Of a stretch of 33,505 nucleotides of DNA, positions 1 through 33,505 are shown piece by piece. This DNA is from a virus (lineage: Duplodnaviria > Caudoviricetes), in the IMG/VR virus record IMGVR_UViG_3300025888_000022, positions 1 through 33,505 of that record. One strand, given 5' to 3'. The notes under the pieces are model-generated. The model was not told the origin of the DNA, did no database searches, and worked only from the letters and a program-made list of their open reading frames with translations. The position numbers were made by a program, and so were the translations under genes. Numbering within the stretch: position 1 is the stretch's first letter; every line of letters begins with the position of its first letter.

Positions 1-391
1 TTCGGATATCCTCTCGAAGAAAGCCGATACCGAGATTGCAATGATGACACAGAAGACCTCGAACCAACTCCGTAGTGTGGTCGTGGTCAACGCGGGGTGT
101 GGTGTCGCCGAAGGGGTTTCCACAGATGGCGCAGCGGTCACCTTGTCGAGTACGCATCTCGTCAACCGCGAGGGGACCGACGCCGTACCTAACTAGTCGA
201 GTCTTCGCCAGAAGTTCGACGTGGTGGGCCTCGCGGTATACCTTGGCATATGCTATGTTTCTCTCTCGGTTAGTCTTGTTGTACTCCGCGAAACACGAAC
301 GACACCGATACTGTAACCCGTCGGGGTTGTGGTTACATTGACTGAAATTAGCCAAGTCCTGCGCGACACCACATTTGGTACAAGTTTTCAT
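1..391 (-). CDS. Recombination endonuclease VII-family (HNH-type) nuclease, truncated by the window edge
   Basis: Not in the ORF track. Manual translation from ATG 391: MKTCTKCG...RCRSC...RYGV...QGDRCAICGNPFGDTTPRVDHDHTTELVRGLLCHHCNLGIG. CAIC, DHDH and VRGLLCxxCN are EndoVII motifs. Confidence 0.88.
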   Translation of the reverse strand, partial: MKTCTKCGVAQDLANFSQCNHNPDGLQYRCRSCFAEYNKTNRERNIAYAKVYREAHHVELLAKTRLVRYGVGPLAVDEMRTRQGDRCAICGNPFGDTTPRVDHDHTTELVRGLLCHHCNLGIGFLREDIR

Positions 392-397
392 AAGGCT

Positions 398-427
398 AGT
401 ATACCACAAATGGCCCAGTCGCGGCAA
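398..427 (-). promoter_or_regulatory. Sigma70-type promoter, probably leaderless, for the EndoVII gene
   Basis: TTGCCG-18-TATACT, then only 6 nt (AGCCTT) to the ATG; no Shine-Dalgarno. Confidence 0.6.
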
Positions 428-440
428 GTTTTTCGCATCA

Positions 441-474
441 AAAACAAGAAACCCCGCGAAAACGCGGGGTTTCT
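441..474 (-). terminator. Intrinsic terminator after the Ala/Thr-rich gene
   Basis: 12-bp stem AGAAACCCCGCG(447-458)/CGCGGGGTTTCT(463-474) with a 4-nt loop, followed by TGTTTTT on the minus strand. Confidence 0.8.
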
Positions 475-497
475 ATGCGTTCGTATGATTGTGGGGA

Positions 498-2264
498 CTA
501 CGACACGCTGTCCTCAGTTGAGACCTCCGCCGATGTATCCTCGTAGCCCGCGTGACGCGCGAGCAGCGTCCACACGCTGCCCTCAGGCAGTTCGTAGGAG
601 TAGTCCCCATCGGCGTCGGCGTAGAACACATACTCGGCGTCCTCGCCGTGATAGACGGTCACGCGACCGTAAGGCATGACGCGTCCGAGTGCCGCACCAT
701 CGGTGTCGAGAGTTGCGGGGGTGATGGACACACCAGTGGCAATCGGCGCTGCGAGTTTGGCGGCAATGGCCGCGAGGGTTGCGTTGTCTGGTGCCGCGAC
801 CATATCGGTATTCGTGGTGGTGGTATCCACTAGCGTCACGCGAGCGATGGTGCGGGTCTGTACCTCGTCGGCTATCGCGTCTGCTGTAATCATCGCGGGC
901 GCGTCGTCGGGCAGGGCTGCGACGATGGCCGTCTGCGCGTCAGAGACGTTCGTCGCTGTGGCGATGCCCGAGAGCGAGGAGATGGGTGTAATGTGGTCCT
1001 GCGTCGCTGCGAGTTGCACGTCGGGGAGCGTCGCAACCTTGACGCCAGCGGTGTCGAGTATCGCCTTGAGCGCCCCGAGTCCGTCCGTGGCGTTGGCGAG
1101 GTCGTCCTTGGCTGCGGTCGCGTCGGCGCAGGAGACGGCGGCGGTCACGGACGCGACAGCGCCCATCGCGCTACCGACGATTGCGAGGCCACCCGTCGCG
1201 CCTGCTGTGGCGTCAGGGACGCGTGTGAGCAGTTCGGTCGTGCCGCTCGTGTCCGCGCCAGCATAGGTGGAACGCGTCGTGACGGCGGCATCGATGCGCC
1301 CGAGTTCGGTGGTGAGGTTCGTGCGTACGGCGGAGGCGACAGCAGCCGCGCTCACATCGCCAGCAGACCAGTCGCCGGACACCTTGTCCGCGATGGCCTG
1401 CAACAGCGTCGAGGAGTCGCCCTCATTGAGGAGCGCCGCTTCTATCTGCGCGGTCGTCGGCGGAACGGTGTAGCCTGCCGTCGCCAGTCGGGTGCTGATA
1501 GCCGTATCTACCCGTCCAAGTTCGGTACCGAGTTCGGTGCGTACTGCGCTCGCGTTGGCGGTGGCAGTCGGGGGAGCGGTGGTGAGCGCATAGCCGGATT
1601 TGTCATTGTTCGTCGTGACGACTACCGCAGGGACCGTTGCGGCCTTGATGCCCGTCGTGACGAGCAGCGTGTTGAGCGCCGACAAGCCATAGGTGGCGAG
1701 GTCGCGCACCGCGCCCGCGATAGCCGTGAGCGCACCAGCAGCGAGCGTGTTGACGGTGCCGATGGTGACGGCAGACTGGTCGGCTGCGAGAGAGAAACCA
1801 GTCTTGGCTGTGACCGATGCCACCGAGCCGACGACGTTGCCGCCGACATTGCCGGTGACGGATGCGACCGAGCCGGTGACGCTGGCGACGGTACCCATGT
1901 TGGAGCCGACTGCGGCGGGCGATGCGGGCAGGTTCACGGTCTTGGCTGCGATACCATCGGCCACGGTATCCACCACAGCCAGCGGAGTGAGCACGTCCTG
2001 ACCGGGATAGTCTGTGACGAGAGTGGTGAGGGTGCCATCAGTCGCCGCAACTACCACCTCATCGGCGTTGCGCTCGGTGGCGGTCAGCGTCAGTTTGTAT
2101 CGCCCGGTCGTCACTATCTCCGTGGCGGCATTCGTGGCGGCGACGGGTGCGGCTCCATCTTTTTGCACGGTCACGGTAAGCGTCAGCCCCGACACGTACT
2201 CGAACGTGGTGGGGTCCCACATCGCGAACGAGATGGTCTGCGCTACGCCTTTGGGGAGACTCAT
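498..2264 (-). CDS. Ala/Thr/Val-rich putative virion structural protein (fibre or decoration) with internal repeats
   Basis: 588 aa. Repeats AVRTELGTELGRVD/AVRTNLTTELGRID, GLSALNTLL..GIKAATVP/GLGALKAIL..GVKVATLP and VASVTG runs. Beta-rich termini. ATGA overlap with the upstream gene. Confidence 0.65.
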   Translation of the reverse strand: MSLPKGVAQTISFAMWDPTTFEYVSGLTLTVTVQKDGAAPVAATNAATEIVTTGRYKLTLTATERNADEVVVAATDGTLTTLVTDYPGQDVLTPLAVVDTVADGIAAKTVNLPASPAAVGSNMGTVASVTGSVASVTGNVGGNVVGSVASVTAKTGFSLAADQSAVTIGTVNTLAAGALTAIAGAVRDLATYGLSALNTLLVTTGIKAATVPAVVVTTNNDKSGYALTTAPPTATANASAVRTELGTELGRVDTAISTRLATAGYTVPPTTAQIEAALLNEGDSSTLLQAIADKVSGDWSAGDVSAAAVASAVRTNLTTELGRIDAAVTTRSTYAGADTSGTTELLTRVPDATAGATGGLAIVGSAMGAVASVTAAVSCADATAAKDDLANATDGLGALKAILDTAGVKVATLPDVQLAATQDHITPISSLSGIATATNVSDAQTAIVAALPDDAPAMITADAIADEVQTRTIARVTLVDTTTTNTDMVAAPDNATLAAIAAKLAAPIATGVSITPATLDTDGAALGRVMPYGRVTVYHGEDAEYVFYADADGDYSYELPEGSVWTLLARHAGYEDTSAEVSTEDSVS

Positions 2265-2569
2265 GAGTCGCTTCCTTCCACGGGTGCGGTCCTTGCGCCG
2301 AAGGGCATCATCGGGTCATTCTCCGCGTCGTCGTCGGGTGTGACTTCGCCCACCGCCACGCCTACGCTGATGCCGCTCTTCCCGTCCACGGGCGGCAGCT
2401 GGTAGACGTAGTGCGTGGTCTGATCGAACGCGGGGATGGCAGCGAACGCCACCCGCTTCGTGCCTGCCGGGGCAGCGACGGTCAGCTCGCTACGCGCACC
2501 CAGCAGACATGGGTTGGCGATCGAGCTCAGCTGCAGCTGCCCGCCGACGAGCTTCCCGTAGCTTTCCAT
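2261..2569 (-). CDS. Small protein downstream of the DGR RT remnant (possible tail-fibre assembly or accessory protein)
   Basis: 102-aa ORF overlapping the RT 3' end and coupled by ATGA to the next gene. Function is a guess. Confidence 0.55.
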   Translation of the reverse strand: MESYGKLVGGQLQLSSIANPCLLGARSELTVAAPAGTKRVAFAAIPAFDQTTHYVYQLPPVDGKSGISVGVAVGEVTPDDDAENDPMMPFGARTAPVEGSDS

Positions 2570-2900
2570 CGAGGCTTACCACCCTTCTTGCATCTGCGAT
2601 CGTCACGATCGGCCTGACGTACTTGTGGTAGAAGCGGTAGCTGTCGGTGTGCTTGATCCAGCCCCAGTAGGAGATGATCGCGGCGGCATCGAGGTAGCTC
2701 AGACGACGCTTCTTCGCGATCCGGCTCACCCGGCGCCGGATCCTTAGGGAGGTGCGGATCTCGATCGCGTAGGAGTCGATGTCCTGAAGGACACGCCTGA
2801 CCTTCGTGTGATCCCGCTTGCCGAGCGACGCCCTTGAGATCGCTTCCTTGATGTTGTCGAGGTCGCAGATCTTCTCGTAGAGGTATCCGTACCGCTTCAA
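2490..2900 (-). pseudogene. DGR reverse transcriptase with an in-frame internal deletion of the catalytic core (136 aa)
   Basis: TTG at 2900 after GAGAAAGAAG. N-terminus MKRYGYLYEKICDLDNIKEAISRASLGKR and C-terminus RIRRR..IAKK..LSYLDAAAIISYWGWIKHTDSYRFYHKY resemble DGR RT ends. They are joined at ..AIEIR/TSLRIRRR with no YxDD or PxG motif. Sits directly downstream of the TR. Confidence 0.85.
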
Positions 2901-3029
2901 GAGTGCTTCTTTCTCATTAGCCTCAGGGTGGTCCGAGCCTTCATCCGGCCTACTAGACCCTGCTCTTTGCGGCGCATTTCTGGCGAGTGCCAAGGAGAGT
3001 GGAGTGCAAGTTCACGTGCTGTCTTCTAA

Positions 3030-3140
3030 TGAGAGTCTGCCTGCCGATGTTCACGTTGGCGTTCGACGACGCGTTGTTGGCGTTCCAGTACCGCAGCCCC
3101 GCGTTCGAGCCGTTGTTCCAGTTGCCGCCGACGATGGCAA
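3030..3140 (-). repeat. DGR template repeat (TR, with IMH*-like 3' end)
   Basis: Reads AIVGGNWNNGSNAGLRYWNANNASSNANVNIGRQTL with 10 AAC codons. The 98-bp core (3043-3140) differs from the VR core (3224-3321) at 15 positions, 14 of them TR adenines. Confidence 0.95.
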
Positions 3141-3170
3141 GCGCGCACTCCAAACCCCTGTAGTTCAAGC

Positions 3171-3189
3171 CGGGGGATGTTCTCCCCCG
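3171..3189 (-). other. GC-rich hairpin/cruciform downstream of VR-IMH (DGR target-recognition element)
   Basis: CGGGGGA-GAACA-TCCCCCG, 7-bp stem and 5-nt loop, 7 nt after the target stop codon; same position as the BPP-1 DGR hairpin. Confidence 0.8.
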
Positions 3190-3196
3190 TGACCCC

Positions 3197-4528
3197 CTAA
3201 AGAGCCTTCCTGAGAAGCCGCCCGCCGATGGACACGTCGGCGAACGACGACGCGTCGCTGGCGTGCCAGTACCGCAGCCCCGCGTACGAGCCGTTAGCCC
3301 AGAAGCCGCCGACGAAGGCAATGCGTTGGCCGGCGGCGGTGTAGTAGTAGTCGCTGTAGTAGGTCGTCGAGGAACCGCCGACCGTTGCGGGGAACTCGGC
3401 ATATGGGTTCGCGGCATCGAAGCCGAGAGCCACGGGGGAGCCGCTCGCGCTGCCGTTGACGTAGCCGAGTTGCACGTACGGGGCGGCGAAGACATTGCTC
3501 GCGTAGTCCGCCGCGTTAGGTGTCACCCACGCTTGGTACTCGTTGATGTTGACGCCATCCACGAACTGCCACACGTCGCCCCACGGCGACTCGATGCCGC
3601 GATAGGAGCAGGGGTACTTGCCGTCGTTGGCCGTGAGGTAGCCGCTCACGGGGCCGGTTGCGAAGCCGTTTCGCCACCCCATGCTCCAGACCACGTTGCC
3701 GACCGCGACATTCACCGCCGCGCCGTCGAAGGTCATCGCCTTGTTGGAGGCGTCGTAGACTTCGATGGCCGCGATGAGGCGATTGGAAGCGACCGACGCG
3801 GAGCCCGTGGCTGTGCCGATGCCGACGCTTTGGCCCACTCGGTAAGCGGCGGCCACGGCGTTGGTGACGATGATGCGGTTGACCGCGTTCTCCGCGACCG
3901 TGGCGGTGTCAGTGGCGGCGTAGGGGCCGACCGTGAACCCAGGCATGACGGCTTGACTGTTGAGCGTAGCGAACTCGACCGTGAACAGCGCAGAGAGCAC
4001 GTCATGAGCGTGGACGTCGAGCTGCTGATAGCCGAGCAGGCCCCCGGTGTTGTTGGCCCGCGCCCGCGTGCGAAACGTGACGATGTTCTGGCTCACGAGC
4101 GGGAAGGTGGACGCCTTGCTATCGAGCGTGGTGCCGCCGGAGGACGCTTTGTACTTCCCGAAGTCGAAGTAGGCCAGCTCGTGGCCATTCGTGAAGTCCC
4201 AGAAGACGGCAGGCAGGTAGAAGCCCGGGTGCTGCGTCTTGGAGATGCGGATGGTGCGATAGCCCACGCCGTCCGTCTTGGCGATGTAGAACTTCGGGAT
4301 CCGCACGAAGACGTTGCCCAGCGTGTCGGTGACTTCGACGATCTCGCTGAAGATGGGCGCGCGGTCGAAGCTGTTGGCCGCAGCGACCCCGCCGAGAGCG
4401 CCCACGGCAGCGGTCATGCCTACGGCGGAGTCGGTGCGGGTCAGCGTCGGGCTACTGCCCTTGCCCCACGACACGCCGAAGATCTCGGTGGTACGAGGCA
4501 CGATGAGATGGAGCGTCGTCGTTGTCAT
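3197..4528 (-). CDS. DGR target protein, C-type-lectin-fold putative receptor-binding or tail-fibre protein
   Basis: 443 aa with GGAGG RBS. Motifs VFVRIPKFY, FGKYKAS, YRGIESPWGDVWQFVDG (GNxWEW-like) and C-terminal GGxW..G..IGGRL carrying the VR. Confidence 0.9.
   Translation of the reverse strand: MTTTTLHLIVPRTTEIFGVSWGKGSSPTLTRTDSAVGMTAAVGALGGVAAANSFDRAPIFSEIVEVTDTLGNVFVRIPKFYIAKTDGVGYRTIRISKTQHPGFYLPAVFWDFTNGHELAYFDFGKYKASSGGTTLDSKASTFPLVSQNIVTFRTRARANNTGGLLGYQQLDVHAHDVLSALFTVEFATLNSQAVMPGFTVGPYAATDTATVAENAVNRIIVTNAVAAAYRVGQSVGIGTATGSASVASNRLIAAIEVYDASNKAMTFDGAAVNVAVGNVVWSMGWRNGFATGPVSGYLTANDGKYPCSYRGIESPWGDVWQFVDGVNINEYQAWVTPNAADYASNVFAAPYVQLGYVNGSASGSPVALGFDAANPYAEFPATVGGSSTTYYSDYYYTAAGQRIAFVGGFWANGSYAGLRYWHASDASSFADVSIGGRLLRKAL
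3211..3321 (-). repeat. DGR variable repeat (VR) at the 3' end of the target gene
   Basis: Encodes AFVGGFWANGSYAGLRYWHASDASSFADVSIGGRLL; colinear with the TR without gaps. Confidence 0.95.
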
Positions 4529-4715
4529 CTAGCCCACCTCCGCGTGTCCGCGAGTGTTGTTCATGTGCGGACTCCTGACGGGAATCATGTTGCTCCTAGA
4601 TACGCCGAAAGACGACGGTCGTCCGTCGTCTGGAGATTCGGTGATGCGCCTTGCCCCTTACGCACCGTGTCGCACCCCGTGTACAGCAGAACCTTGTGCG
4701 CGACCGCCCATACTC

Positions 4716-4805
4716 CTACTTCTTGACTGACTTCTTCAACTTCTTCTTCTTGTCGGCCTTGTCCTTGCCGTCCTTCTTCACAAACGGTGCAGCCTTGTTC
4801 TTCAT
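4716..4805 (-). CDS. 29-aa lysine-rich peptide
   Basis: MKNKAAPFVKKDGKDKADKKKKLKKSVKK; start overlaps the holin stop (TGATG) and is preceded by GAGG. Confidence 0.55.
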   Translation of the reverse strand: MKNKAAPFVKKDGKDKADKKKKLKKSVKK

Positions 4806-5077
4806 CAGGCGTCCTCACCCTCGATGTTGTACTCGTGTTCCTCGACGTAGGCTTCGGCGTTGGCCTTCTGCGCCTGCGCGACCTCGGGCGTACCGGTATC
4901 GACGTTCGTCTTGAGGAACGCCATGAAGTTCGTCAGTCCTGCGAGCACGCCCGTGACAGCCGCCAGAATCCGCAGCATGTCGTCGGTCGAGACTACGCCG
5001 AACGCGGTTAGCGCGATGGCAAGAGCGCCCGCGATTCCGTAGATGGCCTTGCGTCGTTCAGGTGTGAGCCACGCCAT
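4805..5077 (-). CDS. Putative holin (2 TM)
   Basis: MAWLTPERRKAIYGIAGALAIALTAFGVVS..., two hydrophobic helices, charged tail, AAGGAGG RBS; resembles actinophage holins. Confidence 0.7.
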   Translation of the reverse strand: MAWLTPERRKAIYGIAGALAIALTAFGVVSTDDMLRILAAVTGVLAGLTNFMAFLKTNVDTGTPEVAQAQKANAEAYVEEHEYNIEGEDA

Positions 5078-5103
5078 GATGCGCCTCCTTGAATGATGTC
5101 CCC

Positions 5104-5132
5104 ATTATATCAGATGACAACGCATCAGTCCA
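5104..5132 (-). promoter_or_regulatory. Sigma70-type promoter for the holin-DGR unit
   Basis: TGGACT-17-TATAAT. Confidence 0.6.
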
Positions 5133-5133
5133 C

Positions 5134-6600
5134 CTAGACTATGCGCTCGTCCTTGAGTAGGCCAGCCTTCTTAAGCATGACCGCCGTGGGGCGGTCGATG
5201 CGGTCGCCGTGCGCATACACGATGCCATTGTGATGCACCGTGATGCCAAGTTTGATGGGGTAGTGCAGCGGCGGGACACGTACGGGATTCGTCACGATTC
5301 CGAGCGCCGCCCACTTGGCACGCACCCGAACGAGGAGTTCTGCGTAGTTGGCTTGGATGTTCGTGAACGAGTTGCTGTTGAGCGTCCGACCATCCTTGGC
5401 GTAGGTACGATAGTCGAATAGCGTCTCGTGGATGATGTGGACGCGTGCTCCTACGGCAACACAGCGCGTCCAGAAGTCCCAGTCCTCCAGTCCGTCACGC
5501 ATGGACTCGTCATATCCGCCGACCTTCGTCCAGAAGGACTTACGGAACAACGACCCCGAAATGACCTGATTGGCGGCTATAAAATGCTCGATGGCGGGGT
5601 TCGACATTGGGAGTTTCCACCCACCACCGCTCGCGCCGAACGACTTGAGGTCGCAGGACACGATGTCGGCAAGCCCGGCGAGCTTCTCGATGAACTCGGG
5701 ACGCAGCCTGTCGTCGGCATCGAGGCAGACGATGTTCTTGCCCGTGGCCTTGGCGATGCCTGCGTTGCGAGCCGCCGACACGCCGCCGTTCTTCCGCTGC
5801 CGGACGAGCGTCACGGGATACCGCTTGGCGACCTTCGCCGTGTCGTCAGTACTAGCGTCGTCCACCACGATAATCTCGATGGGTGGCTCGGTCTGCGCGA
5901 GGACGGACTCGATGGCCTCAGCGAGGAACTGACCTTGGTTGTAGCACGGGATGACCACCGAGGTCTTGTGCTTCCACGAGTAGGCCCAGTGGTGGACGCC
6001 GTAGGTGTCGGTAGTCACGCACTTCGGGTCGAACGCGCCCTTGTCGTGCCACGAGTAGGGGTAGAACCGTTTGGAGTTGAGCAGCCGCACGCCCGCTATG
6101 GTCGCGTCGGCGTCGGTGCGCTTCCACCCGTGCTTCGCGAGCAGGTTCGTGAACATCCTCGGACCGAGTTCGTTCTCGACCGCCGTATGGTCGTAGTCGA
6201 GGGAGTCCATGTAGTCAAGACATTCACGGATGAACGGATGCCCTGCAACTGCGCCCAACACGCCGCACGCGGCCCAGATGCAGTTCGGGCCGTCGTTCTC
6301 GACACCGATGAACGCGTCGTACGCGAGCAGGTCGCCAAAATCACGCAGCACGTCCACGTCGAGGTCGAGGTAGATGCCGCCCGTCTCATACAACTTCGCC
6401 CAACACGCGTACTGTGCCGAGTTGACGATGATGCCACGGTCACGCATCGCTCGTGTACAGCGGGACGACGGGATGTCGTCATCATCGAGAAGATGAATCT
6501 CGTAGTCAGGAAACCGTTTCCGCCACGACTGGATGTAACAGTGGACCGAAGGCAGGGGGTCGTCACCACACCACGCTGCGTAGATTCGCTTAGGAATCAT
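5134..6600 (-). CDS. Two-domain glycosyltransferase (GT32/DXD-type N-terminal plus GT2 C-terminal)
   Basis: MIPKRIYAAW, LYETGGIYLDLDV and HHWAYSW (GT32-like); SVVIPCYNQ, IIVVDDASTD, NGGVSAARNAGI, LDADD and EDWDFW (GT2). Confidence 0.92.
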   Translation of the reverse strand: MIPKRIYAAWCGDDPLPSVHCYIQSWRKRFPDYEIHLLDDDDIPSSRCTRAMRDRGIIVNSAQYACWAKLYETGGIYLDLDVDVLRDFGDLLAYDAFIGVENDGPNCIWAACGVLGAVAGHPFIRECLDYMDSLDYDHTAVENELGPRMFTNLLAKHGWKRTDADATIAGVRLLNSKRFYPYSWHDKGAFDPKCVTTDTYGVHHWAYSWKHKTSVVIPCYNQGQFLAEAIESVLAQTEPPIEIIVVDDASTDDTAKVAKRYPVTLVRQRKNGGVSAARNAGIAKATGKNIVCLDADDRLRPEFIEKLAGLADIVSCDLKSFGASGGGWKLPMSNPAIEHFIAANQVISGSLFRKSFWTKVGGYDESMRDGLEDWDFWTRCVAVGARVHIIHETLFDYRTYAKDGRTLNSNSFTNIQANYAELLVRVRAKWAALGIVTNPVRVPPLHYPIKLGITVHHNGIVYAHGDRIDRPTAVMLKKAGLLKDERIV

Positions 6601-7508
6601 GTGTTGTACTCCGCCATCATACGAATGGCAGCAGGGGTGAGCCAGTAGTCGTTATAGTCACTATGCTCCGCCACGACAGTCCCGTCCCCGTGTCCGCGCT
6701 CGACTATCCAGTATGTCCCCGCGTCCCTAGCGTCGGGGGCCTCGTTGTCGGTGATAAGGCATTCGTGCAACTGCTCCCCCGCACGCGCCCCTATCTCGCG
6801 CACCGTGCAGTCGGGGGCCAGCGCCGCCGCTACGTCCGTGAGGTGGTAACTCGGCATCTTAGGCACGAACATCTCTCCGTTGCGCCCCTCACGGATGGCA
6901 GTCAGCACCATACCGACCGCCTCGTCAGGAGTGATGCTGTAGCGGGTCATCTTCGAGTCAGTGATGGTGATTTCCGCCCCCGCTGCGGCCTGCGCCTGAA
7001 ACAGCGGCACGACGCTGCCCCTGCTGCCGAATATGTTGCCACAGCGCACCACACAGCCCGCTGTTGGGCCTTCCGGGAGCGAGAGGAACAGCCGCTCGGC
7101 GATGAGTTTCGTGGCTCCGTAGACGTTGGTGGGCCGCGCCGCTTTGTCGGTGGACAGCGCGACCACGAGCGGGATTTTCTCCGCTGTGGCGGCACAAACG
7201 ACGTTGTACGACCCCCCGATGTTCGAGTTGATGGCCTCTATCGGGTTCTCCTCGCACGCAGGCACCTGTTTCATGGCCGCAGCGTGGACCACCACGTCGA
7301 TTCCCCGCATCGCGGCCTTCAGACGCGAAAGGTCGCGCACATCACCCACGACGAAGCGCAGACGCGGGTCATTCCCGAATGACGCGGCCATCTCACCCTG
7401 CTTGAACTCGTCACGGCTGTAGACGGTGATTGTGTGCGTTCGGTCAAGCGTCGTTTGACAAAACGCCTGTCCGAACGACCCCGTTCCGCCTGTTATGAGA
7501 ATGTTCAT
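6597..7508 (-). CDS. pseB: UDP-GlcNAc 4,6-dehydratase (PseB/FlaA1/CapD-type SDR)
   Basis: Start re-called to ATG 7508 (ATGA overlap). GGTGSFG, SRDEFKQ, GDVRD, HAAAMKQVP, LSTDKA, YGATK, GSRGSVVPLF and ITD..MTR motifs. Symbol is family-level only. Confidence 0.85.
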   Translation of the reverse strand: MNILITGGTGSFGQAFCQTTLDRTHTITVYSRDEFKQGEMAASFGNDPRLRFVVGDVRDLSRLKAAMRGIDVVVHAAAMKQVPACEENPIEAINSNIGGSYNVVCAATAEKIPLVVALSTDKAARPTNVYGATKLIAERLFLSLPEGPTAGCVVRCGNIFGSRGSVVPLFQAQAAAGAEITITDSKMTRYSITPDEAVGMVLTAIREGRNGEMFVPKMPSYHLTDVAAALAPDCTVREIGARAGEQLHECLITDNEAPDARDAGTYWIVERGHGDGTVVAEHSDYNDYWLTPAAIRMMAEYNT

Positions 7509-8116
7509 CTCGCTGATGTCGGCCAAAGTACTCCCTCTTTCGTCAGATGTCCGCAAAGACAGTCCCAATCGGCCCTCAGCCCCGGTATGGGCTGCATGAA
7601 ACACTGGTGGGGCGTGTGCCGCGCCGTTTTGCGGTACATCTCGCCCGTCGTGAGCAGGCAGTAGTGCCCACAGTAGTCGATGTCCTCGACTCCGCTGCCC
7701 GCAACGAGCGGGTGGCCGTCCCGATAGACCCCACACAGCGCGTTGCCCCACCTAGAGACCTGTATGCCTGTCGAGTGAGGACCGACGGCACTGAGGCGGG
7801 CGTACACGTCGGGTGGGACGATGGTGTCATCGTCGAGGATGAGCAGTTCCCCGTCGGGGACGAGTCCGATGGTGTACGCACGCATCTCATCGTGCTCGAT
7901 ACGCCGCCCGAGGCGGTCCTCGCAGGGTACTCCCCTGTCTCGGAGGTGTACCTCGACTCGAAATCCCATCTCGCCCAGCGTATCGGCCCACAGTCCACAC
8001 CCCGGAGCGTCAAGCACAAGGATACAGCGCCCACGGGGGATGTCGGACGCCGCGATAGCCGCGCAAACGGCCTCGCGCGCCCACGGACGGGTGACTGGGA
8101 GTAGTAAAGTCAGCAT
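7505..8116 (-). CDS. Putative GT-A fold glycosyltransferase
   Basis: N-terminal LLLPVTR strand, LLILDDDTIVPPD (DxD), C-terminal D..CGH; first gene of the glycosylation operon. Confidence 0.65.
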   Translation of the reverse strand: MLTLLLPVTRPWAREAVCAAIAASDIPRGRCILVLDAPGCGLWADTLGEMGFRVEVHLRDRGVPCEDRLGRRIEHDEMRAYTIGLVPDGELLILDDDTIVPPDVYARLSAVGPHSTGIQVSRWGNALCGVYRDGHPLVAGSGVEDIDYCGHYCLLTTGEMYRKTARHTPHQCFMQPIPGLRADWDCLCGHLTKEGVLWPTSAR

Positions 8117-8136
8117 TTCGCCCCTTTCTGAGGCTC

Positions 8137-8183
8137 ATAATAGCAAGAAAAGGCTTGATTTGTCAAGAGAAATGCGTTATGGT
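8137..8183. promoter_or_regulatory. Back-to-back divergent sigma70 promoters
   Basis: Minus strand: TTGACA(8166-8161)-18-TATTAT(8142-8137) with TGn. Plus strand: TTGATT(8155-8160)-17-TATGGT(8178-8183). Confidence 0.65.
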
Positions 8184-8212
8184 GGTCTCAGGCCAAAAGA
8201 AAGAGGGGCGAA

Positions 8213-8392
8213 ATGCTCGTCACCATCCCGTTCGACCGGGTTCTGCGTATCGCCAAAGCCCTTGGCGATGACGAACACCTGTGTCCGAGCAAGAATCACC
8301 CGTGTCACGACGACCGAGACCTCAAGAAGTATGACCCGAACGCATCTGAGTGTTCATCGTGCTGGACACAGTACCTGTTGAATGAGAACTGA
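8213..8392 (+). CDS. 59-aa Cys-containing hypothetical protein
   Basis: Manual translation MLVTIPFDRVLRIAKALGDDEHLCPSKNHPC...CSSCWTQYLLNEN; AGAGGGG RBS. Confidence 0.6.
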   Translation: MLVTIPFDRVLRIAKALGDDEHLCPSKNHPCHDDRDLKKYDPNASECSSCWTQYLLNEN

Positions 8393-8582
8393 CGTGGCGA
8401 ATCCCCACGGAACGTGCGCGTCGTGTGGTTGGGGCGAGCATACCTCAGCCAAAGACCACGATGGAGATATGTGGCACCGCTGGACGTGCTGGCGCTGCTC
8501 GGGCTGTCCCGATGTCCGTCTGGAGACGACCACGGACAAGCAGCCGCCCGCGTGCGAGTGCCACTATGCGAAGGTGAAGTAG
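8382..8582 (+). CDS. Small Cys/His-rich protein
   Basis: CASC, CWRCSGC and CEC motifs; tightly packed in the operon. Confidence 0.5.
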   Translation: MRTDVANPHGTCASCGWGEHTSAKDHDGDMWHRWTCWRCSGCPDVRLETTTDKQPPACECHYAKVK

Positions 8583-8777
8583 ATGCCGACGTACGAATAT
8601 CGATGTCCGACCTGCGGCTGGAGGACGGAACTGAACCGTCCGATGGCCGACGTGGACAAGCCGGTCCACTGTGACAACTGCGGCAACCTAGCCAAACTCC
8701 AGTTCACCTCCCCGCCTGTGTTTCCTTGGTATCCGGGCAGCACGCGGGAAGTCTACAAGGAAAAGCGGAAGAAATGA
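8583..8777 (+). CDS. FmdB-family zinc-ribbon protein
   Basis: MPTYEYRCPTCG...CDNCG. Confidence 0.85.
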   Translation: MPTYEYRCPTCGWRTELNRPMADVDKPVHCDNCGNLAKLQFTSPPVFPWYPGSTREVYKEKRKK

Positions 8778-8791
8778 TGAGAGGACGGTTC

Positions 8792-8995
8792 ATGCCGGAT
8801 ACGAAAACGCAAGCGAGTTCGGGTGGGGTCGGTATCCTTACGGTGCTGCTCGTCGTATTCATCGTGCTGAAACTCACGGGACTCATCACATGGTCGTGGG
8901 TGTGGGTGCTTTCTCCGTTCTGGCTCCCGCTGGTGAGCCTGTTCATCCTCGTGCTCATCATGGCCGTCGTAGTCTCAATCACCGGAGGTAAGTAG
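8792..8995 (+). CDS. Small phage membrane protein
   Basis: GGVGILTVLLVVFIVLKLTGLITWSWVWVLSPFW, a widespread phage TM family; GAGG RBS. Confidence 0.8.
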   Translation: MPDTKTQASSGGVGILTVLLVVFIVLKLTGLITWSWVWVLSPFWLPLVSLFILVLIMAVVVSITGGK

Positions 8996-9241
8996 ATGGC
9001 TGTGACTAGCGGCAATCCGTGGGTTCCGACGGTGTTGGCTGACGGCCAAGAAGTCCCGCTGACCTCGTTGGGGTTCGACATATCCCTCGATGGTGTGGGG
9101 ATACTCCGTCTGACGGGTTATGCCCCCACGACGTTCGATGCCCGCACCGCAATCGAGGGCGCGGGCATCGTAGAGTTGGCGCTTCACTTCCCCGAGGGGG
9201 ATGTCGTCTACTACACCGCGACGAGAATCGAGGAGCAGTAG
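8996..9241 (+). CDS. Hypothetical protein
   Basis: GGAGG RBS; abuts both neighbours (TAGATG). Confidence 0.65.
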   Translation: MAVTSGNPWVPTVLADGQEVPLTSLGFDISLDGVGILRLTGYAPTTFDARTAIEGAGIVELALHFPEGDVVYYTATRIEEQ

Positions 9242-9646
9242 ATGGCTGTGTACGCGATGCCAGACGAGACCCGCGTCATCGACCCCGACACGGGCGGCGA
9301 GAAGGGCACCAAACTGGAGAGGTACGACCTCATCCCTGTCACGCCGCTGGAATCTGTCGCCCGGCATTACGGGGTCGGTGCGACCAAGTATGCCGACCGG
9401 AACTGGGAGCGCGGCTACCTGTGGTCTCTGTCGTTCGCGGCCATGATGCGTCACGCGTGGGCGTTCTGGGGCGGGGAGGACATTGACGTCGAGACGGGTT
9501 CGCCCCATCTAGCCGCCGTCGTGTTCCATGCGTTCGCGCTGATGGAGTACGCCACCACCCATCCAGAGAAGGACGACCGCCCGCGCGACGGTTGTGTCAT
9601 GTACGCCCCCGACCCGTATCCGACCCAACGAGAGGGAACACTGTGA
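9242..9646 (+). CDS. dATP/dGTP diphosphohydrolase-domain protein (DUF5664)
   Basis: K.RYDLIP..GATKYADRNWERG..AAMMRH..GEDID.ETG.PHLA motifs. Confidence 0.88.
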   Translation: MAVYAMPDETRVIDPDTGGEKGTKLERYDLIPVTPLESVARHYGVGATKYADRNWERGYLWSLSFAAMMRHAWAFWGGEDIDVETGSPHLAAVVFHAFALMEYATTHPEKDDRPRDGCVMYAPDPYPTQREGTL

Positions 9647-10143
9647 GCATCAAAGAACACGAGGCTGCGATACTGCGTGAGGCGCTCGACCGTAACACAG
9701 TGGACACGATGATGTTGGAGGGTACGGGAATCGACGAACCTGTCGGCCTGCTCTACGACCGCGATATCCTCGACCTCGCAGGCGACCCGCTGGACTGGCC
9801 GCTGGAGGAAAGGCCGATGGCGTATCTTGCCGGGTATTACACAGCCAACCCCGCACAGGGTATTGCCAACGCGGCACGGTGGTTTCAACCGCTGACTGAC
9901 GCCGGTTGGTTGACTGTGATTCCTCACGTCAACATTCTACTCGATATGTTGGCTCCGCAGACCCCCAATTTTTGGTACCGGCATGACATGGGCCTTCTCT
10001 CGCGCTGCGACGCAATCTTCATCTGCCCCGACTACCTGACGGCCCACTCGACAGGGGTTCTCAACGAGATTGCGTTCGCAACCAAGCACGAAATCCCCGT
10101 GTTCTACGATGTGATTTTGGCGAAGGACCGCTATGCTCTGTGA
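9643..10143 (+). CDS. Nucleoside 2-deoxyribosyltransferase-like (DUF4406/DUF1937) protein
   Basis: GTG start overlapping the previous stop; YLAGYY, IPH, LLSRCDAI and STG...E..FA...IPVF motifs. Confidence 0.75.
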   Translation: MSIKEHEAAILREALDRNTVDTMMLEGTGIDEPVGLLYDRDILDLAGDPLDWPLEERPMAYLAGYYTANPAQGIANAARWFQPLTDAGWLTVIPHVNILLDMLAPQTPNFWYRHDMGLLSRCDAIFICPDYLTAHSTGVLNEIAFATKHEIPVFYDVILAKDRYAL

Positions 10144-10654
10144 GTGTGGTTGCGGTGAACTCACCAACCTAGCACCGCAGACCGTGACTGCAAAAGGTTG
10201 GGTCAAAGGCGAACCCGTGCGTTTCATCAAGGGACATCAATGTAGACTCTCCCCTGTCGAGTATCTAGAACAGGACATGGGTTACGAGACCCCGTGTTGG
10301 GTGTGGCAGCGAAGTATCGCGCCAAGTGGGTATGGTTGTGTCAGGGTGACGGGAAAGACCCGGACTGCGCACAGTGTCTACTGGGAGCGCGAGAATGGCC
10401 CAATACCCACCGGGTTGCAGTTGGACCACCTCTGTCGTAACCGCGCGTGTGTTCGACCGTCACATTTGGAACCCGTGACTCAGACGGAGAATGTGAGGCG
10501 GGGTGCCCACACTATTCTGAACTCGTGTCAGGTCCAGTTCATCAAACAACTCATCGGCTCGATTCCTCATGGAAAAATCGGAACGATGTTTGGGGTGGCG
10601 CGCTACGTGATAAGCGACATCGCCAACGGGCGCACATGGAAGGACGTGGCGTAA
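10133..10654 (+). CDS. HNH homing-type endonuclease (GYETPCW family) with N-terminal CECGCG and C-terminal HTH
   Basis: GYETPCWVW, AHSVYWERENGPIP, LDHLCRNRACVRPSHLEPVTQTEN. Confidence 0.88.
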   Translation: MLCECGCGELTNLAPQTVTAKGWVKGEPVRFIKGHQCRLSPVEYLEQDMGYETPCWVWQRSIAPSGYGCVRVTGKTRTAHSVYWERENGPIPTGLQLDHLCRNRACVRPSHLEPVTQTENVRRGAHTILNSCQVQFIKQLIGSIPHGKIGTMFGVARYVISDIANGRTWKDVA

Positions 10655-10899
10655 TGCGTGTGACTACTCTCAGCGGGACAGTGTACGACTTCTCGTCCGA
10701 CGGCAGCCTCGTGCGCCGGATAGGCGGGGCACCGCTGCGGAGAGACCACGAGTGGCTGAGGGTCGTCCATGTCGAGCCTATTGTCGTGGGCAAGCCGATG
10801 CGGCTCACACTCGATGGTGTGGCGATGGTGGGACTGACCGAGAGGGTGACGACGCCGGTCGTGAAGGTGATGGACACGGTGAGACCAACCTCTCACTAG
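10654..10899 (+). CDS. Hypothetical phage protein
   Basis: MRVTTLSGTVYDF...; TAATG overlap. Confidence 0.65.
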   Translation: MRVTTLSGTVYDFSSDGSLVRRIGGAPLRRDHEWLRVVHVEPIVVGKPMRLTLDGVAMVGLTERVTTPVVKVMDTVRPTSH

Positions 10900-10915
10900 A
10901 TTGAGTTGTTCTACG

Positions 10916-10947
10916 GGGTATGCCGCCGAGTGCGGTGTGCCCTTTTT
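10916..10947 (+). terminator. Probable intrinsic terminator of the plus-strand operon
   Basis: GGGTATGCCGC/GCGGTGTGCCC stem (3 GU pairs) followed by T5. Confidence 0.6.
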
Positions 10948-10953
10948 GTAGTT

Positions 10954-11135
10954 TCCGGGAAATCCGGACGGTTCGATAGTGGGCAATCACCATGAAAATC
11001 ACGACACCGGGTGACGGTATTTCATGGTGTGTCCTTGGCGCAAGGACACCCTAGCCGCCAGTCCACTCGTGTAAGGTAGCGCTGCGCGCTGGTTTACGAG
11101 AGTGTATTGGCGCAGATGGGTGGATATTACCACTC
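10954..11135 (+). ncRNA. Candidate structured non-coding RNA (unassigned)
   Basis: Five closely spaced hairpins, G-U pairs only on the plus strand, no credible ORF. Confidence 0.35.
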
Positions 11136-11341
11136 AGAGTGAGTGTTGAGAGGAGTCGGTAGCAACAGGGCGTAGACTGTCAGAGCGGGTGAGGTTGACA
11201 GGGTAGAGACTGTGAGAACGTGATTCGGGGCGGACGGGTTGCAACCCGCTACCCGCCCCGGCCTCGGAGTCACCCGAGGACTCGCCCGCGTACATCGGCG
11301 TGAGCCAGAGTCGCGGGGTGCCGCTGACTAGACGGCGATGT

Positions 11342-11464
11342 CTACGCGCTTGTGCGCGGGTGTGCCTTCTCGTCCGCAACGAGTTCGCGCTGAGTGGTGG
11401 TGCATTGGTTGCACTTCGGCTCCCCGCCGTCGCCCGACGCGCACTTGTGACATACCGGCTTCAT
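11342..11464 (-). CDS. 40-aa CxxC...CxxC peptide
   Basis: MKPVCHKCASGDGGEPKCNQCTTTQRELVADEKAHPRTSA; AAGGGAG RBS; own promoter. Confidence 0.6.
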   Translation of the reverse strand: MKPVCHKCASGDGGEPKCNQCTTTQRELVADEKAHPRTSA

Positions 11465-11508
11465 GCGTCGCTCCCTTACAGTCCGTCGAGCACGGCGATG
11501 TAGGTAGC

Positions 11509-11537
11509 ATGATACGGCATGGTGGCGGTGATGTCAA
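11509..11537 (-). promoter_or_regulatory. Near-consensus sigma70 promoter
   Basis: TTGACA-17-TATCAT. Confidence 0.7.
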
Positions 11538-11642
11538 GAGGGTGGGAGGATAGCGCACAAAACGATTTTGGAGTTTCGAGTCTGCGAGCGACCGACACCC
11601 TAAGGCATGCGATTTCATATAATAGGGGAGGGTACCCCATCA

Positions 11643-11874
11643 AGTTGGCATGATATTTGTACAGGGTTTGTGCATAGACTATGCTATACCCCTATCCTAT
11701 ATCATACATCAAACAATCAAAGCCTAAACCTATAGGATAGGGTTAGACTACAAGCATCATGCCAACTATGCATAGACTAGCACTAGTTCTATAGATAGCA
11801 CTCTACTGTGCTAAAGCAGGCTAGGGCATAGTTCACTTAGGCTATGCTAAGTAGTTCACTTAGGCTAAGTGAAC
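11643..11874. repeat. AT-rich cluster of nested inverted and direct repeats
   Basis: 12-bp IR 11643-11654/11756-11767; 12-bp IR 11690-11701/11731-11742; DR TGCATAGACTA x2; 16-bp DR TAGTTCACTTAGGCTA at 11829 and 11852; 10-bp-arm palindrome 11854-11874. Confidence 0.8.
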
Positions 11875-12080
11875 AGGCGGGCGGCGCGTATGTACTATGC
11901 TTATGTACTGTATAGCATGACACAATGCACACTAGTGTGAAGATAACACTAGTGCTGTGGCGCGCTGTAGTGCGCTATGCGGCAGGGTAGCGCCAGCACG
12001 GGGCAACCGTACTAGCGCACACAATCTAAGGGCGACAATATCTATGCCAACATGCACAACATAAGAGAATCTACATATGA

Positions 12081-12125
12081 TTGTGTAGAAAATAGATCTA
12101 TTTTCTACACAACGTTGTGTAGAAA
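12081..12125. repeat. Overlapping perfect palindromes (32 bp and 24 bp)
   Basis: TTGTGTAGAAAATAGA|TCTATTTTCTACACAA (12081-12112) and TTTCTACACAAC|GTTGTGTAGAAA (12102-12125). Confidence 0.9.
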
Positions 12126-12162
12126 CTGAGGTACATTTAACACAATCTCTACAATCATATGG

Positions 12163-12191
12163 TGGACATTGCGCACAATAGGGGTCATACT
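12163..12191 (+). promoter_or_regulatory. Sigma70-type promoter for the small-gene cassette
   Basis: TGGACA-17-CATACT. Confidence 0.55.
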
Positions 12192-12241
12192 TATTAGTAG
12201 GGAATACGAACACATGTTCGACTACAAGGAGAGGGCGCATC

Positions 12242-12478
12242 ATGCAGAATCGAAGCGGCACCATCAGGAACGAAGACTTTGCCAGCGTGTCCACTAGTAC
12301 CACAGTAGACGTAGACGCCCAGTCATTCGACGTATGGGTAGGGATTACCGGGCGTGGGGGAATCTGCACGCGTGTCTACAGCCGCAAGACCGGCGACCTG
12401 CTCTATGAGTGCTGGAACGATGTTCGCGCCGACGGCTCTACCAGCGGGAAGAACTGCATCGAGAACAACTGCAAGTAG
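12242..12478 (+). CDS. Hypothetical protein
   Basis: AAGGAGAGG RBS, 78 aa. Confidence 0.65.
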   Translation: MQNRSGTIRNEDFASVSTSTTVDVDAQSFDVWVGITGRGGICTRVYSRKTGDLLYECWNDVRADGSTSGKNCIENNCK

Positions 12479-12636
12479 TTTATCCGTGCAGCGTTCCCCG
12501 ACGCGACAGGAGGGCTCGTAGCGCGCACGGTGTACGAACGCTAACAGTCCCGACACTCTACAGGGTAGCGCGTGAGGAGCACGCTATCCGATAGAGTACC
12601 GCGACAGCGATGCTCACGACCTAAGGAGCGTGTACC

Positions 12637-13038
12637 ATGTTTGACCATCCCGTATCTAACGGCGCAAAGCCCGAACCGCGCAACGTGGGCGAGGTGTACG
12701 TCGATACCCTCGTGAATCATGGCGGTACGTTCGACCGTAAGACGTTCCTACCCGTGACGTTCACGGACGGGTACACCGTCGGTATCGACGCACTAGGCGA
12801 CGTTCACGTTCTAGACTTCACTCCCGCATTCCTCGCTCGCCTGTGGCCGTCCGAGGGCGAGTACGTCGGAACATGGATAGACACCGCGCACGATGACGAA
12901 CTCGGTTTCGATATCGCCACTGTGTACGTTGACCGCGTGGTACACACGCCGTTCCTCGGTGTCGCGCGTGCTATCGGCAACATCAACGGCGAGATAGCGA
13001 TATGGGACTGCAAACGCGGCGAGAGCATCGTGCTGTGA
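12637..13038 (+). CDS. Hypothetical early phage protein
   Basis: TAAGGAG RBS; GGTF..GY.VG..VGTWID..AIWD pattern seen in phage early proteins. Confidence 0.75.
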   Translation: MFDHPVSNGAKPEPRNVGEVYVDTLVNHGGTFDRKTFLPVTFTDGYTVGIDALGDVHVLDFTPAFLARLWPSEGEYVGTWIDTAHDDELGFDIATVYVDRVVHTPFLGVARAIGNINGEIAIWDCKRGESIVL

Positions 13039-13208
13039 TGGACACTTGCCCGTACTGCGGTGAGAGTGAGTGTGTCTGCGCTCTGCGCGCCGACGAACCG
13101 CTACCAGACTACGATGCTACACTCGCTCTGCTCGACGACTTGCTCGACGACCTACGCGACGAGCCGACGACCTATGCTATGGCAACCCTGCTAGGATACC
13201 GGAGGTAG
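13038..13208 (+). CDS. Small acidic Cys-rich protein
   Basis: MDTCPYCGESECVC...; TGATG overlap. Confidence 0.55.
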   Translation: MDTCPYCGESECVCALRADEPLPDYDATLALLDDLLDDLRDEPTTYAMATLLGYRR

Positions 13209-13212
13209 AACA

Positions 13213-13479
13213 ATGAACAGCACTTGCCCGCTATCGCCTGCCTGCGGCTCTGCGTGTCACTGGTACGAGTCGTGTCCATCCTCGCGCTTGCAGAGTCTCA
13301 CAGGGCCGCACAGCGCGTCGTGGGGGCATCCTCACGCTCCGCGTGTCCTGCGTCGTGCAGACCAGCGAGCCGCTCGGCTCGCACTACTCTCTGATAGGCT
13401 CGCCCTCGCATTCACGTTCGTCGGTCTCGCACTCGCAACATACCTACTCGGCTCTATAGGCCTCTGGTTGTCACGGTGA
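13213..13479 (+). CDS. Small membrane protein
   Basis: GGAGG RBS; Cys-rich N-terminus and C-terminal TM helix. Confidence 0.6.
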   Translation: MNSTCPLSPACGSACHWYESCPSSRLQSLTGPHSASWGHPHAPRVLRRADQRAARLALLSDRLALAFTFVGLALATYLLGSIGLWLSR

Positions 13480-13483
13480 GAGA

Positions 13484-14170
13484 CTACTCTCGATACACTC
13501 CGTCTTCGCCCTGTGTTAGCAGTACAAGCCGCTCGGCATACTCGTCGGCTGTGAGGTCACTAGTGTTGTCTTCGACTAGTACTGTGACCTGCGTGTTCTC
13601 TACGATACCGTACAGTGCCTTCTGCGCGTGGAAGTACAGCAACGGGTTTAGTGCGCTATTCCAAGCGGCTTGCTCCATGAAGGTTCTAAGAACTTCCTTA
13701 CACACCGCGAACGCTCTCGACCTCGGCTCGTCGCTCGTTTCGCGCTCTATCTGATTCATTCGTTGCATCGTCACACCGTTCCAAACGGCCCACGCACCGA
13801 TGGTAGGAGGTACCTTGTTCTCCCCACTCCACGCCATGAACTCCTCGAACGCGGCATACGTGTCCGCTGGTACCTTCGGCGGCGAAGCGTGCTCGGCTCT
13901 AGCAGCGAGCCACCGTACCGCCAGAAGCGCGTGGCCGTTGTCCTCGAACAACTTGCTCGGTGCAACGGCCATGCTCGCACTCTCGGCCAGTCTCGCGGCC
14001 AAGTGCGGCGGCACCATCGGAGCATCCGGTGCGCTGACGTATCGCACCAAGTCGGCTATCGCCTTCTCCTTGCTACCCGCCTCATTCGGATGCCGACGCT
14101 TCTCCTCCTCGCGGCTTATCTTGCCCGGAGGTCGGCCCAGTCTCTTGCCTGCCTTGGAGTATGTAGTCAT
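13484..14170 (-). CDS. Putative terminase small subunit (P22 gp3/DNA-packaging-like)
   Basis: N-terminal basic GRPP; PPTIGAWAVWNGVT..(HTH)..AFAVCKEVL..EQAAW..NP..YF..KALYG pattern of the gp3-like TerS family. Confidence 0.65.
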   Translation of the reverse strand: MTTYSKAGKRLGRPPGKISREEEKRRHPNEAGSKEKAIADLVRYVSAPDAPMVPPHLAARLAESASMAVAPSKLFEDNGHALLAVRWLAARAEHASPPKVPADTYAAFEEFMAWSGENKVPPTIGAWAVWNGVTMQRMNQIERETSDEPRSRAFAVCKEVLRTFMEQAAWNSALNPLLYFHAQKALYGIVENTQVTVLVEDNTSDLTADEYAERLVLLTQGEDGVYRE

Positions 14171-14742
14171 GCCCCTAGTTCGTTCTGTGCGAGGTACGTT
14201 ATGGCACTCTGCATGATGATTGGATTATCCCTGAACTGCCCAATACCCAGGTTACACTGACCGCACAATAGGCCGCGAACTCGATTGGCGGTGTGGCAAT
14301 GGTCTACGTGAGGCGCGCTCACGGACACGAACGGCTCATGGCAGATAGCACAGCATCCGCCTTGTTCAGCAAGGAGCGCGTCGTACTGGGGCTGGGTGAT
14401 TCCGTACCTCTTCTTCCGCCGCTTCGCCGCCAATTTCTCGGGGTTCGCTGCTACGTACTCTCGTTGGTATTCGGGATTCACTGCTACGTACTTCCGCCGC
14501 TGCTCAGCTACTTTCTCGGGGTTCGCTGCCCGATACGCCCGCTTCTGCGCGTTTATCTTCTCGCGGTTCGCCGCTTGGTACTCTCGCTGGTATTCGGGGT
14601 TCGCTGCCTTCCATGCATTCGATTGCTGGCGGGCGCACACCTTACAACGCGACAGCAACCACTCGTGCTTCTTAGACCGCAGACCGAACTCGGACAGCGG
14701 CTTCTCAACGCCACACGCCGTACACTTCTTGGTCATTGCCAC
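14167..14742 (-). CDS. Recombination endonuclease VII-family nuclease with an AANPE repeat linker
   Basis: Start GTG 14742 (AAGGAG RBS) or ATG 14736. CTACG, RCKVC, YGIT..Y..L..EQGGCCAIC, HVDHCH, VRGLLCGQCN. Confidence 0.9.
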   Translation of the reverse strand: MAMTKKCTACGVEKPLSEFGLRSKKHEWLLSRCKVCARQQSNAWKAANPEYQREYQAANREKINAQKRAYRAANPEKVAEQRRKYVAVNPEYQREYVAANPEKLAAKRRKKRYGITQPQYDALLAEQGGCCAICHEPFVSVSAPHVDHCHTANRVRGLLCGQCNLGIGQFRDNPIIMQSAITYLAQNELGA

Positions 14743-14766
14743 TTTTGTCTCCTTAGTCGTGTACCC

Positions 14767-14795
14767 ATTGTACCACACTCACCCTCGCGTTGCAA
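14767..14795 (-). promoter_or_regulatory. Sigma70 promoter for EndoVII-TerS
   Basis: TTGCAA-17-TACAAT with TG. Confidence 0.65.
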
Positions 14796-14849
14796 GACCT
14801 CGACCTAGCGTCCGATTCGCACTTTGACCTCGAAAACCCCGGAAAGTGG

Positions 14850-15116
14850 CATTGACCTGCGCTTCTTTCCCCATTATAGTCCGCTTTCCCGTTATTCATT
14901 TCTCACTTTCATTCGTGCCGACCTGCCCGTTTGTCCAAATCACTTCTCGGTTGCAGTACTTTTGATACTCCTGTCCCTTATATTTCTACCACCCTCTTTT
15001 TACTATATCGTAGACTCTCTTAGGAGCCAAGTACTAAAAGTACTGCAACCGAGAATGTAAACCTCATTTCTATTCGTGCCGACCTGCCCATTCTCCACAA
15101 ACCAATAACGGGAAAG
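14850..15116. repeat. Nested inverted and direct repeat locus (candidate replication origin)
   Basis: Perfect 20-bp IR 14944-14963/15036-15055 around a 72-bp AT/pyrimidine-rich spacer; 18-bp DR at 14911 and 15072; 13-bp IR 14884-14896/15104-15116. Confidence 0.75.
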
Positions 15117-15140
15117 TGAATCGAAATCTGTAATGACTTC

Positions 15141-15169
15141 TTGACTTCTACAATCAGAAGGGGTATACT
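15141..15169 (+). promoter_or_regulatory. Sigma70 promoter
   Basis: TTGACT-17-TATACT. Confidence 0.7.
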
Positions 15170-15216
15170 TTCCTTGTGAGAAGTACCGTCATTTTGCCAC
15201 CGAAAGGACAGCCAAA

Positions 15217-15786
15217 ATGCACGCAGTCAGACGCACCGAGATACCGCCGAGAGGTGTCATTCTCCCGGCCCTCCCCGCGCTCGCGCGACACCGCAGAACC
15301 CTGAAAGCGGGCGAGCCGTACCCCACCGAGTATGGATACACCGCGCTGCTCAAGAGTTTCCTCGCCTCCGACGCGCGGGTATGGGAGATAGGGTACGACT
15401 GCGCCATACATACCGTGAACACGACCGCCGAGTCGTTCGCGCAAGCGAAACGCCGGATGGGTTTGGGCACTAGTGTGCTCGTCGCGCGGCGCGGTGATGC
15501 GGTGTTCCTCGCTCGCCCTGACTGGCGGGACTACGCGCCGCACATACCCCCCGCGCGGGTACGCACAGGGGTTGCGCGGGCGCTGCGGCGGGAGACAGTG
15601 GAGGGGATACTACTGTATTTCGTCGCATCCGGTGAATCTTCGCGGGTGGTGGATATTCCCCCCACATTCACCCCCGCGCAGATGTACGCCGCGCTGCAAT
15701 ACAAGCGCACGCGTCTGGGCGTCAACGCGAGCGTGTCGCTGGATAACAAGACGGGTACGATAACTCTGGAGAGGACAGACCGATGA
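15217..15786 (+). CDS. Hypothetical protein with two copies of a small domain (possible DNA binding)
   Basis: GAAAGGA RBS; shares motifs with the next gene. Confidence 0.65.
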   Translation: MHAVRRTEIPPRGVILPALPALARHRRTLKAGEPYPTEYGYTALLKSFLASDARVWEIGYDCAIHTVNTTAESFAQAKRRMGLGTSVLVARRGDAVFLARPDWRDYAPHIPPARVRTGVARALRRETVEGILLYFVASGESSRVVDIPPTFTPAQMYAALQYKRTRLGVNASVSLDNKTGTITLERTDR

Positions 15787-16322
15787 TTGACTCGCCGTAT
15801 CTGGTAGGTATGAAGGAAGTCCCGCTACGGCGTTCGGTGCCGATAGGGCACCCCAAACCCGGTTGGCGCAACACCGCCCCGACCATTGGTCGAGCGGGGT
15901 ATCGCACGCTGATAGAAGCATTCGAGGCGTCGGATGACGTGGTGGCCGAGGTCGTGTTCGACTACGCGGCATACTTTGTCAAAAACGTGTTCGCGGGACT
16001 GACTACGGAGCGGATACCTAGCCACCTGCACATCGAGGTGCTGACGCGCGGCGACCGAGTGTTTCTACGCAAGCGCGGCATACCCGGCGTGTCGCTGCTT
16101 GAGGCGCGGCTCGGTCGCTCCGTGTTGCGCGTGGAGTCTTTGGATGCCGACGCACTACGTCTGGCGGCAGAACTCGACGGGGCACCGACGGACGGGACGC
16201 GCTCAATCGTCGGGCGCGCCATTGCTACCGTGCGTGGCAATCTGGCCGCAGAGCAACGGAAGCAGATACGCATACGCGAGGTGATTGAGGGACTGACGCG
16301 AGGGGAGCCGCAAGCGTACTGA
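15783..16322 (+). CDS. Hypothetical protein, paralogue of the preceding gene
   Basis: GY..L...F.ASD..V.E and RGD.VFL motifs shared; ATGA overlap. Confidence 0.65.
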   Translation: MIDSPYLVGMKEVPLRRSVPIGHPKPGWRNTAPTIGRAGYRTLIEAFEASDDVVAEVVFDYAAYFVKNVFAGLTTERIPSHLHIEVLTRGDRVFLRKRGIPGVSLLEARLGRSVLRVESLDADALRLAAELDGAPTDGTRSIVGRAIATVRGNLAAEQRKQIRIREVIEGLTRGEPQAY

Positions 16323-16331
16323 AACTGCCTC

Positions 16332-16360
16332 TTGACAAACGCCCAGAGATAGCGCACTAT
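16332..16360 (+). promoter_or_regulatory. Sigma70 promoter for the early-gene operon
   Basis: TTGACA-17-CACTAT. Confidence 0.6.
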
Positions 16361-16418
16361 GTAGGTACAGAGCACGACCCGGACAACCAGACGCCGAGAC
16401 GAAAGGAGTATCAGGACG

Positions 16419-16787
16419 ATGTATGAGTGGACTTGTTCGGACTGCGGGTTCGTAGCAGGAACACCGAGGGCGAAGCGTGAGCACCGTTGCCCCGCGACAC
16501 CGACAGCGAGACATACACCGGGGCCGTGGAGGGCCGACAGAGTGCTCGTGGACAACGCACCCGACCGCATGATGGTGCATGTCGCGGGTTGGGGCGGAGA
16601 GAACATTGCAGACTGCGGGACGTTCGCCGAGTGCAATCCCGCCGACGCGTACCTTATCGCCAGCGCGCCCGACCTTTACGAAGCGTTGCGTGACCTCCTG
16701 CGCCAAGTGGACGACCTCGATGCATACTCGTGTGCCGACGTTCACGACGCGGCCCGCGCCGCCATCGCCAGAGCGGAGGGACGATGA
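16419..16787 (+). CDS. Phage protein of the HTPGPW...LIAxAPDL family
   Basis: HTPGPW and ADAYLIASAPDLYEAL motifs; AAGGAG RBS. Confidence 0.75.
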   Translation: MYEWTCSDCGFVAGTPRAKREHRCPATPTARHTPGPWRADRVLVDNAPDRMMVHVAGWGGENIADCGTFAECNPADAYLIASAPDLYEALRDLLRQVDDLDAYSCADVHDAARAAIARAEGR

Positions 16788-17506
16788 TGCCTAAGACGTG
16801 GAGCGAGAACAAGACCGCGTACACCGCCAAGGAACTGTTCGACACGCACCCGCGCGCATTCGAGAACGCACGCATCGAGTACGCGCAGGACAGCGACATG
16901 TTGGAGTGGCGCTGTGAGGAGGGTGTGGACGACTTCACGGAGTGCATCATCCCGGCGCTCGGACTCACCCTTGCCGACGAGCAGCGAGCACTGGCGTACA
17001 GCCTCGGTAACTACAACGGGACGGACTACACGGCACTCGGCACGGACGCTACGGTAGCGGACTGGCCGACATTCCTGCTCGCACTCGACGGCCACCCCGA
17101 CGCGCAGATAGCTCCGGACGCTACCGACCCGGCACAGCGCGTGCACATCGACAAGCGCTCGGCAATCTATCGCGCACTCCGTAACGGTAAAGCATCGCTG
17201 TACTTCGCGGGTAACTTCGGGTATCGCGGTCCGTCACGCAGCGAGGCGATAATCGAGATTGACGACTATCAGTATGGCCTCGACGCGGCGACCGTAGACA
17301 ACTTGGAGCGACAGGCCGAGGCACTGACCGCAGACCTGACGGATTGGATTGATGCAATCGTGCAGCACGTCGCGGTTCGTATCATGCGCGATGTTGAGTA
17401 CGACACCTCCGAGGATGGATTCCTTGAGGCCGCAGAGGGCAATGACTGGTACTTCGACGAGGACGGTCACATGACCGACCCACCCGACAACGCACAGGAG
17501 GCGTAG
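16784..17506 (+). CDS. Acidic early phage protein
   Basis: Start re-called to ATG 16784 (GGAGG); acidic C-terminus EYDTSEDGFLEAAEGNDWYFDEDG. Confidence 0.75.
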   Translation: MMPKTWSENKTAYTAKELFDTHPRAFENARIEYAQDSDMLEWRCEEGVDDFTECIIPALGLTLADEQRALAYSLGNYNGTDYTALGTDATVADWPTFLLALDGHPDAQIAPDATDPAQRVHIDKRSAIYRALRNGKASLYFAGNFGYRGPSRSEAIIEIDDYQYGLDAATVDNLERQAEALTADLTDWIDAIVQHVAVRIMRDVEYDTSEDGFLEAAEGNDWYFDEDGHMTDPPDNAQEA

Positions 17507-17510
17507 AACC

Positions 17511-17885
17511 ATGAGTTACTTTGCAGGACGAGACACGTTCGACTCACGAGAGGTGGACGAGCGCATCGACGAACTGGAGGACATGGCTGTGGAGGGTGAT
17601 GACGGCGGCCTGAACCCGAATCTCGACCCCGATGAACTCGAAGAACTCGCCGCGCTTGTCGCCTTCCGTGACGACGTAGATTCGGGTGAGTGGCCGGACG
17701 GTATAGGGTTCATCGCGGACGAGGCTTTCGAGGACTATGCCCAAGACCTCGCCGAGGATTGCGGTTACGTTGACCGCGACAACAGCATGGCGTCCTACAT
17801 CGACTGGGCGGCGTGGGCGCGCGATGTGCAGATGGACTACTGTAGCGCCGACCTCTGCGGCTACACCTACTGGTACCGGGCATAG
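17511..17885 (+). CDS. ArdA-like acidic antirestriction (DNA-mimic) protein
   Basis: Very acidic 124 aa; FEDYAQDLAEDCGY...SYIDWAAWARDVQMDY resembles the ArdA C-terminal signature. Confidence 0.7.
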   Translation: MSYFAGRDTFDSREVDERIDELEDMAVEGDDGGLNPNLDPDELEELAALVAFRDDVDSGEWPDGIGFIADEAFEDYAQDLAEDCGYVDRDNSMASYIDWAAWARDVQMDYCSADLCGYTYWYRA

Positions 17886-17898
17886 GGAGGATAGAGAC

Positions 17899-18408
17899 AT
17901 GAGCGCACGACTTCTTGACCCCGACTTCTCGACACGCAATCGGATTCACACCCTCGCGTACGTTCGCAAACTGCTCGCCGCGAAACTGGCCCGCGCACGC
18001 GGCCCGAAGCCGAAACTCTGCGGTGCCACGACCGTGCGCTACGGAGTGGGGTGCGCCCCCGAACAGAACATCATCGTGTGCCTTCACGTCACCGATATCG
18101 TGAAGTTCCTTCCCGACGGCTCGGCTATCCTGAACTGGGGCGGGTGGCACACGGTCACGACGAACGACCGCATGAACGGCGTACTCCCTCTCGGCTACGC
18201 CGTGTCGGGACTCGCACAGATGGTCGTGCGTACGCCCCTCGGTCTGCACGCTTGCCCGCTCGGCGTCCGTGTCCACATCGGTGCGCGTGGCGCTGTCACA
18301 TGGGAGAGTCGCGCGGGCCGCTGGGTCAAGGCGCAGCGGTTCGCGCTCGACGAGTGGCGGCGGGCGGACTACGCAGCGCACAAACGACCCTACGGAGGAG
18401 AGGACTGA
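17899..18408 (+). CDS. Hypothetical early phage protein
   Basis: GGAGG RBS; LH.TDIV..GGW.TVTT.DRMN motif. Confidence 0.7.
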   Translation: MSARLLDPDFSTRNRIHTLAYVRKLLAAKLARARGPKPKLCGATTVRYGVGCAPEQNIIVCLHVTDIVKFLPDGSAILNWGGWHTVTTNDRMNGVLPLGYAVSGLAQMVVRTPLGLHACPLGVRVHIGARGAVTWESRAGRWVKAQRFALDEWRRADYAAHKRPYGGED

Positions 18409-18409
18409 C

Positions 18410-18637
18410 ATGCGCTACACCCGGATACCCATCTACTTCGTGAAGCACAACGACTGTCGGCTCTGCATGTACGGGCGCAAGCCGAACCTGTGGGAGCGCA
18501 TCGTGAAGAAGTACACATCCGACTGGTGCGCAGCGGTCTGTACCTCGCCGGGGGCTATCCTGCCCGGCCCCAGTCCGTACCCCATCGACCACGGAGAGAA
18601 CGAGCACTTGCCCTGCCGACTATATAAGGAAAGGTGA
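18410..18637 (+). CDS. Cys-rich hypothetical protein
   Basis: GGAGAGGA RBS; CRLC..C..C..C. Confidence 0.55.
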   Translation: MRYTRIPIYFVKHNDCRLCMYGRKPNLWERIVKKYTSDWCAAVCTSPGAILPGPSPYPIDHGENEHLPCRLYKER

Positions 18638-18825
18638 TAGTGATGAGCGACTACACAATGGCCGACTATCGCATCGACGAACCCCTATCCGCTGACGACT
18701 TCGACGACCCGCCGCTCGACGAGGACGCGCTCTATGACGCACTCGCGGCAGAAGCCGACAACGTGTGTGTTGGCGACTGCTCGGATTGTACCCGCGCTGA
18801 CGAGAACGGAGAATGTGATGGGTGA
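18634..18825 (+). CDS. Small acidic protein with a Cys cluster
   Basis: D/E-rich, C.GDC.DC..C; overlaps both neighbours. Confidence 0.55.
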   Translation: MIVMSDYTMADYRIDEPLSADDFDDPPLDEDALYDALAAEADNVCVGDCSDCTRADENGECDG

Positions 18826-19150
18826 CGCAAGGGCCGACGGAATGGCGGCTGGACGCAGGGCAGCGAAGGCAGTCGATACGAACCCCGAGAACATCGACCT
18901 GACCGAGGACAGAGGTTTCGTGATGGGCGTCGGGGTCATCTACGGTCTCGTGTGTGTGCCGAAGTCTTGGAGCGACGAGCAGATTCTCGACTTCATCGAC
19001 GACGCGGTGGGCGCACCGGGCACGACGGGTGGTTGGGTACTGTCCACTCCCGACGCCAACGCGGACGACACGGACTGGCTGGCACCCCGTCCTGCGCGCG
19101 AACAATGCCCCGACGAGGAGAGCAGGGTTCATGTCCTGTTCAACTGCTAG
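18818..19150 (+). CDS. Hypothetical protein
   Basis: VCVP..W.DE..GT..GW..C....HV...C; GGAG RBS. Confidence 0.6.
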   Translation: MGDARADGMAAGRRAAKAVDTNPENIDLTEDRGFVMGVGVIYGLVCVPKSWSDEQILDFIDDAVGAPGTTGGWVLSTPDANADDTDWLAPRPAREQCPDEESRVHVLFNC

Positions 19151-19182
19151 CACGACGCCTAACCCCTGAACATCGGAGTCCT

Positions 19183-19548
19183 ATGCGACGCCTACTCCCG
19201 ATACTACTGATTCTCGCGTTTCTGGTACTACCGCCGACAGCACAGGCCGTCCCGCACTACTCGCAAGCGTACAGCAAAGCCGCGATACGACACGAAGCGC
19301 ACGATGCACACTACGGACTGACACAGACCAACGCACTCGTTCACCTCGCGTTGCACGAGTCCAACTGGCACAACTGGTCGAGCAATCACGGTCACTACTT
19401 GGGCCTGTTCCAACTTCACAACACGATGTGCTCCCGTTGGTGGTACTCACCGTACTGGAACACAAGGCGCGCGATACGGTACATCAAGGCAAGGTACGGC
19501 TCACCCGTTCGGGCACTATCCCACTATCACAGATTGAGGTGGTACTAG
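19183..19548 (+). CDS. Secreted lytic-transglycosylase-like (SLT/lysozyme fold) protein
   Basis: Signal peptide MRRLLPILLILAFLVLPPTAQA; catalytic-type HES.W, GLFQ and YI.ARYG.P..A..H....WY motifs. Confidence 0.75.
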   Translation: MRRLLPILLILAFLVLPPTAQAVPHYSQAYSKAAIRHEAHDAHYGLTQTNALVHLALHESNWHNWSSNHGHYLGLFQLHNTMCSRWWYSPYWNTRRAIRYIKARYGSPVRALSHYHRLRWY

Positions 19549-19550
19549 AC

Positions 19551-19760
19551 ATGACTCGTTCAGACAAGGTGTTCCGGTTCATCGGTCAACTTCTAATCTA
19601 CCTGCTCGCGGTAGCCCCTGCGTACACGGTACTCTCACCTCTCGTGTTCGCGCCCGGTACGTCGTGGGTCGCCCGCGCTGCGCTGGCGTGGCTCACGCTC
19701 CTGTCATATCTGTACCTGAACCGTCTACTGTGGCATGACTCGAAAGAAGGTGTATTGTGA
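19551..19760 (+). CDS. Small 2-TM membrane protein
   Basis: Two hydrophobic helices; GAGG RBS. Confidence 0.6.
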   Translation: MTRSDKVFRFIGQLLIYLLAVAPAYTVLSPLVFAPGTSWVARAALAWLTLLSYLYLNRLLWHDSKEGVL

Positions 19761-19957
19761 ATCGCCTGTGTGGCACCATCGTGCATACCAAGATGCCAGA
19801 CCGCTACTACCAGAAAGCGCGTGAGCGCAAGCGCGACTTGAGCATCCAACTCTCACAGCGGATAGGCGGGGAGAGCCGCCACATCGCAGACCCCGAGGGT
19901 TCGGCTGTGTGGGTTGAGACAGGTATCTGGCCCGAGGAGATGCACCTTGACCGCTGA
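19757..19957 (+). CDS. Hypothetical protein
   Basis: GTGA overlap with the upstream gene. Confidence 0.5.
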   Translation: MNRLCGTIVHTKMPDRYYQKARERKRDLSIQLSQRIGGESRHIADPEGSAVWVETGIWPEEMHLDR

Positions 19958-20177
19958 AGTCCAGCACGCGATGATAGTGGCGGGGCAAGCCGTCATTGAC
20001 GCGAAGTTTATGCGCTGCGGCTCGACGGGTATCGACCTGACACTTCACTCCGCGACCAGTACCCGCGACCCGCTCGTGTTGAGTGGACACTTCAGTACCG
20101 CTGCCGTTCACGACATGGCTGACGCGCTCACTCGCATGGCGACGCTCCTCGACCAGAACAAGGAGGTAACGGCATGA
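19914..20177 (+). CDS. Hypothetical protein (true start probably further downstream)
   Basis: ORF ends with KEVTA, providing the RBS and ATGA overlap for the next gene. Confidence 0.5.
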   Translation: MRQVSGPRRCTLTAEVQHAMIVAGQAVIDAKFMRCGSTGIDLTLHSATSTRDPLVLSGHFSTAAVHDMADALTRMATLLDQNKEVTA

Positions 20178-20539
20178 CCGTCGTCAGTGACAAGCGCGCA
20201 ATCCGTGAGGCGATACGCGCCGAAGGTCTCGCGTTCGGGTCCGACCGCATCTGCCCGGTGTGCTTCACCCGCCCGAAAGGCAAGGACTCCATGACCTGTA
20301 GGACGTGTCAACCCAAGCCCGCGCTCCCGCAAGGACGCCCGCCGAAGTACAGCGACGATGCCATCGTCAACATGATACGCGAGGGTGAGACGACACCTAA
20401 CCGTCTCCTCGCCGCTACTGGACTGCACTCCAAGACGACGATGATTCGCCGTCTGCGTCGCCTGCACGCCGAGGGTCGCGTGTACCTGACCGAGCGCGTG
20501 AGGCGACTCGGATTCACTGTCACCGCGAAGCAGAACTAG
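20174..20539 (+). CDS. Zinc-finger plus winged-HTH protein
   Basis: CPVC..CRTC, GRPPK, and C-terminal L..ATGLHSKTTM.R.LRRL..EG HTH-like segment. Confidence 0.65.
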   Translation: MTVVSDKRAIREAIRAEGLAFGSDRICPVCFTRPKGKDSMTCRTCQPKPALPQGRPPKYSDDAIVNMIREGETTPNRLLAATGLHSKTTMIRRLRRLHAEGRVYLTERVRRLGFTVTAKQN

Positions 20540-20542
20540 ACC

Positions 20543-20571
20543 TTGACAATCCCACACGAGTCTGTCATAAT
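20543..20571 (+). promoter_or_regulatory. Sigma70 promoter, probably leaderless, for the HNH-helicase unit
   Basis: TTGACA-17-CATAAT, 6 nt (AGCATT) to the ATG, no SD. Confidence 0.7.
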
Positions 20572-20577
20572 AGCATT

Positions 20578-21018
20578 ATGACAAAGAAATCCACAGGTCG
20601 TCCGCCCAAATCTATCGCCGAGTACATCGTCGAGGATAGAGGCTACGAGACCCCCTGTTGGGTGTGGCAACGCTCGCTAGTGATGGGGTACGGGTCTCTG
20701 CGTATCGCTCGCAAGACGTACTACGCCCACCGTGTCTACTGGGAGCGCGAGAACGGCCCGATTCCCGAGGGGCTTGACCTAGACCACCTTTGCCGCGTGC
20801 GGGCGTGCTGTAACCCCGCGCACACAGAACCAGTAACCCGAGCCGAGAATCTACGCAGGGGGTGTCGAACCAAGTTGAATCAAGAATCTGTGCGGGACAT
20901 CAGAACGCGCTACGCCGCCGGGGGGATACTTCAGCGTGAACTCGCCACCGAGTACGGCGTCAGTCCCATCACCATCGGGTCTGTTCTTGCCCGACGTAGT
21001 TGGAAGGATGTTTTCTGA
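20578..21018 (+). CDS. HNH endonuclease (GYETPCW family) with C-terminal HTH
   Basis: GYETPCWVW, AHRVYWERENGPIP, LDHLCRVRACCNPAHTEPVTRAEN. Confidence 0.88.
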   Translation: MTKKSTGRPPKSIAEYIVEDRGYETPCWVWQRSLVMGYGSLRIARKTYYAHRVYWERENGPIPEGLDLDHLCRVRACCNPAHTEPVTRAENLRRGCRTKLNQESVRDIRTRYAAGGILQRELATEYGVSPITIGSVLARRSWKDVF

Positions 21019-22415
21019 TGGCGTATACGTTGTACGCACATCAGAAATACATGGTCGAGTTGCTGACCAAACACGATAGGTTTCTTCTACTGGCGGAGCA
21101 GGGCGTCGGTAAAACGTTGCCCACGCTTCTAGACTTGTCGAACCTCATCCTCGCGGGTGAAGTGACGACCGCCCTCATCGTGGCCCCGTTGTCTGGATTG
21201 GGCGCGTGGCGACGGGATATTGAGTTGTTCCCCGAAAATCGGCGCACCGGACTTCTCAACGCCATTACCCTCATCAACTTCGACAAACTCTCCCGCAAGA
21301 ACTCCAAGTATCAGAAGGACACATGGCGGACGTGGGACTACATCGTGCTCGACGAGTCACACGCCGTCAAGAAGCCGACGAGCAACAGGACGCAGTATTT
21401 CATCGGCAAGGGCGCGGCGCTTGGCCTTGTGAGTAAGGCCCGCTACGTCCGACTTCTCACCGGTACGCTCATCACGAACAGTCACCTTGAGGACGCATGG
21501 GCACCGCTGCGCGCGGTCCTCGGTGACGAGTGGCTGACATGGGCTGACTTCAAGCGGCACTACCTTGTGACGAAGAACCTCCCCGGCTCATACGCGGAGA
21601 TAATCGTGGGGTACCGCAACCGGGCGGAACTGCTAGAATTGCTCGCACAGCACTCGTACCGCGTGCTGAAGAAGGACTGTCTCGACCTCCCCGCCGTGCA
21701 AGACGACGAGGTGATTCTCGTCCCATTCGCCACAGGGAAGAATGCCGAGCCGTTCGGCAAGTCCACCCGCGAACTCTACAACGACGCGCTGGAGTCGTAT
21801 GTCGAGGCTCTGGACATGGTGATGGACAACCCGCTGACTCGCATGATGCGTCTGCGCCAGATAGCGGCGGGGCACATCAGCGAGAGTGGGACGATAGACG
21901 AGTCTGGACATAAGGTCGCAGGGACTAGGTATCCCCTGAACTCACTCAAGACGAAGTACGCCGTCGAACTCATCGAGGCTAATCTCCCGAAAAAGACCGT
22001 CGTGTTCTACAACTTCACCGAGTCGTGCGTGGCGCTTGAGGCAGCGCTGAAGCGTAGAGGTATCGCGTATCACACACTCAACGGCGCGACAAAAGACAAG
22101 AACGTCTGGATGACATTCCAGAAGGACACGACCCCTGTGTTCATCGCGCAGTACCAAAGTGGGTCACGCTCCATTGACCTGTTCGCTGCGTCGAACACGA
22201 TATATTTGGAGCCTACCGACTCGTCCGAGATGGACGAGCAGAGTCGCGCACGCACGGACCGCAACGGACAGACGGAAAGTTGCACCTTTACATTCCTGCT
22301 GACCGAGGGTACGATAGAGGTCGATATGTACGCGAAGTTGCAGGGGCACGAGGACTTTTCAGAGAAGGCGTACAGAGAGATAGCCATAGCACGACTGAGA
22401 GGAGAAACACGATGA
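21018..22415 (+). CDS. SNF2-type superfamily 2 helicase
   Basis: Start re-called to ATG 21018. AEQGVGKT (I), VLDESH (II), LLTGT (III), LRQIAAG, EQSRARTDRNGQ (VI). Confidence 0.9.
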   Translation: MAYTLYAHQKYMVELLTKHDRFLLLAEQGVGKTLPTLLDLSNLILAGEVTTALIVAPLSGLGAWRRDIELFPENRRTGLLNAITLINFDKLSRKNSKYQKDTWRTWDYIVLDESHAVKKPTSNRTQYFIGKGAALGLVSKARYVRLLTGTLITNSHLEDAWAPLRAVLGDEWLTWADFKRHYLVTKNLPGSYAEIIVGYRNRAELLELLAQHSYRVLKKDCLDLPAVQDDEVILVPFATGKNAEPFGKSTRELYNDALESYVEALDMVMDNPLTRMMRLRQIAAGHISESGTIDESGHKVAGTRYPLNSLKTKYAVELIEANLPKKTVVFYNFTESCVALEAALKRRGIAYHTLNGATKDKNVWMTFQKDTTPVFIAQYQSGSRSIDLFAASNTIYLEPTDSSEMDEQSRARTDRNGQTESCTFTFLLTEGTIEVDMYAKLQGHEDFSEKAYREIAIARLRGETR

Positions 22416-22657
22416 CCGACTGTGGAGACATCATCTACAAGTACCTGATTGACAACGGGTACGACGGACTGGCGGGCGATGACTGCGGGTGCGGCATCGA
22501 CGACCTGATGGTTTGTGACGAGTGCAACCCCGAGTGTCAACCCGCGTTCCACTACACGCTCGACAACTGTCCGCGAGAGTTCTGTGAGATGCGGGGAGCG
22601 TGTGCGGGCTACGGGTGCTACCGCACCGCAAAACCTGAGATTGAGGTGGCACGATGA
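22412..22657 (+). CDS. Cys-rich phage protein
   Basis: YL..NGYDGL..CGC..DDL..C; GAGGAG RBS. Confidence 0.7.
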   Translation: MTDCGDIIYKYLIDNGYDGLAGDDCGCGIDDLMVCDECNPECQPAFHYTLDNCPREFCEMRGACAGYGCYRTAKPEIEVAR

Positions 22658-23127
22658 CCGACGCACGCACCGACGACGCATCGCCCCGATTCCTCCGTCA
22701 CCGCAAGTCCGCAGTCCACTACGTTGTGCAGGACTGTGGCTACGAGACCCCGTGTTGGGTGTGGCAAGGGGCGCAGAACTCGCGCGGCTACGGCAGACTT
22801 GTTGACGGCGACAGGTTCCGTTTCGCGCATCGTGTCTACTGGGAGAGCGCACACGGCGAACACCTCCCGGACGAAATCGAACTACACCACTTGTGCGAAA
22901 ACCACTCGTGCGTCAACCCTTCTCACACGGAGCCGCTGACGAGACTCGCCCATGCGCTCAAGTCGCGTTCGACGCGGCTGTCCCCCGCTGACATTGTAGA
23001 CATTCGACGCAGAACTGACACGAGGGAACCACAGCGCGCCGTGGCGAAACGGTACGGTGTCAGCGTGGACTACATCGGTCAGATACACCGCCGCAAGCGG
23101 TGGACGTTCGTACCAGAGGAGGCGTGA
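22654..23127 (+). CDS. HNH endonuclease (GYETPCW family)
   Basis: GYETPCWVW, AHRVYWE, LHHLCENHSCVNPSHTEPLTRLAH, C-terminal HTH. Confidence 0.85.
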   Translation: MTDARTDDASPRFLRHRKSAVHYVVQDCGYETPCWVWQGAQNSRGYGRLVDGDRFRFAHRVYWESAHGEHLPDEIELHHLCENHSCVNPSHTEPLTRLAHALKSRSTRLSPADIVDIRRRTDTREPQRAVAKRYGVSVDYIGQIHRRKRWTFVPEEA

Positions 23128-23612
23128 TGGACATCAAGGATTCCACCGACGCGGAGTTGGCTGCCACCGTGCGCGTCGCTATTGGGGTGAACGCGTGGAC
23201 TGACCAGAGGTGGGGCGGCGTCGACGCCCTCACCGAACTCTCCCGCCGCCTTGCCGAAGCGCGGGAACCGTACTTCATCACCGACGACGCTGTGCGTAAG
23301 CAGGCAGATTCGATGCTGTACGACCTGTCGGCTGTTTGCCCGTCCTCGTCATCCCTGTCGCGGACACGCGCTGCCACAAAGACTCGGTTGGCTGATGCCA
23401 TCAGGACACAAGCCGCCGCCCTCGACACCTCTGAAGCCGCACGCATAGCAGCGGAGGCGGAAGTGGCAGTTGAGAGGCTTGTGAGCGATACCGCGTTCAA
23501 GATGCTCCGGGCGACTTGGCCGAGCGGCCCCGACAACTGGCCGAACTGCGAACCCGAGGTCCGCAGACTCGCCCGCCGTGACGCCGCACTCGACAAGGAG
23601 GCATCGCTATGA
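23127..23612 (+). CDS. Hypothetical protein
   Basis: GAGGAGG RBS; TGATG overlap. Confidence 0.6.
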   Translation: MDIKDSTDAELAATVRVAIGVNAWTDQRWGGVDALTELSRRLAEAREPYFITDDAVRKQADSMLYDLSAVCPSSSSLSRTRAATKTRLADAIRTQAAALDTSEAARIAAEAEVAVERLVSDTAFKMLRATWPSGPDNWPNCEPEVRRLARRDAALDKEASL

Positions 23613-24037
23613 CCGACCTTTCCGCGCTCGACCGTGCGGCTACGGCTGCACCGTGGACGAATCAGCACTCGGACGGCAGCATTACGCCGGGAAACTTTTG
23701 GCGCGGCACCTCTAAGACCGTGTTCGGGGAATGGCTCGGCAACGAGGAAGATGACACCGCCGACGCAGCCCTCATCGTCGCCCTCCGCAACGCCTACGCA
23801 GACGGCTCACTCATCCTCGCATCCTCGCTGGATGAGCGCATGGCGGCGGCGTACGAGTCGGGGTGGCGTGCGGGCAAGGAGCAGACCGTCTACCGCGACA
23901 TGATTCCCCGCGAGCGTGTGGATGCGCTTGTCAGAGCCGCTACCGACTACCTCGACATACCCGCCGTGCCGATAGTGATGCGCCGTGCTGACCTCCGTGC
24001 CGCCCTCGCGCCGTTCGTGGAGGTGGTGAAGCCGTGA
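23609..24037 (+). CDS. Ead/Ea22-like protein
   Basis: L..AAT..PW...ADAALIVALRNA N-terminal signature. Confidence 0.6.
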   Translation: MTDLSALDRAATAAPWTNQHSDGSITPGNFWRGTSKTVFGEWLGNEEDDTADAALIVALRNAYADGSLILASSLDERMAAAYESGWRAGKEQTVYRDMIPRERVDALVRAATDYLDIPAVPIVMRRADLRAALAPFVEVVKP

Positions 24038-24321
24038 GCGAACTGACGCGCGAACAGATTCTCGACAAGGTTGACGAGTTTGCGTACCTCACAGACGGAG
24101 TGGAGGATTGGGAGCGCGCCGACATCATTCGCACCGCGCTCCTTGCCGCATGGAAGCGTGAGGCGTGGCTGGCAGCGCACCACACGGGCTACACGGGTGG
24201 CCTAGAACTAGACCCGCCGAGTCCCGTTTATGTCCATCACGAAGTATGGGCGCACATCGCAGCGGCCCGCCTCACCGCAGCCCGCGAAGCGACGGAAGGA
24301 GCAAGCGATGACACCCTATGA
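24034..24321 (+). CDS. Hypothetical protein
   Basis: GGAGG RBS; GTGA overlap. Confidence 0.6.
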   Translation: MSELTREQILDKVDEFAYLTDGVEDWERADIIRTALLAAWKREAWLAAHHTGYTGGLELDPPSPVYVHHEVWAHIAAARLTAAREATEGASDDTL

Positions 24322-24478
24322 GGTCAAGTTTAGGATGTGCAAAAGTAAGAAGCGCTACGAGACCGTCGGTGCTGCTATCCGCGCAGCCCTCGGGTCGAGC
24401 AAGTCATTCGCTCATGGCTTTCGTTGGTACCGCTGCAAATACTGCGGCAAGTTCCACGTCACGTCTCAGATACACTAG
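24308..24478 (+). CDS. Small C3H zinc-finger phage protein
   Basis: C..K.RY...A...YRCKYCGKFHVTS; AAGGAG RBS. Confidence 0.7.
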   Translation: MTPYEVKFRMCKSKKRYETVGAAIRAALGSSKSFAHGFRWYRCKYCGKFHVTSQIH

Positions 24479-24480
24479 GG

Positions 24481-24918
24481 CTACTTACCGAACAGACTAA
24501 TGAGGCTGATGATGATTCCGACAGCGGCGAACAGATACGCGACGAACACGCTGCCTTGTGACGCTTTGCCCCTCGTCACCGCCAGTTCCTCTTGGACGAC
24601 GGCGATGCTCTTCCCCTGCGTGTCGATTCGACTGTTCGTTTCGCTCACTCGCGCATCGGCGTCGGTCTTTGCTTTAGCCATCGCGCTTTCGGCCTCGCGC
24701 TTTGCTGTCGTCACATCGCCGCGTATTTGGATGAAGTCGCCATCGAATCGCTGACCGCGTTCTTGAAACTGAGCGTGGGTCACGAATATGCTGCTCTGCT
24801 CGTCTATCTTGCAGCGCAGCGTCTCCAGGCCTCCAAGGAACTCGAAACGTATCTTCGAGAGCTCGCTGTAGACCAGCGCTAGTGTTACCCTCTCGGTAGG
24901 TGTGTCGTCGGGGGTCAT
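24481..24918 (-). CDS. Coiled-coil protein with a C-terminal membrane anchor (moron-like)
   Basis: Heptad-rich body, C-terminal VFVAYLFAAVGIIISLISLF; GGAG RBS; own promoter. Confidence 0.7.
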   Translation of the reverse strand: MTPDDTPTERVTLALVYSELSKIRFEFLGGLETLRCKIDEQSSIFVTHAQFQERGQRFDGDFIQIRGDVTTAKREAESAMAKAKTDADARVSETNSRIDTQGKSIAVVQEELAVTRGKASQGSVFVAYLFAAVGIIISLISLFGK

Positions 24919-24962
24919 GGGTCTCCAGAAGGGTATGCTAACTACACGGATAGACGTGGTTC

Positions 24963-25033
24963 ATTATACACCACGATGACTCAGCGAGCAACTCCGATTC
25001 ATCCTTGCACTTCACCGTCCGTTGTGTTAGGGT
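24963..25033. promoter_or_regulatory. Divergent sigma70 promoters
   Basis: Minus strand: TTGCTC(24991-24986)-17-TATAAT(24968-24963). Plus strand: TTGCAC(25005)-17-TAGGGT(25028-25033). Confidence 0.6.
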
Positions 25034-25061
25034 AGACATCCGAGAAGGAGGGGAACGTAAC

Positions 25062-25292
25062 ATGGCACGTCGCAAGACCGTAGAACCTCCGTGCGACCCC
25101 ACGACCGTCGCCACAGGCGACCTCGTGACCGCCCGTATGTACCCGTGCCGGACATACTACAACAAGCCGGTCCTCATCACGGGCACCGTCCGTGAGGTAG
25201 TCGAGGGGTGGCTCTCACTCAAATCAGCGGGCGGGTACCATACCGTGCGGCTCATCGACATCGTGAGAATCAAGGAGGTGCGAGATGTCTGA
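25062..25292 (+). CDS. Small SH3-like hypothetical protein
   Basis: AAGGAGG RBS; GDLVTA...GTVREV..GW all-beta pattern. Confidence 0.6.
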   Translation: MARRKTVEPPCDPTTVATGDLVTARMYPCRTYYNKPVLITGTVREVVEGWLSLKSAGGYHTVRLIDIVRIKEVRDV

Positions 25293-25596
25293 ATGTTGCC
25301 CGACGTGTGGCAAGATACTCGACGAGTTCAGCAACGACCCGCTATACGAGTCGGACGATGAAATCATGCGGTTGCGTGCCGAATTGGTGAGTTGGAACAA
25401 GCACGAGTCGCGGGTTCAAGAAGCATACGACAAGACCCGCACGGCGCTCCTCGACGCGACAGAGGAACGCGGCTGGCTCGCCGACCAATGCAACGTGCTG
25501 CACTCACACCTGAACGCCAGTCCGCCGCTAGGGATGACGGGTTGGCTCGAAGCGGCCATCTTCGCTCGGGAGAACCGAACGGGTGTGCCACGATGA
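25285..25596 (+). CDS. Hypothetical protein (CPTCG plus coiled coil)
   Basis: AAGGAGG RBS. Confidence 0.6.
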   Translation: MSECCPTCGKILDEFSNDPLYESDDEIMRLRAELVSWNKHESRVQEAYDKTRTALLDATEERGWLADQCNVLHSHLNASPPLGMTGWLEAAIFARENRTGVPR

Positions 25597-25678
25597 AGGA
25601 AGCCCTGTACGGCATCGCCACGGGCGTCATCACCGCCGTGCTTATCATCATCGCGCAATGTGTAGAGCGGAGTCAGAG

Positions 25679-25936
25679 ATGAAAAGTCTACACCTAAAGG
25701 AGCATCCACTGACCGCAGACGAGCGTTGTGCAATGTGGCGAGAGTTGCGTCGTGCGATGTGGTCACGCGACCTAGACGTTCTCTGCGACGCGCTCTATCA
25801 CGACCATGCCGCGCTGGCGATGCGGGTCGAGGTGGATAATTTGACGAAGAACGACCCGCCGTGCTTCCGTTGTGCCAAGCGGGGAAACACTAACGGCTAC
25901 TGCGCCCAACCCTGTAACCCCCGGCCTGTGTCCTAA
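25679..25936 (+). CDS. Hypothetical protein
   Basis: MKSLHLKEHP...; C-terminal Cys cluster; abuts the primase. Confidence 0.5.
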   Translation: MKSLHLKEHPLTADERCAMWRELRRAMWSRDLDVLCDALYHDHAALAMRVEVDNLTKNDPPCFRCAKRGNTNGYCAQPCNPRPVS

Positions 25937-28342
25937 ATGACCAACTATCACGCCATCCCCGCGTCGCTCGCGGCAGCACCCAACTGGTTGTGCTACCGAT
26001 TGGTTGATACCGGCAAGGGTAGACTGTCCAAGCCTCCAGTATCGCCCAAGACGGGCATCGTCTGTGCGAAGAACGACATCACGAACCTGACGACGCTCCA
26101 AGACGCGCTCGTCGGGATGGAGCGCTACGACCTCAACGGTGTAGGATTCGTGTTCACCGACGGGTTCATCGCCATCGACCTCGACGACTGTTTCGACGAC
26201 GCGGGCAAACTGCTCCCCGTGGCACAAGACGTGTTCGACCACTTCAGCGGCACGTTCTGGGAGTACAGCCCGAGCGGCAACGGTCTGCACGGGTTCATGC
26301 GTGGGGTCAAGCCGAACGCGAGAACGAAGGATTCCGCGCTCGGCATCGAGGTCTATTCGGGCAGCAACTTCGTCACAGTCACAGGCGACCACGTTGACGG
26401 CACGGGGGCCGACGCAATCGAGGAGCAGGACGCGCTCGACTGGCTCTACGACAAGTACCTGCCGCCCATCGTGTCGGCGAACGCCGAGCACCCACCCGTC
26501 GAGCATGGCAAGCGCACCCCTGCCGAGTGGCTGGCGTTCGGCATCGCACACGATACCAAGATGCGTGAGACCTACAACAACACCGACCACACGGGCGACG
26601 AGTCGTCCAGCGACTTCCGTCTGCTTTCCAAACTGGCGTACTGGCTCAACCGCGACGAGACTGCGGTCCTCGCGGCGTTCATGGCGTCTCCGTGGACACG
26701 GACGAAGGACAAGGCGCACGCGACGAAGTTGGAGCGGGCAGACTACCTGCCTGACTCGGTAGCGAAGGCCGTCATGCTCTGTTCCTCCACCGCCAATGAG
26801 GGCGCACGGCAGGACGAGACGAAGGCGGTGCGTTTTTTCACTCAAGGCCCGGAGCCTGAGACTGAGGAGGACTTCCCCCTCTCAGACTACACCGACCTCG
26901 GCAACGCTATCGCTATGGCTCAGGTATACGGTGAGGGTCTGTGCTACGCGCCCGAGTGGGGTTGGTGCTTCTTCAACGGGTCACGATGGGAGACGGATGT
27001 CACCTTCCGTGCGATGGTCGCGTCGAAAGACATCGCGGTAGCACTCATGGACGCTGCGAAGGCGTGGGTCGATAGAGTCACCGCCGAGTTGGACGCTGAT
27101 GCGCTCGCTCCCGACTCCGAGGAGGGGAAGCGCAGACTCAAGCCCGCGCACACCCTCTACGCCCACGCGCTGAAGTCTCAATCCGAGCACGGCATCACCG
27201 CGATGGTCACGCTGAACAAGTCGTACATGCTGTCTCCCGCCGACACGTTCAATACCGACCCGTGGCTGCTCAACACGCCCACGGGTGTCGTTGACCTCAA
27301 GACTGGCGAGGTCATGCCGCACGACTCCAAGTACCGACTCACCTATTCGAGCGCGGTAGCACCTCAGACCATGCCTACGCCCATGTTCGATGCGTTTCTG
27401 GACAAGGTGTTCTGTCACGACCCCGACCTCATCGACTTCGTACAGCGGGTGTTCGGGTCCGCGCTCGTTGGTAAGGTCTACACCGAAAACCTAATCATAG
27501 CCAACGGATGTGGGTCCAACGGCAAGTCCACGCTGTTCAACACGGTGCAGTATCTTCTAGGAGACTACGCGACATCCATCGACCCCAACCTGCTCATGGC
27601 GTCCAAGCCGACCGAGCAGGCTGTCGGCATGGCGATGATGCAGGGCAAGCGGTTCGCTGTGGCACAGGAGACCGAGGAGGGTCAACGACTGTCGTCGTCC
27701 ATGCTCAAGCGTATGGTATCCACGGACGTGATGGTCGCCAAGAAACTCTACAAAGACCCCCACGAGTTCACACCGTCGCACACGCTGGTGCTGAGTACGA
27801 ACCACCTGCCGAAAATCAGCAGCACCGACACGGGCACATGGCGACGCATCATCGTCCTACCATTCGAGGCGGTTATCCTACCATCGGAGATAATTACCGA
27901 CTTCCACTCGATACTCATGGAGCGTGAAGGCGCGGGTATCCTCCAGTGGTGCGTGGAAGGGGCGGTCAAGTTCTACGAGATGGGCTGCGACATTCCCATC
28001 AAGCCCGAGGCGGTCATGCGCGTGAGCGCCGAGTACCGCGTCGATGAGGACTGGGTGGCTAGGTTCACGGGTGAGTGCTGCACGGCGGGCGACCCGCACG
28101 ACGAGTCCGTGCTGTTGAAGCACAACGACCTGTATCGCATCTACCAGCATTGGGCGAAGAACAACGGTGAGTATGTCAGGAGCACCAACGCACTCAGTCG
28201 TGCGCTCCAGACATCTGGCTGGCTCGGTAAGCAGAAATGGTTTGACGAGGACAGCAAGGCGACCGTGAAAGTGTGGTTCGGCTATGCGATGCTAGACGGC
28301 GGCAGGAAGTTCACACTCACACAGACGGGGGAGAAGGTATGA
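25937..28342 (+). CDS. Primase-polymerase / D5-type SF3 helicase (P4-family primase)
   Basis: N-terminal prim-pol (IDLDDC, EYSPSGNGLH), SSSDF helical domain, D5_N (TDLGNA, LLNTPTGVVDLKTG), Walker A GCGSNGKST, STNHLP, WRRIIVLPF. Confidence 0.93.
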   Translation: MTNYHAIPASLAAAPNWLCYRLVDTGKGRLSKPPVSPKTGIVCAKNDITNLTTLQDALVGMERYDLNGVGFVFTDGFIAIDLDDCFDDAGKLLPVAQDVFDHFSGTFWEYSPSGNGLHGFMRGVKPNARTKDSALGIEVYSGSNFVTVTGDHVDGTGADAIEEQDALDWLYDKYLPPIVSANAEHPPVEHGKRTPAEWLAFGIAHDTKMRETYNNTDHTGDESSSDFRLLSKLAYWLNRDETAVLAAFMASPWTRTKDKAHATKLERADYLPDSVAKAVMLCSSTANEGARQDETKAVRFFTQGPEPETEEDFPLSDYTDLGNAIAMAQVYGEGLCYAPEWGWCFFNGSRWETDVTFRAMVASKDIAVALMDAAKAWVDRVTAELDADALAPDSEEGKRRLKPAHTLYAHALKSQSEHGITAMVTLNKSYMLSPADTFNTDPWLLNTPTGVVDLKTGEVMPHDSKYRLTYSSAVAPQTMPTPMFDAFLDKVFCHDPDLIDFVQRVFGSALVGKVYTENLIIANGCGSNGKSTLFNTVQYLLGDYATSIDPNLLMASKPTEQAVGMAMMQGKRFAVAQETEEGQRLSSSMLKRMVSTDVMVAKKLYKDPHEFTPSHTLVLSTNHLPKISSTDTGTWRRIIVLPFEAVILPSEIITDFHSILMEREGAGILQWCVEGAVKFYEMGCDIPIKPEAVMRVSAEYRVDEDWVARFTGECCTAGDPHDESVLLKHNDLYRIYQHWAKNNGEYVRSTNALSRALQTSGWLGKQKWFDEDSKATVKVWFGYAMLDGGRKFTLTQTGEKV

Positions 28343-28566
28343 CGCGAGGTCATCTGGACTACGACGTGGACCTGTTCGACGACCCGCTCGATGATGACTT
28401 CGACGAACTCGATGGGTTTCATCGAGTGGTTGACATTCCCAACGATGACGCGTATGGTGATGTCCCCGAGTGTGACTTCGGGTTCGGAGACAGCGACGGG
28501 TACTGTATCAAATCGAAGTACGGATGTCATATCGTTGGCTGTGAGTTCGCAACAGAAATCAACTGA
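28339..28566 (+). CDS. Small acidic Cys-containing protein
   Basis: ATGA overlap; GGAG RBS. Confidence 0.55.
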   Translation: MTRGHLDYDVDLFDDPLDDDFDELDGFHRVVDIPNDDAYGDVPECDFGFGDSDGYCIKSKYGCHIVGCEFATEIN

Positions 28567-28577
28567 GGAACAGACAC

Positions 28578-28787
28578 ATGTCAAAGCAATCGGTCCCCTG
28601 TCATCGTTGTGGATTCCCTGCGCGCAGGGGAGCGCTACCCATCCTCTGGCGCAGTGATGAAACTGGTACTGGACGCGCGGCGTTTTGTAGTGTAGCGTGT
28701 CTGGAAGCGGCACTCGGTGGACATCTACGCGAACCGTGGCGCGCACTTCAACTAGCCGTCGAGGATGCAACCCAACCTTCTCAATAG
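28578..28787 (+). CDS. Small zinc-finger protein
   Basis: CHRCG...FCSVAC (TRASH/FCS-like); GAGG RBS. Confidence 0.6.
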   Translation: MSKQSVPCHRCGFPARRGALPILWRSDETGTGRAAFCSVACLEAALGGHLREPWRALQLAVEDATQPSQ

Positions 28788-28806
28788 GAAAGCAAAGGTT
28801 CACAAA

Positions 28807-29316
28807 ATGAAGCCATCGCGGGGCAGGATAGACCAAGACAAATATGACTGGGTTGAGATACCCGGTTCTCCCAAGTATTATGCGTGCCGTGAAGGATTCA
28901 TCCTTGGGAAGTTTGGACGTATACTTCAGCCGTGGGCGCTACGCGGCGGGTATCGACAAGTGCAGACGTGCAGCGGGCGGTACTGCGTTCATGCTCTCAT
29001 CGCGCGCTGTTTTATTCCTAATCCGGACAACAAACCACAGGTCAACCACAAAAACTCCACGAGGTCAGATAACTGCGCGGAGAACTTGGAGTGGGTAACT
29101 GCAAAAGAGAATCTGGCCCACGCGGTTGCACATGACCGAATGGCGCGCGGTGAACGGAATCCGAACCACAAGTTGACGGAGGCGTCCGTTCGGACGATAC
29201 GCGCGGCCACGGGTATACCACAACGCACACTGGCGTTGGAATACGGGGTGTCGCAGGCGACCGTGTGGAGCGTGTTGCACGGAGATACGTGGACTCGCGT
29301 GGCGATGTCGGCATGA
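28807..29316 (+). CDS. HNH homing endonuclease (NUMOD4/I-HmuI-like) upstream of the DNA polymerase
   Basis: W..IPG...Y; VHALIARCFIPNPDNKPQVNHKN..RSDN..ENLEWVT.KEN..HA; C-terminal HTH. Confidence 0.88.
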   Translation: MKPSRGRIDQDKYDWVEIPGSPKYYACREGFILGKFGRILQPWALRGGYRQVQTCSGRYCVHALIARCFIPNPDNKPQVNHKNSTRSDNCAENLEWVTAKENLAHAVAHDRMARGERNPNHKLTEASVRTIRAATGIPQRTLALEYGVSQATVWSVLHGDTWTRVAMSA

Positions 29317-32009
29317 CTCACGACCTGTGGTTCAGCGATTTCGAATGTTTCGCGCACGATTGGTTGTTTGTTGCCAAACGACAGCGCGATGGCGAGACGA
29401 TATCGTGTTGGAACGACCCGGAGACCGTTCAAGATTTCGTAGAACTAATGACTCCCGTGCTCGTGGGTTTCAACTATCGTGACTATGATTCTTGGTTGCT
29501 CAAAGGCATCTTGTTGGGCTGGTCGCCAGAAGAAATCAAACACATCAACGATACGATAATCCACGAGTCGGACCGTTCGATGACATGGAATCTATTTCAG
29601 GGATGTTGGGTAGACTTGCCGCCCATCATCGACCTCATCCCCGACATTGTTCCGCGCATGGGCCTCAAGAACATCGAGGCCAACATCGGCATGTCCATCG
29701 TCGAGTCGTCCGTCCCGTTCGACATCGACCGGCGGCTGACCGCCGACGAGCGCGACGAGGTGCTGCGGTACTGTGTACACGATGTCGAAGCCACGGAAGC
29801 GCTGTACGCGCTGCGGTTCGACTACCTGACCGCGAAAACGAACCTCTGTGAACTCAAGGGCATCGACCCCCTGACGATGCTGAAGCACTCCAACGCGCGC
29901 ATCGTCAGTGAAGTCATGGAGGCTGTCCGCACCACGCCGTCGTTCGAGACGTACGCCATCCCCGAGAACATAGATATCACGACCATCCCAGATGATGTAG
30001 TTAACTATGTCATGATGCTGAATACCGACAACTGCACCGACAAGTCCTATCCGTCGCTGGAGTTTCTGTTCCACGGTTGTCCGACCGTCGTGGGTCTTGG
30101 GGGCATCCACGCCGCTGTGCCGTCGTACATGGAGCACGCCACCGACGCGCGGGCTATCCTGATGCAGGACATCGGGTCGTACTACCCATCTCTCATCATC
30201 AACAATGGTTATATGAGTCGTGCGGTCCCCGACGTGAGAGTGTACGAGCGCTTCTACGACACGCGCATGGCAGCGAAGGCGATGGGTGACAAGGCCACAG
30301 CCGACGCCGCGAAACTCGTGTTGAACACAACCTACGGCACGATGAAGGACACATACAACAAGATGTTCGACCCGATGCAGGCTACACGAGTGTGCCTGTC
30401 GGGTCAACTTTACATCATCGACCTCATCGAGACCATGTACCGCGCGGCAGGAGACGGCCTGACGCTCGTGCAACTCAACACCGACGGATGGGTCGTTTCG
30501 TGCCCCCGCGAGGCGCTACGGACCGTACAGCAAGCCGTGGAGGCATGGCAGGCCCGGACGGGGCTGGTCGTCGAGACCGACGAGGTTGCCATCATCGTGC
30601 AAGCCAACGTGAACAACTACGCCCTACGGTTCGCCGACGGCAAGAACAAGGCGAAGGGTGGTGTCGTCGCCAAGTGGGCGGGTGGGGACTTCAAGTCGAA
30701 TAGCGCCACCATCATCGACGCTGCGGTGTTGTCATTCCTGCTGGATGACGTGCCGATTGCAGACACGATAGATGCGTGTTCTGACATCGAGCGGTTCCAA
30801 ATCGTCGCCAAGGCGGGGCGGACGTTCAGTAAGGTCGTGCATCAGCAGTTCTATCCCGATAACGAGTCGGCGGCGAATCCCATCGAAGTCGAGACTCAGC
30901 GCTGTAACCGGGTATACGCCACGACCGACATTTGGATGGGTGGCATCTTCAAGGTCAAGATGGAGGACGGAAAGGAGACGGGTCGGTCGCGTATCCCGCT
31001 CACCCCCGAGCACTGTTTCGTTGACAACGAGAATCTATGGCAGAAGAATGGCGATTTGGCATTGACAACGCTCGACAAGTCGTGGTACGCTGCTCTGGCA
31101 ACCGAAAAAGCCAAGGCATTCATCACCCGAGACAAGAAGGAGAAGGACCAGATGTCAGAAGTCACAGAGTCCACTAACGAGTTGAAGGACAAGCCCAAGC
31201 CGACGCGCAAGGCAAAGGACACCGTAGTCGAAGCACCGGCAATCCCGTTGTTCGCTGAGAAGTTGCAGACGCTCAACGCCATGATGCTCACAGGCAGCAC
31301 TGGGGTGTCATTCGACAAGGTGGTGTCTGTCGGCGGTGGCTCGTCGGTCGAGTACGCCGACACACAGCAGTATAAGTCGTGGTTCGCGCAGGCGTGTCAG
31401 AAGGTCGGGTTGGTCGCCAAACTCGACCTCACGACGCGGTTTCTCGGAGTAGTCACTCCCGAAGGAAAGACACCCAGTTACGGCGCGCAGGCTGACGGTT
31501 GGATTGCGCTGCGCGATGTCAATGACTTCGATTCGGTCGAGACCTACTCCGTGTCGGGATTCGCCGCCAACGTGCAGCCGGGATTCTGTTCTGGCGCGGC
31601 ACAGACCAACGCGCTGCGGAACTTCCTGCTCAACAACTTCATGCTCGACAACAAGGGCCGCGAGGGCGACGACCAAGCGTTCTCTGCGGCCACCGACGGC
31701 GGGGCGAAGAACGGATATGTCGCACCCGCAGCCAAGGCTGAGATGAAGCAGGGCATCGCCGCTGACAAGGCCGAGGCCGCGTCGTTCGCCACGGACATGT
31801 TCGCCAAGGCGCTCTACGACAATATCATCGCGGCTCAGGCCATCGACCCGAAGTTCTGCGTCAAGATGGTTGCGGAGCACTTCGAGAAGGACGGCACGCC
31901 CAAACTCAGGGCTGACGGCAAGTCCACGCTCGACAAGGTGAAGGCCGTCAACGCTCTGAACAAGGCCGAGGAAATCATCGCCACCGTGCCGAAGCCCGAG
32001 GCTGAGTAA
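29313..32009 (+). CDS. Family-B-like phage DNA polymerase fused in frame to a C-terminal Erf-like ssDNA-annealing domain (898 aa)
   Basis: Exonuclease motifs DFE, GFN..YD, YC.HDV; polymerase motifs DIGSYYPS, KLVLNTTYG, NTDG; typical end LDKSWY..LA. Continues without a stop into GAAQTNALRNFLLNNF...EGDD (Erf-like). Confidence 0.88.
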   Translation: MTHDLWFSDFECFAHDWLFVAKRQRDGETISCWNDPETVQDFVELMTPVLVGFNYRDYDSWLLKGILLGWSPEEIKHINDTIIHESDRSMTWNLFQGCWVDLPPIIDLIPDIVPRMGLKNIEANIGMSIVESSVPFDIDRRLTADERDEVLRYCVHDVEATEALYALRFDYLTAKTNLCELKGIDPLTMLKHSNARIVSEVMEAVRTTPSFETYAIPENIDITTIPDDVVNYVMMLNTDNCTDKSYPSLEFLFHGCPTVVGLGGIHAAVPSYMEHATDARAILMQDIGSYYPSLIINNGYMSRAVPDVRVYERFYDTRMAAKAMGDKATADAAKLVLNTTYGTMKDTYNKMFDPMQATRVCLSGQLYIIDLIETMYRAAGDGLTLVQLNTDGWVVSCPREALRTVQQAVEAWQARTGLVVETDEVAIIVQANVNNYALRFADGKNKAKGGVVAKWAGGDFKSNSATIIDAAVLSFLLDDVPIADTIDACSDIERFQIVAKAGRTFSKVVHQQFYPDNESAANPIEVETQRCNRVYATTDIWMGGIFKVKMEDGKETGRSRIPLTPEHCFVDNENLWQKNGDLALTTLDKSWYAALATEKAKAFITRDKKEKDQMSEVTESTNELKDKPKPTRKAKDTVVEAPAIPLFAEKLQTLNAMMLTGSTGVSFDKVVSVGGGSSVEYADTQQYKSWFAQACQKVGLVAKLDLTTRFLGVVTPEGKTPSYGAQADGWIALRDVNDFDSVETYSVSGFAANVQPGFCSGAAQTNALRNFLLNNFMLDNKGREGDDQAFSAATDGGAKNGYVAPAAKAEMKQGIAADKAEAASFATDMFAKALYDNIIAAQAIDPKFCVKMVAEHFEKDGTPKLRADGKSTLDKVKAVNALNKAEEIIATVPKPEAE
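31152..32009 (+). CDS. Erf-like single-strand annealing protein, possible internal start (285 aa)
   Basis: AAGGAG(AAGG) RBS before in-frame ATG 31152; L.EKL..EYAD...G.A.T.A.R.FL...F....D motif. Confidence 0.6.
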   Translation: MSEVTESTNELKDKPKPTRKAKDTVVEAPAIPLFAEKLQTLNAMMLTGSTGVSFDKVVSVGGGSSVEYADTQQYKSWFAQACQKVGLVAKLDLTTRFLGVVTPEGKTPSYGAQADGWIALRDVNDFDSVETYSVSGFAANVQPGFCSGAAQTNALRNFLLNNFMLDNKGREGDDQAFSAATDGGAKNGYVAPAAKAEMKQGIAADKAEAASFATDMFAKALYDNIIAAQAIDPKFCVKMVAEHFEKDGTPKLRADGKSTLDKVKAVNALNKAEEIIATVPKPEAE

Positions 32010-32010
32010 C

Positions 32011-32247
32011 ATGCTAGACGACAATGCAAACGCCACCCTCGTCGGGTTCGAGATGAACACCATCCTGACGCAGGACTGGGACGAGCACTTTGCCCGTCAT
32101 ATCTCGGACGGCACCGCGAATCTCGAACTGCGCTGCGACGATGACGGCGTGCTGGTCAAGATGGACAGCGTGCAGAGCGACCAGTGGGTCGGGTTGGCTC
32201 TCGGTTCCCGCGTCCGCGTGGACATCAACCTGCGACCGGAGGTCTGA
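32011..32247 (+). CDS. Hypothetical protein
   Basis: 78-aa ORF filling the gap between Erf and the exonuclease. Confidence 0.55.
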   Translation: MLDDNANATLVGFEMNTILTQDWDEHFARHISDGTANLELRCDDDGVLVKMDSVQSDQWVGLALGSRVRVDINLRPEV

Positions 32248-32248
32248 T

Positions 32249-33298
32249 ATGGCTCCCAAGTTCAAGCCGTGGGAGCCTGTGAGTGACAACACGATTCGTG
32301 TATCCACAGGACCGACGAGTAATCCCAAGAAGATGACGGGTACGCGCCTTGGTGCCATCCTCGGAGTCAACAAGTACAAGTCTGACTTCGGTGCGTGGTG
32401 CGAGATAGTCCGAGTCGCAGAGGACACATTCGTCGAGTCGAAGTACACGCGCGCAGGCATCGCCATCGAGCCTATTCTCGGTGAGTGGTGCAAGGAGAAC
32501 GTCAGTCCGTACATCGTGACACCCGAGCAATGGTTCGGTACTTCCGAAAAGTTGTACGACCACTTCCCGAATGAGCCTGTGTTCGGTGGCATGTGGGACT
32601 TCCTCGTGCTAGACAAGCCGTGGAAGGGCACGCGCACGGGGGTCAAGGTAGTCGGGGTCATCGAGGCTAAGACCTCATCCCGTCCGCAGGATTGGGTGGA
32701 CGGTGTGCCCGAGTCCTACGCGGTACAGGCACTCAATTATGGGTACCTACTCGGTGTGGACCGGGTGTTCGTCCCCGTGGCGTTCCTCGATGATGAGGAC
32801 TACAACCACCCCGAGAAGTTCGTCTGCACGGCGACCAACACGCAACTCTACGAACTGAAGGTCTCTGAGAGCGACATCGGTCTCGGCATGGAGAATGCGC
32901 TGGTGTGGTACGAGGCTCATGTTCTCGGCAACGTCTCGCCGCCGTTCGACGAGAAGAAGGACAAGGTGTTTTTGCAGGTGCTTCGCAAGTCCGAGGTCAA
33001 GAGTGACGGACTGGAGACTCTAGCAAAGCGGGCTGCTATTCTCGAAGCCAAGATAGAAGCCGCAGTTGCTACGGCGGGGCTGGCTGAGATGGAGAAGGAA
33101 CTCAAGGGTCTGAAGGACTCAATGAAGCCCTCGTTCATAGCGCTGTTCAAGGATACCGACGACACAGTTTCCGCCTACGGGTGGCGCGTGAAGCGGTCAA
33201 CTACCGTCACCATCGACAAAGAAGCCCTCGCTGCTGACGACCTGCTGGACAAGTACAGCGTCGAGGTACCCCGATACACGTTGACCAAGGACAAGTAG
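32249..33298 (+). CDS. YqaJ/lambda-exonuclease-family viral recombinase nuclease
   Basis: Start re-called to ATG 32249 (GGAGG). TGTRLGAILGVNKYKS, AG..IEP, WDFL, IEAKT and YAVQ..Y PD-(D/E)xK motifs. Confidence 0.88.
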   Translation: MAPKFKPWEPVSDNTIRVSTGPTSNPKKMTGTRLGAILGVNKYKSDFGAWCEIVRVAEDTFVESKYTRAGIAIEPILGEWCKENVSPYIVTPEQWFGTSEKLYDHFPNEPVFGGMWDFLVLDKPWKGTRTGVKVVGVIEAKTSSRPQDWVDGVPESYAVQALNYGYLLGVDRVFVPVAFLDDEDYNHPEKFVCTATNTQLYELKVSESDIGLGMENALVWYEAHVLGNVSPPFDEKKDKVFLQVLRKSEVKSDGLETLAKRAAILEAKIEAAVATAGLAEMEKELKGLKDSMKPSFIALFKDTDDTVSAYGWRVKRSTTVTIDKEALAADDLLDKYSVEVPRYTLTKDK

Positions 33299-33505
33299 AT
33301 GCGAACTGGCCGTCCCCGCTCGGTGGGGTACACCGTCACGGATTGCGGATACGCGACACCGTGTTGGTTGTGGGACGGCCATACGAATCTCGGATACGGG
33401 ACAATGGGCGTAGGACGACAAAACAGGAAAGCCCATCGTGTCTACTGGGAGCGCGAGAACGGTCCTGTGCCTGCGGGTCTCGAACTCGACCATCTCTGTC
33501 GTCAG
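33299..33505 (+). CDS. HNH endonuclease (GYxTPCW family), truncated by the window edge
   Basis: Manual translation MRTGRPRS..DCGYATPCWLW..AHRVYWERENGPVPAGLELDHLCRQ. Confidence 0.85.
   Translation, partial: MRTGRPRSVGYTVTDCGYATPCWLWDGHTNLGYGTMGVGRQNRKAHRVYWERENGPVPAGLELDHLCRQ

Follow-up and report, generated by a model that had tools for sequence, protein, structure and literature searches.

Inactivated DGRs are common in the literature (PMC5758913, PMC3521204, PMC10907252). Over half of the candidate DGRs of one survey were set aside as broken or incomplete (Wu 2018, PMC5758913), weaker selection for activity has been proposed once a target is well adapted (Schillinger 2012, PMC3521204), and 50-75% of DGRs are given as active, with the caution that selection can hide activity (Roux 2021, PMC8144416). 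The RT motifs of DGRs are described in PMC5737381, and activity in trans is discussed for the DGR loci of Thiohalocapsa PB-PSB1 (Dore 2024, PMC10907252). The open-licence papers, taken without their supplements, yielded no report of mapped recurrent RT-core deletions in phage DGRs, and PMC12629997 and PMC11792537 hold nothing further on deletions. A single dead DGR is of little weight, since such wrecks are already in print.

The locus described here lies on a stretch of 33,505 nt from a tailed phage (Caudoviricetes; record IMGVR_UViG_3300025888_000022), hereafter the window, which is a single viral contig, rated linear and 67% complete. With architecture A1 and the avd-less Lineage 3 of Wu 2018 (PMC5758913, as far as that source goes) it shares the gene order target-TR-RT with no avd, differences between TR and VR that are specific to adenines, and a VR at the 3' end of the target. 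No accessory gene is present at the locus, as architecture A1 demands; the RT of the window, however, is broken, and the likeness comes from architecture and not from an RT tree. The locus is most likely a recently dead, frozen avd-less phage DGR, that is, a case of ordinary decay and not a new kind of mini-element.

Organization of the locus and the deletion in its RT

Besides replication and HNH genes, the contig carries a holin-like gene and one for a RecE-like exonuclease; it has no tRNA or tmRNA gene. Four of the eight listed runs, those with larger shares of positions 1500-5500, are peat metagenomes. The DGR sits in an apparent single minus-strand operon that would extend from a promoter-like element (5132-5104) to a terminator-like one (474-447), both recognised as consensus matches only, and the leader at 4530-4712 gave neither covariation (3 sequences) nor an Rfam match. 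The features of the locus are collected in Table 1.

Table 1. Features of the DGR locus in the window (positions in the 33,505-nt stretch).
Feature	Position	Strand	Remarks
Downstream gene, 102 aa	2261..2569	-	Last RT codons contain its start codon and probably its ribosome-binding site
RT remnant, 136 aa, TTG start at 2900	2490..2900	-	N-terminal 48 residues joined in frame to thumb and tail
Deletion junction, one leftover RTSL repeat copy	2745..2756	-	Break can be placed only inside the repeat
TR-RT spacer RNA, Rfam RT-18 (RF03021), full length	2910..2992	-	52.9 bits (gathering threshold 41.3)
TR, undecayed	3030..3140	-	10 AAY codons, the modal number in intact relatives
GC-rich hairpin directly 3' of the target stop	3168..3191	-	Fold of -9.4 kcal/mol
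VR, 111 nt, IMH-like stretch at its end	3211..3321	-	Changed at 17/27 TR adenines and 2/84 other bases
DGR target gene, 443 aa	3197..4528	-	PHROG 5302 'tail protein', E 1e-45

The target is probably a tail receptor-binding protein with the C-type lectin-like fold of DGR variable proteins. Its AlphaFold model (pLDDT 86) has as its best fold match TaqVP, the DGR variable protein of Thermus aquaticus (5vf4, E 1e-10), to which it is also weakly similar in sequence over the VR (E 0.2); identity is 13% and the TM score about 0.45-0.5, meaning that only part of the chain is shared. The VR stops 14 nt short of the end of this gene and lies upstream of the TR at a spacing of 181 nt; no second VR was found elsewhere in the contig, where the best other score was 14, against 80.

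Adenine-specific homing has operated here in the past. In the 98-nt core (TR positions 3140-3043), VR and TR differ at 14 of 23 TR adenines and at one of 75 other bases, C3115 (Fisher p 3e-10), exactly the 14 adenines and one non-adenine that an earlier note on this DNA had counted, and the full 111-nt repeat has the same bias (Table 1). The VR, its IMH-like end, the GC hairpin, the TR and the TR-RT spacer named in that note were all recovered, so the structured cis elements of a DGR, a hairpin after the VR and a spacer RNA after the TR, are present. The hairpin fold has a z score of -2.75 and was equalled in 1 of 200 shuffles, and a similar hairpin of a G-run and a C-run follows the target stop in most intact relatives. 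The RT-18 RNA of the spacer also occurs in the intact relatives L002 and L038. Minimum free energy folding of the spacer alone is no better than that of shuffles (z +1.24), and its structure is therefore claimed on the strength of the Rfam match. The note was also correct that avd is missing between target and TR; that absence does not belong to the damage. Among 71 relatives that are intact or cut by a contig end, 68 have a TR no more than 235 nt from the VR, too close for avd to fit between target and TR, and judged by these spacings the absence of avd is the norm among these target relatives, a trait of architecture A1.

The damage lies in the RT. The 136-aa frame described earlier, in frame and without YxDD, aligns with full-length DGR RTs as an N-terminus plus a thumb. 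Fingers and palm, with the SQ motif and YVDD, are missing, and the product has no Pfam or NCBIfam match. The nearest full-length RT, P0002, carries the IGxxxSQ motif, has the RT of 8ub7 as its best PDB match (E 5.5e-26), and is 91% identical to the remnant in alignment A1 and 92% over the thumb part. Compared with P0002, 231 codons (693 nt) have been lost between the RTSL at residue 74 and that at residue 305; from the equivalent start (residue 26) P0002 has 367 aa, and 367 minus 231 gives 136. A functional autonomous DGR requires a full RT with SQ and YxDD, which this locus lacks; the element is thus a DGR by descent but not a functional autonomous one.

The junction is real, as judged from contigs and not from raw reads. 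It is bridged by unbroken single contigs of two sequencing runs, X1 (2556-2995, depth 12.7) and X2 (2556-3228, depth 15.3), and neither run has another contig over it. These copies differ from the window elsewhere, X1 at 5 letters and X2 at 2, and so do not represent one data set copied. Among viral contigs, locus L001 is the sole exact match to the junction pattern; it has 2 differences from the window between 4552 and 2201. Upstream of about 4550 it is identical to another locus, L150, and is therefore either a recombinant or a chimeric assembly. An assembly collapse or library chimera hiding a phage with a full RT could draw on this possible chimera and on the use of contigs in place of reads, but with a repeat of about 12 nt at most, two bridging runs at those depths and copies that vary independently, it is hardly credible. 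The deletion that the earlier note had weighed against assembly collapse is thus borne out by the contigs of both runs and by L001.

As to how the deletion arose, recombination or slippage between the short RTSL repeats would account for it. Phage recombinases are able to join short repeats, and the RecE-like exonuclease of this phage is a candidate agent. A contig of run X5 comes from an intact relative with about 95% DNA likeness; it follows the window as far as 2749, where it passes into the RT core, and it shares 8 nt with the junction (by hand), the parental DNA on the thumb side lying outside this comparison. The open frame follows from the joining of two in-frame RTSL repeats and needs no selection to explain it. 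In-frame repeats flanking the whole catalytic core could also suggest a built-in excision site, a programmed or reversible switch turning the DGR off. Against this, P0002 is the only one of 154 full-length relatives in which RTSL occurs twice, which marks the pair as a chance repeat, and all other lesions of the family have other ends; the idea is largely refuted and extremely improbable. In the preferred reading, an ordinary avd-less DGR (target-hairpin-TR-spacer-RT) has lost 231 RT codons including the catalytic core, which has likely switched off target mutation. The absence of decay in TR and spacer RNA suggests that the loss is recent.

State of the VR and the search for a helper RT

The VR is monomorphic, with the same allele in five assemblies (the window, L001, X1, X2 and X3) and 0 differences over the VR region in L001, X1 (3021-3480), X2 (3199-3480) and X3 (3206-3422, depth 2.3); the comparison was made across assembled contigs and not reads, such contigs drop rare variants, and the five assemblies may share one sampling campaign. 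Among intact relatives, the near-identical L020, L024 and L053 show 5-19 VR differences but 0-1 in the preceding 400 nt, L007 and L160 show 21 against 5, and in one intact lineage all 12 of the 12 listed VRs differ (by eye). Several intact groups also have 0 VR differences, some of them being the same contig filed twice, and a static VR alone is therefore no proof of inactivity.

Where one lesion is shared, one VR is shared, and near-identical targets with different lesions differ in VR: L174 and L176 by 22 differences against 0 in the 400 nt before, the L032 and L040 groups by 12 against 0-3. The closest relative, L150, carries another VR allele with 19 differences, 18 of them at TR adenines, and a second contig of X2 and the listed sites of X3 fit that allele (hand check, three sites). 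L150, X3 and X4 have a different deletion, a gap 427 nt larger at a 5-nt repeat, which breaks the TR; this is why 2640-3000 is uncovered in X3 and X4. The tip of the tail protein is likely stuck in its last variant, and the switched-off DGR that the earlier note had offered as one of its readings is right as a state, given the monomorphic VR and the lack of a helper RT.

Alternatively, the locus could be a non-autonomous DGR: its TR-spacer RNA would still be made, a co-infecting sibling phage or a prophage would lend a full RT, and the VR would mutate from time to time. With TR, RT-18 and hairpin undamaged, an RT acting in trans could use the RNA; close intact RTs exist, as P0002 and the X5 relative illustrate; two other loci, L176 and L028, likewise keep TR and RT-18 but lack a working RT; and action in trans has been demonstrated with BPP-1 components and is inferred for Thiohalocapsa, according to the parts of PMC5758913 and PMC10907252 on the subject. 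The search for such a helper was negative throughout. No RVT_1 match occurs in the window's own record, which is 67% complete, and no second contig covers the 5' part of the RT at 80% likeness in X1, X2 or X3, which argues against an intact sibling in those runs. Likewise, no RT of the same clade was found for three relatives with a broken DGR, in their records G001, G002 and G004, of which G001 is an isolate genome whose prophage carries TR and RT-18 and whose other matches are 22% identical. Further points against borrowing are the identity of the VR in the five assemblies and, among target relatives, the absence of any enrichment for deletions that spare TR and RT-18 (see below). In X2 a second VR allele adjoins the same unbroken junction contig, unphased, but the target of that allele also differs outside the VR; recombination suffices to explain it and trans-homing is unneeded.

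The parasitic mini-DGR of the earlier note thus fits the intact TR and RT-18 and the existence of close siblings, has gained no positive evidence, and is unlikely. An extension of it, a cheater DGR that by itself stays locked on a good variant and depends for hypermutation on the RT of a co-infecting intact sibling, is quite unlikely too; if it were true, the RT-only deletions (window, L176 and L028) and the 27 core-less RTs described below would point to borrowing as a widespread strategy, in which the fusion protein might also be a competitor for the RNA.

Repeated loss of the cassette among relatives of the target gene

Searches with the target gene gave 163 loci (66, 79 and 18), including the window's own record and duplicates. 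A usable target end is present in 144 of them (19 lack one), in 84 clusters, and by DGR state these comprise 65 intact loci, 29 with a remnant, 38 with none and 12 that are cut or too short. On a quick target tree of 74 rows the DGR states need 30 changes, a number as low in 47 of 200 shuffles, and are thus unclustered; the tree holds well-supported sister pairs of which one member is intact and the other has lost the DGR. Homologues of the 102-aa downstream gene follow the target in relatives both with and without a DGR.

A hand tally among these relatives gives fourteen distinct deletions with some TR or RT sequence left behind (the window, L150, L005, L008, L014, L028, L030, L032, L052, L172, L176, L198, L217 and L225). 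The tally leaves out the hairpin-only loci L017, L157, L159 and L175, L194, where the contig ends, the point lesions L174, L213 and L038, and L237, whose end is misplaced. The deletion of L172 lies at an 8-nt repeat (by eye). TR and RT-18 are both spared in four of the 14 (window, L028, L172 and L176), with L225 marginal, on a scan of 10 loci. This count of 4-5 compares with 61% expected under a uniform-breakpoint model (P 0.014-0.049), which is crude, given that lesions may be multi-step; inclusion of the hairpin-only rows (n=18) gives P 0.004. Eleven of the 14 deletions end in the last RT quarter or the RT tail (P 0.001, same model). Such clustering fits the position of the next gene, whose start lies inside the RT tail, and the retention of the RT 3' end in several deletions would have the same cause.

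The 136-aa protein has relatives of its own kind. A search with it gave 398 matches, and among the 150 listed, 27 are short in-frame fusions of N-terminus and thumb, a few of which still carry the catalytic motif; a search with the remnant favours such fusions by design. A search for homologues of near length missed them, its one match among 118 candidates being a C-terminal fragment that keeps YVDD, and a profile search with alignment A1 listed 120 matches, all full length, and is uninformative for core-less forms. Independent core-less homologues, to which the earlier note had looked, therefore exist; their junctions are scattered, with left breaks at profile positions 17-188, right breaks at 180-311 and lengths of 64-271 aa, and one parent RT has given rise to three different fusions. 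On a weak tree (14 of the 28 short rows kept, 84 columns) the 14 short rows need 12 changes, much as shuffles do. Of ten fusions looked up, seven stand alone in their clusters and two are widespread, on about 15 and 17 contigs. For the viral lineage of one of these two, the RT is intact at 18 of 22 loci, and the remaining 4 lack different parts of it. With neither a shared junction nor a single clade, the core-less RTs do not form a conserved mini-RT family, and on alignment evidence they read as products of repeated deletion with occasional spread.

This bears on whether the fusion was retained because it binds RNA or because it inhibits full DGR RTs in a dominant-negative manner, the functional mini-RT of the earlier note. 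The frame is open and the start retained, the 27 fusions include the two widespread ones, and in BPP-1, in the part of 10.1101/2023.10.23.563531 concerned with these contacts, the N-terminal extension and the thumb both touch RNA, yet the same source has the RT-binding stem contacted by the palm as well. The AlphaFold model of the remnant is helical (pLDDT 72), but with a pTM of just 0.54 it is not taken as evidence of function. Within the remnant, the X2 copy differs by two synonymous and 0 non-synonymous changes, too few for a selection test. Set against these points, the breaks and lengths of the other fusions are scattered, three different fusions come from one parent RT, the short forms are not clustered on the weak tree, and an in-frame fusion occurs in only one of the 14 deletions, that of the window, and is absent from its closest relative L150; retention for function is very unlikely.

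Under the preferred reading of ordinary decay, a tip that fits a stable receptor may make the cassette dispensable, which would lead to its repeated loss among target-gene relatives, whether by drift or by mild selection against more mutagenesis. As a whole, the deletion that the earlier note described is real, and its frozen state fits the monomorphic VR and the failure to find a helper RT. The value of the survey is that a single family of tail genes covers the full life cycle of a DGR, from intact through 14 mapped deletions to clean absence; sister genomes differ in DGR state, and each lesion has its own frozen VR. Two questions become testable in this way: whether selection for lock-in or neutral change underlies DGR loss, and whether the RT-18 RNA of a sibling can be served in trans by an RT that lacks avd.

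Comparison with described systems

The BPP-1 DGR (10.1101/2023.10.23.563531; 8ub7), within what that source covers, shares with the locus the RT family, a tail-protein target and an RNA in the TR-RT spacer. BPP-1 needs Avd and has an RT-10 RNA (PMC5737381, in its relevant part), whereas the relatives of the window have no avd and carry RT-18.

The degenerate DGRs of Thiohalocapsa PB-PSB1, as set out in the relevant portion of PMC10907252, likewise have a deleted or disrupted RT, and populations hold intact and broken variants side by side. Those loci are cellular and transposon-driven and have an intact DGR of the same class in the genome; the window, in contrast, belongs to a phage, has a deletion at a short repeat, and yielded no helper in the contigs and genomes searched. 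In the truncated RTs of the DiGReF survey (Schillinger 2012, PMC3521204), a recently inactivated RT likewise stands beside a clean TR and VR. The lesions reported there are insertions, nonsense mutations and frameshifts, whereas that of the window is an in-frame internal deletion.

Lesions of the template repeat and possible dependence in trans

A trans-dependent form, in which the DGR would borrow its RT from another element, has its cleanest candidate in L176, a relative recovered through its target (tail protein) gene, from which ~998 nt comprising almost the entire RT are gone, while the template repeat (TR) and the spacer RNA RT-18 are retained. Its target is near-identical to that of L174, a relative whose RT is interrupted by a stop, with 0 differences across the 400 nt before the variable repeat (VR) and 22 within it.

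Among the 14 different deletions tallied by hand in this family, that of the window included, five start inside the 111-nt TR (L005, L008, L014, L030 and L150), as compared with a share of 15% expected under a crude uniform-breakpoint model (P = 0.05), and the TR may be a fragile site connected with homing. Another altered TR is that of L038, where both RT and RT-18 are intact and the repeat holds just 4 AAY codons (10 in the window, the commonest count among intact relatives) and one stop codon, and differs from the VR at 9 non-adenine positions. The template itself seems to have been overwritten by mutagenized cDNA; alternatively, the assembly mixed reads from the VR and the TR.

The slot after the target and other genes

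Since an unrelated ORF occupies the usual place of the DGR directly past the target stop in L031, L155, L179 and L052, mobile inserts may have a hot spot at this site; in the first three the ORF was judged by eye to be HNH-like. In L235, a 134-aa ORF fills a target-TR gap of unusual length (offset 637). The window itself carries several nuclease genes (see table), and DNA repeats are common to three of its HNH genes and to a stretch at the right end of the contig. The glycosyltransferase and epimerase pair perhaps serves virion or host-surface glycosylation.

Positions of the genes and the altered repeat discussed in the text
Feature	Genome	Position	Remark
Nuclease genes	Window	10133-10654, 20578-21018, 22654-23127, 28765-29316, 2-427	At least 4 HNH-type and 1 endonuclease VII
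Glycosyltransferase gene and nucleotide-sugar epimerase gene	Window	5134-7751	Immediately upstream of holin and tail operon
Altered TR	L038	~55-165 nt past target stop at 3572	

Read depth, variants and mosaic structure

Window positions 4526-4813, which include a small lysine-rich ORF, are covered at a depth of 440-490 in both X1 and X2 (the peat metagenome runs bridging the junction of the RT deletion) versus ~12 nearby. This cover comes from a short contig ~85-90% alike, which is either an abundant relative or a repeated leader; an Rfam scan of the region gave no match, and no covariation was found among 3 sequences of the leader at 4530-4712. The main contig of X1 carries a 5-letter variant in RT-18, located in its variable end hairpin (window 2943-2948); the same run shows a minor insertion of 2 bases at 3008.

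When compared over positions 1-7500, the window and L150, its closest relative, diverge by 10-40% except in blocks around 4050-4540 and 2000-2611, where the two are identical. L001, which has the same deletion junction as the window, changes from L150-type to window-type near 4550, as a recombinant or a chimeric assembly would. Judged by these alternating blocks, the three read as mosaic genomes over this stretch.
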